A DNA stretch of 64,000 bases, from IMG/VR virus record IMGVR_UViG_3300020380_000001, positions 124,001 through 188,000 of that record, one strand, 5' to 3'. Shown here piece after piece: positions 1 to 64,000 of this stretch (positions within the stretch are counted from its first letter, which is position 1; the number at the start of each line of letters is the position of its first letter). Made by a program: the position numbers and the translations under genes. The notes beneath the pieces were generated by a model, which was not told the DNA's origin, did no database searches, and saw nothing but the letters and a program-made list of their open reading frames with translations.

Positions 1-660
1 AATTACAAAGTCTGACAGTATTTTGTTGATGATAACGTCGTCATCATCTTCCGTTACTAACGCAAAGTCTGAACCAATGCTACTAATAGTAGCGCCTGGC
101 TCAATAACTGAAACATCACCTGCGTTAATAAAGCTAGGCGACATCTTGAACTCGTCCCATAGAACACTAACTGCGCCACTAAAGTCGGAAACCGTCTTTG
201 GTATTTTAAAGGCACGCCTAATGTACTCGTAATTATTGCATATAGAGAAAAACGTTAGCGCTATTGACGTGTCAATATCGAGTGGCGTTTCTCCCTCGCG
301 GTACTTGAGAATGATACATTCACCGTGTACTCGTCTTAAGTAGGTAGCCGGTACAGTGTCTTTACCGTTTACGTCGTCTACCCATACTGCGCCTGATACG
401 TCGGTGTCCCGTACGAACCTAGCAGTGTCTTCTACCACTCTAGATTGCGGTATAAAATTAGTTGTAGCGACTACGCACGTTTTCTGAGCGCCGTGCTCGA
501 CTACACTTTCTGTTATTTTGCGTGTGTCGGTCGCCCTTACCGTAACTATGTTGTCAGCTAGCTCTGGCATATGTTTTTGCCATTGTGCTTCAACTAAAGC
601 AGACCTTACATTGTCGCCTTTGGGCGACATGTCTAGTAACACTAAAACAACATTATTCAT
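1..660 (-). CDS. hypothetical protein, 3' end runs off the window
   Basis: ATG at 660, overlapping the stop of the 657-1001 ORF; frame stays open to base 1 (MNNVVLVLLDMSPKG...DDDVIINKILSDFVI); absent from the ORF track because it has no stop. Confidence 0.6.
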   Translation of the reverse strand, partial: MNNVVLVLLDMSPKGDNVRSALVEAQWQKHMPELADNIVTVRATDTRKITESVVEHGAQKTCVVATTNFIPQSRVVEDTARFVRDTDVSGAVWVDDVNGKDTVPATYLRRVHGECIILKYREGETPLDIDTSIALTFFSICNNYEYIRRAFKIPKTVSDFSGAVSVLWDEFKMSPSFINAGDVSVIEPGATISSIGSDFALVTEDDDDVIINKILSDFVI

Positions 661-1001
661 TTTTTATAAATATCCTCAACTGATTTGGACGATATTACGC
701 GGTTATAAGCCACGGTATATGCGTTAACAGCCTCACGCTCCTTAGCTATCAAACGCTTGAAGAAGTCTTCGGAATTATGTATCTCAACTGGACGCTGATG
801 ATCATCTAAAATAGTGTATGTTTTGTTGCCCAAGTCGTGCATGGCCTTCGCATAACAAATCAACTCCCTGGTAGCTGCGAAGCATCCGCTCCCGTAATAC
901 AACACACGATCGCGTTCTACTACTTTTTGTAGCTGACGAATTTGCTGATTGGCTGACTTCCGTAAATTGGCCTGTTTGAGTAATGTACCTAGCTTATCCA
1001 T
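657..1001 (-). CDS. hypothetical protein
   Basis: 114-aa ORF; TAAATA motif upstream at 1037-1042 (minus). Confidence 0.7.
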   Translation of the reverse strand: MDKLGTLLKQANLRKSANQQIRQLQKVVERDRVLYYGSGCFAATRELICYAKAMHDLGNKTYTILDDHQRPVEIHNSEDFFKRLIAKEREAVNAYTVAYNRVISSKSVEDIYKK

Positions 1002-1078
1002 ACCTTTAACCTCGTCTATATACTAAAGTATACTTTTATTTATTGTTCGCTAAATCACCTGCTTAAAACTTTTTGTGC

Positions 1079-1084
1079 TAAATA
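1079..1084 (+). promoter_or_regulatory. TAAATA late-promoter-like motif
   Basis: Same hexamer recurs a short distance upstream of many starts (9451, 14007, 26415 on +; 30331, 32710, 41975, 42758, 44022, 46149, 51892, 55293, 56282, 60765, 63674 on -); resembles T4 late promoter TATAAATA. Confidence 0.6.
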
Positions 1085-1115
1085 CCAATAAACCAAAATC
1101 GTGAGGTAATACAAA

Positions 1116-1682
1116 ATGGGTAGACCAGTTAAATCTACATACTTCGGAAAACCTACCGGCAAACAGGCACAGATTGCATATACCGTGTCTAATTCTGGTA
1201 AGATACAGCCAATCATTAAAGAAGCTGGCGAAGGCTATAATAGCAAATTTAAGCTAGAATTAAAAGCTAAAGATGAAGAAGGCGAAGACGTATTGGCAGA
1301 ACTTTCTGTTTCTGTTAAAGACGGCGCAGTGTCTGAAGTATCTGTAGCGCAAACAGGTGAGTTTCCTGCCAACAAGAAACACACTGCACTAGACGGTATC
1401 CCTGCACCTGTTTCTGGTGGCGGTGTTATTGTTGGCAAGGGCGTTATTGACGAAAAGATCGGCGTTGAGGATGTGTTCATCATCAAACAACGTGGCCAGC
1501 GCAAATATGCAATTGGCGCAGTAGCAGACGAAACCCGCACCGGAGTTGGTAGCCTTGTAGAAAAAGCTGAGTCACTTGGCGACTTTGAAGTATCTGCAGG
1601 TGACGCAAAAGTGCATACAATCCAACAGTATCAAGTAAAGACTTTCGGTGGTGAAATCAAACCAATTTCCGATATACTTTAA
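1116..1682 (+). CDS. putative virion structural protein
   Basis: 188-aa ORF, SD GAGG, TAAATA upstream, beta-rich composition; function inferred only. Confidence 0.55.
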   Translation: MGRPVKSTYFGKPTGKQAQIAYTVSNSGKIQPIIKEAGEGYNSKFKLELKAKDEEGEDVLAELSVSVKDGAVSEVSVAQTGEFPANKKHTALDGIPAPVSGGGVIVGKGVIDEKIGVEDVFIIKQRGQRKYAIGAVADETRTGVGSLVEKAESLGDFEVSAGDAKVHTIQQYQVKTFGGEIKPISDIL

Positions 1683-1711
1683 TTGACAAAGTTTGCAAGA
1701 TCTGTTATCGT
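1683..1711 (+). promoter_or_regulatory. sigma70-type promoter
   Basis: TTGACA-17 nt-TATCGT upstream of the 1745 ORF. Confidence 0.5.
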
Positions 1712-1744
1712 ATTGGTAATCATAATAACGATAATGGATCTTGC

Positions 1745-2032
1745 ATGGAAACCTTTATAGATGTTGTACTCCAAGCCTTAGTGGCACTCGCTGCTATTGG
1801 CGTCTCAGACGGCGCACGTAGGAAGATGTATGCCTGCGCACGTGACATAGAAACAGACGACCCCAAATTTAACGATGCGTATCGTGAGTTTCTAGACTAT
1901 AACAAAGGCATTGTGTCGCGTGACACACTTATCATATTCGTCGCTGCAATAGTCGCTATCCAATTTATTGGCATGGTGCCTACCTCTTGTGTTATTGTTG
2001 CTTGGTACATGTGGTTCACGAGAAACCTATGA
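1745..2032 (+). CDS. small membrane protein
   Basis: 95 aa with hydrophobic stretches at both ends. Confidence 0.7.
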   Translation: METFIDVVLQALVALAAIGVSDGARRKMYACARDIETDDPKFNDAYREFLDYNKGIVSRDTLIIFVAAIVAIQFIGMVPTSCVIVAWYMWFTRNL

Positions 2033-2334
2033 TTTCAAGACTACTAGAAGAACACGGCCTACTAAATCGCAACATAGGCGCAGCACGAACCATTAACGAC
2101 ATTCTTATCGAGTACAAGCGTAACCACAAGTATCGTGAACGTTTGCTTCATACTATCATGGCACATGATAAAGAATCAGATCACGAGGGTGATTACCTAA
2201 AAGGCTTGAAAGCTGCGCTTGCCATGCTTGACGGTTGTGACGATGTTGAAGCCCCTCCCAGTGATGCTGAGATTGAACACAATGCCGTGATGATAGGAAA
2301 TAAATTGCTGCCAACTAAGAAGCGCAATAAGTAA
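2029..2334 (+). CDS. hypothetical protein
   Basis: ATG at 2029 overlaps the previous stop (ATGA); 101 aa. Confidence 0.7.
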   Translation: MISRLLEEHGLLNRNIGAARTINDILIEYKRNHKYRERLLHTIMAHDKESDHEGDYLKGLKAALAMLDGCDDVEAPPSDAEIEHNAVMIGNKLLPTKKRNK

Positions 2335-2354
2335 AAACAAAAAGAGATTTATCA

Positions 2355-3617
2355 ATGACCGAAATCAAATTGTCAGATATTTCAATCGGGTTTATTGGCC
2401 TTGGCAAGTTAGGCTTACCGTGCGCTGAAGTATTTGCCCAGCATCATCCAGTTTATGGCTATGACGTAGTTGACTATAAATCAGCAACAATAAACAAGTG
2501 CGAAGACATTGAAACCGTAGTTAAGCAGAGTGACTATGTCTTTATCGCAGTACCAACACCGCATGCGCCCGGCTACGGCGGCGAAACACCGACTAGCCAC
2601 CTCAAACCAACTGACTTTGATTACAGCATTGTTGACAACGTAATTAAGGAAGCTGTCAAATATACAGCTGGTACTGATACTGTATTAGTACTCATTTCTA
2701 CTGTATTGCCTGGCACTATCAGTGAACGTTGGCAAGACGATTTAAAGGGTACTACTTTCATTTACAACCCGTACTTGATTGCCATGGGCACAGTGGCACA
2801 TGACATGGTTAATCCTGAAATGATTATGATAGGCACAGCTGACGGTGAAACAACCGAACAAGCTGAAGTCCTTGCTGCTATGTACAAGAACATGGCTGAA
2901 GTAGATAACCTGCGCATTGAATACGGTACTCATACTGAGATAGAAGCACTAAAGGTGTTCTACAATACGTGGATCACAATGAAAGTCACTCTTTGTAATA
3001 TGGTACAAGACGTGGCTAACGCTGCCGGCAACATGAATGTTGACGTAGTAACTGGTGCTCTAGCACGTTCTGATTTGCGCATTATGTCAGACAAGTATAT
3101 GACAGCTGGTATGGGCGATGGTGGCGGATGTCACCCTAGAGACAATATTGCACTAAGCCAAATGTCATCCAAGTACAACCTCGGTTACGATATGTTTGGC
3201 GCACTAATTAAAGCACGTGAAGAACAAGCGCGTAATATGGCTGAGTTTCTCATGCAATATGATATGCCTGTCGTAATTGTTGGTAAAGCGTACAAGCCAG
3301 CCGTGCCTTATTGCGAAGGTTCACCGTCACTGTTAGTGGGCCACTATCTGGAAGAAAAGGGTACTGAGCTGTATTACATAGACAGCTTAGCAAGCAGAAC
3401 ACAACCTAAGAACTTTCTCAATAAGAAGGTTGTTTACTTACTTGCACACTCGTACGACGTGACGTATCACAAACAAAAGGCCGCAACAGAAGACTCTGCC
3501 CAAGTGCTGTATATATCACCGGGATCAGTTGTAGTTGATCCTTGGCGCAAATTCAAGTCAATTGACGATCGCGTAACAGTAGTTCACTATGGAGACACTC
3601 GTGGCAAATCACTATGA
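2355..3617 (+). CDS. ugd: UDP-glucose/GDP-mannose dehydrogenase family protein
   Basis: Rossmann IGFIGLGKLG, FIAVPTP, LISTVLPG, YNPYLI, KVFYNTW (catalytic Lys), GGGCHPRD (catalytic Cys). Confidence 0.92.
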   Translation: MTEIKLSDISIGFIGLGKLGLPCAEVFAQHHPVYGYDVVDYKSATINKCEDIETVVKQSDYVFIAVPTPHAPGYGGETPTSHLKPTDFDYSIVDNVIKEAVKYTAGTDTVLVLISTVLPGTISERWQDDLKGTTFIYNPYLIAMGTVAHDMVNPEMIMIGTADGETTEQAEVLAAMYKNMAEVDNLRIEYGTHTEIEALKVFYNTWITMKVTLCNMVQDVANAAGNMNVDVVTGALARSDLRIMSDKYMTAGMGDGGGCHPRDNIALSQMSSKYNLGYDMFGALIKAREEQARNMAEFLMQYDMPVVIVGKAYKPAVPYCEGSPSLLVGHYLEEKGTELYYIDSLASRTQPKNFLNKKVVYLLAHSYDVTYHKQKAATEDSAQVLYISPGSVVVDPWRKFKSIDDRVTVVHYGDTRGKSL

Positions 3618-4659
3618 TTTCAAATATGCGGTTGACATTGAGTCAGTCGGCCTTGACTACTGGCGCTGGCTTAACAGCTATAAGAACACGCCTGGACTAA
3701 TCAGTGAGATAAGAGGCTTTCACCGCGCCCGTAGGCCATTTAATATTGTGTGTCCGTACGAAGCGTATGTTGGTATAGACAACCAATACAATTCGTTGCT
3801 TGAAGCAGTAAACGGTGACGCTGACTATATTAAAAACTACGTAACGGTTATTGCTGGGTCTGAACCCCGCAAGAATGCAGAGCGCTATAAACGAGTCGTT
3901 TACGGATCTTTTATCTTTGATTGGATGCAACATGATCCATACAGTGTGCCTGCATATAACGATAAGATACCCGAGCATGACTTCTTGTCGTTTAATCGCA
4001 TTATACGGCCGCACCGTTTGATGTTGATTGCTGCACTTGCGCATATAGGCCTACTCGACAAGAACTTAGTGAGTTACACACTAGCTCAGTTAGAACACTT
4101 TCCTAAGTTTGCATTAGACGGTGTTGCGTGCGTGCCAGATGAACGCGCCAAAAAGATAACAGAAATATTGGCTGAGTTACCTACTGAGCAAAAAGCTGAC
4201 CCGATTACGTGGGATTCTAATTTGTCAGTAATGACAGCGCCAAGTGATCTTTACGAAAATGCCTTTTATAGTCTTGTAACGGAAACCGCATTCTTTGAAG
4301 ATGATCCGTTCTTGACTGAAAAGATCATTAAGCCGCTGACATACGGGCATCCGTTCATTACATTAGCGCCTAAGAACACCCTGTCGCTTCTACAAGCGTA
4401 CGGCTTTAAAACCTACTCAAGTATATTCGATGAATCATACGACACTGTAGACGAAGGCTACGTGCGATTTAGACGCGTGATAAAGGAAGTTGTCCGTATT
4501 GCTAACTTGACACAAGAAGATAAGGCGCATTTGTTCGCGAGTGCACGTGAAATAGGTGAACATAACAGTGCCCACTTTAAAAAGAATGTCAAACAGATAA
4601 TTGAAATGTCTAGTAACATTAATGAGCACTTGGATATCAAGAACAAAGTCTTGCGTTAG
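3589..4659 (+). CDS. putative glycosyltransferase (GT10/fucosyltransferase-like C-terminal motif)
   Basis: YSLVTET...FLTEKIIKP...GHPFI...GFKTYSSIFDESYD resembles the nucleotide-sugar-binding E...Y/FxTEK motif; translationally coupled to ugd. Confidence 0.5.
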   Translation: METLVANHYDFKYAVDIESVGLDYWRWLNSYKNTPGLISEIRGFHRARRPFNIVCPYEAYVGIDNQYNSLLEAVNGDADYIKNYVTVIAGSEPRKNAERYKRVVYGSFIFDWMQHDPYSVPAYNDKIPEHDFLSFNRIIRPHRLMLIAALAHIGLLDKNLVSYTLAQLEHFPKFALDGVACVPDERAKKITEILAELPTEQKADPITWDSNLSVMTAPSDLYENAFYSLVTETAFFEDDPFLTEKIIKPLTYGHPFITLAPKNTLSLLQAYGFKTYSSIFDESYDTVDEGYVRFRRVIKEVVRIANLTQEDKAHLFASAREIGEHNSAHFKKNVKQIIEMSSNINEHLDIKNKVLR

Positions 4660-4703
4660 TGAATGAAGCGTGTTTTAATGTCGTAATACATTAGGGAGAT
4701 AGT

Positions 4704-5519
4704 ATGAAGATTTTATCTAAGTTTTATGATTATTACGACAGTTGCCTCGCAGCTGGTGTAGACACTACTGTTATCTTCAAACGCGAGCAGGAAACAAGTG
4801 ACTACCGTGATATTCTTGACGAATATTATCAGTACAAGACTGCTCGCGAACAGTTTTTCAGTAAGGATAAAAAGCCGCACGTGGTTAGCCGTTACGCTAC
4901 CCGCCTCAAGCACAACAAGAAGCTGATTCTCAGAACCGGTGTTGTTGGCTTTTGTGGTGAGTTTTATCCCTACGCTTATGCTAACATCATGGACTATTTC
5001 GATCACGACTACGAAACCGGCGAGTACTTTTATTCGTACGATGAGTTGGTTGAATATATACGTGGTTATTTCCCTGATTATATACAGCGCGTCAAGGGTA
5101 TTGACATAATAGACATTCCGAACGAGATTCATCGTTACCAAGCTGACGATTTACATAATCACTTCATCGGCAAATACACCAAGCTTGAATCGTTGTTCAG
5201 GGATCGTAATGTGGCGTACTTTGATATATCGCCTAGTCAATCGTTCCATTACGGTGTCGGGTTCGTTAAGTATCCTGAACTTAAGAAACTTAACTTCGCA
5301 CGCGTAGTTGACCCGTTTACTGCGTTCCAAAAAATTGAGCAGTTTATTACTGGCGTGCTAGGTGTAGGCGAGCCCGAAACTGTAGAGATAGGTGACACGT
5401 ACAAACGCGACGCAAAAGGCTTTGATGAGTGGAGTTTCAAAAACCAGCCGCCTATGCCCGGCAAAAGTCGCAAAATACGCAAACAAAAACGTAAACTAAA
5501 AGGCCGCACTGATGGGTGA
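4704..5519 (+). CDS. hypothetical protein
   Basis: 271-aa ORF with SD GGGAG. Confidence 0.8.
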   Translation: MKILSKFYDYYDSCLAAGVDTTVIFKREQETSDYRDILDEYYQYKTAREQFFSKDKKPHVVSRYATRLKHNKKLILRTGVVGFCGEFYPYAYANIMDYFDHDYETGEYFYSYDELVEYIRGYFPDYIQRVKGIDIIDIPNEIHRYQADDLHNHFIGKYTKLESLFRDRNVAYFDISPSQSFHYGVGFVKYPELKKLNFARVVDPFTAFQKIEQFITGVLGVGEPETVEIGDTYKRDAKGFDEWSFKNQPPMPGKSRKIRKQKRKLKGRTDG

Positions 5520-5889
5520 TTTGATTTACGATTATGAATTAGGGAAAGCCTGGGCAAAATGCTACCTGGCTTCCTACTACGGATGGTCTGACCGCAGCAC
5601 TGGTGACGACAAAGAGTTGTTTTTAATTTACAATGCTTTCCGTTCATCAAGGGTAGTGTCTGTTAGGTTCTCACACGTCGATTGCCCGGATAACCGCGAT
5701 AAGGCTAAAAGTCTTGTATTACACTTAGGCCCGAGAACTGAAGACTTAATAGAAGCCTTGCAGATAGAAATATTGCAGTGCCGCTGGCCGCGATCCGGTA
5801 TTACCGGTGTAATCAAAATGATAAAGGCAGAATATGATAAACAATGTAGCACTGAGGCCTGTGCGAGTCATAGTAGAGACGACGAATGA
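5512..5889 (+). CDS. hypothetical protein
   Basis: 125-aa ORF coupled to the previous gene. Confidence 0.7.
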   Translation: MGDLIYDYELGKAWAKCYLASYYGWSDRSTGDDKELFLIYNAFRSSRVVSVRFSHVDCPDNRDKAKSLVLHLGPRTEDLIEALQIEILQCRWPRSGITGVIKMIKAEYDKQCSTEACASHSRDDE

Positions 5890-6271
5890 TTCTTTTTGTA
5901 TCGATGCCTATGTCATTTACGAGGAAGGCGCTGAGACGTTAGCTCTAAGGATTGATCGTGTTGAAGAGCGTGCGCTATTCGAGGAAGTTGCACTGTCTGT
6001 CGAGTTAAGTGGTAACACCTCCTCGCTACTATATGTCGTGAACCACTCCGCCACTTATTTCGGGGAGGATTTTGAGTTGTGGTGTAGTGCCCCGGCCTCT
6101 CCTGAACACTTCAGATATGCATCTCGCGGAATGCGACTGGAACATATGTTAATGAAAGCTGGACTAAAAAACCAATTCAATAACGGTATAATATTGTTTG
6201 AAAACTGGCGCACTCCGGAAGAGCGCGACGAGGCAGTGACTCTTTTAAAATTACAGCACGGTGGCGTATAA
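5834..6271 (+). CDS. hypothetical protein
   Basis: 145-aa ORF; start uncertain. Confidence 0.65.
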   Translation: MINNVALRPVRVIVETTNDSFCIDAYVIYEEGAETLALRIDRVEERALFEEVALSVELSGNTSSLLYVVNHSATYFGEDFELWCSAPASPEHFRYASRGMRLEHMLMKAGLKNQFNNGIILFENWRTPEERDEAVTLLKLQHGGV

Positions 6272-6306
6272 AGTCTTGCGCTTAAACGACAGGCGTGCTG
6301 TAATTA

Positions 6307-7080
6307 TTACCAATGTTTCCAGAACTGCCACCAGGGCGCTTTTTTCTTATCCGGTACACTGTCGGATGGTTCAGAGGGAGCGGGTTTTTCTGGTTCATCG
6401 TCTTGTGGCGGTTGTGTTTGCTCGACTATCTTCTCCTTGAAAACGATACTATCGCTTTCTTGGTCGACTGCACGATCGCCACAAACCTCAACCCCGCCCC
6501 AACCGTCGTCTTTATACAAGTCTTGTAAACTGAATATAATCTTACGTGGATAATGACGGTTTTCTTCCTTAGCCCAATCAGCACGCGCACTGACATCCTC
6601 AACTGAGTTCCAGTATTGATCCCTGCTGCCGCCTTGTTGTTCTACTAAGTTTTTCTCACGGAATATCCACCCAGCCCCGCCGTTATACGCTGCGAGACTA
6701 AAGCCGTAATCGTTGCACTCGTCTATGGCAGAAATGCGTTTCTTCAAGTCACCCATGTAAAGCGCTTGTGCCTTTATAGCCCATTTAGGGTTCATCACAT
6801 CACCATCGTCTAACTCAGGAAACTTGTTGTTGACATAGTCGCGGGTATCGTCGGTGAACTGTGATAGTCCACATGCATATGGCGAGCATACATCAGGACG
6901 CCATGTGCTTTCCTGGTGTATTTGCCCTGCCAGCATACTAACAGGCGCGTCTAAGCCAAAGACGTATTGTGCTTCGGCTATCACAGAACGCTTATAACGG
7001 TAGGCGTTATCTGGTATTGACTGTGCGTTTACTGCAAAGCACAGCACCGCCAGCGCACTAAATGCCCAGCGATACACCAA
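6307..7080 (-). CDS. soluble lytic transglycosylase (SLT) endolysin
   Basis: N-terminal signal-like segment, QIHQES (catalytic Glu), GLSQF, AAYNGG motifs; Pro/acidic C-terminal extension. Confidence 0.88.
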   Translation of the reverse strand: MVYRWAFSALAVLCFAVNAQSIPDNAYRYKRSVIAEAQYVFGLDAPVSMLAGQIHQESTWRPDVCSPYACGLSQFTDDTRDYVNNKFPELDDGDVMNPKWAIKAQALYMGDLKKRISAIDECNDYGFSLAAYNGGAGWIFREKNLVEQQGGSRDQYWNSVEDVSARADWAKEENRHYPRKIIFSLQDLYKDDGWGGVEVCGDRAVDQESDSIVFKEKIVEQTQPPQDDEPEKPAPSEPSDSVPDKKKAPWWQFWKHW

Positions 7081-7414
7081 GTATTACCCCCACAATAATA
7101 ATAGCTCTACGGATCATAGCAGAGCCCGCAAGCTTGCTGAATGTCGCGTGTTTCTCTGTATCAATAGACTCGCGCATATCGGCAGCGATGTTATGTGGCC
7201 TAAAGTTAGGGAACAACATCAAGTCAATACCGTAGCCCAAGACCGCTGCTATCGACACAAGTGATAATTTATAAAGAACTAAAGGTACTTTGACCGGGCT
7301 TAGTAATCCTATGGTTACTAATAATAGTAAAGTTACGACGATGAAAGTTATCCGTCCTTGGTAAACTGGTCTCATTATGTTATGCTCCTTTAAAAGACTA
7401 TAATATTTAGTCAC
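7058..7414 (-). CDS. putative 2/3-TM holin
   Basis: Multiple TM segments, C-terminal RRAIIIVGVILGVSLGI typical of the 2/3-TM holin family, directly upstream of the SLT; likely start 7375. Confidence 0.75.
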   Translation of the reverse strand: MTKYYSLLKEHNIMRPVYQGRITFIVVTLLLLVTIGLLSPVKVPLVLYKLSLVSIAAVLGYGIDLMLFPNFRPHNIAADMRESIDTEKHATFSKLAGSAMIRRAIIIVGVILGVSLGI

Positions 7415-7477
7415 ATGTGGTTCTTAATATGACACGCTTGGTGTGTCACGCACTAAGTAACCATAAAAGAGGTAATT

Positions 7478-7756
7478 ATGAAACAATTAGGAAGACTTGA
7501 CCAATGGTTTCGTGTCGGTGTAGACGGACCGGGCAAATCAGTTATATTCGGTATAATTAGCGGTAGTGATGTTGCGGAAGACGGTGTGAGTTACTGTACC
7601 GGCGCTATACATATCCTTGATCACACAAAGGATATAGCAATAACAGCTGAAGGCCATTTTGCACTTGGCGACAAGAACAATGACGAGGCGATTCTTGATG
7701 AGATACTCAAGAGTTTTAACATTTATGAACACAAGGATTCACTGAGTTACTTATGA
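7478..7756 (+). CDS. hypothetical protein
   Basis: 92-aa ORF, SD GAGG. Confidence 0.75.
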   Translation: MKQLGRLDQWFRVGVDGPGKSVIFGIISGSDVAEDGVSYCTGAIHILDHTKDIAITAEGHFALGDKNNDEAILDEILKSFNIYEHKDSLSYL

Positions 7757-8109
7757 ACTTGGAACCAAGCAACGCTCGTATAGTTTTAGAAGATTTAACG
7801 CCTCCGCTATTGTTTGGCTACGCATGGGGATTCTTCGGTTTATATGTCGAGATGACTTTCGGTCCGTTTCTCACCGGCATACTTGTCACGATACTCGGGT
7901 GCATCGGGCTAGCAAAGTATAGACGATCATTACGCAAGCACTTGAAGCAACTGCGCGACATGTCTAATATTGCGAGAAAGTGCCACGGCAATACATCACT
8001 CACATATTCAATCGACGACGGGCAGTATTACCTACACTCGCAAGAGTACGGCACGATATGGTTTGCTGACGGCGATGGGCAGGGCTTCTCTGTTTATAAC
8101 CGTTTATAA
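7753..8109 (+). CDS. membrane protein
   Basis: Two hydrophobic segments; coupled start. Confidence 0.7.
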   Translation: MNLEPSNARIVLEDLTPPLLFGYAWGFFGLYVEMTFGPFLTGILVTILGCIGLAKYRRSLRKHLKQLRDMSNIARKCHGNTSLTYSIDDGQYYLHSQEYGTIWFADGDGQGFSVYNRL

Positions 8110-8179
8110 AGTTTTCCATCTTGAACATTGACTTGGTAAAAACCGGTGTTATTATGCGGGTTTTACTGGAGGGAATAAG

Positions 8180-8650
8180 ATGGAAAAGGCTAAGGCACTA
8201 TTCAAAATTAAAGATCGCAATCTGATAGCCGATCTGGATGATACTGTTAAACGCTTTGTAACGCGCAAACAAGATGTCAATATTGATGTGACTTGCTGCG
8301 AAGAGGTGGAAAGCATTAAAAAGAAGCTTAAGCCATACCTTCCAGCAAGCGCACTTCGTTCACTTTACATGTACAGTCCAATGGATCTGTCTCAGGGCGT
8401 AATAATGCATGAAGACTGTGAGTTCGTCGAAAGTACACATCTAAAACCAAACGCGTATGTCATTGTTACACATGCAAGTGACGCACCATCAGCTGGGCCG
8501 GACAGTCCGTCGAGTCAACTAATCATTAATTCTGGCAGGCAGCTCTGTGAACTATCAGAAGGCCTCGCATTCAGGTTCAACGCAACAAAGCAACACGGAC
8601 TAATCAACAATTCTACCTTACGTATGCTGGTCCTGTGGTTCGCTAAATAA
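8180..8650 (+). CDS. putative 2OG-Fe(II) oxygenase/cupin-like protein
   Basis: HxD (MHED) and distal His (KQHGL) followed by R (LRML); SD GGAGG; sigma70 promoter at about 8129-8156. Confidence 0.45.
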   Translation: MEKAKALFKIKDRNLIADLDDTVKRFVTRKQDVNIDVTCCEEVESIKKKLKPYLPASALRSLYMYSPMDLSQGVIMHEDCEFVESTHLKPNAYVIVTHASDAPSAGPDSPSSQLIINSGRQLCELSEGLAFRFNATKQHGLINNSTLRMLVLWFAK

Positions 8651-8676
8651 TCACTAAAGCAGTAAGGTTTGAGTAT

Positions 8677-8925
8677 ATGTCACAATGTTGGATCAAGTCA
8701 TCTAATATCACAAAAGCACTCCATAATTTAAACTGGTTTAGAAACACTGGTAAAGTGCCCGTAATAGCCTGGGCAATTGATATGCCACTCGGCTGCCGTC
8801 ATGTATTAATATATGAAGAAGGCAGTGACAAAATTAGAAAAGATCCGCACCGCGCCACCCATAGATTTGAATTTGTGTCTGAAGATGAATTCAGAGATAT
8901 TGTTGAAGAAAAGTTGCTGTCCTAA
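8677..8925 (+). CDS. hypothetical protein
   Basis: 82-aa ORF. Confidence 0.65.
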   Translation: MSQCWIKSSNITKALHNLNWFRNTGKVPVIAWAIDMPLGCRHVLIYEEGSDKIRKDPHRATHRFEFVSEDEFRDIVEEKLLS

Positions 8926-8969
8926 AATTCAGGTGTTATAGTTTGTTTAACCACAAAAAGGATAATACT

Positions 8970-9098
8970 ATGAAAACTATATTACAATGGCTTGAGAGTC
9001 TATCACCCTTTGCTTATATTGTATTACTGGCGATATTGGCGGCTATCGGCTTGACAATCGGTAACCTTATTGCGTTATTTATGACATCAGGGGTTTGA
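8970..9098 (+). CDS. small membrane peptide (42 aa)
   Basis: MKTILQWLESLSPFAYIVLLAILAAIGLTIGNLIALFMTSGV, SD AAGGA; below ORF-track cutoff. Confidence 0.55.
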   Translation: MKTILQWLESLSPFAYIVLLAILAAIGLTIGNLIALFMTSGV

Positions 9099-9418
9099 AT
9101 ATGGAACCGGCTGTTATAAAAGTACTGATAAGCACCGCTGGCCTATTTGTAGGCTTTGTGTTGGCTATGTCTGCGCACCTTTGGCTCCCTAGGCTGTTTA
9201 GGGCTATACTCAAACGAATGCCTCTCGCCCCTGCTAAAAACACAGTAGTTGGTGATACGCCAGATCAACGTGTACGAGAGTTTATTTGTAGAATTGACGG
9301 GTGTATAACCGTTGGGTCATACTACGGTATGGCACAGGCAACCTGTAGACGATGTGGGCATAAAAACGCTTGCGCTGGTACACACGTTCCTGAATGGCGC
9401 GACCCGACACTGGAGTGA
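9095..9418 (+). CDS. membrane-anchored protein with Cys-rich C-terminus
   Basis: N-terminal TM; CxxxxC...CxxC motif. Confidence 0.65.
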   Translation: MNMEPAVIKVLISTAGLFVGFVLAMSAHLWLPRLFRAILKRMPLAPAKNTVVGDTPDQRVREFICRIDGCITVGSYYGMAQATCRRCGHKNACAGTHVPEWRDPTLE

Positions 9419-9481
9419 TTAAAAAATACTAATCCTCACCCTGCTCGTACTAAATATCACTAAAAATAGTATGAGTATCAC

Positions 9482-12400
9482 ATGCAACGAATTCAAAATG
9501 TGGTTGCGCTCGGGACTCCGGGCGAACCCTCCCCTATACCTGAAGTTACACTAGACGACGGCACTGTCGCTGAAGGCTCTGGCACAGGCACATCGCTGCT
9601 GGTGTTTCCTATTCGCTTAACTGCGCCGTCTAATGCGCCAGTACAAGTATCATTTTCCACAGAAGTAACGGGTTCCGCCGCCGATGAAGCAACGCCAGGC
9701 GACGACTATGACGCTGTATCAGGCGCGGTGTACACTATATCTCCCGGCCAAACCCAAGTAAATGCCATGGTTACTGTGAACCGTGACTTTGATGCAGAGT
9801 ATGACGAGTTTGTGCAAGCCCGTATCACATTTGTTTCGGGTCCAGGAAACACTACTATTGCTCGTAGCGTGGCACGTGGCATTATTACAAACGACGACGG
9901 AGAGCCAGGCGATGCGTATACCGTTACATTGTCTGGCGGCACAGTTACTGAAGGCGCACCTGGCGAGAATCCACAATTAGAGTTTGTGGTTGATTTCGGC
10001 GCTGTGACTAATGTGCAGACAAGCTTTGACTTTGAAACATTGCCTACCGGCACTGCTACAGAAGGTGTTGATTATCAGTATACTCAGACTACTGTATTTC
10101 ACCCAAGCGGATCTCGCTTTGCATATGTGTATGTTGATATCATTGGCGATGACGTATTAGAAAGCAACGAAACAGTTGACGCACGTATATATAACCTAGT
10201 AGCGCCTACGGGCTCGACTATAGCTACAGGTACCGCCTCGGGTACAATTACAGATGATGATGTTCAATACGCGATAGACTTAGAGACAGGAACAGGCGAT
10301 CGTCTTGAATCCGATAACGCTGCTGGTGTAGTGAACAACATATTCAGGATACGTGTAATTGGCACTGACGCTAATGCGCCCCGTAGAGCAGGCGGGACTG
10401 TTAAATTCAGAACACTTGCAACAGGGACAGCAACACCTGGCACTGACTTCGAGGCCGTAGATAATTATGTTGTGTCTATCCCGTCCGGTTCTACTGCTGC
10501 ATATGTAGAAATACCTGTCAGAATTTACGGCGACTATGATCCTGAATCGGATGAAACGATTGTTGGTGAGATATATGACTTGGATACTACGGATAACAGA
10601 GCCTACATAAATACGTCTCAGCATTCGGTAACAATATCAGATAACGACCAAGTGGCAAATTATAGGTTGGTTACAACTAGTACGCTATACGATGAAGATG
10701 ATGGTTCGGCTGTGTTTCGTGTAGAAAACATAAATCCAGGATCAAAACCATTTGATGGTGCTACTGTGCAGATCACGTTTGAAACGTTTGTAAAAGGCGT
10801 TGCTAATGAAGCAGTCGCGGGTACTGATTATGTGGCTAAGACCCAAACAGTTACCTTCACTAATTCTTCTGCTACCTTTTTTGACATCCCTGTTTCGCTT
10901 ATAGACAACGAACAGTTAGATGGTGATAGACTGCTATACGCAAGAATTAAAGATATGGTTACTAATGACCCGCGTGCGCAGCTAGCAGGGACAGAAGCCT
11001 ACACAACCATACAAAATGAAGACACTGCATATTTTCCGTTACTAACAGGCTCAAGTCAGTCCGAGAGCTCGTCTAACTTGGTGTTTACTGTGCGAGCGTA
11101 CTTCGAAGACGTGAACGGTAATTATGTTGGATATAGCTCACCGCCTGAGCCTATTACGGGCATGTTTAGAACGTTAGTACCGACACAGGATCAAATAGAT
11201 AATCAGAACTATGCGGAGCCTGGTGTTGACTTTACGGCTGTAGATACAGGTTTTACTTTAACCAGTTCGTCGGTTAACATTAATGTGCCTATTATCTCTG
11301 ACTTGGATATTGAAGGGATAGAAACAGTTATGGCTGAAATTTATAATATCCAGTCAGACTCGCCTCGTGTGATAGTAGACAGGGTGGCTGATCACTCAGC
11401 TACCGGGATGATTACAAACGACGATCAGCCGGTTGTGTTTACTGTTAACCGTTCAGCAACAAACGTGACTGAAGGTGATCCGGGCGACAATATTACTGCG
11501 AGATTTTACGTAACTAGTAACCGCGCCGTAGCGCCCGGTAAAACAATTAACGTGCGACTGGTTACAACGAGCAATGATCGTGGTTTTTCGTACTCTGCAG
11601 GTGATAGACTTGCAGTAGCGGGCACTGACTATACCGCTATAGATCAAACTCTAACGTTTACTAATGCTGATGGTGTAGTAAGCAACTCAAGCAAATTTGT
11701 TGATGTGCCTATTATTGCCGACAACACTGAAGAAGATGATGCATTGGTATTTGTCGAGATTGCAGAGATAACAGGTGATGATCCTCGCGGCCAGTCTACC
11801 GGCACTAATGCATATAACTGGACTCGTATTACAGACGAAGACTTCCCCGCATTGCAAGTAACATGGCCTTACCCGGCTAATACCGGTGAAGAGTACACTG
11901 CAAATCAACAACGAACGTTCTCTGAATCAATATCTATATCAGGCGGTGATGGCAATTATTCTCATGTGTGGTATGTGGACAAACCATCATTTGTGACTGA
12001 ATTTAACGGCGACACACTTACTAACTATGTCGTTCGTATTAATGAGTTCACAGGTGCAGACGAGCTTATAACAGTGGGGCTAGATGTCAGTTCCACAGAT
12101 GGGCAGACAGTAACAAACACAACAACTATTACCGCACTTTCGCAAGGCGCACCAATCACGTATGATAGAATGACTATTGTAGCGAGTGCGTGGCCTTTTG
12201 AAGAAGCTGTGTTTGATGTTAACTCATCCAACCGCAACGCACGAATAGCGGGAAACAAACCGTCATGGAGTGTGCCGCCAACACCTGCTGATAGCACACA
12301 AGCCGCAACAGGCAACGGTATAAGTGTTATTGAGTTTGACTCTGCTATAAACCTGCGCGGCCTTAAGTTCCTAGTAGGCGCTGACGGCGCTGGCGAACCA

Positions 12401-12601
12401 ACTCGTTACAGAGTTAGGTACTGGACCGGTACTGAATGGGCTATAGCGCATAGTGGTAGTTATTTCACGCGAACATCAGGAAATACCGTTCAATCTCTGC
12501 TACTTAACCCAGTAACTACTACTAAGATAGAGATAGCCACCGGTAACGTGGCATCGGGTAATGACTTATTTATGACATATATTGACATATATGGTACTTG
12601 A
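9482..12601 (+). CDS. Calx-beta repeat virion surface/adhesion protein
   Basis: About six repeats with A(T/V/E)xGxD(Y/F) and terminal IxDDD/ITNDD motifs, C-terminal beta-sandwich-like module; TAAATA at 9451. Confidence 0.85.
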   Translation: MQRIQNVVALGTPGEPSPIPEVTLDDGTVAEGSGTGTSLLVFPIRLTAPSNAPVQVSFSTEVTGSAADEATPGDDYDAVSGAVYTISPGQTQVNAMVTVNRDFDAEYDEFVQARITFVSGPGNTTIARSVARGIITNDDGEPGDAYTVTLSGGTVTEGAPGENPQLEFVVDFGAVTNVQTSFDFETLPTGTATEGVDYQYTQTTVFHPSGSRFAYVYVDIIGDDVLESNETVDARIYNLVAPTGSTIATGTASGTITDDDVQYAIDLETGTGDRLESDNAAGVVNNIFRIRVIGTDANAPRRAGGTVKFRTLATGTATPGTDFEAVDNYVVSIPSGSTAAYVEIPVRIYGDYDPESDETIVGEIYDLDTTDNRAYINTSQHSVTISDNDQVANYRLVTTSTLYDEDDGSAVFRVENINPGSKPFDGATVQITFETFVKGVANEAVAGTDYVAKTQTVTFTNSSATFFDIPVSLIDNEQLDGDRLLYARIKDMVTNDPRAQLAGTEAYTTIQNEDTAYFPLLTGSSQSESSSNLVFTVRAYFEDVNGNYVGYSSPPEPITGMFRTLVPTQDQIDNQNYAEPGVDFTAVDTGFTLTSSSVNINVPIISDLDIEGIETVMAEIYNIQSDSPRVIVDRVADHSATGMITNDDQPVVFTVNRSATNVTEGDPGDNITARFYVTSNRAVAPGKTINVRLVTTSNDRGFSYSAGDRLAVAGTDYTAIDQTLTFTNADGVVSNSSKFVDVPIIADNTEEDDALVFVEIAEITGDDPRGQSTGTNAYNWTRITDEDFPALQVTWPYPANTGEEYTANQQRTFSESISISGGDGNYSHVWYVDKPSFVTEFNGDTLTNYVVRINEFTGADELITVGLDVSSTDGQTVTNTTTITALSQGAPITYDRMTIVASAWPFEEAVFDVNSSNRNARIAGNKPSWSVPPTPADSTQAATGNGISVIEFDSAINLRGLKFLVGADGAGEPTRYRVRYWTGTEWAIAHSGSYFTRTSGNTVQSLLLNPVTTTKIEIATGNVASGNDLFMTYIDIYGT

Positions 12602-12611
12602 TTTGTGAATT

Positions 12612-12731
12612 AAAATGCCTTATTATAGATTCTAACAACAAGATTGGATAAAAAATAAAAATTATCCAACGACAAAACGAAAAGCAAGTCCTAAGAGACT
12701 GCCATTAATAAGAATAATAATAAGGCATTTT
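12612..12731 (+). promoter_or_regulatory. structured 5' leader sequestering the SD of the downstream nuclease-like gene
   Basis: 15-bp inverted repeat 12612-12626/12717-12731 enclosing TTGGATAA/TTATCCAA and AGTC/GACT hairpins; 3' arm contains TAAGG just before ATG 12736. Confidence 0.55.
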
Positions 12732-14013
12732 GCACATGACTGACAATACCCCATACGTACCCGATCCATCTGAATTTGCATCCCTCTTTTTAGGCATTGC
12801 GATGAACTTGAAAGAGCGCAAAAAGCAACAAGATGCTGACTATGTTGATGTGTCTAAATTCATTACCATGAATGATCGTGATAATGATTTTGACATATCA
12901 AAACGATCGTCCATGCACTTCTTAGGACACGATGCTCCGAATGGTTTTGATATCCTCCCGGCTGTTGATTTAGGCGGCTTAGCCAACACAGATAAAAACG
13001 GGTACGATATGTTTATGCAGGTAGATGGCAGAATTGTCCCAGCCGAATTAAAGTCAACATCACTTAGCCCAACTGACCGTAATAACGAATATTGCCTAGA
13101 CGTAATGTCGCGACTATGCAAGCGTGTGGCATCCGGTGATTCATTTACGTTAGTGCCGCTTGAACAAGCACTAACTATCAGTTTTAAAATAAAAACCCAC
13201 TCAACCATGATGTTGAAACACTGCGACTGTTACTTGTACTTATTTGACGGTGACGCTCGTTCAGACGTTATCCAAATTTGGAAAGTTGCCGGTGATCGTA
13301 TCCTGGCATTCTTAGAAGAAAGACTTAACTTTGACAGCAAGGGGCGTTTAAAAGGCGGTTCCGGCGCGGTGAGTGTTCCTTTACAGTTCTTCATAGACAA
13401 CGGCATCGTGGTTCCGCCAATGTCAAGTAAGCAGTACGGTTGGGAAAATGCGCTTAAAGTATTACGTGAGCACTGTGACTATGACTTCAGAACAGATCAG
13501 CCAGGCCAGAAAAATGGCGAACAATTTATCAAGTATTTGTCGCCGGCACTAGATAAAGAAACAAACGAAACTTTTAAACAGCTACTAGAGCACCGCGGTC
13601 CGTCTGAGTACGAAACTAAGTTTGCAATTAACAAGCTACTTACTGAACGCGGACTAGACACCAGTCGTGTAATTATGACAGTAGTTAACAAAACCAAAGA
13701 CGGCAAGCGTATGTACTTTATGTCCGGTGCTCTACAAAAGAAAGGCAAACCCGGTGACGTGTTAATGATGCTTATGTACGAAGACATCTCCCAAAAAACA
13801 TATATGGTGGTTGTACCATACCGTGAGTATGTCACTACGTATAACGGCCGCCTCTACCTTAATCAAGCTGACGGCACTTATGCACCTCGCCCAAGACAAT
13901 CTAAAAGAGGCGATACTCTTGAAATGTATAACTTTCTTGTAAAAGATGTACATGACGCACTTGAAAAAATTGAAGTGTATTTGAACGAAGAAGCACCTGC
14001 TTCTGATAAATAA
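12730..14013 (+). CDS. putative PD-(D/E)xK-fold endonuclease
   Basis: GYDMFMQVDGRIVPAELKST fits a D-x(n)-(E)xK nuclease core; likely start 12736. Confidence 0.45.
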   Translation: MHMTDNTPYVPDPSEFASLFLGIAMNLKERKKQQDADYVDVSKFITMNDRDNDFDISKRSSMHFLGHDAPNGFDILPAVDLGGLANTDKNGYDMFMQVDGRIVPAELKSTSLSPTDRNNEYCLDVMSRLCKRVASGDSFTLVPLEQALTISFKIKTHSTMMLKHCDCYLYLFDGDARSDVIQIWKVAGDRILAFLEERLNFDSKGRLKGGSGAVSVPLQFFIDNGIVVPPMSSKQYGWENALKVLREHCDYDFRTDQPGQKNGEQFIKYLSPALDKETNETFKQLLEHRGPSEYETKFAINKLLTERGLDTSRVIMTVVNKTKDGKRMYFMSGALQKKGKPGDVLMMLMYEDISQKTYMVVVPYREYVTTYNGRLYLNQADGTYAPRPRQSKRGDTLEMYNFLVKDVHDALEKIEVYLNEEAPASDK

Positions 14014-14040
14014 AAACTATAAAAAAGAAGGAAACTGAAA

Positions 14041-14313
14041 ATGTCAGACGAAAGACCAAATGTACGCCACTATAACCAGGAAGACAAGGAACGCCTTAAA
14101 AAGCTGGTTAGAGAAGGGGTAGCGGTGAAACAAGAAGTTAAGGATCTTAACGACGGTTTAGCCGACGCGGTAAAGGCAGTTGCTGAGGAACTAGACATTC
14201 CTGCATCGCAGCTAAAGAAAGCGATTACTATTGCGCACAAACAGAACCTAAGTGATGAGCGTGCCAAGTTTGAAGAAGTCGAAGACATCTTAGAAACTAT
14301 AGGATTCAAGTAA
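14041..14313 (+). CDS. dsbA: dsDNA-binding protein, T4 DsbA-like
   Basis: 90-aa helical protein, EDKERLKKLVREG...DAVKAVAEELDIPASQLKKAITIAHK pattern; TAAATA at 14007. Confidence 0.7.
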   Translation: MSDERPNVRHYNQEDKERLKKLVREGVAVKQEVKDLNDGLADAVKAVAEELDIPASQLKKAITIAHKQNLSDERAKFEEVEDILETIGFK

Positions 14314-14314
14314 A

Positions 14315-14650
14315 ATGAGCCAAGACACACAACACACTCTTATCAGTACTGCTGAAGAAATTAAATCGAACCAAGAAGCTGCTGCATTTGCGAGCAAGCT
14401 TTACAGCGACAACGATGACTCTATTGTTGATATTGACTTAACTTTCGATACTCAACGAGTTCTTATCGCGACAAAGCTGAGCGAGTTAATTAGCGAGACG
14501 TCACGACGACATTTCGCAACACAGTTACAAAGACATGGTGATGTGTGTCTTGCAGCCGGTGAAGCGATTCTAAACGAAGCTATTATCGACACACTCCAAA
14601 CCGCGGTTGACAGCGGTATGTTTGAAACAGACGAAGGCAGCGAAGAATGA
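14315..14650 (+). CDS. hypothetical protein
   Basis: 111-aa acidic ORF in operon. Confidence 0.75.
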   Translation: MSQDTQHTLISTAEEIKSNQEAAAFASKLYSDNDDSIVDIDLTFDTQRVLIATKLSELISETSRRHFATQLQRHGDVCLAAGEAILNEAIIDTLQTAVDSGMFETDEGSEE

Positions 14651-15615
14651 GAAAGAACGTACTTGTACTGGGCTTAGGCATAGGTTCAGTTTATGTTGAC
14701 GAATTGTCTAAGACCCATGATGTGGACACTCTTGACAATAATCCAGAGTTAGACACGACATATAATGAGTTGTCCGATCTTGAGGTCATTGATCGCAAGA
14801 AGATGTACGACATTGCTATTGTGTGTTTGCCTAATTTCCTGCACGAACCGGCAATCGAAGCGCTGCGGGATTTAGCTGATATTATCCTTGTAGAAAAGCC
14901 GGGTTTACCGTCTCTTCCTGAATGGCAACGTATGCGTACTGAATGTGAAGTTGAAGGCACACGACTAGTGATGGCCAAGAACAACATGTACAGAAAAGGT
15001 TTAGGTGAGTTCTTTGACTTGGTTGATGTAATGATCGACAACGGCAGTGTCAAAAAGGTCTGTATTAGTTGGGTCAATAACGCACGCATTCCTAATCCCG
15101 GATCATGGTTCACTAATAAAGACAAAGCATGGGGCGGTGTTGGCCGCGATCTTATGCCGCACTTGTTAAACGAACTATACATGACAATGTACACTGATCC
15201 TGCGGATGAGCCATGCGACTGGATCAAGTCCGTAAAACTCACACAACGTTACGATATAGACAGTGCATCAAAGTTATGCAGTGATCCAGAATACGCGAAT
15301 GGTGATGCCACAGGCGTTTATAACGTAGACGATCGCGCTGTGATAGTTGCAGAAGACGACGGCGTGGAATACCACCTCACGGCTGACTGGGCACACGACT
15401 ATGGTGTCGAAGATGTGGGTATCTCGGTTGAGCTTACAGAAGGCTACATGTTGTATCGTTTAGGCCTATGTCCTAACGAGTGCTACGGTGATATGGTAAA
15501 CACGATGCTCGCGTTTATTGACGACCAAACATTCTGGGAAGAACAAGCCGAGATTGACGATTTCACGCTAGGTGCAATCGACTATTTGTATGAAAATGGA
15601 GACAAAAATGTCTGA
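14647..15615 (+). CDS. Gfo/Idh/MocA family NAD(P)-dependent oxidoreductase
   Basis: VLVLGLGIG Rossmann, ILVEKPG, GGVGRDLMPH. Confidence 0.88.
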   Translation: MRKNVLVLGLGIGSVYVDELSKTHDVDTLDNNPELDTTYNELSDLEVIDRKKMYDIAIVCLPNFLHEPAIEALRDLADIILVEKPGLPSLPEWQRMRTECEVEGTRLVMAKNNMYRKGLGEFFDLVDVMIDNGSVKKVCISWVNNARIPNPGSWFTNKDKAWGGVGRDLMPHLLNELYMTMYTDPADEPCDWIKSVKLTQRYDIDSASKLCSDPEYANGDATGVYNVDDRAVIVAEDDGVEYHLTADWAHDYGVEDVGISVELTEGYMLYRLGLCPNECYGDMVNTMLAFIDDQTFWEEQAEIDDFTLGAIDYLYENGDKNV

Positions 15616-16570
15616 GAAGATTAGATACCTACACGCCTACGGTGACAGAAAGATCGTGTTTAGTGAAATAGACAAGCCTTCTTGTCCTGATAACGGTGTA
15701 TTAGTAAAAACCATTATGACTGGCGTGTGTCGTTCAGACGTAGCGCAGTACCTTGGTGATGAAAAGGGTGTGCCGTTCGGTATGTTTGGGCACGAAGGTC
15801 TCGGCGAAGTAGTTGAGATCGGTAAAGATTGTCATAAACCAGGACTAAAAATTGGTTCTATAGTTAGCACATGGAGCGACCCTGCGTATGCTGACTACTA
15901 TCCAGCCAAGATGAATGAGTTTGTTATCGTTCCTGAAGCCGCGCCTAAGTATATCTTACAGCCGGTGGCGTGCGCGATTAACATTCTTATGCAGACTATT
16001 AAATTCATGGAGCGCATGGATTTAGTGGGTGAAGAAATCCTGCTTCTTGGCACCGGCTTTATGAGTACTATTATCGGTGACGCTGCTAAAGCACGCGGGA
16101 TTGACATGACTATTGTTGGTCGCGCTAATACTGAGAAGTGGGATTCGCTTGGTTTTAAACGTTATGACACCAGTGCTGAATTGTGCGACGAAATAAAAAA
16201 TAAAACGCGTAAAAATTTTAGTGTAGTCATAGACTTATCGTCAAAAGAAGAAAACTTCTACGCCATTTCTGAAACCCTTGCCGGTGACGAAGCGTTAATA
16301 TGTTATGCAGGCACTCCTATGAGTGATGTGAAAACAAACTTCTTTGCCAACTGCTGGAAATGTCATACGTTGATTATGCCTAGCCCCAGAAACCGTGACT
16401 TTAATGATAGTATGGCAGAGTCTGCAAAACTTATTGAAGCCGGTGTTCTTGACACAGACAAGCTTTGGACTTGCGGTTATACACGTGATGTTGAAGCTGA
16501 TGTGATTCAAGCATTTGAAGACGGTTCTGACAGAACACCTGATTATATCCGGGGCTATATTAGCTGGTAA
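15608..16570 (+). CDS. zinc-binding (MDR) dehydrogenase
   Basis: GVCRSD and GHE catalytic Zn ligands, LLGTGFMS Rossmann; structural-Zn Cys lobe absent. Confidence 0.88.
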   Translation: MSEKIRYLHAYGDRKIVFSEIDKPSCPDNGVLVKTIMTGVCRSDVAQYLGDEKGVPFGMFGHEGLGEVVEIGKDCHKPGLKIGSIVSTWSDPAYADYYPAKMNEFVIVPEAAPKYILQPVACAINILMQTIKFMERMDLVGEEILLLGTGFMSTIIGDAAKARGIDMTIVGRANTEKWDSLGFKRYDTSAELCDEIKNKTRKNFSVVIDLSSKEENFYAISETLAGDEALICYAGTPMSDVKTNFFANCWKCHTLIMPSPRNRDFNDSMAESAKLIEAGVLDTDKLWTCGYTRDVEADVIQAFEDGSDRTPDYIRGYISW

Positions 16571-16578
16571 GGTAACCA

Positions 16579-19512
16579 ATGTATATTGACGCAATAAAAG
16601 ACGCTAAGAATAATAAAATACACACGGTCAACAGAGTTAACGGCGAGCGAATCTATAAGTCGTACCCAATTGACTGGTCTTTTTATTACGACGATTCAAC
16701 CGGTGAACACATGAGCTGGTATAATACACCAGTTAAGAAAGTGGAGCCGTCAAGCGCTGCTGACCATAAAAAGTTGGTAGGGTCTTTTGGCAACCGCAGA
16801 CTTTATGAGTCTGACGTTAACCACGTGTTTAGATGCTTAGAGCAACATTACCCTGATACAAGTCAGAGTCCCAACTTGCATGTTGCTTTTTTCGATATCG
16901 AGACTGACTTTGACGAAGAAATGGGATATTCGTCACCGACAGAAGCATTTAACCCTATTACGTCAATTGCTGTATACTTGCAATGGTGTAATACTATGGT
17001 GTGTTTGGCTGTGCCGCCTCCTACATTATCGCGGGAAGAAGCAAAAGCCATCGCCGCGCAGGTCCCTGATGTTATACTGTGCGCCACTGAAAAAGAAATG
17101 CTACAAGATTTCCTGAGCATTATTGAAGATGCTGACGTGTTGTCTGGCTGGAACAGCGCAATGTACGATATTCCGTACACTATTCACCGCTTGCAGAAAA
17201 CTATAGGCGGCGAAGCTGCACGACAAATGTGCCTTTGGGGACATATGCCACAGCGCAAGAAAGTGAATCACTTCGGTAAAGAAGAGGTGACATATTCACT
17301 TATAGGCCGTCAGCATTTGGATTATCTTGATCTGTACAAGAAGTACACGTATGAAGAGAAACAAAGTTACAAGCTGAACTCAATTGCAGAAGCCGAGCTT
17401 GGCGAGCAGAAAGTTGAGTACCAAGGTACACTTGATGACCTGTATAAGAAAGACTTTAAAAAGTTTTTAGAGTACAACATTCAAGATACCAAGCTACTTG
17501 ACAGCCTAGACGAAAAGCTAAAGTATATTGACTTAGTTAACACCATTGCACACAACAACCAGGTGCCAATCCAAACAGCGCTAGGCACCGTGTCCATGAT
17601 GGAACAGGTCATCACAGTTGAGGCGCACAACAACGGGTTTATAGTTCCAGACAAACGTAAAGATATTACGGATGATGGACAAGCCGCTGGTGGTTGGGTT
17701 AGTAAGCCTAAGAAGGGATTACATCGCTGGGTAGGCAGCTCGGATTTGAACTCACTTTATCCGTCAGTTATCCGTGCATTTAACATGAGTCCTGAAACGA
17801 TTGTTGGGCAGGTAGATATGTCTTACACTCGTAGTTGTGTTGAAGAATACATCGCTAAAGGATCCAAGTATACGTTCTCTGGCTGGTGGAATGATCGTTT
17901 CAATATTCTTGAAATGGAAGCGTTTTACGATGGCAGCAAGACTACACCTGTTAAACTGCACATTGAAGACAACGGCAAGAAGGGTCCTATCCTTGATATA
18001 ACAGGGCGTGAATTACGCGATGTTATATTCAGTGAAGACCACGACTGGTGTATAAGTGCTAACGGGACTATTTTTGATAATAGTCGTCAAGGCACTGTGC
18101 CTAGCTTGCTTTCAAGATGGTATAACGAACGTAAACAATTACAGAAAGTAATGAAGCGTCTTAAGTTCCTTGCCGCAGCCAACTACGAAGTGCCCAGCGA
18201 TCTAGTTGCGCAATTTGCAGTTGATGAAGAAAAAGAACTTACTAAGAGTGACGTTTACGACTTTCCGCTTGATGCGTTTGACGAGATGGTCAACAACAAA
18301 GACGTTGAGGCACTCAAAAGCTTTATGGACACCTGGGGCTTGACTGTGCATAACGGGCACTTTGCGCCTTGTCCTGCTTGGAAGACTGCGTACACGTATG
18401 CATGTGACTATTGGGATAAACAACAATTAGTTCGTAAGATTAACCTGAACTCGTGTTACGGTGGACTACTGAACGCCCACATGAAGTTCTACGATCAACG
18501 AATTGGTCAGAGTACTACACTAAGCGGGCGCTCAATCACGCGTCACATGACTGCTAAGACTGCCGAGTTGCTAGAAGGCAAATACGACATAGAAGACGTG
18601 AAGTCTATTATCTACAACGATACTGACTCTGTGTATTTCTCAGTATGGCCTGTAATCAAAGACAAGGTAGAAGCGGGCGAAATGGAATGGAACAAAGACA
18701 TAGCTGTGAAGCTGTATGACGATGTATCCGATCAGGTAAGTGACACTTTCCCTGAGTTCCTTAAAACGAAGTTCAATGTGCCTGAGCACCGTGGATCTAT
18801 TATCGCAAGTGGGCGTGAAATTGTTGCTGAGTCTGGATTGTATATTACCAAGAAACGTTATGCTGCACTTGTGTATGACGATGAAGGTGTAAGACGTGAC
18901 ACAGACGGCAAGCCCGGTAAGCTAAAAGCCATGGGTCTTGACTTGAGACGAAGCGACACCCCTGTTTATATCCAGGAATTTTTAAAAGAGATTCTGTTGG
19001 ATACGCTACAAAACAAAGGTGAAAGCTATGTTGTTGACAAGATACTTGACTTTAAGAAAAACGTACAAGGCAAGCTTAAGCCATGGCAACGCGGTGTACC
19101 GAAAGCCGTAAACGGCATGTACAAGTACACCAAAAAGAAAGAACAGCACATCGAGAATCTGATGCGCGGTGTGAAGTCATCCTTGGCTATCCCGGGACAC
19201 GTACAAGCCAGTTTTAACTGGAACGAGTTACTCGAATCCAATGGCGATATGGAGTCTACTAAGATAACAGACGGCACGAAAGTTATTGTGTGTTACTTAA
19301 AGACTAACGAGCGCAACTATACGTCGGTTGCGTACCCGGTGGACCAGTCACGTTTACCTACTTGGTTTACTGATTTGCCATTTGACGTTGATGACATGGA
19401 AGAGCGTGTTCTTGACAAGAAAGTAAGTAACTTACTTTCAGTGCTTAAATGGGACTTAAGCATGGCTAGTAAACAAGGCGAGGTATTTGGTAACTTGTTT
19501 ACTTTTAATTAA
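16579..19512 (+). CDS. gp43: family B DNA polymerase (gp43-like)
   Basis: Exo I FFDIETD, Exo II WNSAMYD, Exo III YNIQD, Pol A DLNSLYPS, B KINLNSCYG, C YNDTDS. Confidence 0.97.
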   Translation: MYIDAIKDAKNNKIHTVNRVNGERIYKSYPIDWSFYYDDSTGEHMSWYNTPVKKVEPSSAADHKKLVGSFGNRRLYESDVNHVFRCLEQHYPDTSQSPNLHVAFFDIETDFDEEMGYSSPTEAFNPITSIAVYLQWCNTMVCLAVPPPTLSREEAKAIAAQVPDVILCATEKEMLQDFLSIIEDADVLSGWNSAMYDIPYTIHRLQKTIGGEAARQMCLWGHMPQRKKVNHFGKEEVTYSLIGRQHLDYLDLYKKYTYEEKQSYKLNSIAEAELGEQKVEYQGTLDDLYKKDFKKFLEYNIQDTKLLDSLDEKLKYIDLVNTIAHNNQVPIQTALGTVSMMEQVITVEAHNNGFIVPDKRKDITDDGQAAGGWVSKPKKGLHRWVGSSDLNSLYPSVIRAFNMSPETIVGQVDMSYTRSCVEEYIAKGSKYTFSGWWNDRFNILEMEAFYDGSKTTPVKLHIEDNGKKGPILDITGRELRDVIFSEDHDWCISANGTIFDNSRQGTVPSLLSRWYNERKQLQKVMKRLKFLAAANYEVPSDLVAQFAVDEEKELTKSDVYDFPLDAFDEMVNNKDVEALKSFMDTWGLTVHNGHFAPCPAWKTAYTYACDYWDKQQLVRKINLNSCYGGLLNAHMKFYDQRIGQSTTLSGRSITRHMTAKTAELLEGKYDIEDVKSIIYNDTDSVYFSVWPVIKDKVEAGEMEWNKDIAVKLYDDVSDQVSDTFPEFLKTKFNVPEHRGSIIASGREIVAESGLYITKKRYAALVYDDEGVRRDTDGKPGKLKAMGLDLRRSDTPVYIQEFLKEILLDTLQNKGESYVVDKILDFKKNVQGKLKPWQRGVPKAVNGMYKYTKKKEQHIENLMRGVKSSLAIPGHVQASFNWNELLESNGDMESTKITDGTKVIVCYLKTNERNYTSVAYPVDQSRLPTWFTDLPFDVDDMEERVLDKKVSNLLSVLKWDLSMASKQGEVFGNLFTFN

Positions 19513-19522
19513 AACGAAATCC

Positions 19523-19554
19523 GACTTGACAAAAACTGTCAAGTCGCGTATAAT
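19523..19554 (+). promoter_or_regulatory. consensus sigma70 promoter overlapped by a 9-bp inverted repeat
   Basis: TTGACA(19526)-17 nt-TATAAT(19549); GACTTGACA-5 nt-TGTCAAGTC at 19523-19545. Confidence 0.75.
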
Positions 19555-19597
19555 ACATCAGATAATAATAATAAGAAGCCTAGGAGCTCACACACAT

Positions 19598-20368
19598 ATG
19601 TCTAAAGTAACCTACGAAGGTCTAAACGATCTTCTTCAATTCACTCACCGTCTTGGTTTCATCCCTGCTGTTAAGCTAACAGGTACAGCGGAAGAGACTC
19701 AGGCAGCGTCTATCCTAGAAGACAAGTCTGTTGTCTTTTTTGGCAAACTGCGCACACCAATCAGCGAACTACAGGGGCAAGTAGTAGGCCTTTCTCGTAT
19801 GAACGTACTTGACGGCTTTATGCGTTATCCTGACTTTACGCCGACTAAAAACGGTACTATCTCGTTCAAGAAAGAAAACCACCCATCCCACGGTGATGTT
19901 GTTAGTGAAGTGCACTTTGAAAGTAAAGCTGGCACGACTGGTAGCTACCGTTTCGTAGGCCGCACTACAATCGAAGAACAGATTCGCGTACCGGAGTTCC
20001 GTGGCGTTAACTGGGACATTACCTACGTACCTACCAAAGAAGACTACGAAGACTTAAAATACCTAGCCGGTATCTTCGCAGCGCAAGAAGCTGTATTCAT
20101 TCCTGAAATTGCAGGCGATGAACTTGTATTCAGCATCGGTACCCAAGCTAGTGACCGCACACAGATTCACTTAAACACTGGTGAACTTACTGTGGAAAAC
20201 ACGTTGAAAGGTAATTTGAGCTGGCCGCTAGATAAGGTACTAACTATTCTAGCTAAAGGCATGGACGCAGAGTGTAAGATGTTTATTTCTTCAGCCGGCG
20301 CGCTTAAGATTGAGATCGACACTGGTGTTGGCCTTTACGAGTACATCCTGACAGCGAAGCCTGTTTAA
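19598..20368 (+). CDS. probable DNA polymerase sliding clamp (gp45/PCNA-like)
   Basis: 256 aa from ATG 19598 (SD AGGAG), directly after polB, alternating alpha/beta pattern and PCNA-like C-terminus (FISSAGALKIEIDTGVGLYEYILTA). Confidence 0.6.
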   Translation: MSKVTYEGLNDLLQFTHRLGFIPAVKLTGTAEETQAASILEDKSVVFFGKLRTPISELQGQVVGLSRMNVLDGFMRYPDFTPTKNGTISFKKENHPSHGDVVSEVHFESKAGTTGSYRFVGRTTIEEQIRVPEFRGVNWDITYVPTKEDYEDLKYLAGIFAAQEAVFIPEIAGDELVFSIGTQASDRTQIHLNTGELTVENTLKGNLSWPLDKVLTILAKGMDAECKMFISSAGALKIEIDTGVGLYEYILTAKPV

Positions 20369-20397
20369 TACAACAATAACAAACACACGAGGCTCGA

Positions 20398-22137
20398 ATG
20401 AGTAGAGAAAATCACGATTTGAGTGCCGAGTTTGATGAGCAGAATTACGCGGTCTACTTGCCCGCGTTATCTGGCTTTTATACTCAGTCACTTGCTAAGG
20501 TTAAAGACAAACCTGAAACCATGCGTAAAGACGGTCCGCCTAAGGGATTCGAATACGGCTTTGAAGGCTTAGACTTCTTGAGAAAAGAAGACAATTACTT
20601 TAGGTACCGTTATGCGCTATACTCTGCAGGTCACGCGCAACTGGACTTAGAAAAAGCTAACGCTGACTCACCTATGGTGCACGAACGTCCAGACGATACT
20701 ATTATTGTTGGCGACTCGGGCGGGTTCCAGCTTGCAACTGGTGTAATTAAAATGAACTGGGAAAATGCAAAGTCTGCAAATGACCCAGAGCGCGAAAAGT
20801 TGTGTGAGAAAATCCTGCGTTGGCTAGAGCATACTGCTGACTGGTCAATGACACTGGATGTGCCAGCCCTAGCGGCAGCGCCACCACTAAACAAAAAGAC
20901 TGGTTTAACAAGTTTCCAAGATACATTAGATATTACTCTTCTGAATCTTGATTACTTTATGAAGAACCGTGTGCCTGGTGCGACTAAGTTCTTGAACGTG
21001 CTTTCTGGCTCCACACAAACCGATCTTAAGCGTTGGTATGACGCGGTAATAAAGTACTCAGATCCCGAGCAGGTAAAGGCTATGGGCTATACAGAAGACC
21101 GTACGCTGGAAGGCTTTGCTTACGCCGGTATTAACGCACTTAATATTGGATCTGCGCTTGAGACAACGTGTCGACTAATAGACGACGGCATGCTTAAAGA
21201 GTGTGAGTGGATTCACATACTAGGCATCGGGCGTACTGACTACGCGTGTTATATCAACTCACTGCAACGTGAACTGAATAAACACCACGCGCCTAAACTT
21301 AAGATTAGTTACGATGCGGCAAGTCCGTTTGTATCTACTGCATATGGCCAGTTTTACGGTGACGGCACGTACACCAAACACCGCATTGGTTACAACATGG
21401 GCAAGGCGCCAGACGACAAGCGCTTAGCGTTCTGTGAAGATCGCATGCCGTGGAACAACCCTATTATGAACCGCTGTCGTATTAATGACATTTGTGTTCG
21501 TAAGCCTGCGTATGCTGAGGTCAACGGTGAACTACTATTCCCGCGCCAAAGCAAGTTTAAAGACAAGAAGAAAGCTGAAGCTGAAAACGAAGTGTTCCTT
21601 GCTGAGTTTGAAGATCAGATTAATGACTTGCGCGAAGCAGGGGTAGAAGCAACGTTTTATCCGCCAGAGCTTAATCGCCAGGATAAAGAAACACGTACTT
21701 CTTGGGATATTGGTTCTTACATGATTATGATGGGTCACAACGTGTGGACACACATTGACTCAGTAACACAAGCGATCCGCTTAGGTAAGCTTGAAGCACA
21801 TAATTATCGTGATGTGTCGTGGCGCGACTGGATGCCAGGCAAGGGCAAGAGTTCAACTAACGCTTTTGCCGAATACGTGCCTGGATCAGTTATCTACTTT
21901 GATAGCTTATGTCGTGACTTGTTTGACCCAGCGCGTACTAGTGAAGAACGTATGCAAATTCTTAAAGAAGCGCAACCGTTCCTGAACACCATTAACGCAC
22001 GTAACTTGGGATCAGGCAACGTGTTCGATAGCTTATTCGATATAGGCGACGAAGGCGCTACTGACCCTGAAAGCTCTTACGCTAGTCTGGATGACGAAAA
22101 GATGGTAAATCTGGAACAGAATCAAGACGATTTGTAA
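20398..22137 (+). CDS. tRNA-guanine transglycosylase-fold protein (DpdA/TGT-like 7-deazaguanine insertase)
   Basis: GDSGGFQ (catalytic Asp), MTLDVP, HILGIG, SYDAASP motifs of TGT; adjacent to queE. Confidence 0.8.
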   Translation: MSRENHDLSAEFDEQNYAVYLPALSGFYTQSLAKVKDKPETMRKDGPPKGFEYGFEGLDFLRKEDNYFRYRYALYSAGHAQLDLEKANADSPMVHERPDDTIIVGDSGGFQLATGVIKMNWENAKSANDPEREKLCEKILRWLEHTADWSMTLDVPALAAAPPLNKKTGLTSFQDTLDITLLNLDYFMKNRVPGATKFLNVLSGSTQTDLKRWYDAVIKYSDPEQVKAMGYTEDRTLEGFAYAGINALNIGSALETTCRLIDDGMLKECEWIHILGIGRTDYACYINSLQRELNKHHAPKLKISYDAASPFVSTAYGQFYGDGTYTKHRIGYNMGKAPDDKRLAFCEDRMPWNNPIMNRCRINDICVRKPAYAEVNGELLFPRQSKFKDKKKAEAENEVFLAEFEDQINDLREAGVEATFYPPELNRQDKETRTSWDIGSYMIMMGHNVWTHIDSVTQAIRLGKLEAHNYRDVSWRDWMPGKGKSSTNAFAEYVPGSVIYFDSLCRDLFDPARTSEERMQILKEAQPFLNTINARNLGSGNVFDSLFDIGDEGATDPESSYASLDDEKMVNLEQNQDDL

Positions 22138-22152
22138 GATTAAAACATTTTA

Positions 22153-22180
22153 AAAAAGCGCCAAACAGGCGCTTTTTTTG
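22153..22180 (+). terminator. Rho-independent terminator
   Basis: AAAAAAGCGCC-aaaca-GGCGCTTTTTT. Confidence 0.8.
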
Positions 22181-22246
22181 TTGCAATTTTTGGTAGTTCT
22201 GCTATACTACTTAAAACCGTAGAATAAAAATTATAAGGTTGTGTAA

Positions 22247-23152
22247 ATGTCTAAAGAATATAGATATACTGAGATTTTTAGAAGTTTGCAGGGTGAAGGC
22301 ATGTACACCGGCGTTAACACCGCTTGGCTACGTTTCTTTATGTGTAACTTGGAGTGCCGTGGTTTTGGACAACCAGAGCCAGCTAATCCAGAGTCTTACT
22401 ACCCTGTGGGCCAGACTATTGATATTACTGATATCACTAGCTTAGATGATGTGCCGGTACACGAGTACGGCTGTGATAGTGCGTACTCTGTTGCCAAACA
22501 GTACAGAAACCTTGCTATGAAAGGTACTGCTGCTGAAATTGCAGACAAAATAACTGCGATGCTGGCTAACGACTTTAATCCGGATGGGTTGTTTTTAAAT
22601 CCGCATACAGGATTAGATACGCATATGGCATTCACTGGTGGTGAGCCCATGATGCAACAACCAGCTATGATTGACATTATGGAAGAGTTTAATCACAGAA
22701 GCAACCCTATCCGTTACATGACTATTGAGACAAATGGCACACGTAACTTAGATGGGAAGTTTGGGTCTTATATTGCGGAGCAACTTCTCTGTTCAGAATT
22801 ACAAGAAGTGTTCTGGTCAATTAGTCCTAAACTAAAGCACGTATCGGGCGAGGATCCTAAGAAAGCGATCAAGCCAGCAGTGTTGGCAGCTTACGCAGAT
22901 ACGTACGATCACGGACAGTTAAAGTTCGTGTTAAACAACGATCCCACAGCATGGCGTGAACTGCATTTGGCAATTAAAAAGTTCCGTGATGTTGGTGTTG
23001 ATTGGCCAGTATACATTATGCCGGTTGGTGGTCTTAAAGAAGACCAAGAATGTGACGCAACACGTAGAGTAGTTGAACGCGCATTATATGAAGGGTTCCA
23101 TGTAAGTGGGCGCTTGCACGCGCACATCTTTGGTAACGAACACAACACGTAA
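22247..23152 (+). CDS. queE: 7-carboxy-7-deazaguanine synthase (radical SAM)
   Basis: EIFRSLQGEG, LRFFMCNLEC...GCDS, FTGGEP, TIETNG, SISPKL, RLHAHIFG. Confidence 0.9.
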   Translation: MSKEYRYTEIFRSLQGEGMYTGVNTAWLRFFMCNLECRGFGQPEPANPESYYPVGQTIDITDITSLDDVPVHEYGCDSAYSVAKQYRNLAMKGTAAEIADKITAMLANDFNPDGLFLNPHTGLDTHMAFTGGEPMMQQPAMIDIMEEFNHRSNPIRYMTIETNGTRNLDGKFGSYIAEQLLCSELQEVFWSISPKLKHVSGEDPKKAIKPAVLAAYADTYDHGQLKFVLNNDPTAWRELHLAIKKFRDVGVDWPVYIMPVGGLKEDQECDATRRVVERALYEGFHVSGRLHAHIFGNEHNT

Positions 23153-23164
23153 TAAGGACGAGGT

Positions 23165-23371
23165 ATGGCCATGTTTTACGACGATGTTAGCTACGATGTA
23201 CTTAACGAGTCAGGCGGCAGAATTGACTGGCTCGAGGAAGACTTACAGAAAGCAGAGGAGCAAAATAAAAAGCTCATGGAAAAATTAGAGTTTATATTGG
23301 CGAATTCTGAAGAAGCACGCGCCCTCGCAAACGCCTGGGACGGTTCAGTCATAATACAGAAAGGTGGTTAA
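23165..23371 (+). CDS. small coiled-coil protein
   Basis: 68 aa, SD GAGG. Confidence 0.65.
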   Translation: MAMFYDDVSYDVLNESGGRIDWLEEDLQKAEEQNKKLMEKLEFILANSEEARALANAWDGSVIIQKGG

Positions 23372-23372
23372 T

Positions 23373-23525
23373 ATGATGTTCGAAGAAGATGGTCCTGACA
23401 CTGTTTTTAAAGGTAGTAAAACAAACCACGACCTTGAAGAAGAAAACCGGGAGTTGAAAGCACAACTCGACGCACTTACTGAGAGACTCGACAAGCTTGA
23501 GGAGAGGATTCAAAATGAACGATGA
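23373..23525 (+). CDS. small coiled-coil protein (50 aa)
   Basis: MMFEEDG...LEERIQNER fills the gap between neighbours; below track cutoff. Confidence 0.55.
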   Translation: MMFEEDGPDTVFKGSKTNHDLEEENRELKAQLDALTERLDKLEERIQNER

Positions 23526-23880
23526 TGACGTTTTCAATCCTGGTAATATCTGGAAAAGATCCCTGGAAAAAGCAAGTGATAGTTTTGACCCATGGACTAA
23601 CCAGCGTGCTAGTGATCATATTTCGGAAGCCCTAAGAAAACAACGGGATAAGGATTTTAAGGATTTCCTGTTAAACGGTTTGTACAAGTCCGAAGACAGC
23701 GCGGGAATCAAACGTGCGAAAGAAGCAGAAGAGCGCTACCAACGCCTGCACCGTGATTTAAAAGACCTTTTGGATATGTGTCCGGAAGCGCAGGACGCTT
23801 GGAATAAGCTAATGGGAATCAGACGTTTACAAGGCGAGGACGAGTACAATGACAGTATATCCAAAAGAGCCGGAGGATAA
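23515..23880 (+). CDS. hypothetical protein
   Basis: ATG 23515 with SD GAGG. Confidence 0.7.
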   Translation: MNDDDVFNPGNIWKRSLEKASDSFDPWTNQRASDHISEALRKQRDKDFKDFLLNGLYKSEDSAGIKRAKEAEERYQRLHRDLKDLLDMCPEAQDAWNKLMGIRRLQGEDEYNDSISKRAGG

Positions 23881-24169
23881 GCCGGGCATAAGTATCGGTG
23901 GCTACATCAACGTACTCGGTTTCATGATGAGTTACGACAACGAATACGGTATTGCTGATTACATAAAATCCATAGAAGATCAGCAAAAGCCTGCTATGAT
24001 AGCAATCAAAAAGGCTTGCGCTAAGTTTATCCCTGTTCTTAAAAACGAAAACCGTTTTTACACAGACTGGGCAGCTTACGTGATTGGCAAGAAACAAAAC
24101 AGCCAGTCCGCATTAACCGTTGAATCTCTTCAATCAGCGTTTCGATACATGGATAGTTTTGATGGATGA
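23849..24169 (+). CDS. hypothetical protein
   Basis: 106-aa ORF in tight operon. Confidence 0.65.
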   Translation: MTVYPKEPEDKPGISIGGYINVLGFMMSYDNEYGIADYIKSIEDQQKPAMIAIKKACAKFIPVLKNENRFYTDWAAYVIGKKQNSQSALTVESLQSAFRYMDSFDG

Positions 24170-24452
24170 TAAACATGTAGAGCGATATACTCGTTTAGTT
24201 GAATGGTTTGCGAGTCGCTACCGTATTTGTCAGTATAACCGCAACAACCTTATAGCCTTTCAGATATGGTCGTTGTCGCACTTAGAGCACGAGCAATGCC
24301 TTACTAATGCTGTGGCTGTATCACGCGAAGCTAATGTCCTAGAGAAACAAGCTAAGAAGACTAAATGCGAAAGAGTATCTCCCTTTTGGGCAGAAAGACG
24401 TGCTCTTACCGCACTATTCAGGAGGTTTTTAGAAAAGTATGGCAAGAAATAA
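24162..24452 (+). CDS. hypothetical protein
   Basis: Coupled start at 24162. Confidence 0.6.
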   Translation: MDDKHVERYTRLVEWFASRYRICQYNRNNLIAFQIWSLSHLEHEQCLTNAVAVSREANVLEKQAKKTKCERVSPFWAERRALTALFRRFLEKYGKK

Positions 24453-24645
24453 TATGGGCGAAGCTCAACGAATCCGACAAGAAAAAGCCATTTTTGACAC
24501 TGCGCGTGACCTGTTAATCAGTTACACCCGAAGCGGTAAGATTGCTATCCCGCTGCATGTTGATGAGATTTACGAGAGTGCTGAAAAACTGCACAAGAAG
24601 TTTCAAGATAGAATGGAAGCAAGTGAGGACTGGAAAGATGACTAA
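24439..24645 (+). CDS. hypothetical protein
   Basis: 68-aa ORF. Confidence 0.65.
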   Translation: MARNNMGEAQRIRQEKAIFDTARDLLISYTRSGKIAIPLHVDEIYESAEKLHKKFQDRMEASEDWKDD

Positions 24646-24868
24646 GAAAGCATTCCAGCCGGCTGCGCCTATAATGAGTGTTGATATGGCACTAGGCGAA
24701 GCACCGGGCCTAAATAAATTAGAGATATTTACTCTTCACATTGCTAGTGGATTGACTTCTGCGAACCAGCAGGCAATCAATAGCATGGCAGCTAGGCAAA
24801 TAGTATCCAGCGCGGTTAATTTATTAAATGCTGTAGAAGAAAAAGAAAAAGAACTACGAGGCGAGTAA
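24638..24868 (+). CDS. hypothetical protein
   Basis: Coupled start at 24638. Confidence 0.6.
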   Translation: MTKKAFQPAAPIMSVDMALGEAPGLNKLEIFTLHIASGLTSANQQAINSMAARQIVSSAVNLLNAVEEKEKELRGE

Positions 24869-24869
24869 C

Positions 24870-25403
24870 ATGGGATTATTTTGGCTGTGGCCAAGGCATT
24901 GGGGATTGCGCGGTCGCGACAGAAAAGAAGCACGTATTAGATACAATGCTAAGTCTGACTACGATGCTGAACTGGAAATCATTAAGTTGGATTTCCCGCA
25001 ATTGTTTGATGAAAATCTCGAACAAGACGAGGACGAAGATTTCATCGCAGCTGAACAACGTGCGTATGACGAAGCTGTTCTTGATGTGCAACTGAAGCAC
25101 GGCAAGATACGCAAGAAAGAATACGACGAAAAAATGAAAGACATGTCAGGCGAAGGCTGGGTTAAAGTAATCGGGGTAGAGTATAACCCCGATAAACCCG
25201 AGCAAGCAGGCATGGTGCTGGACTATAACGAGCAGTTTGTTATAGACTTACGGGCTGCTGGTTACGAAGGCCAAACAGATGACGACGTAGTGTCACAATG
25301 GCTGGACCATTTATTCCTTAGTTCTCTTGTAGAGGACGTTGATTTGGAAATCGCAAGCGACATAAAAACACAACTAGAAGCCGCTAGACGGGGGAAACGA
25401 TGA
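24870..25403 (+). CDS. hypothetical protein
   Basis: 177-aa acidic ORF coupled to rnh. Confidence 0.8.
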   Translation: MGLFWLWPRHWGLRGRDRKEARIRYNAKSDYDAELEIIKLDFPQLFDENLEQDEDEDFIAAEQRAYDEAVLDVQLKHGKIRKKEYDEKMKDMSGEGWVKVIGVEYNPDKPEQAGMVLDYNEQFVIDLRAAGYEGQTDDDVVSQWLDHLFLSSLVEDVDLEIASDIKTQLEAARRGKR

Positions 25404-26404
25404 GCAAAAAGAGACTTTACATACTCGTAGACACTATGAACATGGCGTTCAGGGCACGACACGGCGGTAGCAAAGCTGCCGATATTGATCAACAAATAGG
25501 CATGAGCATGCATATTATGCTGACTTCTATCGCGTCCTGTGTGCACCGCTTCGGGCAAGACACAGAAGCAAGGGTTGTGTTCAACTTCGAGGGGAAGTCC
25601 TGGCGTAAGAAGGTTAGTGCGCAATACAAAGCAAACCGTGACTTAAAGAAACTAGAACGCACACCGCGTGAAGTGGAAGAAGACGAATTGTTTATCGAAG
25701 CAGTAGAAAGCTTCAAAGAGTTTGTCACTGAAAAGACTAACGCGATTTGTCTTCAACACGACGAGTTAGAAGCTGACGACTTTATTGCATTTTGGATTCA
25801 GCACCACCCGGATGATGACCACATTATCGTGAGTACCGACTCTGACTATAAACAGCTTATTGCAGAGAATGTTGATCTGTTCGATGGCGTCCGTGACTAT
25901 ATGTACACAATAGACGGCGTGTTTGATAACAAGGGTCGTCCCGTAGAAAAGAAAGGCGTGCCACTTACTGTTGAACCTGAATACGAATTGTTTATGAAGT
26001 GCATACGCGGCGACAAGTCGGACAATATCTTCTCTGCATATCCCGGTGTCAGAGAAAAAGGCACTAAGAACAAAGTGGGTATTCGTGAGGCATTTGAAGA
26101 CCGTCACGACAAGGGTTACAACTATAACAATTTTATGTTACAGCGCTGGACTAACCACGAGGGCGAGGAAGTAAGAGTAAAAGACGCCTACGCCATGAAC
26201 CGCCTTTTAATTGACTTAACTGCACAGCCGGAAGAGTACAAAGTCAAAGGTGCGATTGCTATTGAAAATGCCAAGAATGCCGACCCAATCCCGGCTGCAT
26301 CAATTGGTTTTAACTTCATGAAGTTCTGTCAAATGTGGGCACTAAACCGCATTGGTGAGAAAACAGACTTCTTTGCTGGACTGTTGAGCAAAGGCTACAA
26401 GTAA
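25400..26404 (+). CDS. rnh: T4-type RNase H / 5'-3' flap exonuclease
   Basis: ILVDTMN, YKANR, LEADDFI, IIVSTDSDYKQL, GDKSDNI acidic motifs of the FEN-like family. Confidence 0.92.
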   Translation: MSKKRLYILVDTMNMAFRARHGGSKAADIDQQIGMSMHIMLTSIASCVHRFGQDTEARVVFNFEGKSWRKKVSAQYKANRDLKKLERTPREVEEDELFIEAVESFKEFVTEKTNAICLQHDELEADDFIAFWIQHHPDDDHIIVSTDSDYKQLIAENVDLFDGVRDYMYTIDGVFDNKGRPVEKKGVPLTVEPEYELFMKCIRGDKSDNIFSAYPGVREKGTKNKVGIREAFEDRHDKGYNYNNFMLQRWTNHEGEEVRVKDAYAMNRLLIDLTAQPEEYKVKGAIAIENAKNADPIPAASIGFNFMKFCQMWALNRIGEKTDFFAGLLSKGYK

Positions 26405-26452
26405 ACTTTTCCATTAAATACATACCTATAATAAAAACAATAAAGGTACACA

Positions 26453-26965
26453 ATGACAAGCAAGTTTTATCAAGTTGAAGAAAATGCGTTAATGGTTGTT
26501 GACGGTGAAGAAACCCGTCTTATTGTCGAAAACCCGGGCATCGGCCTCGTGTTTATGGGCAATGACTCTGTTGAGTTATACAACGACCGAACATCCTTTA
26601 CAAAAGCAACCGGCGTAGAACTAAGCAACGTTCGCACTAAAACGCTTCCTGAAAAATCTCAGCTGTATATTCGCGGTGTTAAGATGCCTGCAACTGGCGA
26701 ATTTTATTTGCCGACACCCGAGTATTCAAGTAAATATAACTTGCCGTTATTTAGGAAAAACGAAGTTACTGACATCCACTTTGTTGCGGGTATCTACCTG
26801 CTTAAAGAAGGTGAGGGCAAAGTAACGCCTAAAGATACCCCGAAATTAGACACGCTACTTGACGCGGCTGAAGGATACGAAGGCCCGTTTAAAGATATGC
26901 GTAAAGCTCGTGATAGAGCGATGGTTCTACGAAAAGAATACAAAAAAAGGACTAGAAACACATGA
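26453..26965 (+). CDS. hypothetical protein
   Basis: 170-aa ORF; TAAATA at 26415. Confidence 0.75.
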   Translation: MTSKFYQVEENALMVVDGEETRLIVENPGIGLVFMGNDSVELYNDRTSFTKATGVELSNVRTKTLPEKSQLYIRGVKMPATGEFYLPTPEYSSKYNLPLFRKNEVTDIHFVAGIYLLKEGEGKVTPKDTPKLDTLLDAAEGYEGPFKDMRKARDRAMVLRKEYKKRTRNT

Positions 26966-27186
26966 ATAAAATTGTAGTATACACCAAAGACAATTGCGGA
27001 TTCTGCACTAAAGCCAAAGAGCTATTAGAGTCACGTGGATTAGAATATGATGAAATCAGTTTTAATGACCCGGGCGTACTAGCAGAGTTCAAAGAAAAGT
27101 ACCCAATGGCGCGCACTGCACCTCAGATCCTCATCGATGGTGAGCGTATCGGCGGACACAAAGAACTGGTTCAGCTTTTGGACTAA
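26962..27186 (+). CDS. glutaredoxin
   Basis: YTKDNCGFC, TAPQI, IGG. Confidence 0.93.
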   Translation: MNKIVVYTKDNCGFCTKAKELLESRGLEYDEISFNDPGVLAEFKEKYPMARTAPQILIDGERIGGHKELVQLLD

Positions 27187-27189
27187 TTA

Positions 27190-28863
27190 ATGACAATACG
27201 TGATGCTATAACAACGCATACGAGCAAGCCGGGCGATGCGTGGGCGAGATCTAATATCTTACCTACGAAGCCTGGCTTCGTTCTTTTTATGCACGACTCA
27301 AAACCAGACCTCGAACACCTTGACTTTAGGCATGCTAATGTAACACTGAAGGCAGGTCGCCACCTTAAACCAGACAAACATGGCCACCGAGCTTTATCCG
27401 CAGCATGTGGACAGTACGGCACAGCATGTGATATTGAGGTTGACTTCTACGCATTTGACCGTAACAGTATTACTGAATTACTCGCGTCGTTTGAAATGTT
27501 AGTTCATGATGCGATCCGCGACCCGAGACGAGTTGCGGTTTCTGTTAACTGGCAAATCACTGACGCAGTGTACGCAGAAAATGCAGATCGTTTAGACTAC
27601 TGTTTTAGGACACTTGCTAACGCGAATGTGCCTGTATTTGTCGCCGCTGGTAACATGGGCACGGATCTAGTCATGTACCCGTGTAACCACAAGTCGGTAA
27701 TAATCACAGGCTCCCATGACAAAGATGGTATGATCAGTCTGTTTAACAACACGCCTGAATTAATACGTGTGTTTGCACTAGGCAAAGATGTTCGTGTCGC
27801 GTCCTTAGACAGCCGTACAGGGTACACAACTGATAGTGGTACTAGCTTTAGTAATTCAGCAGTGGCTGCGGCTATGGCTTATTATGATACTGTAGACGAG
27901 TTGTTGGCTGCGACGATACAAAATACATTGAACTGGAAACGAGCGAGTCTAAACAAACTAACATCCAGAGCATTGTTTTGTGGTGATCTTGATAGAACGC
28001 GATCAGTCAATAACGTAACGCACGGCAACACTGAACTCAAATACGAGGACGGCCTGCAGATTATCGTGCACGACTTCAACACAAGTGATTATTCAAGTGA
28101 CAAGACGCATGTTGAATACTGTGTTGATCACATAAACGAAAAGCTTGCTGGCGAAAACGTTTGGATACCTATGTCCGGCGGCCTTGATAGTGAGTATGTG
28201 ATGCATTGTGCTCTGCAATCAGAAGCGAGAGTTCGCCCTGTAATTATGCGCTACATGTCTGACTTCGGTAAGCCACTTAACGAATATGATTACAAGAACG
28301 CCATAGCCTATTGCGAAGCAAACAACTTAGAACCACGCTTCATTGATGCAAAGATACGTGAGTTGTTTGATAATGGCGAGTACTGGTATTTTGTTAAGAA
28401 GTTTATTACCCGTAGTCCACAACTCGCAGCGCATCTGTGGATGATCAATCAACTAGATGCCAACTGTATTTTGCCGGGAGATCCACTAACGCTACATGGT
28501 TCTGGCAACATAGGCATACAACCGTATGACTATTACTGCTATGATAGGATGTTCCATAGCAAGCGCATGACGAACAGTATAGCTAGGCTACACACTGCAT
28601 CTGGCAACATAGTTAAAAAGAGTTTAGAAATTACAGCGAGCTTGGATCCTGCTATGGCACCTGCAGAAAGAAAGCATGAGTTCTATTCTCGTTGCGGCAT
28701 GCCTGATACTGCGCCAAGGATAAAGTACACTGGCTTCGAAAAAGTGCGCGAGGAGTACGACAAAAAGTACAGCGCGATTGATTATTTTAATCGCAAGTTT
28801 AGGATGCCAGCAAAGCACCTTCACACCTACGGGAGTAAGTTTTTCTATGACGGACTTGACTAA
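27190..28863 (+). CDS. subtilisin-like (S8) protease fused to a PP-loop (SGGLDS) adenine-nucleotide alpha-hydrolase domain
   Basis: FMHDS (Asp), KHGH (His), AAGN, SGTSFS (Ser) in N-half; PMSGGLDSE in C-half. Confidence 0.75.
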   Translation: MTIRDAITTHTSKPGDAWARSNILPTKPGFVLFMHDSKPDLEHLDFRHANVTLKAGRHLKPDKHGHRALSAACGQYGTACDIEVDFYAFDRNSITELLASFEMLVHDAIRDPRRVAVSVNWQITDAVYAENADRLDYCFRTLANANVPVFVAAGNMGTDLVMYPCNHKSVIITGSHDKDGMISLFNNTPELIRVFALGKDVRVASLDSRTGYTTDSGTSFSNSAVAAAMAYYDTVDELLAATIQNTLNWKRASLNKLTSRALFCGDLDRTRSVNNVTHGNTELKYEDGLQIIVHDFNTSDYSSDKTHVEYCVDHINEKLAGENVWIPMSGGLDSEYVMHCALQSEARVRPVIMRYMSDFGKPLNEYDYKNAIAYCEANNLEPRFIDAKIRELFDNGEYWYFVKKFITRSPQLAAHLWMINQLDANCILPGDPLTLHGSGNIGIQPYDYYCYDRMFHSKRMTNSIARLHTASGNIVKKSLEITASLDPAMAPAERKHEFYSRCGMPDTAPRIKYTGFEKVREEYDKKYSAIDYFNRKFRMPAKHLHTYGSKFFYDGLD

Positions 28864-29254
28864 AGAAAAGGTACACGAGTTACTAGGCGGCGAAAACGAT
28901 TTTAGTATTTTTGCCAGTCAGGATTCTTGGTTATTAACACCCGCAGCGTTTCATGCGTTGCGGGAGAAGATAACAGCATATAAGCTAGAGTCAGATCCTA
29001 GTATGGTACTGATTAATCGTGATGTGATACGTTTGTCACGCACAATGCGCGAGCCGTATTATATCCAGTACCCAAATGACAAGCGTAGAACAGTGACATA
29101 TGGCAGACGCAACGGTAAATTAGCTAGGATATATTCTGGTGTTGATGATAATGAAAAACAAAGTGCCGCGGTGTGGGTGTTTAACTTTAATATGGCAGCA
29201 ACGGCAAAAGTAATGGGCGATTTCCGCCCATTACTTGATCAATTAGACTATTGA
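28847..29254 (+). CDS. hypothetical protein
   Basis: ATG 28847; last + strand gene before the strand switch. Confidence 0.7.
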   Translation: MTDLTKEKVHELLGGENDFSIFASQDSWLLTPAAFHALREKITAYKLESDPSMVLINRDVIRLSRTMREPYYIQYPNDKRRTVTYGRRNGKLARIYSGVDDNEKQSAAVWVFNFNMAATAKVMGDFRPLLDQLDY

Positions 29255-30301
29255 TAATATTAGTGTTTCTCTTGTAAGCTTGCCGTTCATTCTAGCGTCA
29301 AGCTTATCTACTCCCTTGTAGTACTTCTTTAATTCCTTAGCATCAGTGACCCCAGACATCTTTTTCTTGTAGTCTTTTAAGTCAACACGCTTACTTCTTG
29401 ATTCAGTACTAAAGCTGATTAGACTGGATCCCTTTACACTTAGTCCGTTCGCATCCTCGGCATAGTACACACCCAGTTTATTAAGACGAGTATCAAATAC
29501 CCACACTTCCTTGGAACCGATAAGCGTTTTTAAGTCTGCACTCTTAACACCAATCTCACTCCAACCAGGCCTAACTTTAAGTGATTTTATTAACTGAGCA
29601 GGATCCTTAGGCGTTACTTGTTTGCTGTATAAGTATCTAACGTCAGTTAACAACTTGTCGTACACCTTAGCCAAGCGTTTGGCGTTCATACGAGTAAAGT
29701 TATCACCTATAAGTTCATAGTCGCTATCGGCTTCTATGGCGTTATTAACATTAGCAAGTTCTTCACCATAAACTGCGATTAGCATCTCTAGGGCTTTTGC
29801 TTTGGGGTCGTGTGGCGCAAGGATAGTGACAAAGTCGTACTTGGGGTCAAGTAAAGTCGTATCAATGATCATACCATCAATGACATTATCAATCTCGCCT
29901 GAAATTTGTTCTACTTGCTTTTGAGCAATTTGCTCAGCTGAAGGCTTTTTTACCTTTGGTTTGCTGTCCTCCTCGACAGCGACTATAGACTGTGACTTTT
30001 CGATAACTTGATCAACATATTTCCACAGGGAGCCGTATTTGTCGGGGAGTTCCGCGCCGCTATTAAGTGCGTAAAGGTATTTGCCTATTACTGCGAATTC
30101 GTAATCGGGTAGCTGGTCCAAGTCTTTGGTTACAGACGTACCTTTATTCTCTCTAGCCCAGCGAAGGGTTTCGGTTTTAAGTTTCTTTTCCAGCACTTCG
30201 GACTGAGCCCAGTGTAGCCAATGTCGCCATTGTTTAAGGCATTCAGGGCTATTAAGCTCAGTCTTGGTGAAGCGCGGTTTTGTTTGTAATACTTTTGCCA
30301 T
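29243..30301 (-). CDS. hypothetical protein
   Basis: 352-aa ORF; TAAATA at 30331-30336. Confidence 0.85.
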   Translation of the reverse strand: MAKVLQTKPRFTKTELNSPECLKQWRHWLHWAQSEVLEKKLKTETLRWARENKGTSVTKDLDQLPDYEFAVIGKYLYALNSGAELPDKYGSLWKYVDQVIEKSQSIVAVEEDSKPKVKKPSAEQIAQKQVEQISGEIDNVIDGMIIDTTLLDPKYDFVTILAPHDPKAKALEMLIAVYGEELANVNNAIEADSDYELIGDNFTRMNAKRLAKVYDKLLTDVRYLYSKQVTPKDPAQLIKSLKVRPGWSEIGVKSADLKTLIGSKEVWVFDTRLNKLGVYYAEDANGLSVKGSSLISFSTESRSKRVDLKDYKKKMSGVTDAKELKKYYKGVDKLDARMNGKLTRETLILSIV

Positions 30302-30343
30302 AATTTCCGTCTGTGTGTTTTAATTATAGTTATTTACGATGTG

Positions 30344-31288
30344 CTATGATGCTCGTTCTCTAAACATAGTCACATAAGCAAACAATTTCCAGTCATTGCC
30401 CGACTCACTGTGCGCTGATAACTCGATCGTATAGCCTTTACGTAGGCGAATACAATCCCAGTTATCAAACGTTTCGTAGCCGTGACTGTCACCGTATACT
30501 GGTATTTTGTTCATGAATATTGCGTACACTGCTTCACGATCAAAGTAGATGTCAGCGTTGCCGTCGCCAGCTGGTGCCGGTGTTAGATCCATTGTTTCGG
30601 ATAAGTTCCAGTAACCATCATGGTCGTGGTTTCTTACAGGACAAGGCGTTTGTGCGAACCCGTGTGTGCCTGCGCCCATACCGGCATATACCACTCTGCC
30701 GTCCTCCGTTAAGGTGTAATCCAAGTTTACTGCGGTTTGCATAACAGCTCTACTCGCAATACATCTAGCAGTAACGTAGTCACCTACACCCGCGCCGGAC
30801 CACATAAGCTGGGCCTGTTGCACGTAAATAGGATCCATATCGTTAAGACCGTGATAGAACTCCAGCTTCTTAGTAGCCACTGGCGTAGCGGCACTAGGCT
30901 CCATGATTAATAAGTCGCCAGAACCTAGTTCACTAGTTGTCTCGCCGGCGCCAGTCCAGTAAACGTAAATCGTCCTGCCTTCTTTTTCCGGTCGTGGCGA
31001 ATTGTGAGTCCACACTTTGTTGCCCGTTGCATAAGAAGACTGTGCGATTGTTGACTTGACTTCTGTGCCGTTTAGGATGTTCCATGCGGCAACTGGTTCT
31101 AAGTCACCGCTCTGATCAGATATAACGATACTACCGTCAGCTAGCTTTTCGAATAATACATCGTTATTTGCTAATCCGTCTATCTTTCCAGGGTCGCTGA
31201 TGTTCCTAGACGCGTTTGGTGAAAACACGATGCCTGATATAGCGATGTGCTCGTCAGTCGTGTTGGTTACAGTTATAGATACACTCAT
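30344..31288 (-). CDS. putative virion structural protein
   Basis: 314 aa, beta-rich, in late-promoter operon. Confidence 0.6.
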   Translation of the reverse strand: MSVSITVTNTTDEHIAISGIVFSPNASRNISDPGKIDGLANNDVLFEKLADGSIVISDQSGDLEPVAAWNILNGTEVKSTIAQSSYATGNKVWTHNSPRPEKEGRTIYVYWTGAGETTSELGSGDLLIMEPSAATPVATKKLEFYHGLNDMDPIYVQQAQLMWSGAGVGDYVTARCIASRAVMQTAVNLDYTLTEDGRVVYAGMGAGTHGFAQTPCPVRNHDHDGYWNLSETMDLTPAPAGDGNADIYFDREAVYAIFMNKIPVYGDSHGYETFDNWDCIRLRKGYTIELSAHSESGNDWKLFAYVTMFRERAS

Positions 31289-32032
31289 TTATACATTCCA
31301 ATAGTTGCCGTACCAAGGTCTAAATATTTGCCCTGATGTGTTTCTGTTGTGCGTCAATACCCCGTTCTCGCCTAGATCATCAATATCAGCGGTGTAGTAC
31401 AATGACACAACCGCGTCATTCATATCTCGTCTATCCTCGCGGTAGAACACTGCTATGCGATCTTGCTGGTCAATCCTTACGTTCAGGCCAGTGTGTATTA
31501 TCTCTTGTTGATCATAAACCCGTACTGAATATAACAAGTCGGGCGCTGAATAGATACTTCTGTCAACCGGCATGCGTAATATCCACAAGTACCCGTCGGC
31601 GCCGTTTTGTCTATGGTTTATAGTGACAGCTTTTAGGATAGAGTTGTACGGCGATATCCACGCTATTCTATCATTTGAAATGCTACTTGCACCTGTCAAC
31701 TGCAAGAACTCGTCAGAAACTGTATTTGGTCCTGAATATGATATACACCAAGACGGGCAAGAGTTAGTAAATGTCTCTCTAGTAACGGCCTTGCCTTTTT
31801 GTTTTCCGGTACACCATACACTTAGACTTTCATAGTTAGAAAGTATGTAATCTATTTCGCCAATCTCAGACGTTGAAAGGTCGCCGTCATAATACAAGGC
31901 AACTTGTGAAACATCGGTGTATTCTATGTACTTTAATGGCGTGGTGATGCCCTCTGCGTTTTCCAGCAATAGCTGTAGACAGGATGGATCCACGCCTTCT
32001 TTATGTCTTACTAGACTAGGTAACTGCGCCAC
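31289..32032 (-). CDS. putative virion structural protein
   Basis: 247 aa, coupled in the same operon. Confidence 0.55.
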   Translation of the reverse strand: MAQLPSLVRHKEGVDPSCLQLLLENAEGITTPLKYIEYTDVSQVALYYDGDLSTSEIGEIDYILSNYESLSVWCTGKQKGKAVTRETFTNSCPSWCISYSGPNTVSDEFLQLTGASSISNDRIAWISPYNSILKAVTINHRQNGADGYLWILRMPVDRSIYSAPDLLYSVRVYDQQEIIHTGLNVRIDQQDRIAVFYREDRRDMNDAVVSLYYTADIDDLGENGVLTHNRNTSGQIFRPWYGNYWNV

Positions 32033-32684
32033 CGTTTATTCTCCATATGTAAAGTGAATAATTCCATATAGAGGCCTTGGAACCAGCTAAGCCGGCCCGT
32101 AGTTGTATATCAATGGTGTGCGTGCCTTCGGCCAATGTTAATATAGAAAAATCATTGTAGCCGCGCTTGAGAGCAGTTCCCGTAGACAGATAGTCGCCTA
32201 AAACAAGTCCGTCGTTATTATCGGCAATCTCGTTTAAGTCTATAGTTGAATCCAGTTGTACTTTCCAACCCGCGGCATTTTGCGAATCGCTACAATTGTA
32301 ATTAAACCTATAGCCTACAAAGTAAGTACCGCCCCCGGCAGGGACACTGAAAGTACTTGACGGACCCGTTGACCATGTAGCTGAGGTAACGGTAGTTAGT
32401 GTTGGGTCACTGAAATAATTAAACCCGGTAAGTTCTTGAAACTCGAGTGAAGCGATGGCGTTATTGACGAATTCTTGCGTGGCACTTGAGGCGCTAGCAA
32501 GGTCTAACCAATCGGTGTTCAGCTCGTTCCTGAATTTTATTGCGCGTGTGGTTGAGTTAATCCAGACACTTCCAGCGATGACACTAGTAGGTTCTATAGG
32601 AGTGTGGTAAATTTTCGGGCTTTTAGATCCGATCTGTATTTCGGATTTAACTGTCCCAGTAAAAGCAAGGAATTTATCACTCAT
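32016..32684 (-). CDS. putative tail-fibre/virion protein
   Basis: GSVWINSTTRAIKF...W pattern common in fibre proteins; TAAATA at 32710. Confidence 0.55.
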   Translation of the reverse strand: MSDKFLAFTGTVKSEIQIGSKSPKIYHTPIEPTSVIAGSVWINSTTRAIKFRNELNTDWLDLASASSATQEFVNNAIASLEFQELTGFNYFSDPTLTTVTSATWSTGPSSTFSVPAGGGTYFVGYRFNYNCSDSQNAAGWKVQLDSTIDLNEIADNNDGLVLGDYLSTGTALKRGYNDFSILTLAEGTHTIDIQLRAGLAGSKASIWNYSLYIWRINGGAVT

Positions 32685-32976
32685 ATCACATTTATTCTTT
32701 TTGTTCTTATATTTATCGTGTTCTAGACCTTGCAGAGCGCGGGTTATACTAAAGTATAATCAACTAGGCAGAGGCCGAACAGGAATACGGTTTTTCGAGA
32801 GTTTGTCTTTGAGATTTGTCTTTTTATGTTGTATGCACTTACCACAAGCCGTACCAACCAAATCCTTTTTGCTAGGCGGGTCACTTTCCTTAACTGCATG
32901 ACAAATACAAAGGTATGCCATTTTATTCCTCTCTTATTGTTATTTAATACCAACGTGGTTGTAGCTGTGTCAGAAA

Positions 32977-33774
32977 TTATTCACTTAAGTACAGGTCTTC
33001 TTCCAACTCTGCTCTGTATTCTGGATCTCTAATTGCACGGGCGTATCTGTCCGGGTCGTACGAACTGACTTTGCCTGCCAAATAATAATGATGGGCCTTT
33101 ATGTTTGCTAACTTGCGAGTAACCCGGCCTTCAGATACCATACCGGTATGGTGATAATGTGATTTTTCCATATACCTCAGTACATGATCAAGTATCATCG
33201 GCGTGTACAGTATGCGGTTTCGGGTTGCTGTATGGATCAAATGTCCGAAACTAACTTCTCGTTTATGTGCATTTCCAAGTGGTCTTGAAACAGTCACATA
33301 GCGCTTTATATAAAAGCTCTTGTGTAGGCGATCGGTATTGTTCTTTACTATAGTTTCATATGCACATTGCATGAGATTCGCAAAAAACTTGGCGCGGTCA
33401 CCTGCAATGCCATGATACGGACCGTCAAGCCTTATTATCTTTTTTGACATGAACTGGGAAAATTCAACTTCGTCAAGTATCAAGTACTCACCGACGTGAC
33501 AGTAGTATGGTATGCCTATTCCCTTCTTCGCTATAGAAGCAAGAGCGTTGGCTGTCTTTACCATTTCTTTAGGACTAGGGATATAACCGTCACTTATGGT
33601 ATCAATGTCCAGATCCGGTGTGCATAGTGTAGTGGCTAGGCGCATTGCTTGCCAATGTTGGTGATTGCTACCTGACACGTAATAGGAATTGGCCTGCGAT
33701 TCAGATCTACACAACCGAGCTTTCGCCGCGGCTATATCGATGCCGACTTTCTCGAATAGTTCACGATATGTCAT
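32977..33774 (-). CDS. hypothetical protein
   Basis: 265-aa ORF. Confidence 0.8.
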   Translation of the reverse strand: MTYRELFEKVGIDIAAAKARLCRSESQANSYYVSGSNHQHWQAMRLATTLCTPDLDIDTISDGYIPSPKEMVKTANALASIAKKGIGIPYYCHVGEYLILDEVEFSQFMSKKIIRLDGPYHGIAGDRAKFFANLMQCAYETIVKNNTDRLHKSFYIKRYVTVSRPLGNAHKREVSFGHLIHTATRNRILYTPMILDHVLRYMEKSHYHHTGMVSEGRVTRKLANIKAHHYYLAGKVSSYDPDRYARAIRDPEYRAELEEDLYLSE

Positions 33775-33777
33775 GTA

Positions 33778-33972
33778 TTACACTCTGTTATGAATAGCTT
33801 GGCTAAAAACACTTAATAAAAATGCCTTTAGCCAAGAATCTTCACGACCCTTGTGTTTGCGCTTTCTGTTATACTTGGTAGCGTCTTCTTCAACACGCTT
33901 CCTAAACATCGGCGTTCTTACCACTTGTTTAATGGCGCTTGGTTGGCTATGTTTAACTTTCTTCTTGCCCAT
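33778..33972 (-). CDS. arfA: alternative ribosome-rescue factor A homologue
   Basis: SAIKQVVRTPMFRKRVEEDATKYNRKRKHKG aligns with the E. coli ArfA core NAIEALLHDPLFRQRVE...SYMRKGKH; hydrophobic C-tail; SD GGAGG. Confidence 0.78.
   Translation of the reverse strand: MGKKKVKHSQPSAIKQVVRTPMFRKRVEEDATKYNRKRKHKGREDSWLKAFLLSVFSQAIHNRV
33798..33836 (-). promoter_or_regulatory. 17-bp mRNA hairpin in 3' coding region of arfA (candidate RNase III site)
   Basis: CUUGGCUAAAGGCAUUU-uuauu-AAGUGUUUUUAGCCAAG, three G-U pairs possible only on the coding strand. Confidence 0.65.
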
Positions 33973-34014
33973 AATTTCCTCCTGGCGTTAGAAGAGGGCA
34001 TTGTATTAATGCCC

Positions 34015-34290
34015 TTACATTAGAACTGGTATGATCATCAAAGTCAACATCAAAGCGTAGAAAATTATCCGTAGGTAGACATTAGTCTTGTGCTTGAATG
34101 CGTCGAACCTTTCCAGATACTCAGCCACATTGCGTGCTGACGGCAGTGCTAATAACACCGCAATAATACCCACAAAAGCTTCTAGATACACCGTTAGCAC
34201 TACGGCAGCGATACAGAGTACCACAACAATAATACCATGGCCTATACAGTCTACGGTTTCTTCGTCTAAGTCGCTGAATAAATGATTCAT
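34015..34290 (-). CDS. membrane protein
   Basis: Three hydrophobic segments. Confidence 0.75.
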   Translation of the reverse strand: MNHLFSDLDEETVDCIGHGIIVVVLCIAAVVLTVYLEAFVGIIAVLLALPSARNVAEYLERFDAFKHKTNVYLRIIFYALMLTLMIIPVLM

Positions 34291-34419
34291 AATTAGCCCA
34301 GTTCTTCTACTAGGTTGCTATAATGCATAACTGTTTTTGCATGAAGCAACGCGTTTTCAATACTAAATGAGTAGCATTCCAAAAAGGCCACTGCATATAT
34401 GTATATATCCATAACAAGA

Positions 34420-34749
34420 TCACTCCATCGGCGGCACGGTTATTTTTCCCTGGAACGCAAGTAGGGCAATGGTTTCTGGCTCTATCTTAACAAACGTTTC
34501 ACGGGTTTTATTAGACGCACGCTCATGTCGTCCTGGTGTGCCTACGCGCACTGATGATCCTATCCACATAGAAGCACCGGAGGCTGTAGGCTTTTTAATA
34601 CGGCCTAGCTTTAAGCCTGACGACTTATAAACACTCACAGCAACAATGTCGCCTGCACGTATTTCATTTCCGAGACAGTCAGTCCCTACTTCATCTGATG
34701 TATCTGACATAAGTTCCTCTACTTTTTGGCGATATGATTTCTGCGTCAT
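34420..34749 (-). CDS. hypothetical protein
   Basis: 109-aa ORF. Confidence 0.7.
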   Translation of the reverse strand: MTQKSYRQKVEELMSDTSDEVGTDCLGNEIRAGDIVAVSVYKSSGLKLGRIKKPTASGASMWIGSSVRVGTPGRHERASNKTRETFVKIEPETIALLAFQGKITVPPME

Positions 34750-35081
34750 TACTCTTCTTTAAGATTCAAGAGGACAGGTGTGTCAAACCCGCCTCGTTTT
34801 TCTCTCTTGTACTTACGCTTATCTTCAATGCCGGTTTCAGAAACCTTACCAATTTTGATAATTGCTGCCAAAACTTCAAACACGTCTGCTAGTTCTTCTT
34901 CAAGCGCTTCGGTATCACCTCGATAAATCTCAGCTAGAACTTCTTCGACTTCTTCGTGTGCTTTGTCACAAAGTAAGGCAAGGTGATCTTGAGTGGTAAG
35001 CTCGTCTACGGGAAGTAGGGGCAGTGGGTCAGATGCAATATCGGGGATTTTATCCCTGATCAATTTGTGTGGGTACTTCAT
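34749..35081 (-). CDS. MazG-like/phosphoribosyl-ATP pyrophosphohydrolase family NTP pyrophosphatase
   Basis: KLIRDKIP, EEVEE, EELADVFEVL, KREKRGGF. Confidence 0.85.
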   Translation of the reverse strand: MKYPHKLIRDKIPDIASDPLPLLPVDELTTQDHLALLCDKAHEEVEEVLAEIYRGDTEALEEELADVFEVLAAIIKIGKVSETGIEDKRKYKREKRGGFDTPVLLNLKEE

Positions 35082-35134
35082 CAGATGTTCCTCTTGTTAT
35101 TATCTCCGTATTATAAGGCAAGAGGATGTCAAAA

Positions 35135-35386
35135 TCAAGACTTAGATGAAAACTTTCCGGAAAATGTGTCTTCGTGTAACGAGTTTGTGAGGTGACTAAT
35201 ATACGCCATATCAGCCGCACGCACTGCGATCATGTTTTCGACATAGTCGCGCATGTCGTGGGCATCGATGGCTTGATCTAAGGTGCCTGCGAAGCTGCTA
35301 ATCATAGGTATGGTGGACACCCCCGTATAGACAGCGACTCTGGCTTGATCTTTAAATTGTTGCGCTACCTTTATACCATCAGCCAT
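35135..35386 (-). CDS. hypothetical protein
   Basis: 83-aa ORF. Confidence 0.6.
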   Translation of the reverse strand: MADGIKVAQQFKDQARVAVYTGVSTIPMISSFAGTLDQAIDAHDMRDYVENMIAVRAADMAYISHLTNSLHEDTFSGKFSSKS

Positions 35387-35744
35387 CGTTGTCTCCTTGC
35401 TTGTCGGATAAAAATCCGGGTATCAGATCCAGGTATGCGTTGGTGATAGGACACCCTAACAACCTTAAGCGAGCAACTGTTTCGGTATTCATCTTCATTG
35501 CGCCTTTACCCTTCCAATTATCGTACTCGTCATCTACCATACAAAACGGCAGATACTTTTTCCAGCGCATATATTCATCAACATCGTGTCTGATAGCCGG
35601 GTGCATCAGAGGTTTCAACTCGTCAGCACTCATTTTACCGCGCAATAAGGCTTCCGTAAAAGATCCTGGACTCACACCGTAAATCCAGAACATTTCGACA
35701 GCCGAACAAATGTTTGTGTCTAAACTAAATTTTAAATCGCCCAT
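35379..35744 (-). CDS. hypothetical protein
   Basis: 121-aa coupled ORF. Confidence 0.7.
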   Translation of the reverse strand: MGDLKFSLDTNICSAVEMFWIYGVSPGSFTEALLRGKMSADELKPLMHPAIRHDVDEYMRWKKYLPFCMVDDEYDNWKGKGAMKMNTETVARLRLLGCPITNAYLDLIPGFLSDKQGDNDG

Positions 35745-36208
35745 GTGAACTCCAGATCACTATCAGAAATCGGTGCGCCGTTCTCGTGCATCATCTTGAT
35801 GATTTTAACGTAATCCTCACGCAGCTTTTTCAGTTTGTCCAGGCATTCTTCGCGTATAATAGATATAGTCTCGTCGAGATTAGATTCCAAAACGCCTGTG
35901 GCCATAGTCCAATAATTTCTCTCTATAAAACGATCGCGCACCCAGCGAAGTGACTCTGATTCTGTTACCCCTACTTTGAAATGCTCGCCATAATGCTCAC
36001 GTAATGCGGCTAGGCGTGCTGTAAGTGTATCAGCTATGGCTTTGTCAATAAACATCATCGTGTCAGCAACAACTTCTAAACTAAGAATACTTGTGCTTCG
36101 GGAATATTCGTATTCACCGTCCTTTTCAATCATACCAAGTATAAAATGCAAGTTATCCATGTCTTTATGGATTAAGCTCACATACGGGTTTAACGGATCA
36201 TTGCTCAT
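35732..36208 (-). CDS. hypothetical protein
   Basis: 158-aa coupled ORF. Confidence 0.7.
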   Translation of the reverse strand: MSNDPLNPYVSLIHKDMDNLHFILGMIEKDGEYEYSRSTSILSLEVVADTMMFIDKAIADTLTARLAALREHYGEHFKVGVTESESLRWVRDRFIERNYWTMATGVLESNLDETISIIREECLDKLKKLREDYVKIIKMMHENGAPISDSDLEFTWAI

Positions 36209-36644
36209 TGATTTGCTCCGTTACACCGTCAGTTAATGTTTGTTTAATTTTGACAGCCAAGTTCCAATATTTCTCTGCTAGTTGCTGTTCCAACGCATTG
36301 TGTTTCAACGTGTAGAGGTCTTTTTTTATTACCTGCTTGCGCAGTGTCTCTATCATTCCGGCACTTCTTCTGAGGTCAAGGTGGTGTCGGCGTGTCACCA
36401 CTTCCGGCGAACCCTCTTTGGCACTGCGCATTACCAAGACATCGGAGTATGCATCATACAAGTCAATATAGGCACGAATCGCGTCAATTGTCTCTTGCCA
36501 TTTTAGGGTGTAATCGAGGTTTTCAATCAAAGTTACTTTGAACGGTGCAGATGCAAATATGTTGTCGCTACGGTTTACGTCATCAATATTCGAAACCATG
36601 GCAAGCGCATTTATCAGATCGGCTCTCAGCTTTTTAGCATTCAT
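36198..36644 (-). CDS. hypothetical protein
   Basis: 148-aa coupled ORF. Confidence 0.7.
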   Translation of the reverse strand: MNAKKLRADLINALAMVSNIDDVNRSDNIFASAPFKVTLIENLDYTLKWQETIDAIRAYIDLYDAYSDVLVMRSAKEGSPEVVTRRHHLDLRRSAGMIETLRKQVIKKDLYTLKHNALEQQLAEKYWNLAVKIKQTLTDGVTEQINEQ

Positions 36645-37321
36645 GATCGTGCCATTCCTTCTTCTACTATTTTATCAGCCAGCGTTCGTACTTCGTTAGT
36701 CAACACTTCATGCTTGAGTGTCCATTCGCCATCCGACATTAGTTTTTTCATTGCAATTGAAACCAACAGATACGTAGACGTAGGTGATATACGAGTTTCA
36801 AGACGCTTGCATAGTAAAGCAGGATCGCCAAGCACGCCGTTTTCAAGCATATTCAACTCACCAAGCAACGACTTACATGTTTTGTCAAATGTGGCAACAT
36901 CAACCCCGCGCCCGTGTCGTGTAAGGTCCGGGTAAGTTTTGACGACATAGTCAACATAAGGCTGTACTGCGAATAAGTCATAGCCAATCGGATCAAGTGG
37001 TCGGTTAAATTTATGCCGCGCTATTTGCAACGCGCACATATCAACCATCATATCAGATGAGTGTGCGCGTACTTTACGCCGCATTTCGAGTCCATAGCCG
37101 TACAGCTTGCCGAGTCGCTCACATAATCGATCGGCGTTATAGGCGGCTATACGAAACCGGGCTTGTCCTGATATGAGGTGGGTATTGTCGCGCCTGACGT
37201 CGTCAATCAATTCACGGTCTTCGGCTGTGAGTTTTTTATACTCAGATGGGGTGTCGTATAACCACCCCAACATAGAGTCGACGAACACCAGCAAGGTGTG
37301 CCGGTATGGCCTTTTAGACAT
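36641..37321 (-). CDS. hypothetical protein
   Basis: 226-aa coupled ORF. Confidence 0.75.
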   Translation of the reverse strand: MSKRPYRHTLLVFVDSMLGWLYDTPSEYKKLTAEDRELIDDVRRDNTHLISGQARFRIAAYNADRLCERLGKLYGYGLEMRRKVRAHSSDMMVDMCALQIARHKFNRPLDPIGYDLFAVQPYVDYVVKTYPDLTRHGRGVDVATFDKTCKSLLGELNMLENGVLGDPALLCKRLETRISPTSTYLLVSIAMKKLMSDGEWTLKHEVLTNEVRTLADKIVEEGMARS

Positions 37322-37589
37322 TTGCGCTTTCCTTCAATACAGAGTTGATGTGTGCTACTGCCTCTTCAACTTGCTCGTCAACGGTGCCGTTGCACTTGCC
37401 TTGTTTGCGTAGTTCAACAACTAAGTCATACCGTTCCATAGGTTGTAGATGATTAATCCAAATAGAATACGCCGGGTCAACTAAATCAACCGGCGTGCCT
37501 AACTCTTCAAACAATTTTTGATCAACTGCTTTGCGTGCTTTCTCTGCACTAAGTATTCTGTCTTTAAAAATCATCTTATCACCTTTCAT
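37314..37589 (-). CDS. hypothetical protein
   Basis: 91-aa ORF. Confidence 0.65.
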   Translation of the reverse strand: MKGDKMIFKDRILSAEKARKAVDQKLFEELGTPVDLVDPAYSIWINHLQPMERYDLVVELRKQGKCNGTVDEQVEEAVAHINSVLKESANV

Positions 37590-37621
37590 CTATTAAGCAA
37601 GAATTAAGTTTCTCACTACTG

Positions 37622-38401
37622 TTAGATATTATAGGGTAACTCAGTTAGAATAGCAAATTTATTTTCAACAAGGTCTTCTATTAATTTAACTCTTTCTTTT
37701 TTAATTTCACGGATAGCTTTTTCTATAACTGCATCAAGCTTTTGGCGGCCTAACTCCATCTGTAATGTCCAACCACCGTCAGTGCCAAAGTCAACCAAGT
37801 CCCTACAAAAGTTACCAGTATACGGCATGTCTGATTCAAACATGAAGTCAATAAACTCAGAACAGCCGCTTATTATATCAGCTGACAGTTGAGCGTACTT
37901 TGTGCGGTTTAAAAAAGACCATGAACACAAGTCGTAATTTATTTGATCGTAGTCGTAATAGCCGTCGTGTTTGGTTTCAAGCCTGGATATTAACGTGGCA
38001 TACGCTATCTCATGCCGTGCTATCCGACAAGCGCGTCTGAATTGTGGCGAGCCGTATTCATCAACCAGTGCCTGTGTTGCTTTGGCGATAGTCCCGAATG
38101 CTAGATCATTTGACAGAATAAGATCATTCTTGACTTCCTTTTTCACCACCGAGCCCCATGTAGGAAACGTGCCGCTTGCGTTTGAGCTTGATACATGATT
38201 CATCAGACGAAGAATGGTATACGCTTTGTTTTCGAAATTGCGTCTTATCACACACCCGGGATTGACCTTCCCTGCGTAAAAGTGCAAATAGCGAATATAC
38301 CAAAACACGCGATCATTGGCCCAACATACCATAGGTGATGGATCGAAACGATTTAAGTTTCCTAGATTAAGTACTAATAACTTATGTTTTTGGACGTTCA
38401 T
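37622..38401 (-). CDS. hypothetical protein
   Basis: 259-aa ORF. Confidence 0.75.
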   Translation of the reverse strand: MNVQKHKLLVLNLGNLNRFDPSPMVCWANDRVFWYIRYLHFYAGKVNPGCVIRRNFENKAYTILRLMNHVSSSNASGTFPTWGSVVKKEVKNDLILSNDLAFGTIAKATQALVDEYGSPQFRRACRIARHEIAYATLISRLETKHDGYYDYDQINYDLCSWSFLNRTKYAQLSADIISGCSEFIDFMFESDMPYTGNFCRDLVDFGTDGGWTLQMELGRQKLDAVIEKAIREIKKERVKLIEDLVENKFAILTELPYNI

Positions 38402-38945
38402 TATATCGTGGCAACCCTAGTGTGGCAAGCATACGATCGATTTCATCTTCCGACATCTCTCCCATATCCTCGGCAGACGGAATGTAAATCTCATCAACAA
38501 AATACTTGATATGATCTCGCTCGCGCTTTTTTGACTTAAGCAAATGGTCGTTATCGCGTACAAGTATAGTCCTACGACCACGTGATGTTATCCAGTTACG
38601 TGTGCGCTTATGTACATTAGACGAGAGCATCGCTAAGCTCGTGTATCCGCGATTTGCAAGCCTGACAGAATCAAACGCACCTTCACTTAAAAATATAACG
38701 TCTGGACTCCAGTGAAAGGTCTCCATACCGAATAACGGCACCATGCCTTCCTTACTTGAACTCGAAAAGTACTTGCTGTTTTGATCGGTGGTATCCTTAG
38801 AGCCAAGCGGGTAATATTGCAATATGCCAGCGAGTTGCATCCGATCATTAGCCAGCCAAAAGGTGACTTTGTCGGCTTCGTCATCAACATGACAGTGATA
38901 CATATCCACGTCAAGGTGCCGTTGTTTCAAATGTGTTCTTATCAT
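38382..38945 (-). CDS. small Toprim-domain (primase-like) protein
   Basis: IFLSEGAFD and ILVRDND Toprim motifs, EDMGEM tail; no N-terminal Zn finger. Confidence 0.75.
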   Translation of the reverse strand: MIRTHLKQRHLDVDMYHCHVDDEADKVTFWLANDRMQLAGILQYYPLGSKDTTDQNSKYFSSSSKEGMVPLFGMETFHWSPDVIFLSEGAFDSVRLANRGYTSLAMLSSNVHKRTRNWITSRGRRTILVRDNDHLLKSKKRERDHIKYFVDEIYIPSAEDMGEMSEDEIDRMLATLGLPRYNERPKT

Positions 38946-39523
38946 TCCAATCCTAACTCTTCGGATAGTTTTAGTTGGTCAATTAATTTGCGCATACGTT
39001 CCTTAGGTCGCAGCTCAGAAACTTTTACTTCAGTACGTTCGTCCTGTAATTGATTACCGCGATGGATGTACAGTAGCGACTTGTTTTTGTCGTAGTAAAC
39101 ATCGTGAGTATCATAGTGCATGAGAAACTCAACATCCTGCCATGTGGCGTACTTATTGCCGAAATTAGGCGTGCGCTTGCCCCTGCGATACATGTTTACT
39201 GCGATCTCGTTTAACTGTCGTGCATAGCGACATATTCTAGGAGCGCCATTGACTTCTTTAGTCCAGTAACGGACTTGACCCGGCGTAAGTGTTCTATACT
39301 TTAAAAAGTACTCGGCATGTTGCGTACCGATAAAAGAATCGAACGATGTAAACCCGCGACCGTTATGCTCAACGGTGGTGGCGGCTTCTTTCTCGTCTTC
39401 AGTTTGACGGTTGTACAGATTTACGAGTGCTTTGCCTATATAGACGGCGACATAGTTGGTACCCTTAGTCGACAATACCAACGCCATGCTTTCGCGGCTA
39501 ATAATAGTGTGTTTGACTGCCAT
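38942..39523 (-). CDS. hypothetical protein
   Basis: 193-aa ORF. Confidence 0.75.
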   Translation of the reverse strand: MAVKHTIISRESMALVLSTKGTNYVAVYIGKALVNLYNRQTEDEKEAATTVEHNGRGFTSFDSFIGTQHAEYFLKYRTLTPGQVRYWTKEVNGAPRICRYARQLNEIAVNMYRRGKRTPNFGNKYATWQDVEFLMHYDTHDVYYDKNKSLLYIHRGNQLQDERTEVKVSELRPKERMRKLIDQLKLSEELGLE

Positions 39524-39922
39524 AGTTTATACCTATTAAAATGATTGTTTATCAAAGTGTAAGGCATAAAGTGGCCAAAGTAAAGAAAAGATTGAATAAA
39601 AAATGGCACACAAGGTAAAAGTAAAAAATCAATAATCAAGGGCTAGGCCTTCAACGGCTCACACCCACAACCCAAAGCATACTATCAACTAATCAAAGGA
39701 CATCATTATCGATCAAAAATCACATGTATTGGCTTGCAATATTCTATATTCGATTTATCAATATCCGTCGGAAAAGTAGTAATCTTCATTTAGTCAACTC
39801 GTTTACGAGTAATGGGTTTTTACTTTTATTATTCCTAGTGTGCCAAGTTCGGGGCCAGAAACGATCGAAATCACGCCCCTATCTAACAAGGTGCCTAAGC
39901 CTAAGCACCCCGTGAGAATTCT

Positions 39923-40546
39923 TTAAATTATTTCAAAATCACGTAGTGTGTCAATAACGTCGTCTGACAGCGTGATTTTGTTTGCGAGGTTTAACTCAAG
40001 AAGCTGTTCGTCAATTTCGCGAAGTCTGCGCTTTTTCGAGTTAATAATATCACTTATACGGCCTTCATGATCTTCTGACATAACAACTACGTCAGCAGTT
40101 CCGGAACGGTAGTTGAACTCATCCGAGTTGGAGCGCTCTGCTTTTGACTTGATACGCTCTTCTAATTCATCAGGGCCCGATATTAGTGGCTGATGTACAT
40201 GGCGCACATCAAAGCGCTGCAACATTTTGATTACTTCTTTTGCTTCGTTATACTCAGATAACAAATCAGCAACACCGCAACTGGCATTCGCCCGGGCTAG
40301 TTCTTTACGGATGAAAAACATTGCTGATGTTACTACTTCAATTTTTTCGATGGTTTCCCAGATGCCGTCTGATGCCTTTTGAGCGGCTTTCACTGCTTGG
40401 TCTGGACTGTCAAGTGAAATTGACTTAGATGTAGCGAAGTTAGTGTTGTGTAACTCAGCTGACAGTAGCTTCGCCAGGGCTGAAGCCTTCTTTAGATTTA
40501 CTTGCATCGGATTTCCTTCCTTTATAATGAATGTTGAATCGCACAT
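39923..40546 (-). CDS. hypothetical helical protein
   Basis: 207-aa track ORF, likely start about 40507 (MQVNL, SD AGGA). Confidence 0.75.
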   Translation of the reverse strand: MCDSTFIIKEGNPMQVNLKKASALAKLLSAELHNTNFATSKSISLDSPDQAVKAAQKASDGIWETIEKIEVVTSAMFFIRKELARANASCGVADLLSEYNEAKEVIKMLQRFDVRHVHQPLISGPDELEERIKSKAERSNSDEFNYRSGTADVVVMSEDHEGRISDIINSKKRRLREIDEQLLELNLANKITLSDDVIDTLRDFEII

Positions 40547-40694
40547 GGTTTCTGCGAATTACTTTCTTTTTCATTTAATTTTCCTTATTATACATTATTA
40601 TTTTTCAGTTGCAAGACCTTTTTGGACAATTCTTATAAGAAAAGTGAGTAGGGAATCTGACTTGCTACCTACTCACTACCCGGTTTGTGAATTA

Positions 40695-41108
40695 CTACTG
40701 CGCAGGATTAGTGTACGCTTCACGTTTTCCGAACATGATACGTGTGCTATCTCTGCGCTCATAGAAACGTCCATTTTCTGGGTTGCGTTCGACCAAAATT
40801 GGTCCGTTAGATTTCATTTTAAATACATGTTTTTCACCGCTTTTGTTGCGTGTGATTTTGTATTCTTGATTAGTTGCATGTTTACCATTTCGGTCAGTTC
40901 TCGATGCGCGGTCTTCTTGAACCACTACATAAGAAAATCGTCCATGAGTAAACACGTCTATTACCGTGGCTGGCGTCTTGCCTTTCCACGTAACTAAGGT
41001 TGCCGGCTCGCCTACTTCGCGACCCTGTACAGGATCAGGTCTCGGCTGCATCGGTGCTTTCATAGCTACCCCCACACCCTTAACTACATTTACTCGAATA
41101 TTAGACAT
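40695..41108 (-). CDS. hypothetical protein
   Basis: 137-aa ORF, SD GGGG, sigma70-like promoter upstream. Confidence 0.75.
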   Translation of the reverse strand: MSNIRVNVVKGVGVAMKAPMQPRPDPVQGREVGEPATLVTWKGKTPATVIDVFTHGRFSYVVVQEDRASRTDRNGKHATNQEYKITRNKSGEKHVFKMKSNGPILVERNPENGRFYERRDSTRIMFGKREAYTNPAQ

Positions 41109-41269
41109 ACAAAAAATTTCCCCGTGTTGTGTTAATTACACCGAGATTATTATACAGAAACGGTCATAAGTCAACAAATTTCCTTAAAATAATTAAAAAA
41201 ACTTCGAAGACAAATTACGTAATGTTAACTTTGATTATTTGTAGTCATGAGCCAGCGCACCAAAAAAGT

Positions 41270-41411
41270 TCTTAAAAGTTTGTGTTTATTATTGCTTTTC
41301 ACAAACTTAATACTACCAAGTCCCTTATCGATCTTGTCCCAATGCTAGCTTTTACTGGGAGCGCCTACGGTGTGCGCTCGAATAATACAAAAGTAGCATC
41401 CCTGGACAACG
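41270..41411 (-). ncRNA. candidate stand-alone small RNA (long interrupted hairpin plus terminator)
   Basis: Promoter TTGCAA(41441-46)-17-TATATT(41418-23); nested stems TTGTCC/GGACAA, ATGCTA/TAGCAT, CTTTT/AAAAG, GAGCGC/GCGCTC (41334-41409); 9-bp terminator 41276-41308; no ORF. Confidence 0.55.
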
Positions 41412-41481
41412 TGATATAATATACGAAAGTATACTAGGCCTTGCAAGCGTTTTTTGCATATTTTACAAGGCCGTGTATAAA

Positions 41482-41964
41482 TTACACTCTACGTCTTATA
41501 GATAGTGTAAGGCCGCTCGGTTTTACTTTGTGCCACGCACGCACTGCCCAGTAATATAACTTAGCCATGCTGAAGTTTAAGTCCTCCAACATCTCTTTAA
41601 AGATTATATCAATCTGTTTAGTAGTAACCCATTCCATCTCTTTAGGATGCTCGTTTTTAATTTGAAGAAGAACGTCATGCACCAACGTAGCGCGCCACAG
41701 TTCTGGCCTTCCAATACTAGTGTCCCACTTACCATCCCAAGTACCAATAATCATTGGACCTATTCTAAATTTAGGCGATGCGCCATCCCATGCGTATCCT
41801 GGATATACAGTAAGCTCACCGGCTTTTGTTAAGGTTGCTAGAACTTTTGTACCATCGTCCGACATAACGTTGAGATCAGTATAAGGTTCTATATCGAAGC
41901 TCTCAGAGACAACTTCTGTGAGAGTGTAAAAGTAATTTTTAGACATACCACTTTCCTTAGTCAA
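41482..41964 (-). CDS. DUF1353-like protein
   Basis: PGYAWDGAS, ATLVHDVL, IDIIFKEML motifs; likely start 41946. Confidence 0.7.
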   Translation of the reverse strand: MTKESGMSKNYFYTLTEVVSESFDIEPYTDLNVMSDDGTKVLATLTKAGELTVYPGYAWDGASPKFRIGPMIIGTWDGKWDTSIGRPELWRATLVHDVLLQIKNEHPKEMEWVTTKQIDIIFKEMLEDLNFSMAKLYYWAVRAWHKVKPSGLTLSIRRRV

Positions 41965-42005
41965 GTACTAGTGATATTTACGTAGATATGAAAATTGGGG
42001 CGGTT

Positions 42006-42314
42006 TTAATCCCAACCCCAAGGATCCTCCCAGCGCTTGTTAGGTTTAAACTCGTAACAAGTAGTGGGGTCAATTGCCATTTTACGACACGCATTTCGTT
42101 CATAACAGCGGCGTGCACGATTGTCGTAATGTTTTACATAGCGCAAATAACCGCGCCAGTGTCCAATATCACGAGTGTAAGTTCTCATGTAAAACTTTTC
42201 GTCAAAGTCATAATACCAATAAGAATCGCGACTCTTATTAAGTTGACGTTCGATGTGGGCCTTTAGCTCACCTTTCGTTTTACAGTAATGGCGCTTACGC
42301 ACAGTTCTAGACAT
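42006..42314 (-). CDS. basic hypothetical protein
   Basis: 102 aa, SD GGAGG. Confidence 0.75.
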   Translation of the reverse strand: MSRTVRKRHYCKTKGELKAHIERQLNKSRDSYWYYDFDEKFYMRTYTRDIGHWRGYLRYVKHYDNRARRCYERNACRKMAIDPTTCYEFKPNKRWEDPWGWD

Positions 42315-42369
42315 TGTATCCTCCGTTGAAAATTAATTCAACGGAAAACTAGTGCTGGTCCTAACATAA

Positions 42370-42726
42370 TTATGCCTCTTTAGATGATTCCGGAACAGGG
42401 AAAGTAGCGTAAAACATGCCATCGCCTTTAGTCTGTAACTCAGAGCCAAGGTCGCTTAGCTTTACGTATAAACCCGATTCACCGGATATTGTGTACGCTG
42501 TAATAGTGCGCATTGTAATGCCAAAAAGTTGGCTGTGATATTCAAGAGTGCAACGTTGCGACCCTGTAATATCAGTTAACAGCACCGGTGCCATTTTCAC
42601 ATTAGCGTCCGCTCGTAGCGTAGTGCCAATCAAACCGTCTTCGATTACTACTGCCGGGAAGGCATTTAAGTCGTAATCAATTTGTACTTCTTGCTCTTCC
42701 GCTACCGTTGCTACCACTTCTGTCAT
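42370..42726 (-). CDS. hypothetical protein
   Basis: 118 aa; TAAATA at 42758. Confidence 0.7.
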   Translation of the reverse strand: MTEVVATVAEEQEVQIDYDLNAFPAVVIEDGLIGTTLRADANVKMAPVLLTDITGSQRCTLEYHSQLFGITMRTITAYTISGESGLYVKLSDLGSELQTKGDGMFYATFPVPESSKEA

Positions 42727-42796
42727 GTTAAATCCTACGTGTTTGTTAATGTATAGGTATTTAACGTGCGGTACTCAGTGTTGCGTCAAAAAGTAC

Positions 42797-43045
42797 TCAT
42801 TTTGTTCGCTTGCGTGATTTTTCGCGTACTGCTTTGTAATACGCCCTTTCATCTGCCTTGCTGGCAAATACGGTGCGGTAGCCAATGCCGCGAGTTGAAG
42901 CAGTCATTTTGCCGTTATAAATGGCAAGATTACGCGCTTTTGCGCGTAACCTGGCATATTGCTTTCTGCCTGCATGAGTCCTTATCTCTGGCACAACCGA
43001 CAATAATATTTGCCGGTTAAACCATTTTCGGATGCACCGCAGCAC
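42797..43045 (-). CDS. basic hypothetical protein
   Basis: 82-aa ORF. Confidence 0.55.
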   Translation of the reverse strand: MLRCIRKWFNRQILLSVVPEIRTHAGRKQYARLRAKARNLAIYNGKMTASTRGIGYRTVFASKADERAYYKAVREKSRKRTK

Positions 43046-43215
43046 TAGAACTCTCGTGAGCGATCAGTCAAAATGATAATCGCATCAGGGTCTGCAAGCT
43101 CTGGTTTAGACTCTCGGCCACTTACAAATTGCATCTCATTGACACGGCGCAAATAATCCGGCTTGTCTACATGAGAGTTAATTTCGCTTATTAAGTCGTC
43201 GAGTAATTGATCCAT
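43045..43215 (-). CDS. small hypothetical protein (56 aa)
   Basis: MDQLLDDLISEINSHV...SREF; below track cutoff. Confidence 0.5.
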   Translation of the reverse strand: MDQLLDDLISEINSHVDKPDYLRRVNEMQFVSGRESKPELADPDAIIILTDRSREF

Positions 43216-43234
43216 TTTGTCTAAACCTTTAAAG

Positions 43235-43435
43235 TGGTGCCCGGCTTCATTTTATGTATTCTATCCACTAACACCAAAGCCTCCAAGCGCTATGACTAGT
43301 ATTAGCAACTAACGCAAGCCCATCCCCGTAAGCACTATGTATTATATTATGGTCCACAGTCAATTCACTACTCGGGGTAGAGCGTGCTAAGCATTTAATG
43401 ATCGTCGTGGACGGGCAGTTGTAAACCCGCCGGGC
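43235..43435 (-). ncRNA. 201-nt tRNA-like ncRNA (acceptor stem plus ACCA)
   Basis: GCCCGGC/GCCGGGC 7-bp terminal stem then ACCA; own promoter TTGCAA(43476-81)-16-TACAAT(43454-59); several internal helices. Confidence 0.6.
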
Positions 43436-43488
43436 GTTGTTAATTAAGCCGTGATTGTAACAAACCAAATCACACTTGCAAGGTGTTT

Positions 43489-43719
43489 TTAGGAAATTTT
43501 GTATTTCAATATCTTGTCTAAGTGAGAACTCATTTGGTTATAAGCTTTGACACTAATGCCGTCGGTGTTACTGCCGATCGCATCGTCTAGCGCCTTTATT
43601 GCTAAGCCTAGCTCAACAGGCACACCAAGCTTTGTCGCTTGTGCTTGTCTTTTTGCTGCTAGCTCTGCAGCGACTTCTTCCGCGTGCTTGTCGTGCCAAT
43701 ATTGTTGTCCCGAACTCAT
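43489..43719 (-). CDS. hypothetical protein
   Basis: 76 aa, SD GGAG. Confidence 0.7.
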   Translation of the reverse strand: MSSGQQYWHDKHAEEVAAELAAKRQAQATKLGVPVELGLAIKALDDAIGSNTDGISVKAYNQMSSHLDKILKYKIS

Positions 43720-43723
43720 AAGT

Positions 43724-43999
43724 TCATTCTCCTATTATATCACTCACATTCAATGTTTTGACTCTACCACGTCTTTCGTAGAGTATGATCTCTACGCCTA
43801 TTTCGTGCAGTAATTTGACACACTCCAAATAGGCATCGCGCGTTAGGTTCTCACCATGTGCGCCTGAAATATACGCTGTCGTATCCGAAATATGCTGTAT
43901 TGTAAAAATACCCGTATACGGCTTACGTTCGTCATATCCGTCTGAATCCTCGTATACCCTAATTTGACTAACTAACCTACTTATGTGTGCACCGTACAT
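43724..43999 (-). CDS. hypothetical protein
   Basis: 91 aa; TAAATA at 44022. Confidence 0.65.
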   Translation of the reverse strand: MYGAHISRLVSQIRVYEDSDGYDERKPYTGIFTIQHISDTTAYISGAHGENLTRDAYLECVKLLHEIGVEIILYERRGRVKTLNVSDIIGE

Positions 44000-44031
44000 A
44001 AATCATCTCCTATTATAGAGATATTTACAGG

Positions 44032-44316
44032 TTACTCACTCGGGTTCCAAATCCAGAGCATTACTTTTTTGGAAGCTTTGTACTCAGTCCATCCTTTCGG
44101 TATGTCACCGACCCTGCCATTTTTACGCGCTTCGGATGTTGACTTTACCACCTTTAATTCTTTCAACAAGTTGGGTATCGGCATATCATCCACGAAGATA
44201 ACTTCTTCGTCACCGTACAAGATGTCGAGATCGTTTTGTGTCCATGGACTTGATCTTACTACTACATTCATTGATCCATGCGCCTGAAGTGTTTGGCTAA
44301 ACTGCGAGTCCTGCAC
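44032..44316 (-). CDS. hypothetical protein
   Basis: 94-aa track ORF; start uncertain. Confidence 0.55.
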   Translation of the reverse strand: MQDSQFSQTLQAHGSMNVVVRSSPWTQNDLDILYGDEEVIFVDDMPIPNLLKELKVVKSTSEARKNGRVGDIPKGWTEYKASKKVMLWIWNPSE

Positions 44317-44600
44317 TCTGACAGGTATCGTCTCAGTTTTGATACTTTTACGTGGAACTTGTTAGCGGCCTCGGAATCAGTACAGTCGTGTTCGTTAAGA
44401 TACTTAGCTGCTCTGCGTACTGCATTACAGTGACGTCTGTACTGTCGTGCCACTTCTTTTTCGGTGTGATTAAACTTTTCGGCAATGCTTTTTGAACACG
44501 TTACTACTACAGGATCAGAATCGTTTAAGATTGATATACCCGTTGCGCTCAATACCAGGCGTTCCATTTCCCTGTTTGCTTGGTAATATTTTCCTGGCAT
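44268..44600 (-). CDS. hypothetical protein (possible HTH at C-terminus)
   Basis: 110 aa, SD GGAGG; DSEAANKFHVKVSKLRRYL resembles an HTH. Confidence 0.65.
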   Translation of the reverse strand: MPGKYYQANREMERLVLSATGISILNDSDPVVVTCSKSIAEKFNHTEKEVARQYRRHCNAVRRAAKYLNEHDCTDSEAANKFHVKVSKLRRYLSECRTRSLAKHFRRMDQ

Positions 44601-44613
44601 ACATCCTCCGTGT

Positions 44614-44868
44614 TTACTTCACGCCCATTATGCCCTCGATTTCTTTCTTAGACATCATGACATATGTGTTGTCAATTACCTTGCACCATTTGCCGTTGAT
44701 TTTGGTAGCCACTTCAGTGCGATATTGGTTACAGCAAGGATCGTGACCATCAGGGAATCGCGCATTGAGGCTCACTTTTTCACGATCATGTGGATACGTC
44801 GAAGCGTGGTAAACCTCGCCTCGTTTAATCCCTAGTCTCGTGTCGTTCTTCAGAATCATTACTTCCAC
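44614..44868 (-). CDS. hypothetical protein
   Basis: 84-aa ORF. Confidence 0.65.
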   Translation of the reverse strand: MEVMILKNDTRLGIKRGEVYHASTYPHDREKVSLNARFPDGHDPCCNQYRTEVATKINGKWCKVIDNTYVMMSKKEIEGIMGVK

Positions 44869-45226
44869 TGGGTATTCCTTTTTCTAGAGCTTGAATTTCA
44901 CCGGTATCAGTGTCTAATACGTAGACAAATACACGGCAGTATGAACGTATTGTTGCGATGCGGCACTGTCTACGGTCTGACTGAGAAACTAGTTGCTCGC
45001 AGCCTGACAATGTGGTGTTAAATGCAATGCGGTCCTGGCCGCTCACATTAGTACAATCTTGTTCAGTAAATGGTTGGAATCGGGAACAACCGGTGATAAA
45101 CAGTAATGGGACTAACACACCTAATAGTTTTCGCATACTTCGTTGCTCCGTTATAAATAAGGCCCGGGCGCTTTGAGCAGAACAGACGGCCAGTGCTGTA
45201 TCTACCCATAACGCCCTTGAAGGCAT
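44825..45226 (-). CDS. putative lipoprotein
   Basis: Internal MRKLLGVLVPLLFITGC lipobox suggests a true start near 45136. Confidence 0.55.
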   Translation of the reverse strand: MPSRALWVDTALAVCSAQSARALFITEQRSMRKLLGVLVPLLFITGCSRFQPFTEQDCTNVSGQDRIAFNTTLSGCEQLVSQSDRRQCRIATIRSYCRVFVYVLDTDTGEIQALEKGIPSGSNDSEERHETRD

Positions 45227-45323
45227 AGAATCATCCCTCTATATGTTTTTTGCGCACGGCATACGCGCCGTGGTGGGATTTGCGCCCAAATGAAGCATGC
45301 CAACCAATTTAACTGGTTGAAAA

Positions 45324-45446
45324 GGGTGGAGAGTAAGGAATCGAACCAAATCCGCCGGCTTGGGTTTAATGAAAACTTGCTGTTAGAATACTAATACAGT
45401 ATTCGTTTCATTCGGGGCCGGAGTGCAACCATTACACTTCATCTCC
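45324..45446 (-). ncRNA. tRNA-like gene with structured insert in the anticodon loop (degenerate scaffold)
   Basis: D arm GTGT/GCAC, anticodon stem CCGGC/GCCGG, TTCGATT T loop, imperfect acceptor, ends ACCC; insert carries the 27-nt core at 45378-45404. Confidence 0.65.
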
Positions 45447-45466
45447 ATATTCGCTATTATACGTTT

Positions 45467-45703
45467 TTACTTGTTAGTGTCAAGTAGTTTTAGCAAATTT
45501 TTTAAAAATTCTGGATCTTGTTGTTGGACTGGCGCAGTAGTTGGAATTGGAACGGCGCGTACAAACTCGGGTTCTTTATTTCGTTTGCATGACATGACAC
45601 ATCCGCATGTCATATCAAAAGCAGATTCACCAAAACCGTGACTCACGATGTCTTCTACTTCAGTGACACAGTTGCAATTGGTGCATATTATTATTTCATT
45701 CAT
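45467..45703 (-). CDS. small Zn-ribbon-like protein
   Basis: CxxCxC...CGCxxxC. Confidence 0.6.
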   Translation of the reverse strand: MNEIIICTNCNCVTEVEDIVSHGFGESAFDMTCGCVMSCKRNKEPEFVRAVPIPTTAPVQQQDPEFLKNLLKLLDTNK

Positions 45704-45752
45704 TATAGTTGCTCATATAACAGATGGGCCAAAGGTATCGCGGATAGCAGGG

Positions 45753-46124
45753 CTAAAGGTACTCTATGTCTATTACCTTAGCACTAGGCACAGTGAACTC
45801 AGTCTCACGATCAGTTATATTACCAAAAATGATATCGTTTGGGTTGAACTCAAACGTTACCAGTATTTCTTCTTCTGCTAGGCCGCTATAATAGTCAAGC
45901 ACATAATCACGGTCAAGTGACATGTAAATGCCGTTACCGGGCATTCGCATCGTATCGCCTTTCTTTATATCAAGCACTATGCGATTGTTGGCGCCTGCTA
46001 CTACTTTGCCGTTTTCTATGGCCATGACTTTATAGCCGGTCATAGTTTGATTTCCGGCAATGTTTTCAGCCATGCTACGTAGTACAGCCGATACATCATC
46101 CTGAAAAAGTTCATCTAAAATCAT
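45753..46124 (-). CDS. late protein, possible ADP-ribosyltransferase fold
   Basis: GNGIYMS...YY...ETEF pattern; TAAATA at 46149. Confidence 0.45.
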   Translation of the reverse strand: MILDELFQDDVSAVLRSMAENIAGNQTMTGYKVMAIENGKVVAGANNRIVLDIKKGDTMRMPGNGIYMSLDRDYVLDYYSGLAEEEILVTFEFNPNDIIFGNITDRETEFTVPSAKVIDIEYL

Positions 46125-46175
46125 ACAAGTTCCCGTTAGTTGTTACACTATTTATATGATTTTAGTTGAACGCTT

Positions 46176-46433
46176 TCAATCCTGTGCGGGAAAGCGAACA
46201 GCAACCTGATTGCCATTTGTGTCAATACCATTGACAGACCAGGTTTTGTTAATATGATTTTGACGCACCATGGCAGTCAATGTCACAGATTCACCAGTTG
46301 TGAACTCCACGAGCATCTTACACATATGGGTGTCAACAAATTGCAGATCATCAAAGTCCACAGATTCGACAACGCGGGTGTCATACCCGCGATATCGTTT
46401 ACTAAACCATTTGAGTGTTATTACTTCCATCAA
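46176..46433 (-). CDS. hypothetical protein
   Basis: 85 aa. Confidence 0.65.
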   Translation of the reverse strand: MMEVITLKWFSKRYRGYDTRVVESVDFDDLQFVDTHMCKMLVEFTTGESVTLTAMVRQNHINKTWSVNGIDTNGNQVAVRFPAQD

Positions 46434-46810
46434 CCTCTCGCTTGTTTCATTGCTTCAATATCATCTTCGTCGTACAAATACGCATCACCAACAGCGTCGT
46501 GGGCTGGGCTACCGTAACGCGGCGCTACAGCGTACCATAAATCTGAACGGTGTAATTTGGGATAGCGGCCTTCTTCAGAAATTTTATGACGCATAATGTT
46601 TAAGCGCTCACGTTGCAAGTTCAAATCTTCGCTTGCAGCAACATGGCGATAACGCTTACCGTTGAATAATTCAACTTGGAAATAATAAACATCAACGATG
46701 ACGTTTTCACCGTCTTCAGTGTAATGACCAGCTTTATATTGCTTATCAGAAACAATCTCAAGCGAATGTATTTGAACGCCTTCTAGGGCTTTGGTGTACT
46801 TGTCTGTCAT
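46430..46810 (-). CDS. hypothetical protein
   Basis: 126 aa, strong promoter upstream. Confidence 0.75.
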   Translation of the reverse strand: MTDKYTKALEGVQIHSLEIVSDKQYKAGHYTEDGENVIVDVYYFQVELFNGKRYRHVAASEDLNLQRERLNIMRHKISEEGRYPKLHRSDLWYAVAPRYGSPAHDAVGDAYLYDEDDIEAMKQARG

Positions 46811-46845
46811 ATCGTTTTACCTTGTTTTGTTAGTTTACAATAGAT

Positions 46846-46873
46846 ATGATAGCGCCTTGAGCGTCAATGTCAA
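46846..46873 (-). promoter_or_regulatory. early sigma70 promoter with UP element
   Basis: TTGACA-16-TATCAT, A/T tract upstream. Confidence 0.7.
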
Positions 46874-47129
46874 GGCCTTTTTGAAGAAAAATTAAAAATT
46901 ATTCTTATTCAGCTTAGCTCTGCACGAGTCGCTGCGTCAAGCAAGTCAGTGATAGTTTTCAAGTAGCCTAGACGCAAGTTAACACCGTGGCCGTCGCAAT
47001 CATTGCCAACGTAGCGCGCCATTTCTTCTCTCAGTGCTGCCGCCGACATGTTTTGTAATTTTTCAAATGCTTTGTTTTTCATGATATTACCTTATTAATT
47101 GGGAGGAAGGGAGGGTTGTTAAACAACCC

Positions 47130-47402
47130 TTAGCGTAAGTAAGTTTGCTTCAAACTGTCAATCCAGTTTGTCATGCTTACTAGTTGCTTCTGAGTCATGC
47201 GCTCAGTGCCTGCCAATTCAAGCACTTCGTCTAACATGTAACCAATTTGGTCGCTGTTAGCGTAGTAAGGATTATTTTTGCTTAACACATAACCAGTGTT
47301 ACGTGTACGACGCTTAACGAAATTTTTAAGGTCAGCCACAGTGTGCTTTGGCTTTTCAATCAACGCTAGCTGTTCTTTTTTAATGCTGTTCAAAGTGTTC
47401 AT
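47130..47402 (-). CDS. hypothetical protein
   Basis: 90 aa, SD AAGGT; terminator hairpin right after the stop. Confidence 0.75.
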   Translation of the reverse strand: MNTLNSIKKEQLALIEKPKHTVADLKNFVKRRTRNTGYVLSKNNPYYANSDQIGYMLDEVLELAGTERMTQKQLVSMTNWIDSLKQTYLR

Positions 47403-47443
47403 AGTGTCTTACCTTTGTTTGTTAAATGTCGTCTTCAGTATCT

Positions 47444-47471
47444 ATATTACTACCTTGACGACCAAAGTCAA
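47444..47471 (-). promoter_or_regulatory. early sigma70 promoter with UP element
   Basis: TTGACT-16-TAATAT, A/T tract upstream. Confidence 0.65.
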
Positions 47472-47507
47472 CACCTATTTGAAAAAAATTTCAATTATTT
47501 TTCGACA

Positions 47508-47951
47508 CTACTTTAGGAAGCATTTTGACATTAAGCTGCCGGCAGGTATAATAATATAGTACACCGCGTTGTCACCGTGTCCCATTTCATTCCAAAAAAA
47601 CAACACATAATCACCTGAGTTTATTTCCTGGATTACTAACGACTCACCGTGCATTTCGTTAATGCTAAACGGATCAAGGTTAGTGTTGTATTGCACCGGC
47701 GCGGATATAAATTCCAAACCATCTCGCTCTACGCCAATTAAATCAGCTATCACTGACTCATCAGCGTCAACAATATAAAGGTAAAAACCTTCCACGCTAG
47801 GGTCAAGATTTATAATACCGTTGCACAGCACGTTTGATACCATGCCCGGAGGGATAGGGGTATGTAACACAGAACCAGGGCGTATAAAAGAAAGTGATGA
47901 AAGTCCCGATCTAACAATGCCGTCAACGGTGTTTGCGATTAAGTGAGTCAT
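47508..47951 (-). CDS. hypothetical protein
   Basis: 147 aa. Confidence 0.7.
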   Translation of the reverse strand: MTHLIANTVDGIVRSGLSSLSFIRPGSVLHTPIPPGMVSNVLCNGIINLDPSVEGFYLYIVDADESVIADLIGVERDGLEFISAPVQYNTNLDPFSINEMHGESLVIQEINSGDYVLFFWNEMGHGDNAVYYIIIPAGSLMSKCFLK

Positions 47952-48004
47952 ACTATTGCCTTTTTAAGAATTAGTTCAAAGACAGTATTACATGGTGTGA
48001 GATT

Positions 48005-48176
48005 GAAAACAAGACTATTCGCGAGTTGTCTTGCCGGTCATTTGTTCCTACCTTCTAATTGCCATTTAGTAAGGCTGACCCCGGACCTTCCCCTAACAAG
48101 TTAGGCTAGCTGGTTAAGTAGCTGGCTGGGCTACACAGCACATACGGCTCCAGTTTGTCGCGATCCGGTCTTTTTC
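48005..48176 (-). ncRNA. candidate structured ncRNA
   Basis: ORF-free about 170 nt with CCTAAC/GTTAGG, CCTT(A)CTAA/TTAGAAGG and CAAGAC/GTCTTG hairpins, and possible GACC-GGA/TCC-GGTC pairing. Confidence 0.4.
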
Positions 48177-48178
48177 GT

Positions 48179-48457
48179 TTAATCCTTGGATGTCTTTTCA
48201 ACATCCTCGATATTCTGCATTACATCCTGTCTGAATGCTTTATACGCGCTCGCTAGTACATCAGGTCGCGTTAAACCAATCCACCACGACATAATGTTAT
48301 TGATTCTATTTGAATCGTCAGACGGTGCCTGTGGCGTTTTAAACCAATGAAATACAGTTAGCATACCTAGCAGGGTAAAGAATATACCGCCAACTGAGAG
48401 TAAAAATAAGAATAGTGACAGAATCATAGAATCTCCTTTTCTTTTATTTACTCTCAC
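48179..48457 (-). CDS. small membrane protein
   Basis: N-terminal TM; likely start at MILSLF. Confidence 0.7.
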   Translation of the reverse strand: MRVNKRKGDSMILSLFLFLLSVGGIFFTLLGMLTVFHWFKTPQAPSDDSNRINNIMSWWIGLTRPDVLASAYKAFRQDVMQNIEDVEKTSKD

Positions 48458-48941
48458 CGACTGCTGACTTTATCAGTTCTGCCTCGCCGCTTGCGACGAT
48501 GTCAAATTCAGCTTGCGCTTTCTTGAATGCTCGTTGCTTTTTCTCTTTGAGTGCGGTTATTTCGTCGGCATACGCATTAATAAAGTGCGCTTTGCCTTCC
48601 GGGTTTAGTAAGTTCCATAAGTAGAAAACTGACACGAAATCGTTATACGGGTTGTCAAGCTTGGCACGCAATACTTGTACTGAATTAAAGTACTCAACCC
48701 CACGAAGTTCGCGCGGGTATGCGCCACTTATTTCGATATTGTATTCTTTATTTTCGTGACGAGTCCAGCCATTACTTTTGCCAAGAAAATCGCCCTCGAC
48801 TTCAGTGAATTCAATATCAAAGTATGACATGAATGTTTTCATTTCAATGCGTGCTGGTTTCTTGAAGTTGATTGTATTTCTATCAACGGCCGCGGCAATG
48901 GTTTCAATACCAGGCGACAGGATAAAAGCTTCTTTCATCAC
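48444..48941 (-). CDS. hypothetical protein
   Basis: 165 aa. Confidence 0.75.
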   Translation of the reverse strand: MMKEAFILSPGIETIAAAVDRNTINFKKPARIEMKTFMSYFDIEFTEVEGDFLGKSNGWTRHENKEYNIEISGAYPRELRGVEYFNSVQVLRAKLDNPYNDFVSVFYLWNLLNPEGKAHFINAYADEITALKEKKQRAFKKAQAEFDIVASGEAELIKSAVGESK

Positions 48942-48955
48942 TTACTCAATAAGGT

Positions 48956-49032
48956 TGGAGCACACTGCGGGATTCGAACCCGCGTAATCTGGATTTGCAA
49001 TCCAGTGCCTATATCCACTCGGCCAAGCGTGC
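48956..49032 (-). tRNA. tRNA-Cys(GCA)
   Basis: Full cloverleaf, CTGGA-TTGCAAA-TCCAG, U73, encoded CCA. Confidence 0.95.
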
Positions 49033-49039
49033 TTTATAT

Positions 49040-49279
49040 TTAAGAACAAGAAGTTGCAACAAGCGCAACGGCGTCAACTAGTGCAAGAATTTCATTTTCA
49101 GTTTTGTTTTCTAAACTCTCAAAACATATGTCCATTGACGTACAATCAACGAACTGGAGTTCGAACGAGTCAGTCATTGTCGGAATTACGCCGACGTGAA
49201 ACATAATCGGTGCCTTGTCGCGAATACGTGCAGACAATTCGTTAAAGAATTCTTTTGAAATAATCTTCTTGTTTGTCAT
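49040..49279 (-). CDS. hypothetical protein
   Basis: 79 aa. Confidence 0.65.
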   Translation of the reverse strand: MTNKKIISKEFFNELSARIRDKAPIMFHVGVIPTMTDSFELQFVDCTSMDICFESLENKTENEILALVDAVALVATSCS

Positions 49280-49287
49280 CTTTTTTC

Positions 49288-49866
49288 CTAGTATGTACTT
49301 ACGTCTTGTGCGAACTCGTCGCCAAATCCAACCAATAACTCAGTCATGTTTTGGCAATCAAGGTAGTTGGCAGCGTGCACATCTGCAAAAACAGCAACGT
49401 CACCGCGCTCGCGGGGCTCTAGCATTTCTGTCGATCTAGCTAAAGTTTCGACGTCCATTTCATAATGTGATTTGATGTACGCACCGTTTACAATGCTACC
49501 CAGACGCTGTCCATCTGCGTTGCCGCCATATACCATGAATTCTTCCACGATATAGTTACCAATTGGCATTGAGAATGATTCACTGTCAATCACTGCGATA
49601 CGGTATTCACCGATTTCGCACACTAACACACCTTCAAGCCCAGTAGCACCTTCGTGCTTTACTAGATCAGGCGTTTTAAGCATAGATATAACTTCGTCTA
49701 TGTGTTCTTGACCTTTGCATAGTGCAAGGCTTGTGCCGTCAGAGCCGCTAATATCGAGTTCAATACAAGCCGGTGGTGTTACGCTTGATTGGCAGTAAAA
49801 TGTACCTTCGAGGTTAAGTTTACTGCCCGGGTAGTGGATTTCTACCTTGTGCGGTACGAGTTCCAT
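49288..49866 (-). CDS. hypothetical protein
   Basis: 192 aa, SD GGAG. Confidence 0.75.
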   Translation of the reverse strand: MELVPHKVEIHYPGSKLNLEGTFYCQSSVTPPACIELDISGSDGTSLALCKGQEHIDEVISMLKTPDLVKHEGATGLEGVLVCEIGEYRIAVIDSESFSMPIGNYIVEEFMVYGGNADGQRLGSIVNGAYIKSHYEMDVETLARSTEMLEPRERGDVAVFADVHAANYLDCQNMTELLVGFGDEFAQDVSTY

Positions 49867-49956
49867 GATCGTTCTCCGTTACGTAAAGTCCAATTACTCT
49901 ACTTCGTGCATTATAACACCGGATCCAAATCAGTCAACTGTTTTGTGAAAAATGAT

Positions 49957-50100
49957 TTATTTCTTTTTCTTCTTGTCTTTTTTGGCTGGTGTTGCTTTTT
50001 CTTCAACTTTTACTTTAGGTACGCTAACTGCTTGAGGTTCAATGTTATTTGCAAACACTGATTCTATTAGTTCAACAAACCATATTCCGTTTTTTCCCAT
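49957..50100 (-). CDS. small Lys-rich peptide (47 aa)
   Basis: SD GGAGG; MGKNGIWFVEL...KKDKKKKK. Confidence 0.55.
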   Translation of the reverse strand: MGKNGIWFVELIESVFANNIEPQAVSVPKVKVEEKATPAKKDKKKKK

Positions 50101-50238
50101 ATATCCTCCGTTATTATGATGATGGTGACCCTAGTGAAAATTAAACAAGCTTGATGGCGAGGTTAGATTCAGAAGGAGACGGTCTTATAAGTATATACTA
50201 GAAAATTTCATTAATTACCGGCATGCGGTGTAAAGAAG

Positions 50239-50359
50239 TGGTAGGGAGTGCAGGACTCGAACCTGCGACCAACGGCTTATCAGGCAAAAAGGATATGCTG
50301 TTAGAATACTAATACAGTATTCATTTTTACGTTGCTCTACCCAACTGAGCTAACTCCCT
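50239..50359 (-). tRNA. tRNA-Ile(GAT) interrupted by a 44-nt insert (50286-50329) between positions 29 and 30
   Basis: Removing the insert gives a perfect 77-nt cloverleaf: AGGGAGT/ACTCCCT, GCTC/GAGC, ACGGC-CTGATAA-GCCGT, GCAGG-TTCGAGT-CCTGC, ACCA. Confidence 0.85.
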
Positions 50360-50570
50360 AGAAGTTTCTAATGAACTGTCTTAAGTCTTTGACACCTCCA
50401 CATCCGAGTATTATTAACCCACCTAGTGGCAACATGCTAAAAATACCTGCGAGTGCGTTAAACGCGAAGCAGTATATGATGGCCATTACTAAACCAATAT
50501 TAAGGGTTAGTATACCAGCCATCAAAAGCATTGCACAAAAACGGGCTAATGTTTTAAATGTTGTTTCCAT
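50358..50570 (-). CDS. membrane protein
   Basis: 70 aa, two TM segments. Confidence 0.7.
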   Translation of the reverse strand: METTFKTLARFCAMLLMAGILTLNIGLVMAIIYCFAFNALAGIFSMLPLGGLIILGCGGVKDLRQFIRNF

Positions 50571-50591
50571 TTTCTTAGTATGAACCCAAGT

Positions 50592-50867
50592 TTACTTTTT
50601 GTCAAGGAATTTTTTAAAATCGCTGTAAATTTCTATACCGGCTTCATCAACTTCTGATTGTGTCAAAAACGCCGAGTCCGAGTACAATGTGCCGTCGCGT
50701 TTAATGAAGTAAAACCGATCATCGACTTTGCCCAACACAGCACCCCGTTCCAAAAGTCCAGGCACCATATCAATCAAAGAGTCTGCGCCAAACACGGTGC
50801 CCTTAAACAATTCAGCATCAGGCACTACACCAATCAAAACGCTGGTAACATCATCTATTGTTGCCAT
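50592..50867 (-). CDS. hypothetical protein
   Basis: 91 aa, SD GAGG. Confidence 0.7.
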   Translation of the reverse strand: MATIDDVTSVLIGVVPDAELFKGTVFGADSLIDMVPGLLERGAVLGKVDDRFYFIKRDGTLYSDSAFLTQSEVDEAGIEIYSDFKKFLDKK

Positions 50868-50868
50868 G

Positions 50869-51216
50869 TTAACCTCGCTTACATTTAACGGGTAGCGTTA
50901 AATAATTCCCTGTATCGAACTCTGCGATGCGCATGAGGAACTTGCGCTCCGCGATGATGCCGCGCTTTTTGCCTTTGACGGAAAGTTGGCAGCGATAGTG
51001 ACCATCCCAGAGTTTGCGTTGGAGTTTCTTTAGTTCGCCGGACTTGATTGAGTACACTTCTTCGCGCTCAATAGAAACATAGTAACCTGGCGCTTTTGCT
51101 ATTGGGTATAGTAGATCTGATTTGTCTAATTCGACGGCATCACGGGGCGGGGATAAATGTTGCTCGTTAAGCCGGTCTAGCGCCGCTAGTACAGCTTCTT
51201 TAATTCTTTTAATCAT
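50869..51216 (-). CDS. NUMOD4-like (homing-endonuclease-associated) basic protein
   Basis: YPIAKAPGYYVS...VYSIKSG..LKK...GHYRCQL pattern; no HNH motif seen. Confidence 0.45.
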   Translation of the reverse strand: MIKRIKEAVLAALDRLNEQHLSPPRDAVELDKSDLLYPIAKAPGYYVSIEREEVYSIKSGELKKLQRKLWDGHYRCQLSVKGKKRGIIAERKFLMRIAEFDTGNYLTLPVKCKRG

Positions 51217-51235
51217 AGTAACCTCAAGTTAAGGT

Positions 51236-51340
51236 TGCCGGGCCAAGGAATCAAACCTCGTTCGGGTGCGTACTTGCGAAGTTTGCTGCGACAAATCTAA
51301 TACAGACTTGATGGAGTTCCCTCAGAATCATTCACCCGGC
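51236..51340 (-). ncRNA. tRNA-like gene carrying a variant of the 27-nt core
   Basis: GCCGGGT/GCCCGGC acceptor, CGAGG-TTTGATT-CCTTG T arm; CAAGTC-TGTATTA-GATTTG-TCGCAGCA at 51284-51310. Confidence 0.6.
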
Positions 51341-51384
51341 ATAATAGGTACGTAAAAGTTAGCACCTATTTGATTAAAAGTCTA

Positions 51385-51855
51385 CTAGTTTCCTGGATGT
51401 CTACGATGCCATTCACGCTCTTGTTCAGCTTCAGCGTCATCTTGCCATTGCTGTTTTTCGTCACTAGTTGCTTCAAACTCAATCTCGGAGCCGTTCACAT
51501 CATATGTAACTTTGTCGAAATACTTCTCGTTTGCGTCGAAGAATTCCTGAACGTGATCCGGGCTTGCCGCGTGCTTTGCCTCGCTAGCAAGTCGTTGGAT
51601 TTCTTTGTCAGTGATGTAGTCGTTTGGTCCAAACGAATCAGAGTTGGCGATTTCACGATCCATATAAATCTCAACTGGATCCTTGGTGCCTGCCATCTTA
51701 TTGAGATAACGCAGAATGGCTACTAGTAGTTCAGCCACTGCCATGTTTTGACACAGGTAAAATTGATCGTCTACGCTGTGGTCAATAACTAGAGCAAGGT
51801 CTACGTTTAAAGAGCTCTCCATGAGCTTTGCTGATTTGGTGATTTTATCAAACAT
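51385..51855 (-). CDS. acidic late protein (candidate internal head protein)
   Basis: TAAATA at 51892; leader MFDKITKSAKLMES. Confidence 0.7.
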   Translation of the reverse strand: MFDKITKSAKLMESSLNVDLALVIDHSVDDQFYLCQNMAVAELLVAILRYLNKMAGTKDPVEIYMDREIANSDSFGPNDYITDKEIQRLASEAKHAASPDHVQEFFDANEKYFDKVTYDVNGSEIEFEATSDEKQQWQDDAEAEQEREWHRRHPGN

Positions 51856-51930
51856 TATGAATTACGCCTTGTCGTTGTGTTTTAACGTGTGTATTTAGCA
51901 CTCATTAAAACACAACGTCAAGATCTTTAA

Positions 51931-52875
51931 TCATCGTTTCGATTTCTTTTTAGGTTTTGGTTTATATGTAGGCTTTGGTTTCGGCTTATACTTTGGTTTC
52001 GGCGCGTAAGTCGATTTCGGCTTTGGTGTAAAAGAACTTGTGCTGGCCTTAGGAACCGGCTTACGGGTAGTTATTGTCTGATTAGCTTTAGGCGTCTGGG
52101 TAGTGGTAGACGATGCTGCCTTGGCATTAGCGTTAGCCGCAGCGCGGTTTTTCTTACAGGTCGTAGTCGTGCAGTTATTCCACGCGCTGTCTTTGTTGCC
52201 CGTCTTCTTGCTACCCCATCCACCTTGCGCTACTGAGCTCGATTGTGTTTTGGGCTTCGTGTCGGTTGTCTTTGGCTTTGATTTGATCTTAGACGACACT
52301 GTCTGTTTAGTTTCGGTATACTTGCGCTTGCGCACATTATACATGGCATCGCTTGACGACTTACGTCTACGATAGTCAGCCTCTGAGATTGACTTACCGT
52401 CCGACGACGTGTAGTTATTAACAGTGACGTTTGTAGTGCGCCATCCGCCTGGGTTAGAACTTTCCCAGCTGTTACGGGTTAATGCATATGCCGCTGATGC
52501 TGCTAGTACGCCGGTTGCTATTTGATACGACACGTAGTTTCTAGACTGCTGGGCATAGATGCTATTAGGGTCATGCCATTCCCAGTTACCAAACGCGTTC
52601 CAGTGGCCGTACTGCAAATTACCGCGGTAATCAACATAAGCGCCCGGCGCTACGGGGCGGTTGTAATACGCCATTCTTTCTTCATGTCTGGATTTGTTTA
52701 GTTGCTCATAGTAGCCTGACTCAATTCTTGCCAGCTCTAATTCATGCTGACGAGCGCGGCGTAACTCTTTTTCTTCAGCTGTTTCGCAACCACTTAAGCT
52801 GCTACCAACCAATACAATACACAGTGCCACTACCACGGTGGTTATTGTATTCCTTACCGATTTACTGATTTTCAT
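51931..52875 (-). CDS. lipoprotein with Lys/Ser/Thr/Pro-rich disordered tail
   Basis: Signal peptide with LSGC lipobox; KPK repeats at C-terminus. Confidence 0.8.
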   Translation of the reverse strand: MKISKSVRNTITTVVVALCIVLVGSSLSGCETAEEKELRRARQHELELARIESGYYEQLNKSRHEERMAYYNRPVAPGAYVDYRGNLQYGHWNAFGNWEWHDPNSIYAQQSRNYVSYQIATGVLAASAAYALTRNSWESSNPGGWRTTNVTVNNYTSSDGKSISEADYRRRKSSSDAMYNVRKRKYTETKQTVSSKIKSKPKTTDTKPKTQSSSVAQGGWGSKKTGNKDSAWNNCTTTTCKKNRAAANANAKAASSTTTQTPKANQTITTRKPVPKASTSSFTPKPKSTYAPKPKYKPKPKPTYKPKPKKKSKR

Positions 52876-52894
52876 GCTCTTTCCTTATGTGGTG

Positions 52895-52912
52895 AATGGG
52901 GCCGAAGCCCCA
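52895..52912 (-). terminator. GC hairpin (probable terminator)
   Basis: GGGGC-TTCG-GCCCC between SPFH gene and lipoprotein. Confidence 0.45.
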
Positions 52913-52927
52913 AACGGTTTGATTACA

Positions 52928-54913
52928 TTACTCGCCTTTCTTATCCGTAGATAGGAACTGTGCAATGTTGTTGGTCGTGCCAAGTAATGTGGCTGCCGCT
53001 GTGGTACTTTCGCCACCGTCGCCGCCTACAAATACAGTAGCAGTTTTAACCATTTCTGGGTTCTTAACAGCACCGTCTACAGCCATTTTAAATAACACCT
53101 GCTCTTGTACTTTCTCTTCACCCATTACAGCTACTAGCTCGCGCTGACCTTTCGCAGCTTCAATATCACGGTCACGCATACCCTCACCCTCTTTCTTAAG
53201 TTCATAAGCGCGGGCATCAGCTAGCTTTTCACGTTCGGACTTGATCTTGTCAGCCGCTTGGTCACGTAGTTCAGCAGTAACAACAATCTTCTGATTTTCT
53301 GCTTCTACACGGGCTGCCTCTGAGTCTTTACGTTGCTCGTAGGTAGCTTGCTCTTCCTTAAACGTGTTTTGTAACTGTCGAGCATAGTTAGCACGCATAC
53401 GCGGGATAAGAGACTCAACTGGTAAGTTAGGATGACCCATAGTCTGGATGTTAATTCCCAGACCGTAGTCAGAAACAAACTCGTTAAGTGCTGTAATGCT
53501 TTCCGATTCAATCTCTGCGCGGTTGTTGATCAAGTCAAATAAACGTCGACTTTCGTCAACACATTCTTGATCCTTATACGTGCCCGCAGCGTACTTGAGC
53601 TTTTTGCCTTCGTACACATCGTTTTCGTACACAGCACAGCGCATGATATCCTGGCCTTGTGCTGCAATACGGAACGTACTTTCAATTGGGTTTTTAAGGA
53701 ACTGCTCCACAGCGTGTAAGCCTGTGTTTCTGTCTTGCACGAAGTCACCGATTGTTGCAACTACCAGAGGCGCGTCAACAACTTGGTATTTCGTTTTCAA
53801 ATCAATAGGCACTGTCCAGCCTTCTACCACTACATCAATGGCTTCGCCTTCCGCGTTAGCTGGTTTAGTGATAGTGTCAGATCCAATGATGTTTTTGATC
53901 TTACCGTCATCTTCCATTTCAAACGATACGGTTTTCTTAACGTATCCGCCGAAACGGTCAAAGTCTTGCTGGCGAGTAGGTACGTGGGTAATCGTATACA
54001 CTTTAGGGTGGAAACGATACGTTTTAGGCTCAAGGTGTTCGTTCCATACGCCAGCACAGCCCTTAGGCACTAAGTAAGTAACCGCACCATTAAACGAACG
54101 TACTTCTCTACGATTATCATTACAAAATTCACTAGGCAAGTCGTCTGTAGCTGAACGCACAACGCCTACTTCACCAGTTCTAATGTCTTCCGCAGGGTAG
54201 TTTTTAAAGCTGTATAGGATTTTGTTTGCCATGATCACACCGCCTGTTACTAGCGTTGACTGATCACCGCGGTAACCAAGCTTGTTGCCGTTGCTGTCAG
54301 TTTTAGATAGGAATGTCGCAGCATCAAGGAATTCGTTTTGGTCCTGCCATTTTGGCGCAAGGATCATGTCGTCTGACATTGGACGGCCATCACGTGTATT
54401 CACGATAGCGAAGTGGTTCGCAGGAATGCTGTGAGGCTTAGTCAAGTCAATTTCAGTACCGTTGATCTCAATCTCGTCTAGCTCTGTATACAAGACATCA
54501 ATTAACGGGAACCATTTAAAACCAGGTGTGAATACTGTCGCTTGTGGGCCTTTCATGCCACCGAACGGGTTCGCTGTCATTGGCTTAGTTGCAACATAGT
54601 GTCCAACTGGGAGTGGTTCACCACCGTATACACGAGAGAAGTGTTTGATTTCACCGTCACTAACGTATACTGAGTTGAGGTCAACCATCAACACAATTAC
54701 CAACACCGTCGCGATTACTGCCGGAAACTTGGAAACGACACGAACAATGCTCTTAGCTACTTTTGCATGGGGCGATTCGTTTCGTCTACCGTACTGATCT
54801 TGTTGCGATGAATGTTGCTCTGATTGTTTTTGAAGTTTTTCTCGCTTCTTGCGCGTCAGTGCGAAATACACGAGATAGATTATTCCTACGAGTAGGAGTA
54901 GTAACTTGAACAT
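52928..54913 (-). CDS. SPFH/band-7 (flotillin-like) membrane protein
   Basis: N-terminal TM segments, repeated beta region (GEVGVVRS, GVWNEHLEPKTYRFHP), SPFH-like core and C-terminal coiled coil. Confidence 0.75.
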   Translation of the reverse strand: MFKLLLLLVGIIYLVYFALTRKKREKLQKQSEQHSSQQDQYGRRNESPHAKVAKSIVRVVSKFPAVIATVLVIVLMVDLNSVYVSDGEIKHFSRVYGGEPLPVGHYVATKPMTANPFGGMKGPQATVFTPGFKWFPLIDVLYTELDEIEINGTEIDLTKPHSIPANHFAIVNTRDGRPMSDDMILAPKWQDQNEFLDAATFLSKTDSNGNKLGYRGDQSTLVTGGVIMANKILYSFKNYPAEDIRTGEVGVVRSATDDLPSEFCNDNRREVRSFNGAVTYLVPKGCAGVWNEHLEPKTYRFHPKVYTITHVPTRQQDFDRFGGYVKKTVSFEMEDDGKIKNIIGSDTITKPANAEGEAIDVVVEGWTVPIDLKTKYQVVDAPLVVATIGDFVQDRNTGLHAVEQFLKNPIESTFRIAAQGQDIMRCAVYENDVYEGKKLKYAAGTYKDQECVDESRRLFDLINNRAEIESESITALNEFVSDYGLGINIQTMGHPNLPVESLIPRMRANYARQLQNTFKEEQATYEQRKDSEAARVEAENQKIVVTAELRDQAADKIKSEREKLADARAYELKKEGEGMRDRDIEAAKGQRELVAVMGEEKVQEQVLFKMAVDGAVKNPEMVKTATVFVGGDGGESTTAAATLLGTTNNIAQFLSTDKKGE

Positions 54914-55003
54914 ATATGCTCCTTGTGTGTGTATGAGTATGTTCGGTTAGGTTTTACATTATAGTCATTTAGGCATTCTGTCTAGATAACTATGAATTTT
55001 TTA

Positions 55004-55270
55004 TTAATACGAACGTCGCTGGCCGGCTCTTATTTGTGAATATCCTGACTTGGACTTTACTTCGCCAATAGCATCAACACAATGGTTTATTGACTTGTCA
55101 AGGCTGCGGCCTAGTTCATCCAACTCTTCGTAGTCGCCGAGTTTGGGCTCGTGTATCTTGTTAAATCTTTCTTTAATGCGTGTGAGGTCTCTGTGGATAG
55201 ACTCCAGTACGCCCAAGTCGCCTGGAGATTCTAAAAGTAGTGCTATTTGTTTGAAATCTTGATTTTTCAT
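55004..55270 (-). CDS. late protein (candidate internal head protein)
   Basis: TAAATA at 55293; leader MKNQDFKQIALLLES. Confidence 0.7.
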   Translation of the reverse strand: MKNQDFKQIALLLESPGDLGVLESIHRDLTRIKERFNKIHEPKLGDYEELDELGRSLDKSINHCVDAIGEVKSKSGYSQIRAGQRRSY

Positions 55271-55328
55271 TTGTTATCCTCAATTGGCACAGTATTTAAT
55301 TAACTGCGCACGGATAACACCATATCAA

Positions 55329-55613
55329 TTACCAATCAATATGTAAGTCAAGCATTTCGCTGTATACGAAACCGTCTTCTTCGTCATACGAATCGTTAAG
55401 CTCAGAAGTATACAAATTAATTTCTTCTTCTTCGAAGCCAGCACGCTTCATGACATCAGCAATTGCGTCAATCGCTTCTTGCTTATTTTTGCACTCAACA
55501 AAGCCGTCTTCAACTGATAAAATCATTTCAAGATCATAGCTACCATCGTTTGGCAGGTCTAAAATAATAGCGTCAGTGGCGTCAATAATTTTAAACGTAT
55601 TCGGTTGTGCCAT
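55329..55613 (-). CDS. acidic hypothetical protein
   Basis: 94 aa; early promoter upstream. Confidence 0.75.
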   Translation of the reverse strand: MAQPNTFKIIDATDAIILDLPNDGSYDLEMILSVEDGFVECKNKQEAIDAIADVMKRAGFEEEEINLYTSELNDSYDEEDGFVYSEMLDLHIDW

Positions 55614-55646
55614 AATTTCTTGCCTTGTTTTGTTAAGTTCGTATAC

Positions 55647-55674
55647 ATTATAGCGTTTTGAAGTTCAATGTCAA
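55647..55674 (-). promoter_or_regulatory. early sigma70 promoter with UP element
   Basis: TTGACA-16-TATAAT, A/T tract upstream. Confidence 0.75.
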
Positions 55675-55754
55675 CATCTATTTGAAAATAATTTCAAAAA
55701 TAGATACAAAAAGAGCCCTGTTATTAACAGAGCTCAGCGTAACACGAAGTTATA

Positions 55755-55946
55755 TCACGCAAGTGTTATGACGTTACCTTTACGGACTGCTAGGCCTTCG
55801 TCCAAAACACGATGCACCCAGCGTATTGCTGTTTTTTCAGTGCAACCAAACTTCGCGCTAACTAGGCCACGTACTTGCCAGTCAAAAGCCGCAAACTCGG
55901 TTTCTGACAAAAACTTCGCTACAGCTTGTGGATTAAATTTAGCCAT
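55755..55946 (-). CDS. small winged-HTH-like protein
   Basis: True start ATG 55946 (SD AGGTG); promoter at about 55977-56006; terminator GAGCTCTG/CAGGGCTC-TTTT follows. Confidence 0.6.
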   Translation of the reverse strand: MAKFNPQAVAKFLSETEFAAFDWQVRGLVSAKFGCTEKTAIRWVHRVLDEGLAVRKGNVITLA

Positions 55947-56017
55947 TTTGACACCTTGTGTTGTTAAGTTCACATACATTATAGCAAGGCGAATATCAAA
56001 CACAAGGCCTGTTTGGA

Positions 56018-56257
56018 TTATTTCTTCTGCATATATTTGTATATCGCAGCGCACTTGCCGAGCACTTCTTCTATTTGGTTATCGAGTTCAACCAAAGCGC
56101 GATCAAGGTTAGGGTCTGCAAGGTCGGGCATGTCGTTTTCAAGCTTTTGTTTGGCCGCTTTGATAGACATGTAGGCGTTTCGAATTGGCGCGGTGGCCTT
56201 GGTTACTGCTGTCGTAGTGTTTGGTGACGAGCGTTCAGTAATACTGCTAATTTTCAT
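56018..56257 (-). CDS. late protein (candidate internal head protein)
   Basis: ATG 56257 with SD GGAG; TAAATA at 56282; leader MKISSITE. Confidence 0.65.
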   Translation of the reverse strand: MKISSITERSSPNTTTAVTKATAPIRNAYMSIKAAKQKLENDMPDLADPNLDRALVELDNQIEEVLGKCAAIYKYMQKK

Positions 56258-56301
56258 GGGGTACTCCAATCTTATGTGCAGTATTTAGCCCCCGGCTCGT
56301 A

Positions 56302-56493
56302 TTACCAGACAAATCGCACGCCAGGCACAAGGGTAGGCTCTAGCGCGTCAGTGTCATCATTTGCATCTTGTTCAGCGGCAGTGATATAAGCGTCAACCAC
56401 CTCTAAGTCAACGCCGTTGCCTAGCATTTCAATTGCTAGAGTATCAAGAGCTTCTTGCTTTGTTTTGAATTTACGTTCTTTCATAATCTTCAC
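56302..56493 (-). CDS. hypothetical protein
   Basis: 63 aa. Confidence 0.65.
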   Translation of the reverse strand: MKIMKERKFKTKQEALDTLAIEMLGNGVDLEVVDAYITAAEQDANDDTDALEPTLVPGVRFVW

Positions 56494-56552
56494 CTTTCTT
56501 TTTTAGTTACGTGAAGAATATAACACCTATCAAACAGGCAATCAAGATGATT

Positions 56553-56993
56553 TTAAAAATAATAAGACTCGTCGTCTTCGCGATAGTTTTTAAGACCAGG
56601 AAGTATTTTGCCGTCGTTATAGTTCTCAGTGATTTCCTTTTTATGACCCATAGCACCAGCACAATAGAAACTATCATCAACACATAATAGGAAATTGTTA
56701 AGGAAGAACGGCTTCAGCACACGGTCACCGTTGTGCCACTGCTGAGTTTCAATGTACCCGGCGCTTTCAAGGTGACTGCGCAGTGTCTGGAATGCAGGGT
56801 GGTAGTCAAATGACACGGTTCCGAATGATGCTTGTTTTGAATCATAATACTTTATGCCAGAAAAGACATCACACAAGTATTCCGGCTTAATGAAATAATA
56901 AGGCGGACAGTCTAAATCAAGCTCAAGCTGATAATATACGCCCTGACTTACAGCAATATCGTGAATTAAACCTATTGAGACGGCGCCGAACAT
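56553..56993 (-). CDS. hypothetical protein
   Basis: 146 aa. Confidence 0.7.
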   Translation of the reverse strand: MFGAVSIGLIHDIAVSQGVYYQLELDLDCPPYYFIKPEYLCDVFSGIKYYDSKQASFGTVSFDYHPAFQTLRSHLESAGYIETQQWHNGDRVLKPFFLNNFLLCVDDSFYCAGAMGHKKEITENYNDGKILPGLKNYREDDESYYF

Positions 56994-57298
56994 TCTTCTA
57001 CCCCGGATACTAAATCTAGCATTGCAGCAAGGAACCTTTCAACATCACACAAGTGCCACATATTGATATCGACATTTGCGGTGTACATGTTCTGTCCTGC
57101 GAATACCCATTTCTCAGACACCATGTTGTCTATTTTGCTTATGTTTTGTTTATTGGTTGTAACTGAAAGCGAGCCACTAGACGTGACGTTTATGATAACA
57201 GAGTTTTCGTACAAACGAGATATTACAGTTTCGCCCTGTGGGTCAGGATAAAAGAATTCTCCCAGATAAATAGGACGGATGAGGTTTGCTACGAGCAT
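56972..57298 (-). CDS. hypothetical protein
   Basis: 108 aa, SD AAGGG. Confidence 0.65.
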   Translation of the reverse strand: MLVANLIRPIYLGEFFYPDPQGETVISRLYENSVIINVTSSGSLSVTTNKQNISKIDNMVSEKWVFAGQNMYTANVDINMWHLCDVERFLAAMLDLVSGVEECSAPSQ

Positions 57299-57320
57299 AA
57301 ATCCCTTCTTGTTATAATAG

Positions 57321-57528
57321 TGGCGCCCCGTGAGTCGTTAGACTCATTAATGAAACGACAGGTTTATTGTACTGCCACGCTTAGGAGGCCACCACAGCCG
57401 TACCCCTAGGTGATCAACGTCCTACTTATGCAGACAGTACATGAGTGGTTAGTCCATATAGCGGCCTGCATACTTTCAAACTCAACAGTGACCAGAGAGA
57501 TCATTTCATAAGTGCCATGCACCGGGGC
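57321..57528 (-). ncRNA. 208-nt tRNA-like ncRNA (acceptor stem plus GCCA)
   Basis: GCCCCG/CGGGGC + G + CCA; D-like GTGC/GCAC; T-like TGAGTC/GACTCA; long-range TTATGAAA/TTTCATTAA. Confidence 0.6.
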
Positions 57529-57665
57529 ATAGAACTTTTACGACTTACCGTCGTTTTGTTTCTTTTCTAACTCTTCAACACGTTTTGTTAACTCTTTAAC
57601 CTGTTCTATTAATTTAGATACAGGATCTACACCGGCTGTGATTGTTAACATACTTTGTCTCTATT

Positions 57666-57752
57666 TGGCAGTGGGTGTGGGATTCGAACCCACGTGCCCC
57701 GAAGGACAATTGCTTTCCAGGCAATCGCGTTAGACCGCTCCGCCAACCCACT
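57666..57752 (-). tRNA. tRNA-Ser(GGA)
   Basis: Cloverleaf with long variable arm, G73, CCA. Confidence 0.95.
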
Positions 57753-57772
57753 AAAATTCGGATATAAACTTA

Positions 57773-58075
57773 CTACGCTTTAACCACATAAGTGATTGAC
57801 ATGTTACTGTTAATCATTGTGGGCGTTCTGTGCTTGGTGCGCTTAAGGTCACCTTTCTTTAACAACCGTTTCAAGTCTGGATCCTTGTCCAGCACAATAC
57901 AACCACGGAAATTTACAGGAATAGCCATACCTTCTTTACAATATGCAAGGATACGGTCTCTGCGTTCTTTACCGTACGGCGCTCTATAAAGCCATTGCTG
58001 TACTTCTTCTTTCACCTCGAAGCTTGCGGCTTTGAGCCACGCATCGGGGTTACTGATGGTTTCTGCGGTCATCAT
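57773..58075 (-). CDS. hypothetical protein
   Basis: 100 aa, SD GGGAG. Confidence 0.7.
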   Translation of the reverse strand: MMTAETISNPDAWLKAASFEVKEEVQQWLYRAPYGKERRDRILAYCKEGMAIPVNFRGCIVLDKDPDLKRLLKKGDLKRTKHRTPTMINSNMSITYVVKA

Positions 58076-58095
58076 AGACTCCCTTAAGTGTTAAC

Positions 58096-58216
58096 CATTT
58101 TGTGTAATACCTCATGGTAGGACCTGATCCCTACTTCGTCAAGCCAAGCTTGATTTACCGGTACCTTTAAACCTGCCTTTCCTCGAGTAAACGAGCACAA
58201 AGTATTACACAAAATG
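58096..58216 (-). ncRNA. candidate multibranch ncRNA closed by a perfect 15-bp stem
   Basis: CATTTTGTGTAATAC/GTATTACACAAAATG enclosing TCAAGC/GCTTGA, GTAGG/CCTAC and CTCG/CGAG hairpins. Confidence 0.55.
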
Positions 58217-58220
58217 ACAC

Positions 58221-58445
58221 CAGCACCCCGCCGCATTCACAACGCTTATCTGGCTTATCCGCTCCGCATTCAGCGCAGAGACTTACAAGGTGATTACTGC
58301 AACGGTTGACGGGATTAGTAGGATTCCCGGGGTATCCACACCCCGCCCGTCATTGCTCGCCTGCATGGTGCGGTTCTATTAATCCTAGCGATTGAAATCC
58401 CGTGGACTGAATTAATCACCAATAGACGCTCGATACCGCATCGTT
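58221..58445 (-). ncRNA. candidate GC-rich structured ncRNA
   Basis: ORF-free; GGTGATTA/TAATCACC, TGACGGG/CCCGTCA, CGGGGT/ACCCCG, TAGGATT/AATCCTA, TGCGGT/ACCGCA complementarities. Confidence 0.45.
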
Positions 58446-58457
58446 ACAATAATTCGG

Positions 58458-59069
58458 TTACAAGTCGTTTACTTCAACGACTCGTGCAAAGTCAACAATA
58501 AATTGTACAATATAATCCCAAGAATGACCGTTTTCGATGTTGTATTCAGCAATACGACACAGCGCGTCGAGCGTAGCTTCGTATTCTTCATCATCATCGC
58601 CGTCAACGGTGCACGTCCCTTCGTCGTACATTTCTTTGGCTGCTTCAAAATCCATTTCCAAGTCGTGTACAAGCATTGAAGCCAAGTCACAATCATGGAT
58701 GGCAACATCGTCCATTTCAGCACCGAAACAAACCATGTGTTCGTGTACGAACTCGCTAAGCTCAGGACTTAGTGATTCACTATCAGTAAACAAAATGAAG
58801 TAGTCAGCCACTTCAAATACGATAATCTCGTCGGAACCAATACTGTCGCGCAGTGACTCGATATCACTTTCATCTAGCATACCCAGGAAAGTTTGGATAT
58901 CAGACTCGTTAGACGTCACGTAAACACTAGCGTAATCGCTACCAGTCAAAAAAGACGTATCGTCTACGTCACCGCGCACGGTGTCAGAGTCAGTAGGCAA
59001 GTATGATGTATATTCAACATCAAGCGTTTCGTGTACTAACTTACGTTTTTCGGTGGTGAATTCCATCAC
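58458..59069 (-). CDS. highly acidic hypothetical protein
   Basis: 203 aa, D/E-rich, SD GGAGG. Confidence 0.75.
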   Translation of the reverse strand: MMEFTTEKRKLVHETLDVEYTSYLPTDSDTVRGDVDDTSFLTGSDYASVYVTSNESDIQTFLGMLDESDIESLRDSIGSDEIIVFEVADYFILFTDSESLSPELSEFVHEHMVCFGAEMDDVAIHDCDLASMLVHDLEMDFEAAKEMYDEGTCTVDGDDDEEYEATLDALCRIAEYNIENGHSWDYIVQFIVDFARVVEVNDL

Positions 59070-59082
59070 GCCTCCAAAGAAA

Positions 59083-59158
59083 TGGTGCCCCTAACTGGAT
59101 TCGAACCAGTGACCTAACGATTATGAGTCGTCCGCTCTGCACACTGAGCTACAGGGGC
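59083..59158 (-). tRNA. tRNA-CAT (Ile2-like, or elongator Met)
   Basis: GACGA-CTCATAA-TCGTT, GCCCCTG/TAGGGGC, ACCA; resembles ileX-type tRNA. Confidence 0.88.
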
Positions 59159-59252
59159 TTTAAATAACTTCTTAAAACTTGTGTCTATTATACAACCATT
59201 TAGGTTGCTTGCAAGAAAAACTTTTAATTATTTTCCACATTGACACGGTGAT

Positions 59253-59327
59253 TGGAGCGGATAAGGGGAGTCGAACCCCTTCACTACGGCTTGGAAGGCC
59301 GAGGGCGTCACCAGTGAGCTTACCCGC
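59253..59327 (-). tRNA. tRNA-Gly(TCC)
   Basis: GCGGGTA/TATCCGC, CTTCCAA loop, U73, CCA; D arm imperfect. Confidence 0.85.
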
Positions 59328-59338
59328 GTATTTTGTTA

Positions 59339-59788
59339 CTAAGCATGATTCACATAAGCCGTACTAATAATACAAGCAGTGTGATAATCAGCTTCCTGTT
59401 TAAAAGCGTTAAAGAGTTCAGCGTACTGTTCTTTAACAGATAATTCTTGATCCATGTCAGTAATGTGGAAACGACATTTATGACCACATAGCTTTTTACT
59501 AATTGAACGGCCGATGTCAGTTTTTGGATTACTGTCACAGTAAACGTAAAGGCCGATACGTTCTAGTGCAATGCCGCCGCCCCATTCTACGACTAGGCGA
59601 TACGTGTTATCAATTGCATTACCGCGTATGTTAAGGAAACAACGGGTACTTCTGAACGTAGTGTCAACGTCGACATTGTACTTTTGCTTGAGTTGCTCAA
59701 CATAATCGACTAACTGTGCCTTTATAAAAGCAAAGCTGTCAAGTTCTTTAACAGCCTCGCCCATACTAATCATGCCTGGTAATCTCAT
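59339..59788 (-). CDS. hypothetical protein
   Basis: 149 aa. Confidence 0.75.
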   Translation of the reverse strand: MRLPGMISMGEAVKELDSFAFIKAQLVDYVEQLKQKYNVDVDTTFRSTRCFLNIRGNAIDNTYRLVVEWGGGIALERIGLYVYCDSNPKTDIGRSISKKLCGHKCRFHITDMDQELSVKEQYAELFNAFKQEADYHTACIISTAYVNHA

Positions 59789-59853
59789 CTTTGTAACCTT
59801 CTTTCTTAAAGTTCACAAAGAGTATAACAAACGATTACCAGTTTACAAGACTT

Positions 59854-60414
59854 TTAAGATACTACTTTGACCCACTGGTTATAAAACGCATCGCGTCCAA
59901 ACCCAAGGTACATATCGTCACCAACTAACACAAGAGCTACTTCACGAGAACTTGTTTTAGATGCAGACGGATTAGGCGCAGCAAGATATCTGCTCCAGTC
60001 AGCACTAACGATACCATGTTTGTCAAGAAGGCTTTCGATATCTTCATAATGAACAACGTTATTGCCGCGGCCTATTTGGCGCCAATTTGAAGGTTTAGTG
60101 TTCCACTCTGCACCCAAGTCATGTAACGCTTGGTAAATTTCACCAACTGCATCTAAGTCAGTAGCATAGCCGTCGCCTGATTCAAGAATGGCTTGGATAC
60201 GACTTGCTCTTGACGACGGGCGAGCACTTTCCATTATCTCGCCTATTTCTTCAGCCATTTTGTCTTCAAAGTTCATAAGCTTATCCATGATTCTGTCATA
60301 GAATGCTTTGATTTTATCAGCTGATGCTTGGTCGTCGACCTGAAGCATTAAGTAATTGCGCTCTTTAGTCAGAGCAGTGTAAGTGGCGTTAGCCAATGAG
60401 TTAAATTTTGACAT
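59854..60414 (-). CDS. hypothetical protein
   Basis: 186 aa, SD AGGA. Confidence 0.75.
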   Translation of the reverse strand: MSKFNSLANATYTALTKERNYLMLQVDDQASADKIKAFYDRIMDKLMNFEDKMAEEIGEIMESARPSSRASRIQAILESGDGYATDLDAVGEIYQALHDLGAEWNTKPSNWRQIGRGNNVVHYEDIESLLDKHGIVSADWSRYLAAPNPSASKTSSREVALVLVGDDMYLGFGRDAFYNQWVKVVS

Positions 60415-60451
60415 ATTAGAATCCTATTCTTTTGTTTTTGTTATTAGGATT

Positions 60452-60527
60452 TGGAGCGGGTAACGGGGTTCGAACCCGTGGCCTCTACCTTGGCAAGGTA
60501 GCGCTCTACCAACTGAGCTACACCCGC
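60452..60527 (-). tRNA. tRNA-Gly(GCC)
   Basis: Canonical 76-nt cloverleaf, U73, CCA. Confidence 0.96.
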
Positions 60528-60535
60528 ATAAATGG

Positions 60536-60742
60536 TTATTCGCCTACGTACTCGAGATGTCTTTCGCAATGGCGATCTGAACAAGTCTGGTCAGTGTAAG
60601 TCATAGTACCGCAATCGGGACAAGGAATACTTCCTTCTCTCCCTTCGCGCACTTTGGATTCGCTTCTGCGAGAACGGCGCTTAACTGAACTTTCTGTCAG
60701 TTTACTTAGTAGTTTTTTGTTAGTTTTATCATACTTTGACAT
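60536..60742 (-). CDS. small late protein with C-terminal Zn ribbon (candidate internal head protein)
   Basis: TAAATA at 60765; leader ending KLTES; CPDC...CxxxxC. Confidence 0.65.
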   Translation of the reverse strand: MSKYDKTNKKLLSKLTESSVKRRSRRSESKVREGREGSIPCPDCGTMTYTDQTCSDRHCERHLEYVGE

Positions 60743-60763
60743 AATAGTTTCCTTGTATTACGA

Positions 60764-61174
60764 CTATTTAGCATGTCGTTCAAGGTCTGTTCTATTATCT
60801 TTATCAACTGAATGCTTGGCTCTGCGTGCTTCTGATTCAGAGCGCATACTCACCAAGTGCTTGCCCGGCGTACCCAATACTACATCGTGGATTGGTTCTA
60901 TGCGAATAGTGTTTACCATTTGGCGATAGCGCTTTTTAGTGTCGTCGCTTAACTCAGTATACTCTGTGCGAGTACCGAAAAAGAAATTAGAGCGCTTGGT
61001 AGGTGACCCGGCAATTAGCCACTTTAGATGATTTACTGTCTTACCGATTCTTTCAACTAAATGCCCGTAGTCAGACCCTGCGACTATTTCACTATTATCC
61101 AATAAAAACTGGGTGTCGCCATTCTCTAAAGTGAACACAACAACATATATTTTAGCTGCATGCATTTTGACCAT
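60764..61174 (-). CDS. hypothetical protein
   Basis: 136 aa. Confidence 0.7.
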   Translation of the reverse strand: MVKMHAAKIYVVVFTLENGDTQFLLDNSEIVAGSDYGHLVERIGKTVNHLKWLIAGSPTKRSNFFFGTRTEYTELSDDTKKRYRQMVNTIRIEPIHDVVLGTPGKHLVSMRSESEARRAKHSVDKDNRTDLERHAK

Positions 61175-61194
61175 GCCAGAACCTCATTATAAAA

Positions 61195-61346
61195 TGGACG
61201 AGCCGCCGGGATTCGAACCCGGGAATACAGAATACTTCCGCTATTTGCATTTCGCTTGGCATTGTCTGTACCTTTAAACCCCTCATACCAATACTTGGCT
61301 TAAAGAACCGATGCACCGATTCTTAAAGTTGCAAGGAGTCAGCCCG
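61195..61346 (-). ncRNA. 152-nt tRNA-like ncRNA with canonical T arm and expanded core
   Basis: CGGGCTG/CGGCTCG acceptor (G3-U70 type pair), CCGGG-TTCGAAT-CCCGG, TCCA end; starts 10 nt after tRNA-Trp. Confidence 0.65.
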
Positions 61347-61356
61347 ATTGTTAAAA

Positions 61357-61436
61357 TGGCGCAGGTGTAGGGAGTCGAACCCTCAAGTCTCTCGACACGG
61401 TTTTGGAGACCGCTTTGCTCGCCAATGCGCACCTAC
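61357..61436 (-). tRNA. tRNA-Trp(CCA) with unusual variable-arm hairpin
   Basis: GTAGGTG/CACCTGC, GCGGT-CTCCAAA-ACCGT, G73, CCA; GTC-GAGA-GAC extra arm, weak D stem. Confidence 0.8.
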
Positions 61437-61625
61437 TTAATTCAAATTACCTAGTATCGCAGTAAGCACGATACCGACTTCTAGTCCCAGTAAAACGCCT
61501 ACACAAGCGCAGGGAATCATATAACGGTATTCACCCTGCCGTGCATGGACAGGTTTTCTTGCATAGAACGCCAACGGCGCAGCCATGCCTAATAACATTC
61601 CGATAATACCGCATACGATTAGCAT
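61437..61625 (-). CDS. small membrane protein
   Basis: 62 aa, two TM segments. Confidence 0.65.
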   Translation of the reverse strand: MLIVCGIIGMLLGMAAPLAFYARKPVHARQGEYRYMIPCACVGVLLGLEVGIVLTAILGNLN

Positions 61626-61641
61626 ATTTTCACCTAATAAT

Positions 61642-61726
61642 TGGTACGGATGGAGAGACTTGAACTCTCACGCCTTGCGGCACTGGAACCTAAATCCAGC
61701 GTGTCTACCAATTCCACCACATCCGC
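61642..61726 (-). tRNA. tRNA-Leu(TAG)
   Basis: Cloverleaf with long variable arm, A73, CCA. Confidence 0.95.
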
Positions 61727-61730
61727 GTTG

Positions 61731-61991
61731 TTACTTTTTAACTTTCTCGCCGAGCGGAAGATCGTCTAGCGCATACGCATCGTAATCGCCGAGCACTGTT
61801 TCTGCGTGCTCTATTGCATCTTCCACTGACCAAAACGGTTTAGGCGGTATATCATCTTCATGATCACCTACCCCTTTTGCTACGTACCGTCTTGTATCTA
61901 ACATTAGGTACACATTAAAGCGCTCATACGGGTCTTTGTATTCTATGAATGCCTTGAACTCGTATAAAGGCAATAAATCGTCTAACAGCAT
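61731..61991 (-). CDS. hypothetical protein
   Basis: 86 aa, SD AGGA. Confidence 0.7.
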   Translation of the reverse strand: MLLDDLLPLYEFKAFIEYKDPYERFNVYLMLDTRRYVAKGVGDHEDDIPPKPFWSVEDAIEHAETVLGDYDAYALDDLPLGEKVKK

Positions 61992-62033
61992 ATTCGTACA
62001 TCCTTATGGTATACGAATATTTATGCATTTGAT

Positions 62034-62330
62034 TTAATGCTCGAAAATATCGTCGCAGGTTATTTCACCATCAATTACGGCTCTAACTAGCGCACGTTTT
62101 TCGTCAGCTTTTCCAATAACAGGACAACCAGCAGTTTCAAAGTAAAAATCACACTTATTGCAGCCTGCGTTGGTTGAGCCTGATACAAAATCTTCGAACG
62201 TTGGTGTCATCATGGCCAGCGCTTGCTCGCGCTGCATATCATACGAAGCAACAACCTTATCAATAGCGGTTGCTAGATGATTGATGAACCATGCTCGTAG
62301 ATCATCTGAAATCTTTATGCCTTTACGCAT
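62034..62330 (-). CDS. hypothetical protein
   Basis: 98 aa, SD GAGG. Confidence 0.7.
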   Translation of the reverse strand: MRKGIKISDDLRAWFINHLATAIDKVVASYDMQREQALAMMTPTFEDFVSGSTNAGCNKCDFYFETAGCPVIGKADEKRALVRAVIDGEITCDDIFEH

Positions 62331-62406
62331 AAGTAAACCTCATATGCTATCTAAACATAGTCTTAGTATAAGGCCTTTTTTAGTATTGTAAAGACTTATC
62401 TGACAT

Positions 62407-62440
62407 AAAAAATGCGGCTAACTTTCGTTGCCGCATTTTT
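62407..62440 (-). terminator. bidirectional-type Rho-independent terminator
   Basis: AAAAATGCGGC...GCCGCATTTTT. Confidence 0.7.
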
Positions 62441-62459
62441 GTGAACTGCTTAAGTTAAA

Positions 62460-62870
62460 TTAACGTGCAGTACGCATAATTGTGGCATAAATTTCTAACA
62501 AGTCGTTGAGTTGGAAAACTTCTTCTTGTAGAAAGTCGATTGCTTCCATAGCAACGTCATTGCCGTAGCCTACGCGCTTAGCCCAATCAAAAAAGTACTG
62601 CTCAACAGCACGGTATTGATCGTCGCTAGCTGAACCGAAGTTAGTAACACCGAATTGCTTAAGGAAGCGGCCAGGACGGCGGCGTTTCATTTCAGCTGTG
62701 ATTTCCCACGCTACGTGAACGATTTGCTCAGGTGAACCATAGTCGCTTGCAGCGTCCATAACTTCGTCAGAATCAAGTGTTGCGCCAGGTAGGGCAGCAA
62801 TGTCAGCAGCATATTGGCCAACTTCTGAGTCGTCTTCAGTCATAAGGTTCATAATTTTTCTCATATCCAT
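62460..62870 (-). CDS. late protein (candidate internal head protein)
   Basis: SD AGGAG; TAAATA at 62939; leader MDMRKIMNLMTE. Confidence 0.7.
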   Translation of the reverse strand: MDMRKIMNLMTEDDSEVGQYAADIAALPGATLDSDEVMDAASDYGSPEQIVHVAWEITAEMKRRRPGRFLKQFGVTNFGSASDDQYRAVEQYFFDWAKRVGYGNDVAMEAIDFLQEEVFQLNDLLEIYATIMRTAR

Positions 62871-63049
62871 AAAGCTGTCTCCTTTAAAATGCTAATTGGA
62901 ATGTTTGTCGCTTGCATATTTCGCATAACTTACAAGAGTATTTAGTAAAGTTCTATCGTTGTCGATAATTAACGGTTCAATTTACTCTTTTTGTATTACT
63001 ATCTAAAGTAACGTATTTAGTGCCTTGTTACAAAGCAAGCTTCAATTAT

Positions 63050-63250
63050 TTATCGCCTTATCAGTTCTATGCTACATTTTCGCTTTATTTTGGCAGAAAG
63101 TTTTCTTGCTTTAGTCTGTAAGCGATGCCACTCAATGGCAATTTCGTTATCGTGGTCACTTTCTATATGCAACATTCTTTCTTCAAGTTCACCGATGCGA
63201 TCGAAAACTTTGGCTTCTTTCTTAAGCAGTTTCAGGAGTTTATGTGACAT
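63050..63250 (-). CDS. small coiled-coil protein
   Basis: 66 aa. Confidence 0.65.
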   Translation of the reverse strand: MSHKLLKLLKKEAKVFDRIGELEERMLHIESDHDNEIAIEWHRLQTKARKLSAKIKRKCSIELIRR

Positions 63251-63265
63251 GATGTGCCTATAATA

Positions 63266-63342
63266 TGGCAGGTGCGGCAGGATTCGAACCTGCGACCCTT
63301 GGCTTAGAAGGCCAATGCTCTATCCAGCTGCGCTACGCACCC
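63266..63342 (-). tRNA. tRNA-Arg(TCT)
   Basis: TTGGC-CTTCTAA-GCCAA, full cloverleaf, CCA. Confidence 0.95.
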
Positions 63343-63354
63343 ATTAAAGATGGT

Positions 63355-63648
63355 TTAATCAAACGGCCAGTTCGGGTCTCGTTCTGAGAATTCCATCATA
63401 GAGCCATGGAATTCAAGGTTAATTGAACCTACCTTAGCTTCATGGTAAAATATCCCTATCACCGAGTCGTCTTGGTTGTATATCACCTCAACACGGTGCC
63501 CGTCAATTTCTGACTGTTCGATGTCGTCGCTACTAACCTCCATAGTGAGGTCTTCCCAACGACTGTAATTAACTTTTTTGAAGTTTCCGGATTCAGTAAG
63601 TGGCTTACCTTCCATCACGTTCATAAATCCACGCATTGTATCTGACAT
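63355..63648 (-). CDS. late protein (candidate internal head protein)
   Basis: TAAATA at 63674; leader MSDTMRGFMNVMEGKPLTES. Confidence 0.7.
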   Translation of the reverse strand: MSDTMRGFMNVMEGKPLTESGNFKKVNYSRWEDLTMEVSSDDIEQSEIDGHRVEVIYNQDDSVIGIFYHEAKVGSINLEFHGSMMEFSERDPNWPFD

Positions 63649-63706
63649 ATTGAGTTATCCTATATAATGTACGTATTTAGTGACAGAGGCTTCTTCACTG
63701 TATAAT

Positions 63707-63868
63707 TCAAAGATTAAAGTAGCGGTTTCTATCTTCAATACTAGGGGTCAGTTTACGCGTGGTTTCGCGAAACTTTTCTTCTTGTTCACGCACACTGCGC
63801 CAAAACTCTAGACCCTCTTCTTTAGTGGGTTCATGTTCAGAAAGTGCTTTCAGTAACTCGTCATCCAT
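63707..63868 (-). CDS. small hypothetical protein (53 aa)
   Basis: MDDELLKALSEHEPTKEEG...RYFNL, coupled to upstream stop (TAATG). Confidence 0.6.
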   Translation of the reverse strand: MDDELLKALSEHEPTKEEGLEFWRSVREQEEKFRETTRKLTPSIEDRNRYFNL

Positions 63869-63999
63869 TATTTCGACTCACTCTCGTGTATCTTCTTCCA
63901 CTGTTCAACAGCATCAAAAAACAAGTCACTCACGGCATCAGCGCCGGCATCAGCAATAGATATCATTGTTTCCGAGTCGTTCCACTGCGAAAGCCACTT
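63868..63999 (-). CDS. 3' end of a gene starting beyond the window
   Basis: Open frame KWLSQWNDSETM...HESESK* from the window edge. Confidence 0.55.
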   Translation of the reverse strand, partial: KWLSQWNDSETMISIADAGADAVSDLFFDAVEQWKKIHESESK

Positions 64000-64000
64000 C

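What the first reader, a model, noticed from the sequence alone, without database searches (positions are those of the whole stretch)
45324..51340. A conserved 27-nt hairpin module inserted into three different tRNA scaffolds, with covariation
Seen: the RNA-strand core GAAUAC-UGUAUUA-GUAUUC-UAACAGCA is identical at 45378-45404 and 50296-50322. A third copy at 51284-51310 reads CAAGUC-UGUAUUA-GAUUUG-UCGCAGCA. It has the same length, the same 7-nt loop and the same CAGCA tail, but a different 6-bp stem that still pairs (compensatory changes). Each copy lies in the anticodon region of a different tRNA-shaped gene. In the first two copies a different short closing stem flanks it (AAUGAAA/UUUCAUU; AAAAA/UUUUU). 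CUGU at the stem/loop edge could pair with ACAG/GCAG in the tail as a pseudoknot. Established: bacterial tRNA introns are large group I/II ribozymes, and archaeal short introns use bulge-helix-bulge motifs; this element matches neither. Inference: either a new class of short, enzyme-excised phage tRNA intron, or a protein-binding/decoy RNA carried on a stable tRNA scaffold (for example against anticodon nucleases or toxin-antitoxin defences). This is the best candidate for an undescribed system in the window.
Basis: partly seen in the sequence, partly recalled or inferred. Interest (0 to 1): 0.9.

Follow-up and report, generated by a model that had tools for sequence, protein, structure and literature searches.

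The report
Ro60-linked hairpin inserted in phage tRNAs
The repeated 27-base hairpin is real and belongs to a widespread, apparently undescribed RNA module that sits like a short intron in the anticodon arm of tRNA genes of large phages and, in phages and giant viruses alike, is encoded close to a viral Ro60-like RNA-binding protein, which points to a tRNA-bodied relative of Y RNAs.

Summary
Three copies of a 6-bp hairpin followed by N3 and CNGCA lie on the minus strand; none is expected by chance. E2 is a tRNA-Ile(GAU) gene with a 44-nt insert between nt 29 and 30 of the anticodon stem. E1 is a degenerate tRNA-like gene. E3 keeps only an acceptor stem and a T arm.

The same module occurs in the 113-124-nt 'tRNA-Pseudo' genes of Vibrio phage KVP40 and relatives. 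It also occurs in Aeromonas T4-like phages, in cyanophages, in a 735-kb megaphage and in many metagenomic phages. In giant-virus contigs it forms tandem arrays outside any tRNA. Across 33 copies the stem covaries strongly. The loop U-G...A and the CNGCA tail are invariant. No Rfam family covers the insert, it has no bulge-helix-bulge motif, and it is too short for a group I or II intron.

A ~470-aa DUF2828+vWA protein with a predicted Ro60 fold is encoded near the module far more often than in control loci. In a mycobacteriophage the same protein family sits next to a YrlA-like Y RNA.

Best reading: the module is the handle for this Ro60-like protein, grafted into tRNA bodies. Whether it is also spliced out is not known.

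The parts
50239..50359 (-). E2: tRNA-Ile(GAU) gene interrupted by the module. Exon 1 is 50330-50359, the 44-nt insert is 50286-50329, and exon 2 (with CCA) is 50239-50285.
   Evidence: ARAGORN -i calls tRNA-Ile(gat) with a 44-nt intron. The joined exons give stem ACGGC/GCCGU and loop CUGAUAA.
50296..50322 (-). Module core copy 2: 6-bp hairpin, loop UGUAUUA, UAA, CAGCA.
   Evidence: R1, 40.0 bits.
45324..45446 (-). E1: degenerate tRNA-like gene (anticodon-like CCC, no U33, mismatched acceptor and T stems) with the module inside the anticodon loop region.
   Evidence: Rfam tRNA 22 bits with a 56-nt insertion. ARAGORN at a lowered threshold. Comparison with the orthologue in L034.
45378..45404 (-). 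Module core copy 1, identical to copy 2.
   Evidence: 39.1 bits. It is 27/27 identical to the L034 orthologue, while the exons are 56/66 and the flanks 23/30 identical.
45456..45483 (-). Sigma-70-type promoter (TTGACA-16-TATAAT, 12/12) ending about 9 nt upstream of E1.
   Evidence: This is a consensus match only.
51233..51340 (-). E3: scaffold with a tRNA-type acceptor stem and T arm but no canonical D or anticodon arm, carrying the module.
   Evidence: Not called by ARAGORN or Rfam.
51284..51310 (-). Module core copy 3 (stem CAAGUC/GAUUUG).
   Evidence: 33.4 bits. The L034 orthologue keeps the pairing through a C:G to U:G change and has a loop one base shorter.

Best explanation
The hairpin-N3-CNGCA element is a conserved RNA handle for a viral Ro60-like protein (DUF2828 + vWA, about 470 aa). 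In large phages it has been grafted into the anticodon arm of tRNA genes. It usually lies after ...ACG in the 5' strand of the anticodon stem.

The transcript is then a complete tRNA body with an extra arm branching from the anticodon stem. This is the same place where the Ro60-binding stem emerges from the tRNA-like domain of bacterial YrlA Y RNAs. By analogy with Ro60/Y RNA particles, the handle would bind the Ro60-like ring, and the tRNA body would engage tRNA-recognising enzymes (processing, repair or host nucleases).

Shown here: the motif, its covariation, its placement, its distribution and its genomic linkage to the protein. Inferred: the binding itself and the role of the particle.

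The module may in addition be cut out and the exons joined to give a decoding tRNA, as E2 and its relatives suggest. That step is not shown.
For: 1. The RNA structure is real. In 33 copies 93.4% of stem cells pair, against 66% in shuffles and at most 43% when the partner is slid. Five of six pairs show changes on both sides. G:U pairs occur on this strand only.
2. The distribution is wide:
- KVP40 'tRNA-Pseudo-3/4/5' plus one unannotated gene, and phage nt-1
- V07, F86, Ahp1 and the 735-kb megaphage LR756501
- Aeh1
- the cyanophage BUCT-ZZ01; B3 matches by blastn but reaches only 18.3 bits with R1
- metagenomic phages
3. All six complete module-carrying phages that were checked encode the DUF2828+DUF7788 protein. 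In BUCT-ZZ01 and B3 the gene lies directly upstream of the module-bearing tRNAs.
4. The AF2 model (pLDDT 74.8) has four full-length top matches, all Ro60/TROVE proteins, with E about 1e-6 and probability 1.0.
5. The link does not depend on tRNAs. In giant-virus contigs, tandem arrays of the module lie 130-200 nt from a divergently oriented DUF2828 gene (L117, L213, L226, L228).
6. Enrichment: 8 of 35 module loci carry the gene. Among 116 pattern-selected loci only 1 does, and that one is L117. Among 120 tRNA-bearing control loci none does. Those controls also have no R1 hit (100 of them, 766 kb, searched).
7. In mycobacteriophage Moostard the same protein family is followed by a YrlA-like Y RNA.
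8. The core is better conserved than its tRNA host in E1, and it is also carried by the non-tRNA scaffold E3.
Against: - No binding data exist.
- No DUF2828 gene is present in the 64-kb window. The rest of the ~306-kb genome could not be read.
- Only about 10 of 80 DUF2828 loci carry the module. FelixO1-like phages and Lak-B1 have the protein but no module.
- Many giant-virus arrays lie next to a DnaJ-like gene instead.
- Part of the phage linkage could be indirect, because the protein gene itself sits in tRNA clusters (74 of 80 loci).
- The module does not resemble the bulged-stem Ro60 site of known Y RNAs and does not match Rfam YrlA.
- The exact restoration of anticodon arms is explained more simply by splicing.
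Confidence: 0.5

Rival explanations
1. It is a genuine short tRNA intron of a new, protein-dependent class. An endonuclease cuts after ...ACG and before the last 2-3 stem nucleotides. An RNA ligase (Rnl2-type nick sealing, Rnl1/Pnk or RtcB) then rejoins the exons. The hairpin-CNGCA is the recognition element, and the Ro60-like protein may act as a cofactor. The only product that matters is the mature tRNA.
For: - Virtual removal restores a 5-bp stem and a 7-nt loop with U33 and a purine at 37, for anticodons GAU, UGU, GUU, UCU, GUC, GCU, UAG and CAU.
- The joined E2 sequence resembles ordinary contiguous phage tRNA-Arg(UCU) genes.
- Between the window and L034, the E2 orthologues differ at 2 of 3 anticodon bases but at only one other exon position. 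This suggests selection on decoding.
- The intron nearly always starts with UA and ends in a pyrimidine.
- Excision from the stem would leave a nick in a duplex, which is the preferred substrate of Rnl2-type ligases (my own knowledge).
Against: - The distances from the module to the two junctions vary: 5-11 nt on the 5' side and 8-13 nt on the 3' side.
- There is no BHB motif.
- No ligase, kinase or endonuclease family was found among about 90 window ORFs.
- E1 and E3 cannot yield canonical tRNAs, yet they keep the module perfectly.
- Several relatives give 8-nt loops after removal.
- The giant-virus arrays have no exons at all.
Confidence: 0.3
2. It is a selfish miniature DNA element that inserts at ...ACG/TA sites. 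The interrupted tRNA genes are pseudogenes, as the database annotation says.
For: - The genes are annotated 'tRNA-Pseudo'.
- Cores within one genome are nearly identical: E1 and E2, the two BUCT-ZZ01 copies, and the F86 copies.
- The insertion context is recurrent.
- E1 is decaying.
Against: - The module is conserved, with compensatory and G:U changes on one strand only, across Vibrio, Aeromonas, cyanobacterial and giant viruses.
- No terminal repeats or target duplications were noticed when the junction sequences were read; no repeat search was run.
- The exons stay intact and the anticodons evolve.
- The core is under stronger constraint than its flanks.
- The element is linked to a specific RNA-binding protein.
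Confidence: 0.08
3. It is a small self-cleaving or self-ligating ribozyme that excises itself.
For: Invariant unpaired bases (UG...A, CNGCA) lie next to a variable helix, and the 5' flank is A-rich.
Against: - No match to any Rfam ribozyme family, even at E<=10.
- Two cuts at variable distances would be needed.
- There is no supported tertiary pairing.
Confidence: 0.05

Closest known systems
Ro60 / Y RNA particles, especially bacterial and phage YrlA (Rfam RF02553)
   Same: The partner protein has the Ro60 fold (HEAT-repeat ring plus vWA) and is encoded nearby. The RNA has a tRNA-like body, and the protein-binding element is attached at the anticodon-stem position. Phage examples are known (PMC4201824, PMC12135203, PMC7824862).
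   Different: There is no match to the YrlA model. The handle is a 6-bp hairpin plus single-stranded CNGCA, not a bulged terminal stem with the CGAA motif. The body is a full tRNA with an anticodon loop. The protein belongs to the DUF2828 branch. In giant viruses the handle occurs in tandem arrays.
Archaeal and eukaryal protein-spliced tRNA introns (bulge-helix-bulge)
   Same: They are short and sit in the anticodon arm, including non-canonical sites such as 29/30. Their removal is exact.
   Different: No BHB can be drawn. The hosts are bacteria. A conserved internal hairpin-CNGCA is not a feature of BHB introns.
Group I introns in bacterial and phage tRNA genes
   Same: They interrupt the tRNA anticodon region in bacteria and phages.
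   Different: The insert is only 40-47 nt and has no ribozyme core or Rfam match. It lies mostly in the stem, not the loop. The 5' exon ends in G and the insert ends in U or C.
'Enigmatic' tRNA introns of Lak megaphages (PMC6784885; bioRxiv 10.1101/356790) and the KVP40 'tRNA-Pseudo' genes
   Same: These are over-long phage tRNA genes, flagged as pseudogenes, whose inserts are highly conserved. Lak-B1 also encodes the DUF2828 protein.
   Different: Those reports define no motif and no partner. R1 found no module in the 17 kb around the Lak-B1 gene.

Membership tests
tRNA (Rfam RF00005) | Cloverleaf scoring above the gathering threshold | tested here: inconclusive
   E1 scores 22 bits against 29. 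E2 and E3 are not reported. E2 is a canonical tRNA once the insert is removed. Relatives such as KVP40 P3-P5, BUCT_B and B3 score 50-55 bits despite the insert.
BHB (archaeal-type) tRNA intron | Two 3-nt bulges carrying the splice sites, separated by a 4-bp helix | tested here: not met
   In 8 introns with defined ends the central helix forms 0-3 of 4 pairs, and the outer helices are weak.
Group I / group II intron | Ribozyme core of a few hundred nt with conserved helices | tested here: not met
   The inserts are 40-47 nt. There is no Rfam match at E<=10.
Known self-cleaving ribozymes (hammerhead, twister, pistol, hatchet, HDV-like) | Match to the family covariance model | tested here: not met
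   No match at E<=10 over the three loci.
Y RNA (YrlA, RF02553) | Match to the YrlA model: terminal Ro60-binding stem plus T and D arms | tested here: not met
   The window gives only a 15-bit partial hit (E 6.5), driven by the D arm. There is no hit in the module loci. As a positive control, the Moostard RNA scores 37.9 bits.
Y RNA (functional definition) | Encoded near, and bound by, a Ro60-family protein | tested here: inconclusive
   Proximity and enrichment are shown, as is the Ro60 fold of the protein. Binding cannot be tested with these tools, and no such gene lies in the window.
Ro60/TROVE protein family (for the partner protein) | HEAT-repeat ring plus C-terminal vWA/MIDAS domain | tested here: met
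   The Foldseek top four matches are Ro60 structures aligned over about 510 columns. Pfam gives DUF2828 + DUF7788/VWA. The sequence-level match to PDB TROVE chains is not significant (E 0.48).
Miniature transposable element | Terminal inverted repeats and/or target-site duplication | not tested
   None was noticed when the junction sequences were read. No dedicated repeat search was run. The stem changes are RNA-type (G:U) on one strand only.

The most novel reading that the evidence does not exclude
These are the first enzyme-spliced short tRNA introns of bacterial viruses. A Ro60-like ribonucleoprotein recognises the hairpin-CNGCA handle and organises cutting at ...ACG|UA and resealing of the nicked anticodon stem by a phage RNA ligase. 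That would give Rnl2-type nick-sealing ligases and phage Ro60 homologues a natural substrate.
Probability: 0.25. Interest if true: 0.92.

Novelty: new variant of a known kind. Interest (0 to 1): 0.8.

Why it matters
Hundreds of phage genomes carry over-long 'pseudo-tRNA' genes that are ignored in annotation. This work shows that many of them share one structured, covarying module. It also ties that module to an abundant but uncharacterised viral protein family, found in 711 phage records, that has the Ro60 fold.

If the pairing is real, it defines a new architecture of Ro60/Y-RNA particle that spans bacteriophages and giant viruses of eukaryotes. It also offers a tractable model in KVP40, nt-1 or Aeh1 for what viral Ro60 systems do with tRNAs. 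If the insert is in addition spliced, it would be a new class of tRNA intron in the bacterial world.

Tried and rejected
- **Pseudoknot between the loop edge and the tail.** It rests on invariant bases or on pairs that often fail. It shows no covariation and is no better than shuffles.
- **Closing stems flanking the module.** They are not conserved in L034, BUCT-ZZ01, Ahp1 or LR756501.
- **BHB motif.** Absent.
- **Rfam.** Searched at gathering and at E<=10. Nothing covers the insert.
- **T4 stable RNAs rnaC/rnaD as possible homologues.** No R1 hit.
- **Brute-force deletion scan with ARAGORN.** Too permissive to define the junctions, so they were set by hand from stem complementarity.
- **Pfam and PHROGs on ORFs around the three genes and across the window.** Almost all have no hit. 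No RNA ligase, kinase, endonuclease or DUF2828 protein was found.
- **megablast against phage genomes.** No close relative.
- **L061 and L027-type motif hits.** Judged to be chance or unresolved.
- **Profile search of the partner protein against PDB sequences.** Not significant. Only the fold comparison links it to Ro60.
- **Literature searches.** No description of the motif was found. The KVP40 genome paper was not available.
Full report
**What is in the window.** On the minus strand, three sites share a 6-bp hairpin with loop UGUAUUA, three bases, and CAGCA. Two cores are identical (45378-45404 and 50296-50322). The third (51284-51310) has another stem that still pairs. The pattern TGTATTAG-N8-CAGCA occurs 3 times, against 0.00 in shuffles.

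Standard ARAGORN and Rfam at gathering thresholds report seven ordinary tRNAs but none of the three loci.
- **E2.** With introns allowed, ARAGORN calls 50239-50359 as tRNA-Ile(GAU) with a 44-nt insert. By hand, the insert lies between G29 and G30 of the anticodon stem. Its removal gives stem ACGGC/GCCGU and loop CUGAUAA.
- **E1.** The gene at 45324-45446 scores 22 bits with the Rfam tRNA model, has mismatched acceptor and T stems, and lacks U33. A perfect sigma-70-type promoter precedes it.
- **E3.** The gene at 51233-51340 has an acceptor stem and a T arm only. Its best consensus fold is a long imperfect stem tipped by the module.

**The phage.** The window has no close relative among sequenced phages. 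Identical stretches occur in a 306.5-kb IMG/VR contig, and a diverged 310.7-kb relative (L034) has orthologues of all three genes. Family B DNA polymerase, T4-type DsbA and Y01A suggest a distant T4-like jumbo phage.

In L034 the E2 orthologue has anticodon UGU instead of GAU on an otherwise almost unchanged body. The A5/U5 'closing stem' is lost. In E1 the 27-nt core is 27/27 identical, while the exons are 56/66 and the flanks 23/30 identical.

**The family.** A distant blastn hit led to Synechococcus phage BUCT-ZZ01, which has two neighbouring tRNA genes with a homologous insert. From there the same architecture was found in:
- the KVP40 'tRNA-Pseudo-3/4/5' genes plus one unannotated gene, and nt-1
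- V07, F86, Ahp1 and the 735-kb megaphage LR756501
- Aeh1 and, more weakly, B3; phiAS5 matches by blastn only
- metagenomic phages

The typical layout is as follows. The 5' exon ends ...ACG at nt 28 or 29. The insert begins UA, followed by an A-rich run. Then come the hairpin, N3-4, CNGCA(A), and 8-13 more bases ending in a pyrimidine. The 3' exon supplies the rest of the stem. In some genes the insert lies in the loop instead (KVP40 P4 and P5, and E1).

Removal restores canonical arms for anticodons GAU, UGU, GUU, UCU, GUC, GCU, UAG and CAU. A few genes give 8-nt loops. The joined E2-type arm is the ordinary arm of phage tRNA-Arg(UCU) genes, with 64/77 identity over the whole tRNA. So one scaffold carries several anticodons.

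**Structure.** In a 33-sequence alignment, 93.4% of stem cells pair. The figure is 66% in shuffles and at most 43% when the partner is slid. Five of six pairs change on both sides (the 21-sequence version is). Invariant positions are the second stem pair A:U, the loop U-G...A, and C-N-G-C-A.

Neither pseudoknot register has covariation support. No BHB motif can be formed. No Rfam family matches the insert. Model R1 finds nothing in the T4 tRNA region, including rnaC and rnaD, and nothing in 766 kb of tRNA-bearing control loci.

**The partner.** In BUCT-ZZ01 and B3 a ~470-aa gene lies directly upstream of the module-bearing tRNAs. KVP40, Aeh1, phiAS5 and Ahp1 have homologues, which RefSeq annotates as 'RNA-binding protein' in KVP40, Aeh1 and phiAS5. 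All are DUF2828 + DUF7788/vWA. An AF2 model of a metagenomic member has four top full-length Foldseek matches, and all four are Ro60 proteins, including a Thermus phage Ro60.

The family is abundant: 711 phage records and at least 584 viral contigs. It sits in tRNA clusters, with tRNAs within 10 kb in 74 of 80 loci. About 10 of those 80 loci carry the module.

The most telling evidence is independent of tRNAs. L117 was fetched only through the DNA motif. It is a giant-virus contig (NCLDV capsid gene) in which a six-unit 68-nt tandem array of the module lies about 130 nt from a divergent DUF2828 gene. A second motif scan found 35 loci, many of them giant-virus arrays. Three more arrays (L213, L226, L228) show the same divergent arrangement. 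In total, 8 of the 35 loci carry the gene. The comparison figures are 1 of 116 pattern-selected loci (L117 itself) and 0 of 120 tRNA-bearing control loci.

Other arrays follow a DnaJ-like gene. In mycobacteriophage Moostard the same protein ('Ro-like RNA binding protein') is followed by a YrlA-like RNA. Published work shows that Ro60 homologues of bacteria and phages pair with nearby tRNA-like Y RNAs (PMC4201824, PMC12135203, PMC7824862).

**Interpretation.** The best-supported reading is that the module is the RNA handle of this Ro60-like protein, and that the phage genes encode tRNA-bodied Y-RNA analogues. The anticodon arms are exactly complementary across the insert, and the anticodon changes selectively. 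So excision and ligation remain a serious possibility, and the two readings are compatible.

Limits: there are no expression or binding data. No partner gene, ligase or nuclease lies within this 64-kb window. Many genomes with the protein lack the module. The held literature mentions only 'enigmatic' tRNA introns in Lak megaphages and does not describe this motif.

Noticed in passing
L129-L208 (viral contigs); L209:5959-7374: The DUF2828+vWA Ro60-like gene is embedded in phage tRNA clusters. 74 of 80 loci have tRNA genes within 10 kb. In FelixO1-like phages it is the gene directly in front of the tRNA array, yet no module is found there.
   Followed up: partly
window 50239-50359 vs L034:7249-7369; L122:8001-8119; L123:7994-8107; L001:2999-3112: One tRNA-Arg(UCU)-like scaffold with the insert at 29/30 carries anticodons GAU, UGU, UCU and GUU in different phages. 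This is anticodon switching on a conserved body.
   Followed up: partly
L119:2495-2618; L193:3253-3372; L205:627-747; L178:~6100-6215: After virtual removal of the insert, several relatives have 8-nt anticodon loops: an extra A in front of a canonical 7-nt loop.
   Followed up: no
L212, L216, L223, L233, L237, L241, L242, L244: In giant-virus contigs, many module arrays (period about 64-76 nt, 2-6 units) lie 50-80 nt downstream of a DnaJ-domain gene or a fucosyltransferase-like gene rather than next to DUF2828. Each unit also holds a second small hairpin.
   Followed up: partly
L210:5569-5677: A YrlA-like RNA lies directly after the Ro-like gene of mycobacteriophage Moostard. It scores 37.9 bits, below Rfam's gathering score of 69, so routine annotation would miss it.
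   Followed up: no
window 40000-64000: Nearly every minus-strand ORF in the tRNA-rich half of the window has no Pfam or PHROG match. This includes a 661-aa ORF (52928-54913) and a 314-aa ORF (51931-52875) just upstream of E3.
   Followed up: partly
window 17134-17257 and 61357-61436 (minus strand): At a lowered threshold ARAGORN reports a 'tRNA-Asp(gtc) with 30-nt intron' and a 'tRNA-Trp(cca)'. The first lies inside the DNA polymerase ORF and is probably spurious. The second lies in the tRNA cluster.
   Followed up: no
L120:22507-22962; L118:972-1427; L125:7953-8411: Gene 57B, annotated 'RNA ligase', lies close to the tRNA region in KVP40, nt-1, F86 and T4. T4 has the gene but no module.
   Followed up: no
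window 47525-47552 (+): A second perfect 12/12 sigma-70-type promoter match lies on the plus strand, opposite to the local gene direction.
   Followed up: no

Follow-up and report, generated by a model that had tools for sequence, protein, structure and literature searches.

A tRNA-shaped RNA gene of a marine jumbo phage carries a module associated in other phages with a predicted Ro60-like protein

The window analysed here is a 64 000-nt stretch (positions 124 001 to 188 000) of the IMG/VR record IMGVR_UViG_3300020380_000001, which belongs to the 306.5-kb genome of a marine jumbo phage (hereafter G000). On its minus strand lie three copies of a short module inserted in tRNA-like genes, and no further copy exists in the genome. 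The features discussed below are as follows (coordinates of the window, except for the last one).

45456..45483 (minus strand): consensus sigma-70 promoter (TTGACA, 16 nt, TATAAT), matching 12 of 12 positions.
45324..45447 (minus strand): 124-nt tRNA-shaped non-coding RNA gene, module copy 1, the locus under study.
45441..45447 (minus strand): acceptor-type stem, 5' strand UGGAGAU, pairing with 45327-45333 (CUCUCCA).
45423..45438 (minus strand): D-arm equivalent (AGUG / UAAUGGUUG / CACU) with the GG dinucleotide.
45417..45421 (minus strand): 5' strand (CCGGC) of the 5-bp anticodon-type stem, pairing with 45355-45359 (GCCGG).
45406..45412 (minus strand): closing helix of the module, 5' strand AAUGAAA, pairing with 45368-45374 (UUUCAUU); the bases CGAA lie just 5' of it.
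45386..45404 (minus strand): 7-bp hairpin GAAUACU-GUAUU-AGUAUUC, the helical part of the conserved module.
45377..45385 (minus strand): single-stranded box UAACAGCAA, the invariant part of the motif family.
45334..45350 (minus strand): T-arm equivalent (UUUGG / UUCGAUU / CCUUA).
50239..50359 (minus strand): module copy 2, a tRNA-Ile(GAU) gene with a 44-nt insert (50286-50329) in the 5' strand of the anticodon stem, between ACG and GC.
51233..51340 (minus strand): module copy 3, a tRNA-like RNA with an acceptor stem and T arm only, carrying a diverged module (hairpin 51292-51310, box UCGCAGCAA at 51283-51291; covariance model hit at 49.1 bits).
G000:55838-57274 (outside the window): gene for a 478-aa protein with DUF2828/DUF7788 domains.

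The observation of the earlier note, namely a tRNA scaffold with imperfect stems carrying a perfectly kept insert, is confirmed. Indeed, the 27-nt core GAATACTGTATTAGTATTCTAACAGCA at 45404..45378 is identical to 50322..50296, within the insert of the tRNA-Ile(GAT) gene 4.9 kb away, the shared stretch being 31 nt with one mismatch; with only three copies in the genome, this is not chance. The 7-bp closing stem reported in the note is part of the RNAfold minimum-energy structure, whereas the core's own 7-bp hairpin had not been described there. The scaffold defects are real as well: the acceptor stem has a U7/C66 mismatch (six pairs remaining), the T stem has two U-U mismatches, and the 3' end reads CUCUCCA-CCC. 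The RNA most likely starts at 45447, one base beyond the end given in the note, the last base of the -10 hexamer lying 8 nt upstream of it.

In place of an anticodon loop, the 5-bp stem continues into a 56-nt arm. A scan of all 4227 Rfam families at E up to 10 over 45290-45480 returned only tRNA (RF00005), which matches the locus over the full model with a 56-nt insertion at 22.0 bits (E 0.016 in this 191-nt search), below the gathering score of 29, and flags exactly the three non-canonical pairs. The acceptor, D and T arms, a GG-containing D loop and a UUCRAnY T loop are nonetheless all present. ARAGORN finds the locus only in relaxed mode, as a ‘tRNA(cga) with a 50-nt intron’, and no choice of excision gives a 7-nt anticodon loop with U33: the best parse gives CCCGAAA, or CACGAAA in the relative described below, so position 33 is C or A. 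This locus is thus unlikely to encode a decoding tRNA. By contrast, copy 2 is called by ARAGORN in its intron mode and scores 34.9 bits on the Rfam tRNA model, and the 77-nt sequence left once its insert is removed is a clean tRNA ending in CCA. Rfam searches over the other loci likewise returned only tRNA.

No close relative was found by megablast among GenBank phages, but a 90%-identical lineage (L011/L021, hereafter lineage B) allowed us to compare the orthologous loci, as the note had proposed. Over 124 nt, 17 differences separate the two lineages, none of them in the 29-nt core against 17 in the other 95 nt (Fisher P=0.007). The hairpin is maintained through compensatory and G-U changes in the diverged third copy: all 42 cells are paired across six copies, three of the seven pairs change on both sides, and the G-U pairs fit only the tRNA-sense strand. 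CAGCA is invariant in all six copies. The promoter is conserved in lineage B (TTGACG / TATAAT), and the anticodon-type stem is unchanged. In the closing helix, three substitutions in lineage B would shift the pairing to a 5-bp GAAAA/UUUUC register, as inferred from sequence. In copy 2 of lineage B, the anticodon is UGU.

These results support only part of the note's interpretation. The proposal that the insert, rather than tRNA function, is the conserved unit, with the tRNA body acting as a carrier, is supported. That the scaffold's own stems decay is not supported. In lineage B, the same positions pair, with 7/7 pairs in the acceptor stem (owing to G7) and 5/5 in the T stem (UGAGG / UUCAAUU / CCUUG, two of them G-U), even though the Rfam tRNA model gave no hit to this orthologue; the D arm with GG, the T loop and the 5-bp anticodon-type stem are kept in both lineages. 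The tRNA shape therefore looks maintained, as expected for a tRNA mimic, although no parent tRNA of the scaffold could be identified and the polarity of the three changes cannot be set without an outgroup. Very recent mobility, the other option raised in the note, is not supported either, as all three copies sit at the same sites in two lineages that are 10% diverged, without further copies. As for transcription, the promoter is perfect and conserved, but no contig from four metatranscriptomes covered the locus; as these are contigs only, this absence proves little.

The module belongs to a wider, uncatalogued motif consisting of a helix, two bases, then ACAGCAA, with the extended family consensus ttaAgGAynCt-TACAGCAA. 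This motif sits in or beside tRNA-like genes in more than 100 phage contigs; it recurs in six or more tRNA-like genes of one viral record (G005) and in at least 117 viral contigs. A protein family of about 475 aa is encoded in 47-49 of these 117 short loci, where all 48 boxes are on the same strand as the gene, at a median distance of 585 nt. The gene is present in 5 of 5 motif-bearing records examined first and in 44 of 50 further records, including 22 of 24 complete ones. For comparison, RtcB is found in 6 of these 50 records, and the protein in 710 of 50 697 GenBank phage records. However, this co-occurrence could partly reflect shared ancestry of tRNA-rich phages, and the counts stand without a matched control set of tRNA-rich phages lacking the motif; the pattern scanned as a control proved unsuitable, as it hit a non-tRNA sequence.

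The protein of G000 matches PHROG 850 ‘RNA-binding protein’, and its AlphaFold model (pLDDT 85.5) retrieves only Ro60/TROVE proteins as its top 13 Foldseek PDB hits, whereas Pfam TROVE itself gave no hit in G000. In cultured phages of Mycobacterium, Listeria, Vibrio and E. coli, the boxes lie directly beside this gene. Indeed, the same 9-mer, UAACAGCAA, stands next to the Ro-like gene of Listeria phage LP-124, and the RNA adjacent to the gene in the mycobacteriophage is hit by the Rfam YrlA model (RF02553; 39.3 bits, E 2.6e-7).

Our preferred reading, held with moderate confidence, is that the locus is a separately promoted gene for a tRNA-shaped non-coding RNA that works like a bacterial or phage Y RNA of the YrlA type. 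In this view, the tRNA-like body would provide folding, end processing, stability and possibly docking to tRNA-binding enzymes, whereas the helix-plus-box module would be the binding element for the phage's own Ro60-like ring protein. The resulting particle would then act in RNA surveillance, tRNA handling or counter-defence, as Ro60/Y-RNA/PNPase complexes do. What our analysis establishes is the anatomy of the locus, the conservation of its core, the covariation of the hairpin, the motif family, its co-occurrence and physical linkage with the Ro60-like gene, and the (model-based) Ro60 fold of the protein; transcription and end processing, direct binding and the downstream function are inferences. 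Several observations do not fit well with this reading. In G000, the protein gene lies about 113 kb from the three RNAs and no box sits next to it. The Rfam YrlA model does not hit the locus, and the topology differs from that of YrlA. Furthermore, copy 2 becomes a perfect tRNA once the insert is removed, which fits an intron at least as well.

Accordingly, the main rival, which we consider possible but less likely, is a protein-dependent intron or processing signal: an endonuclease would recognize the helix plus ACAGCAA and cut at both junctions, and a ligase would rejoin the exons, permuted versions being circularized first. The locus would then be an intron carrier whose exons have lost tRNA function, or a pseudo-tRNA, and the Ro60-like protein could be the recognition subunit. 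Besides the clean excision of exactly 44 nt from copy 2, the same tRNA chassis carries an insert at the same ACG|GC site with anticodons GAU, UGU, GUU and UGG in four phages, the Asn version having the expected G73, and many full-length Rfam tRNA hits of 110-141 nt carry the box. In another viral record (G003) and in a metatranscriptome contig, the 3' half precedes the 5' half, and leader and trailer can pair to rebuild the helix-CAGCA-helix motif. LP-124 has RtcB-like and RNA-ligase genes 1.3-4 kb from the Ro-like gene, and G000 has a weak RNA_ligase-domain ORF (690 aa).

However, no spliced joint was seen in the metatranscriptome contigs, and one RNA-library contig carries copy 2 unspliced, although contigs are weak evidence and DNA carry-over is possible. 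Searches of G000 for RtcB, the tRNA-intron endonuclease (PF01974), T4 Rnl1 (without a positive control) and the CCA-adding enzyme found none of them, and RtcB is rare among motif-bearing records. The ligase-like ORF has no PDB or PHROG match and is absent from the complete motif-bearing genome G004, and was thus dropped as a partner. The lack of any excision restoring U33 at the studied locus, and the occurrence of boxes outside tRNA bodies, also argue against an intron. Moreover, the permuted forms equal the known YrlA topology, which needs no ligation. Two known intron types do not fit: group I introns have a catalytic core (P3-P9) and usually 200 nt or more in the anticodon loop, whereas the inserts here are 44-56 nt, gave no group I hit and, in copy 2, lie in the stem; and no 3-4-3 bulge-helix-bulge motif can be drawn by manual inspection at the junctions of copy 2.

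A bolder version, which seems unlikely but is not excluded and would be of high interest if true, is that the helix-N2-ACAGCAA module is the recognition element of a protein-only RNA cut-and-rejoin pathway in phage-infected bacteria, with the Ro60-like ring as its recognition subunit. Insert-bearing genes such as copy 2 (tRNA-Ile/Thr/Asn/Pro on one chassis) would then mature into working tRNAs and permuted genes through circular intermediates, as a bacterial and phage counterpart of archaeal and algal tRNA splicing, the locus studied here being a dedicated cassette that releases the insert RNA.

Two further readings are improbable. The insert could be a selfish miniature palindromic element that recently copied itself into tRNA genes and killed this one, which would now be decaying, as the core is identical in two unrelated scaffolds at different positions in the anticodon arm and the scaffold has three stem mismatches. 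Against this stand the three fixed copies, the compensatory changes, conservation of the core above background, the promoter retained in both lineages, the intact stems of lineage B, the lack of visible terminal duplications, and the absence of any copy with a full hairpin in one genome each of 185 579 prokaryote species. Alternatively, the roughly 19-nt consensus could be a DNA signal such as a promoter for a phage single-subunit RNA polymerase: it resembles the SP6 promoter ATTTAGGTGACACTATAG, its conservation is linear in sequence, and many family members lack a clear local hairpin. Yet no T7-type RNA polymerase domain was found in three complete motif-bearing genomes (a search without positive control), the motif lies inside tRNA bodies in sense orientation, and the G-U pairs and covariation point to RNA.

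Least likely is a decoy for a host hairpin-specific nuclease (a solitary CRISPR-repeat mimic, or RNA anti-CRISPR, or an antitoxin-RNA mimic) displayed on a tRNA scaffold, since despite the type I repeat layout of the core, a hairpin followed by an 8-nt tail, no tandem arrays with this loop and tail were found in the genome collection, its 28 single hits are chance-like with none forming the full 7-bp stem, and the motif is shared by phages of Actinobacteria, Firmicutes and Proteobacteria, which argues against mimicry of one host's repeat. A tmRNA is not supported, as neither ARAGORN nor Rfam gave such a hit at the locus and the frames starting at the GCA of the box have no conserved stop across copies or lineages. 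Kink-turn, RNase P minihelix mimicry and anticodon-arm mimicry were inspected by hand and none fits, and an SOS-box-like CTGT-N12-ACAG has the wrong spacing.

Gene finders occasionally report ‘intron-containing’ or odd tRNAs in large phages, which have had no explanation. Our results tie one widespread class of them to a defined sequence and structure motif and to a predicted Ro60-like protein, whose family is present in at least 710 sequenced phages, including workhorse phages of E. coli, Listeria, Staphylococcus, Campylobacter, Vibrio and Mycobacterium. If our reading is correct, Y-RNA-like tRNA mimics can be built in the normal tRNA gene order as well as in the permuted one, and even on what looks like a genuine tRNA, raising the question of whether these RNAs bridge translation, RNA repair and counter-defence.

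Among known systems, engineered tRNA scaffolds also display a foreign RNA domain in the anticodon arm of a tRNA body, but are artificial, and the permuted tRNA genes of red and green algae, whose leader and trailer pair at the anticodon-stem side, use the bulge-helix-bulge motif and the archaeal-type endonuclease, neither of which was found here. The T4 RNAC and RNAD are small stable phage RNAs of unknown function encoded among tRNA genes (PMC9697503). In Lak megaphages, a different phage group with different hosts, tRNA genes are interrupted by short, highly conserved ‘enigmatic’ introns too small to be group I introns, with no known splicing route and no reported link to Ro60 (Devoto et al. 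2019, PMC6784885).

Closer to our locus are YrlA and the bacterial Y RNAs, which mimic tRNA and sit next to Ro60 (Rsr) in bacteria and phages (Chen et al. 2014, PMC4201824). As in YrlA, a tRNA-like domain (T arm, D arm, acceptor-type stem) is joined to a helix, protein-binding in YrlA and putatively so here; several RNAs are found per genome, in genomes encoding a Ro60-type ring protein (here by predicted fold); and CGAA(UG) sits 5' of the module, the YrlA consensus also starting ..CGAAUGC. In YrlA, however, the RNA ends form the Ro-binding stem and the acceptor-type stem is closed by a loop, whereas here the ends are at the acceptor stem, with the promoter abutting it, and the module is closed by a loop; permuted relatives do exist in other phages. 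The ACAGCAA box lies outside the Rfam model, and a text search of that paper for ‘ACAGC’ found nothing. The putative partner protein also differs, being DUF2828/DUF7788 and not matched by Pfam TROVE, and gene and RNAs are unlinked in G000.

The Ro60 homologue of Thermus phage phiLo (PMC12135203; PDB 9kop, 9l5y), the top structural match to the G000 protein at only about 16% sequence identity, binds phage-encoded Y-like RNAs (Yrl1/Yrl2) and host PNPase, which it is proposed to hijack; these RNAs are described as classical stem-bulge-stem Y RNAs with a CGAA motif next to the gene, not as tRNA genes with inserts. Finally, the Ro60-like gp130 of the Felix-O1-like phage Bas63 lies directly upstream of the tRNA cluster and counters the Ppl defence system, and its authors speculated that some of that phage's ‘tRNA genes’ are Y RNAs, without identifying an RNA partner or motif (bioRxiv 10.1101/2024.10.10.617714). 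We take gp130 to be of the same family as gp109, the Ro-like protein of the related phage JH2, which is 36% identical to that of G000 and in whose genome four boxes lie between tRNAs. The present work thereby turns this published guess into a testable proposal, with specific candidate RNAs and a shared box.

The 306.5-kb viral record in which the window occupies bases 124001-188000 carries direct terminal repeats and comes from marine metagenomes. Its family-B DNA polymerase is about 40% identical to those of very large phages such as Agrobacterium phage Atu_ph07 and Vibrio phage 2.275.O. All tRNA genes lie on the minus strand. Three copies of the module under study, and further tRNA-like or neighbouring features, were noted in the window as follows:

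45324-45447, minus strand: the finding, a tRNA-shaped sequence (copy 1).
50239-50359, minus strand: a tRNA-Ile(GAU) gene with a 44-nt insert (copy 2).
51233-51340: a tRNA-like RNA carrying a third, diverged copy.
44825-45226, minus strand: the ORF just downstream of the tRNA-like RNA, in which an internal methionine is followed by a lipoprotein-type signal (..LLFITGC); from a reading of the sequence, it may be co-transcribed from the same promoter.
46841-46901, 47439-47499 and 55642-55702, minus strand: repeated promoter cassettes of about 60 nt, each an A/T-rich upstream part followed by TTGAC..TAT..T, standing in front of small ORFs across the tRNA region.
61188-61339, minus strand: a tRNA-like RNA of roughly 150 nt with acceptor strands CGGGCUG/CGGCUCG, a perfect T arm, an encoded UCCA end and a long internal hairpin, but no ACAGCA box; neither ARAGORN nor Rfam calls it.
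61357-61436, minus strand: a probable tRNA-Trp(CCA), found only with relaxed ARAGORN settings and seen by Rfam only as a weak tRNA-Sec match.

Read on the minus strand, 45447..45324 displays an acceptor strand UGGAGAU, a D arm with GG and a 5-bp stem CCGGC/GCCGG, which encloses 56 nt instead of a 7-nt loop and is followed by a T arm UUUGG-UUCGAUU-CCUUA, the strand CUCUCCA, and CCC. These 56 nt consist of a closing helix (AAUGAAA/UUUCAUU), a 7-bp hairpin (GAAUACU-GUAUU-AGUAUUC) and a single-stranded UAACAGCAA. The 27-nt core is identical to part of the 44-nt insert of copy 2. The Rfam tRNA model matches the finding full length at only 22.0 bits, against a threshold of 29, and flags the acceptor 7-66 pair and two T-stem pairs, whereas copy 2 scores 34.9 bits. 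A 12/12 consensus sigma-70 promoter ends 8 nt upstream of the 5′ end. The description given in the earlier note, namely an insert core shared with the tRNA-Ile gene and carried by a degenerate tRNA scaffold, is therefore correct.

The interpretation proposed in that note, in which the insert is the conserved unit, the scaffold decays and the element may have moved very recently, is only partly supported. Two near-identical relatives exist (contig L020 equals the window; contigs L011 and L021 represent a second lineage, hereafter lineage B), lineage B being 89.8% identical over 14 kb. In the 124-nt locus there are 17 differences, of which none falls in the 29-nt core, 11 fall in the 74-nt scaffold and 6 fall in the 21 nt flanking the core (Fisher P=0.007). 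Across the six copies (three loci, two lineages), all 42 hairpin cells pair, three of the seven pairs change on both sides, and the G-U pairs are compatible only with RNA of the tRNA strand. A covariance model finds exactly three copies in each genome. However, the scaffold is not simply decaying: in lineage B, the acceptor stem is 7/7 and the T stem 5/5, and the D arm, T loop and 5-bp stem are kept. Likewise, all copies are at the same sites in both lineages, so that recent mobility is not supported.

The insert-bearing tRNA of copy 2 (window 50239-50359, minus strand; L011:7249-7369) has anticodon GAU in the window lineage and UGU in lineage B, while the rest of the 77-nt exon sequence differs at only one base; both genomes also carry ordinary tRNA-Ile(GAU) and tRNA-Thr(UGU) genes elsewhere. 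Outside the window, a 97-nt tRNA with a long variable arm (G000:C1:189501-189597, minus strand, G000 being the record of this phage; G001:27697-27791 in lineage B) has A33 and anticodon UUA, an ochre-suppressor type, in this phage, but CGG in lineage B, all three anticodon bases being different while the body is nearly unchanged. A T arm plus a CCA end, with a possible CUA (amber) anticodon loop, was also observed at G000:C1:~12975-13070 (plus strand), and is not called by ARAGORN.

To determine whether the module extends beyond these genomes, we searched viral contigs with the 5′ exon plus the start of the insert from copy 2, which retrieved other marine phage contigs. In one of them (record G005), five of seven ARAGORN-called tRNAs carry inserts, all five having a hairpin followed by (A/G)CAGCAA, and a sixth such gene was detected in a separate scan. 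The same tRNA chassis as copy 2 occurs with anticodons GAU (window), UGU (lineage B), GUU (G005, with discriminator G73) and UGG (record G003, another phage). In G003, the gene is permuted: the 3′ half ends in CCA and lies 137 nt upstream of the 5′ half, and its leader and trailer can pair to rebuild a helix-CAGCA-helix. The same order is seen in a 2,208-nt metatranscriptome contig from another organism (run X20, record 11, aligned to window 50253-50343), which holds the 3′ half of a tRNA like copy 2, then 30 nt (acceptor 3′ strand, AAA, acceptor 5′ strand), then the 5′ half, with complementary flanks (UAAACACG / CGUGUUUA). A permuted tRNA-like RNA is thus present in an RNA library. Two motif-bearing phage contigs, L066:13814-14179 (minus strand, record G003) and L174:4623-4908, encode circularly permuted, alphaproteobacterial-type tmRNAs (Rfam RF01849 at 119 bits; RF04321 at 106 and 57 bits).

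The pattern TACAGCAA-N15-45-GGTTCGANTCC was retrieved from at least 117 viral contigs, mostly 50-420 kb in length. The 113 distinct segments share extra conservation upstream of the box, with consensus ttaAgGAynCt-TACAGCAA, followed by a G-poor stretch, and the window copies fit this consensus (AUUAGUAUUCU-AACAGCAA). Many of these hits are full-length Rfam tRNA matches of 110-141 nt, and no other Rfam family covers the insert. Not every insert is of this type, as a tRNA-like gene of a distant relative (L019:14144-14266, record G002) carries a 51-nt insert on the 5′ side of the anticodon with a different sequence and no ACAGCA box; no Ro-like gene is present in that 31-kb fragment.

In our attempt to identify a partner protein, the ORFs of the 117 loci were clustered, and one family of about 475 aa appeared in 47-49 of them. 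In those loci, all 48 boxes are on the same strand as this gene, at a median distance of 585 nt. The protein carries DUF2828 and DUF7788 domains, has a weak VWA match, and belongs to PHROG 850 ‘RNA-binding protein’. It is encoded in all five motif-bearing records first examined, including this phage at G000:55838-57274, and in 44 of 50 further motif-bearing records, including 22 of 24 complete ones, whereas RtcB is in only 6 of 50. By tblastn, it occurs in 710 of 50,697 GenBank phage records, and the same family is annotated ‘Ro-like RNA binding protein’ in mycobacteriophages. An AlphaFold model of the protein of this phage has pLDDT 85.5 and pTM 0.82, and its 13 best Foldseek PDB hits are all Ro60/TROVE structures (Thermus phage phiLo Ro60, Xenopus and human Ro60, and Deinococcus Rsr), with E-values from 5e-10 to 1e-4 over the full length.

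The motif also sits next to this gene in unrelated cultured phages. In mycobacteriophage Clautastrophe, three boxes lie in the 380-nt gap right after the gene, and the RNA between them, which has the permuted T-arm, acceptor, D-arm order, is hit by Rfam YrlA at 39.3 bits (E 2.6e-7, below the gathering score). In Listeria phage LP-124 (contig L315, 4944-11449), three units of the form helix-UA-ACAGCAA-UUAC lie within 330 nt upstream of the DUF2828 Ro-like gene, itself located between the tRNA cluster and downstream genes annotated as RtcB-like tRNA-splicing ligase and RNA ligase, an arrangement that echoes the bacterial rsr-yrlA-rtcBA order. In the KVP40-like Vibrio phage V09, a box lies 27 nt upstream of the gene's start codon, and in the Felix-O1-like E. 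coli phage JH2, the gene is followed by the tRNA cluster, with four boxes between tRNAs.

The finding is most likely a Y-RNA-like tRNA mimic. In this view, its own promoter would start transcription at the tRNA-like 5′ end, the tRNA-shaped body would give folding, processing and stability, the helix-plus-UAACAGCAA arm would bind the phage Ro60-like ring protein, and the particle would then act on other RNAs or counter a host defence. While the anatomy, the conservation, the motif family, the linkage and the predicted protein fold are established by the present analysis, the binding, the processing and the function are all inferred.

Alternatively, or in addition, the module could be a protein-dependent intron or a permuted-tRNA processing signal. 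Indeed, copy 2 is a perfect tRNA once 44 nt are removed, and its chassis carries four different anticodons in four phages. However, no joints were seen among the metatranscriptome contigs examined, no splicing enzymes were found in this phage, RtcB co-occurs poorly with the motif, the finding locus cannot yield a canonical anticodon loop, and the permuted forms match the known YrlA topology, which needs no ligation. A 690-aa ORF outside the window (G000:C1:62512-64584, plus strand; L060:754-2826) has a weak RNA_ligase (PF09414) domain at 29.3 bits and no PDB or PHROG match; it is conserved in lineage B (91% identity) but absent from the motif-bearing genome G004. A selfish element, a CRISPR or antitoxin decoy, a phage-polymerase promoter and a tmRNA were also considered, and each was rejected on the evidence against it.

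Within the literature accessible to our search, we found no description of the conserved ACAGCAA box, of its link to the DUF2828/DUF7788 branch of Ro60-like proteins across hundreds of phages, of the non-permuted form in which the module sits in the anticodon arm of an ordinary-looking tRNA gene (including an apparently genuine tRNA), or of RNAs unlinked from the protein gene, as in this genome. Ro60-linked, tRNA-mimicking Y RNAs in phages are, however, already known. Bacterial and phage Y RNAs of the YrlA type mimic tRNA and are encoded beside Ro60 (PMC4201824), and a phage Ro60 binds phage Y-like RNAs and host PNPase (PMC12135203). Finally, the Ro60-like protein gp130 of Bas63 counters the Ppl defence, and its authors guessed that some neighbouring ‘tRNAs’ are Y RNAs (10.1101/2024.10.10.617714).

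What the first reader, a model, noticed from the sequence alone, without database searches (positions are those of the whole stretch)
50239..50359. tRNA-Ile(GAU) split at the non-canonical 29/30 position by a 44-nt insert
Seen: deleting 50286-50329 restores a flawless 77-nt tRNA-Ile with the anticodon stem ACGGC/GCCGT. Every exon stem is intact, which argues for continued selection rather than decay. The two junctions face each other at the base of an AAAAA/UUUUU stem instead of being staggered by 4 bp, so this is not a canonical archaeal BHB. Inference: the tRNA is either spliced by an unknown activity or folds with the insert looped out of the anticodon stem, which would give conditional activation of an Ile tRNA.
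Basis: partly seen in the sequence, partly recalled or inferred. Interest (0 to 1): 0.82.

Follow-up and report, generated by a model that had tools for sequence, protein, structure and literature searches.

The report
Y-RNA-like tRNA mimic, not intron
What looks like an isoleucine tRNA gene split by a 44-base insert is most likely a phage version of a bacterial Y RNA: a tRNA look-alike whose "insert" is a conserved docking module, probably for a Ro60-like protein, and not a tRNA waiting to be spliced.

Summary
On the minus strand, 50359..50239, deleting 50329..50286 gives a 77-nt cloverleaf that ARAGORN calls tRNA-Ile(GAT). The insert is not a one-off. It is a conserved RNA module: an A-rich leader, a 6-7 bp hairpin, 3-5 nt, then an invariant C-N-G-C-A. 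A second copy lies at window 45371-45415. The module recurs in tRNA clusters of Straboviridae, Kyanoviridae and jumbo phages. It sits at 28/29 or 29/30 of complete tRNAs, in scaffolds that can never give a tRNA, in bare minihelices, and split across circularly permuted units that hit Rfam YrlA below threshold. The tRNA body of this gene is 84% identical to a real Rsr-linked YrlA but 63% identical to the phage's own uninterrupted tRNA-Ile(GAT). The 7-nt "anticodon" loop is hypervariable on a constant body; the closest relative has TGT. Module loci are linked to a DUF2828/DUF7788 protein in 17/35 loci against 0/154 controls, and its model best matches Ro60 structures. Bacteria carry the same unpermuted architecture beside rsr. 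No spliced reads were found. The best reading is a Y-RNA-like tRNA mimic, a new variant of a known kind. No Ro-like gene was found in the 94 kb of this phage that I could inspect.

The parts
50239..50359 (-). Whole gene (w1): tRNA-like RNA of 121 nt with the module inserted between tRNA positions 29 and 30; CCA is encoded
50330..50359 (-). 5' part: acceptor 5' strand, D arm and positions 26-29 (..GAGCAACG). Shares the junction signature GAGC-NN-CG|TAAA with YrlA RNAs
50286..50329 (-). 44-nt insert, a conserved RNA module that scores 35 bits with covariance model R1
50304..50322 (-). Module hairpin GAATACT-GTATT-AGTATTC. The stem covaries across the family
50295..50300 (-). CAGCAT, the family motif C-N-G-C-A-(A/T). 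C, G, C and A are invariant in 28 instances
50239..50285 (-). 3' part: positions 30-76, with an anticodon-like mini-hairpin (50275-50285, GC-CTGATAA-GC), variable loop, T arm, acceptor 3' strand and ACCA
45324..45447 (-). Second carrier (w2): a degenerate tRNA-like scaffold with an intact 5-bp stem CCGGC/GCCGG enclosing the module. No deletion gives a canonical tRNA
45371..45415 (-). Module copy in w2 (R1 32.5 bits). The core 45378-45404 is 27/27 identical to w1 and unchanged in the 90%-identical relative L182

Best explanation
The locus encodes a Y-RNA-like tRNA mimic, a relative of bacterial YrlA, in 'unpermuted' topology. It is transcribed with the neighbouring tRNAs. Because it keeps a full acceptor/T/D framework and an encoded CCA, its ends are probably matured by the tRNA-processing enzymes (inferred). 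The 44-nt 'insert' is not removed. It branches from the anticodon stem after pair 29-41, the same place where YrlA continues into its Ro-binding stem. It displays a hairpin plus the C-N-G-C-A motif as a docking site. The most likely partner is the phage Ro60-like TROVE+vWA protein of the DUF2828/DUF7788 family (PHROG 850) (inferred from linkage, not shown). By analogy with Rsr-Y RNA-PNPase and with the phiLo Ro60-Yrl complex, the RNP would act in RNA surveillance, repair or degradation during infection. The retained, hypervariable 7-nt anticodon-like loop would be a specificity or decoy surface rather than a decoding anticodon (speculative).
For: (1) The module is a family. There are 28 aligned instances with invariant C, G, C, A. 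The hairpin is 97% paired, all 6 pairs show double-sided changes, and 0/500 shuffles reach the observed values. Model R1 finds exactly two copies in the window.
(2) The module occurs where no tRNA can result. These contexts are intact stems enclosing it (w2, nt-1, V07, L153), arm-less scaffolds (L124, L130, L134), and a bare minihelix ending GCCA (L142, L159, L165, L171).
(3) There are circularly permuted units whose two ends rebuild the module hairpin. They hit Rfam YrlA at 36-46 bits, E 3e-7 to 2e-4.
(4) A real Rsr-YrlB-YrlA locus (L176; YrlA 63.9 bits; TROVE + vWA_Ro60) has the same 29/30 junction, the same junction letters ACG|TAAA, and even a retained anticodon hairpin.
(5) The w1 exons are 84% identical to that YrlA once de-permuted, against 63% to the phage's own tRNA-Ile(GAT).
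(6) Linkage is strong. The DUF2828/DUF7788 gene is present in 17/35 module loci against 0/154 control loci, Fisher p 7e-15. It lies immediately upstream on the same strand in BUCT-ZZ01, 2.6 kb away in Aeh1, and is present in nt-1, V07, F86, QD01, CZ01, VS1 and VS2.
(7) The protein is Ro60-like. hhalign against Rsr gives 96.5% probability, E 8e-10. The AF2 model's top PDB matches are the phiLo phage Ro60 9kop (E 9e-10), Rsr 2nvo and human Ro60 9nen. PHROG 850 covers both it and Rsr over their full length.
(8) Bacterial genomes hold the same unpermuted split-tRNA architecture. In 12 loci, for example in Chryseobacterium, it lies within the same fetched locus (up to 8 kb) as a Ro60 homologue, about 300 nt upstream of it where measured. 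In total 19/32 signature loci have a Ro homologue.
(9) The RNA type tracks the protein type. CNGCAW modules go with DUF2828-type proteins, including the prophage-like L228, while classical Y stems go with TROVE-type Rsr.
(10) The gene is redundant as a decoder and its anticodon has drifted.
(11) The module core shows 0 changes in 2 x 27 nt at 10% background divergence.
Against: No Ro-like gene was found in the window or its flanks, about 94 kb of a roughly 307 kb genome. None lies near the other jumbo-phage carriers either (L182, L184, L187, L193, L197-199). Neither w1 nor an unpermuted bacterial counterpart (L211, next to rsr) scores against Rfam YrlA; a permuted-order model would not be expected to align to them. 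The module lacks the Ro-binding GNCGAA/CGAA motif, and no binding data exist. In w1, B1, B2, Aeh1-b and L127-a the anticodon arm is perfect with U33 and R37, and it is fully conserved between Aeh1 and phiAS5, which is what a decoding tRNA would also show. The hairpin covariation statistics are partly circular, because the search pattern forced the inner pairs. The RNA evidence is only presence of the unspliced form in contigs from metatranscriptomes, which may include DNA.
Confidence: 0.6

Rival explanations
1. The insert is a true tRNA intron of a new, protein-dependent kind. An unknown endonuclease recognises the module and cuts at both junctions, and a phage or host RNA ligase (Rnl or RtcB) joins positions 29 and 30 to give a working tRNA.
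For: Clean single-deletion tRNAs with different, correctly paired split stems occur in at least 6 unrelated tRNA bodies, always at 28/29 or 29/30. The anticodon arm is conserved between Aeh1 and phiAS5 while the insert diverges. Permuted units resemble the permuted tRNA genes of Cyanidioschyzon merolae, which need cutting and ligation (the comparison is from my own knowledge). An RNA ligase sits next to the Ro-like gene in GAP32.
Against: The junctions lie 6-9 nt and 7-9 nt from the conserved core, so there is no fixed ruler (and manual count). The closing stem is not conserved. Many carriers cannot give a tRNA. The anticodon is hypervariable on one body, including GCT on a class-I body and loops without U33. 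A normal tRNA-Ile(GAT) is present. No endonuclease or ligase appears among 60 window ORFs. No joint is seen in 4 runs.
Confidence: 0.17
2. The RNA is a tRNA-scaffolded decoy or sensor aimed at host tRNA-targeting defences such as anticodon nucleases. It acts without any Ro-like partner, and the module binds some other factor.
For: The anticodon-like loop is hypervariable on a constant body, which suggests arms-race style diversification. There is no Ro-like gene within 94 kb in this phage. Phage tRNAs are known to counter tRNA-cleaving defences (titles).
Against: This does not explain the strong linkage to the Ro-like gene or the YrlA-type body and junction. It is compatible with the best explanation as a downstream function.
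Confidence: 0.12
3. The gene is a dead tRNA gene disrupted by a small mobile palindromic element. It is a pseudogene kept only by chance.
For: The core is identical between the two copies in one genome (w1/w2 27/27; B1/B2 34/34), as expected after recent copying. Scaffolds such as w2 are degenerate.
Against: Non-anticodon exon positions show 1 change in 74 and the module core 0 in 54, against 10% background. The hairpin has compensatory changes including G-U pairs on the sense strand. The architecture is conserved from cyanophage to vibriophage and into bacteria.
Confidence: 0.05
4. The unspliced tRNA is itself charged and used on the ribosome with the insert looped out, giving conditional Ile decoding.
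For: The minimum-free-energy fold keeps the acceptor, D and T arms with the module as a separate hairpin.
Against: A 44-nt branch on the anticodon stem is hard to fit in the ribosomal decoding sites (general knowledge). The anticodon changes between close relatives, and a normal tRNA-Ile is present.
Confidence: 0.03

Closest known systems
YrlA (Rfam RF02553), the bacterial and phage Y RNA-like tRNA mimics bound by Rsr/Ro60 (Chen et al. 2014, PMC4201824)
   Same: Both have a tRNA-like D arm, T arm and acceptor. The anticodon stem stops after pairs 26-29/41-44 and a heterologous protein-binding stem is attached there. The junction letters are the same (GAGC-NN-CG|UAAA). The body is 84% identical to an Rsr-linked YrlA (L176). 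Both families are linked to a Ro60-family gene.
   Different: The topology is the circular permutation of YrlA: w1 has free acceptor ends plus CCA and a closed module hairpin, whereas YrlA has a closed acceptor and termini in the Ro stem. The module carries C-N-G-C-A instead of GNCGAA. The linked protein belongs to the DUF2828/DUF7788 branch, not to classical TROVE Rsr. A full 7-nt anticodon-like loop is retained and is hypervariable. w1 does not score against RF02553.
Thermus phage phiLo Ro60 with Yrl1/Yrl2 (Hu et al. 2025, PMC12135203; PDB 9KOP)
   Same: A phage-encoded Ro60 homologue with phage-encoded partner RNAs next to its gene. 9KOP is the best structural match of the protein linked to the module.
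   Different: As that paper describes them, the phiLo Yrls are stem-bulge-stem Y RNAs with a CGAA motif, not tRNA-shaped RNAs with free acceptor ends. No binding has been tested for the module studied here.
Unpermuted split-tRNA-like RNAs next to a Ro60/TROVE gene in Bacteroidota and other bacteria (found here)
   Same: The architecture is identical to w1: normal-order tRNA-like halves, an insert after ...GAGCAACG|TAAA, and a T arm downstream. They lie in the same fetched locus as a Ro60 homologue, about 300 nt upstream of it where measured.
   Different: Their insert is a longer Y-type stem (ACUUUAU.../...AUAAAGUUACUUCG) and the partner is TROVE-type Rsr. The one such locus tested (L211) matches no Rfam family. 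I found no description of this form in the papers I read.
Archaeal BHB tRNA introns at non-canonical positions, including 29/30
   Same: A short insert at 29/30 whose deletion restores a perfect tRNA.
   Different: There is no bulge-helix-bulge and no staggered 3-nt bulges. The setting is bacterial phages, and no splicing endonuclease was seen.
Phage T4 stable RNAs rnaC and rnaD (species 1 and 2)
   Same: Stable RNAs of unknown function, about 120-140 nt, encoded in a T4-type tRNA cluster with tRNA-like 3' features.
   Different: The module model R1 finds nothing in the T4 tRNA region fetched here (L122, which holds rnaC and rnaD) at E<=1. No homology was shown.
Permuted tRNA-like genes (two-piece tmRNA; permuted tRNA genes of Cyanidioschyzon)
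   Same: Relatives of w1 exist in circularly permuted gene order. A permuted tmRNA sits in one such phage cluster.
   Different: w1 itself is in normal order. Maturation of the permuted relatives is unknown.

Membership tests
YrlA / Y RNA-like tRNA mimics | tRNA-like domain with D arm, T arm and acceptor stem | tested here: met
   7-bp acceptor, GCTC/GAGC D stem, GCAGG/CCTGC T stem with a TTCGAGT loop
YrlA / Y RNA-like tRNA mimics | Anticodon stem truncated after about 3-4 bp, with a heterologous stem attached at that point | tested here: met
   The module leaves the stem at 29/30. The Rfam YrlA consensus helix ggcg/cgcc ends at the same place, with the same letters CG|UAAA
YrlA / Y RNA-like tRNA mimics | Reaches the Rfam RF02553 gathering score (69 bits) | tested here: not met
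   w1 gets no hit at E<=10. Its order is permuted relative to the model. Permuted relatives score 36-46 bits, and the Rsr-linked L176 itself scores 63.9
YrlA / Y RNA-like tRNA mimics | Conserved Ro-binding motif GNCGAA(N)G / CGAA in the attached stem | tested here: not met
   The module has C-N-G-C-A-(A/T) instead
YrlA / Y RNA-like tRNA mimics | Encoded next to a Ro60/Rsr orthologue | tested here: inconclusive
   Met for the family: 17/35 loci against 0/154 controls, plus BUCT-ZZ01, Aeh1, phiAS5 and nt-1. Not met within 94 kb of this phage; about 213 kb remain unseen
YrlA / Y RNA-like tRNA mimics | Bound by the Ro60 orthologue | not testable with these tools
   Needs RIP or EMSA
Ro60/TROVE proteins (for the linked DUF2828/DUF7788 protein) | HEAT-repeat ring plus a C-terminal vWA domain with a MIDAS motif | tested here: met
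   hhalign 96.5% (DVSGSM aligned). Foldseek top hits 9kop, 2nvo and 9nen over about 510-530 columns, TM 0.40-0.56. PHROG 850 is shared with Rsr. The model pLDDT is only 69.7
Archaeal/eukaryal BHB tRNA intron | Two 3-nt bulges separated by a 4-bp helix that holds both splice sites | tested here: not met
   The junctions face each other. The last bases of exon 1 cannot pair with the 3' end of the insert (sequence)
Archaeal/eukaryal BHB tRNA intron | Spliced product detectable | tested here: inconclusive
   No joints in runs X1, X2, X10, X12. The unspliced form is present in X1 and X12. The data are contigs only
Group I self-splicing tRNA intron | Ribozyme core of about 200 nt or more, placed in the anticodon loop | tested here: not met
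   The insert is 44 nt and lies in the stem. No Rfam intron or ribozyme hit at E<=10
Canonical elongator tRNA-Ile(GAU) | Contiguous cloverleaf recognised by tRNA finders | tested here: not met
   ARAGORN and Rfam tRNA fail on the gene as encoded
Canonical elongator tRNA-Ile(GAU) | Anticodon conserved among orthologues and matched to the body | tested here: not met
   GAT changes to TGT in L182 with 1/66 body changes. The same body carries GTT, TCT, TGG, GTA, GCT and GAG elsewhere
T4 rnaC/rnaD | Sequence or structure similarity to the T4 species 1/2 RNAs | tested here: not met
   R1 finds nothing in L122

The most novel reading that the evidence does not exclude
T4-type and jumbo phages may carry a programmable family of tRNA mimics: one constant YrlA-type body, a docking module for a Ro60-like RNP, and a rapidly diversifying 7-nt anticodon-like loop. 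The loop would pick out particular host or rival tRNAs, or tRNA-cleaving defence nucleases, for capture, repair or destruction. Alternatively, the module may mark a previously unknown protein-dependent cut-and-ligate pathway that matures split and permuted tRNAs in bacteria.
Probability: 0.2. Interest if true: 0.9.

Novelty: new variant of a known kind. Interest (0 to 1): 0.62.

Why it matters
Hundreds of sequenced phages, including KVP40-like vibriophages, Aeh1-like Aeromonas phages and cyanophages, encode the Ro60-like "RNA-binding protein" (710 records). None of the records and papers I inspected named a partner RNA for it. In the records I inspected, the unannotated "split tRNAs" in their tRNA clusters are missed by tRNA finders or mis-annotated (for example Aeh1 "tRNA-Val, 122 nt"). 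Recognising them as Y-RNA-like mimics supplies candidate partner RNAs. It also shows that Y RNAs exist in an unpermuted, tRNA-ended topology that the Rfam model does not capture, in bacteria as well. The work defines a new RNA module (hairpin + CNGCA) that can be tested directly. The hypervariable anticodon-like loop is unexpected, and it makes the open question of what the tRNA-like half of bacterial Y RNAs does experimentally approachable in tractable phage-host pairs. For genome annotation, it warns against calling such loci intron-containing tRNAs.

Tried and rejected
- BHB folding by hand: no register works.
- Rfam at the gathering threshold and at E<=10 on the window and on related loci: nothing beyond tRNA and YrlA, and no ribozyme or intron family.
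- T4 rnaC/rnaD as homologues: rejected by R1.
- Module hairpin as an anticodon-arm or TGT (UGU) mimic: the loops include GATA, GCCA and GATT, and they swap between orthologous RNAs of nt-1 and V07, so this was rejected.
- Pairing between the module (UAUUAG) and the w1 anticodon loop: not kept in L182, so it is coincidence.
- The "permuted Ile/Asn tRNA" contig in metatranscriptomes X2 and X12: first read as a permuted orthologue, it turned out to be a bacterial-type Rsr-YrlA locus.
- Brute-force single deletions with ARAGORN on w2: only permissive, inconsistent calls.
- Megablast of the region against phages: no match.
- Literature searches for phage tRNA introns, KVP40/Aeh1 tRNA introns and DUF2828: nothing relevant.
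- Search for a Ro-like gene, RNA ligase or endonuclease in the window ORFs and in 30 kb of flanks: none found.
- Walking the remaining ~213 kb of the genome was abandoned as too costly in look-ups.

Full report
**1. The observation**

The feature lies on the minus strand. Reading 50359..50239 gives three pieces: a 30-nt 5' piece ending GAGCAACG, a 44-nt insert (50329..50286), and a 47-nt 3' piece that starts GCCTGATAAGCCGT and ends ACCA. ARAGORN and the Rfam tRNA model both miss the gene as encoded, even at E<=10. A scan of every deletion register gives one best solution, between tRNA positions 29 and 30. With the insert removed, ARAGORN calls a 77-nt tRNA-Ile(gat) with all stems intact.

**2. 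The insert is a conserved module**

- The only hit in the phage collection was Synechococcus phage BUCT-ZZ01. There, two adjacent unannotated genes carry a near-identical 41-42-nt insert at the same 29/30 site. One has anticodon GTT and the other CAT.
- Using that pair as a query found the same arrangement in Vibrio phages nt-1, V07, F86, QD01, CZ01 and VS1/VS2, and in Aeromonas phage Aeh1.
- Inside the window, a second copy of the insert core (27/27 identical) lies at 45404..45378, within a degenerate tRNA-like gene.
- Pattern scans of IMG/VR gave many more instances.
- Twenty-eight instances align to this layout: an A-rich leader, a 6-7-bp hairpin usually closed by CU/AG and capped GNNA, 3-5 nt, then C-N-G-C-A-(A/T) with C, G, C and A invariant.
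- The hairpin is 97% paired, and every pair shows changes on both sides. One caveat applies: my search pattern forced the inner pairs. The outermost pair was not forced, and it shows AU 9, UA 8, CG 6, GC 3.
- A covariance model (R1) finds exactly two copies in the window and none in the T4 tRNA region fetched here, which holds rnaC and rnaD.
- No Rfam family matches the module.

**3. Where the module sits**

- (A) In complete tRNAs, at 28/29 or 29/30. The bodies carry different anticodons: GAT, GTT, CAT, TAC and GTC.
- (B) Inside an intact 5-bp stem where no 7-nt loop can be recovered (w2, nt-1, V07, L153).
- (C) In scaffolds that lack a D arm or an anticodon arm (L124, L130, L134, L127, L171).
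- (D) In a bare minihelix GGGACA-[module]-TGTCCC-GCCA (L142, L159, L165, L171).
- (E) Split across circularly permuted units, in which the two ends of the unit rebuild the module hairpin (L142, L181, L189, L191, L009).

Contexts B to E cannot produce a tRNA by excising the module. In the clean cases the junctions lie 6-9 nt and 7-9 nt from the conserved core, so there is no fixed ruler. The AAAAA/UUUUU closing stem of w1 is lost in its closest relative.

**4. The link to Y RNAs**

Laying four public runs on 45100-50600 showed no spliced joint. It did show the unspliced locus in two metatranscriptomes: a 277-nt contig in X1 and a 161-nt contig in X12. This is weak evidence because the runs are stored as contigs, and DNA carry-over is possible.

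Two of the runs (X2, X12) also held a contig in which the w1-like 3' half precedes the 5' half. I fetched that contig (L176). It is an Rsr (TROVE + vWA_Ro60) - YrlB - YrlA - YrlB - YrlA locus, with Rfam YrlA hits of 63.9 and 47 bits.

YrlA is a tRNA mimic whose anticodon stem stops after pairs 26-29/41-44 and then continues into the Ro-binding stem. That is the same junction as in w1, with the same letters (GAGC-NN-CG|UAAA). The L176 RNA even keeps a GC-CUGUUAA-GC anticodon hairpin, so an intact anticodon hairpin does not prove decoding.

De-permuted, the L176 tRNA-like domain is 84% identical to the w1 exons. The phage's own uninterrupted tRNA-Ile(GAT), found about 5 kb beyond the window end, is only 63% identical. 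The permuted, module-bearing phage units score 36-46 bits against YrlA, E 3e-7 to 2e-4, which is below the gathering score.

**5. The linked protein**

A DUF2828 + DUF7788 protein is encoded next to the permuted units and several other carriers. In BUCT-ZZ01 it is the gene immediately upstream, on the same strand, of tRNA-Met and the two split genes. In Aeh1 it lies 2.6 kb upstream on the same strand. nt-1, V07, F86, QD01, CZ01, VS1, VS2 and phiAS5 all have it.

Among the IMG/VR loci I fetched, it is present in 17 of 35 module loci and in 0 of 154 control loci, Fisher p 7e-15. Some of those loci are related to one another, so they are not fully independent.

The protein is a Ro60 homologue:
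- hhalign against Rsr gives 96.5% probability, E 8e-10, with the MIDAS motif DVSGSM aligned.
- An AlphaFold model (pLDDT 69.7) has as its three best PDB matches the Thermus phage phiLo Ro60 (9kop, E 9e-10, TM 0.54/0.56), D. radiodurans Rsr (2nvo) and human Ro60 (9nen).
- PHROG 850 "RNA-binding protein" covers both this protein and the L176 Rsr over their full length.
- One GenBank record already calls it Ro sixty-related on the basis of HHpred.
- In GAP32 the gene sits beside an RNA ligase. From my own knowledge, this recalls the bacterial rsr-yrlA-rtcBA RNA-repair operon.

**6. Bacterial counterparts in the same topology**

I scanned one genome per species for the junction signature and found 32 loci. 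Nineteen of them have a Ro60 homologue within the fetched 8 kb or less. In twelve of those, the RNA is in normal tRNA order with the insert after ...CG|TAAA and the T arm downstream. Examples are Chryseobacterium, Soonwooa and other Bacteroidota, where the RNA lies about 300 nt upstream of a TROVE-type gene in the loci where I measured it. One MAG locus (L228) with a DUF2828-type protein has a CAGCAA module, while the TROVE-type loci carry classical Y-type stems. The RNA type therefore tracks the protein type. Rfam recognises nothing at the Chryseobacterium locus tested. The paper that defined YrlA (PMC4201824) describes only the form with a closed acceptor.

**7. Selection pattern**

A 310-kb contig (L182) is 89.9% identical to the window over 14 kb.
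- Its w1 orthologue differs at 6 of 121 positions: two in the anticodon (GAT to TGT, which ARAGORN calls Thr), one in the variable loop, and three at non-core insert positions.
- Exon 1, the acceptor, the T arm and the module core are unchanged.
- The w2 orthologue differs at about 17 positions, yet its core is still 27/27 identical.
- Across six close pairs of carriers that share this body, the 7-nt loop differs at 21/42 positions against 13/391 in the body. The loops include GCT on a class-I body and some without U33.

This pattern is the opposite of what a decoding tRNA shows. It fits a mimic whose loop is either free to vary or under diversifying selection.

**8. Conclusion and caveats**

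The most economical reading is that w1, and also w2, are Y-RNA-like tRNA mimics in unpermuted topology. The insert is the docking module and is not removed.

What is shown:
- the module family and its conservation;
- the YrlA-type body and junction;
- the linkage to a Ro60-like gene;
- the bacterial counterparts beside rsr;
- the redundancy of w1 as a decoder and the drift of its anticodon.

What is inferred:
- that the Ro-like protein binds the module;
- that the RNA is end-matured like a tRNA;
- that the RNP works in RNA surveillance or repair, by analogy with Rsr-Y RNA-PNPase and with phiLo Ro60-Yrl (PMC4201824, PMC12135203).

Main caveats:
- I found no Ro-like gene in the 94 kb of this phage that I could inspect, nor near the other jumbo-phage carriers.
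- The module lacks the CGAA motif.
- The perfect anticodon arms of some carriers would also fit a spliced tRNA.

I therefore keep a new protein-dependent splicing pathway as the main rival at about 0.17.

**9. Novelty**

Phage Ro60 homologues with Y-like RNAs are already known, in mycobacteriophages, CcrColossus, Bacillus phage G and phiLo (PMC4201824, PMC12135203, PMC7824862). As far as the library and Rfam show, the following are new:
- the unpermuted, tRNA-ended topology;
- the hairpin-CNGCA module;
- its pairing with the DUF2828/DUF7788 branch, which is present in 710 phage records;
- the hypervariable anticodon-like loop.

I classify the finding as a new variant of a known kind.

Noticed in passing
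window 45324-45447 (minus): A second module-bearing tRNA-like gene (w2). Its T stem is degenerate. Its 3' leftover segment varies among close relatives (X10, X2, L182), while the module core is invariant.
   Followed up: yes
L205 1-10000 (same phage, just beyond window position 64000): Fifteen more tRNA genes. They include an uninterrupted tRNA-Ile(GAT) at 4369-4446, a tRNA with anticodon TTA (ochre-suppressor-like) at 7274-7370, and unusually long Asn (92 nt), Lys (85) and Glu (85) calls. A YqeY-domain ORF lies among them.
   Followed up: partly
L134 6579-6848: A circularly permuted tmRNA (RF04321, 99 bits) in a phage tRNA cluster that also carries two module RNAs and the Ro-like gene.
   Followed up: no
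L121 ~1412-1530 (Aeh1) and L167 1911-2028 (phiAS5): A 118-nt tRNA-like gene with a second complete T-arm-like hairpin (AACGG-TTCGATT-CCGTT) in the variable region. It sits directly upstream of the module RNAs.
   Followed up: no
L121 1678-1799 (Aeh1 record AY266303.2): The annotated 122-nt 'tRNA-Val, CAC anticodon' is a module-bearing RNA. No deletion gives a canonical Val tRNA. The insert is flanked by short direct repeats (CGCA in Aeh1, CGAA in phiAS5).
   Followed up: partly
L119 1497-1612, L120 ~1500-1610, L171 ~1560-1680: CAT-type carriers in nt-1, V07 and an IMG/VR contig share an 8-nt loop ATTCATAA instead of a 7-nt anticodon loop.
   Followed up: no
L204 1004-3952 (GAP32): The Ro-like gene GAP32_176 lies directly downstream of an RNA ligase gene (GAP32_175). 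This resembles the bacterial rsr-rtcB repair context.
   Followed up: no
L176 8250-8830: A locus with Rsr followed by two YrlB-YrlA pairs. Its first YrlA keeps a full Asn-type anticodon hairpin. The same sequence forms contigs at depth 15-19 in marine metatranscriptomes X2 and X12.
   Followed up: partly
L185, L194, L195 (insert 3' flanks): The 3' flank of the insert repeats the exon-1 end (UUAACG...). It could therefore compete with exon 1 for pairing to positions 41-43, giving a possible two-state fold.
   Followed up: no
L217, L225, L229, L234 (Priestia/Bacillus genomes): The same 5' signature (AGCTCAGTTGGTAGAGCAGCG|TAAA) occurs without any T loop on either side, within a conserved repeated context. 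Its nature is unknown.
   Followed up: no
L122 1909-2172 (T4 rnaC, rnaD): The T4 stable RNAs are not members of the module family. rnaD has a superficially similar hairpin (TTCCCTGAGTAAGGAA), but no CNGCA motif follows it.
   Followed up: yes
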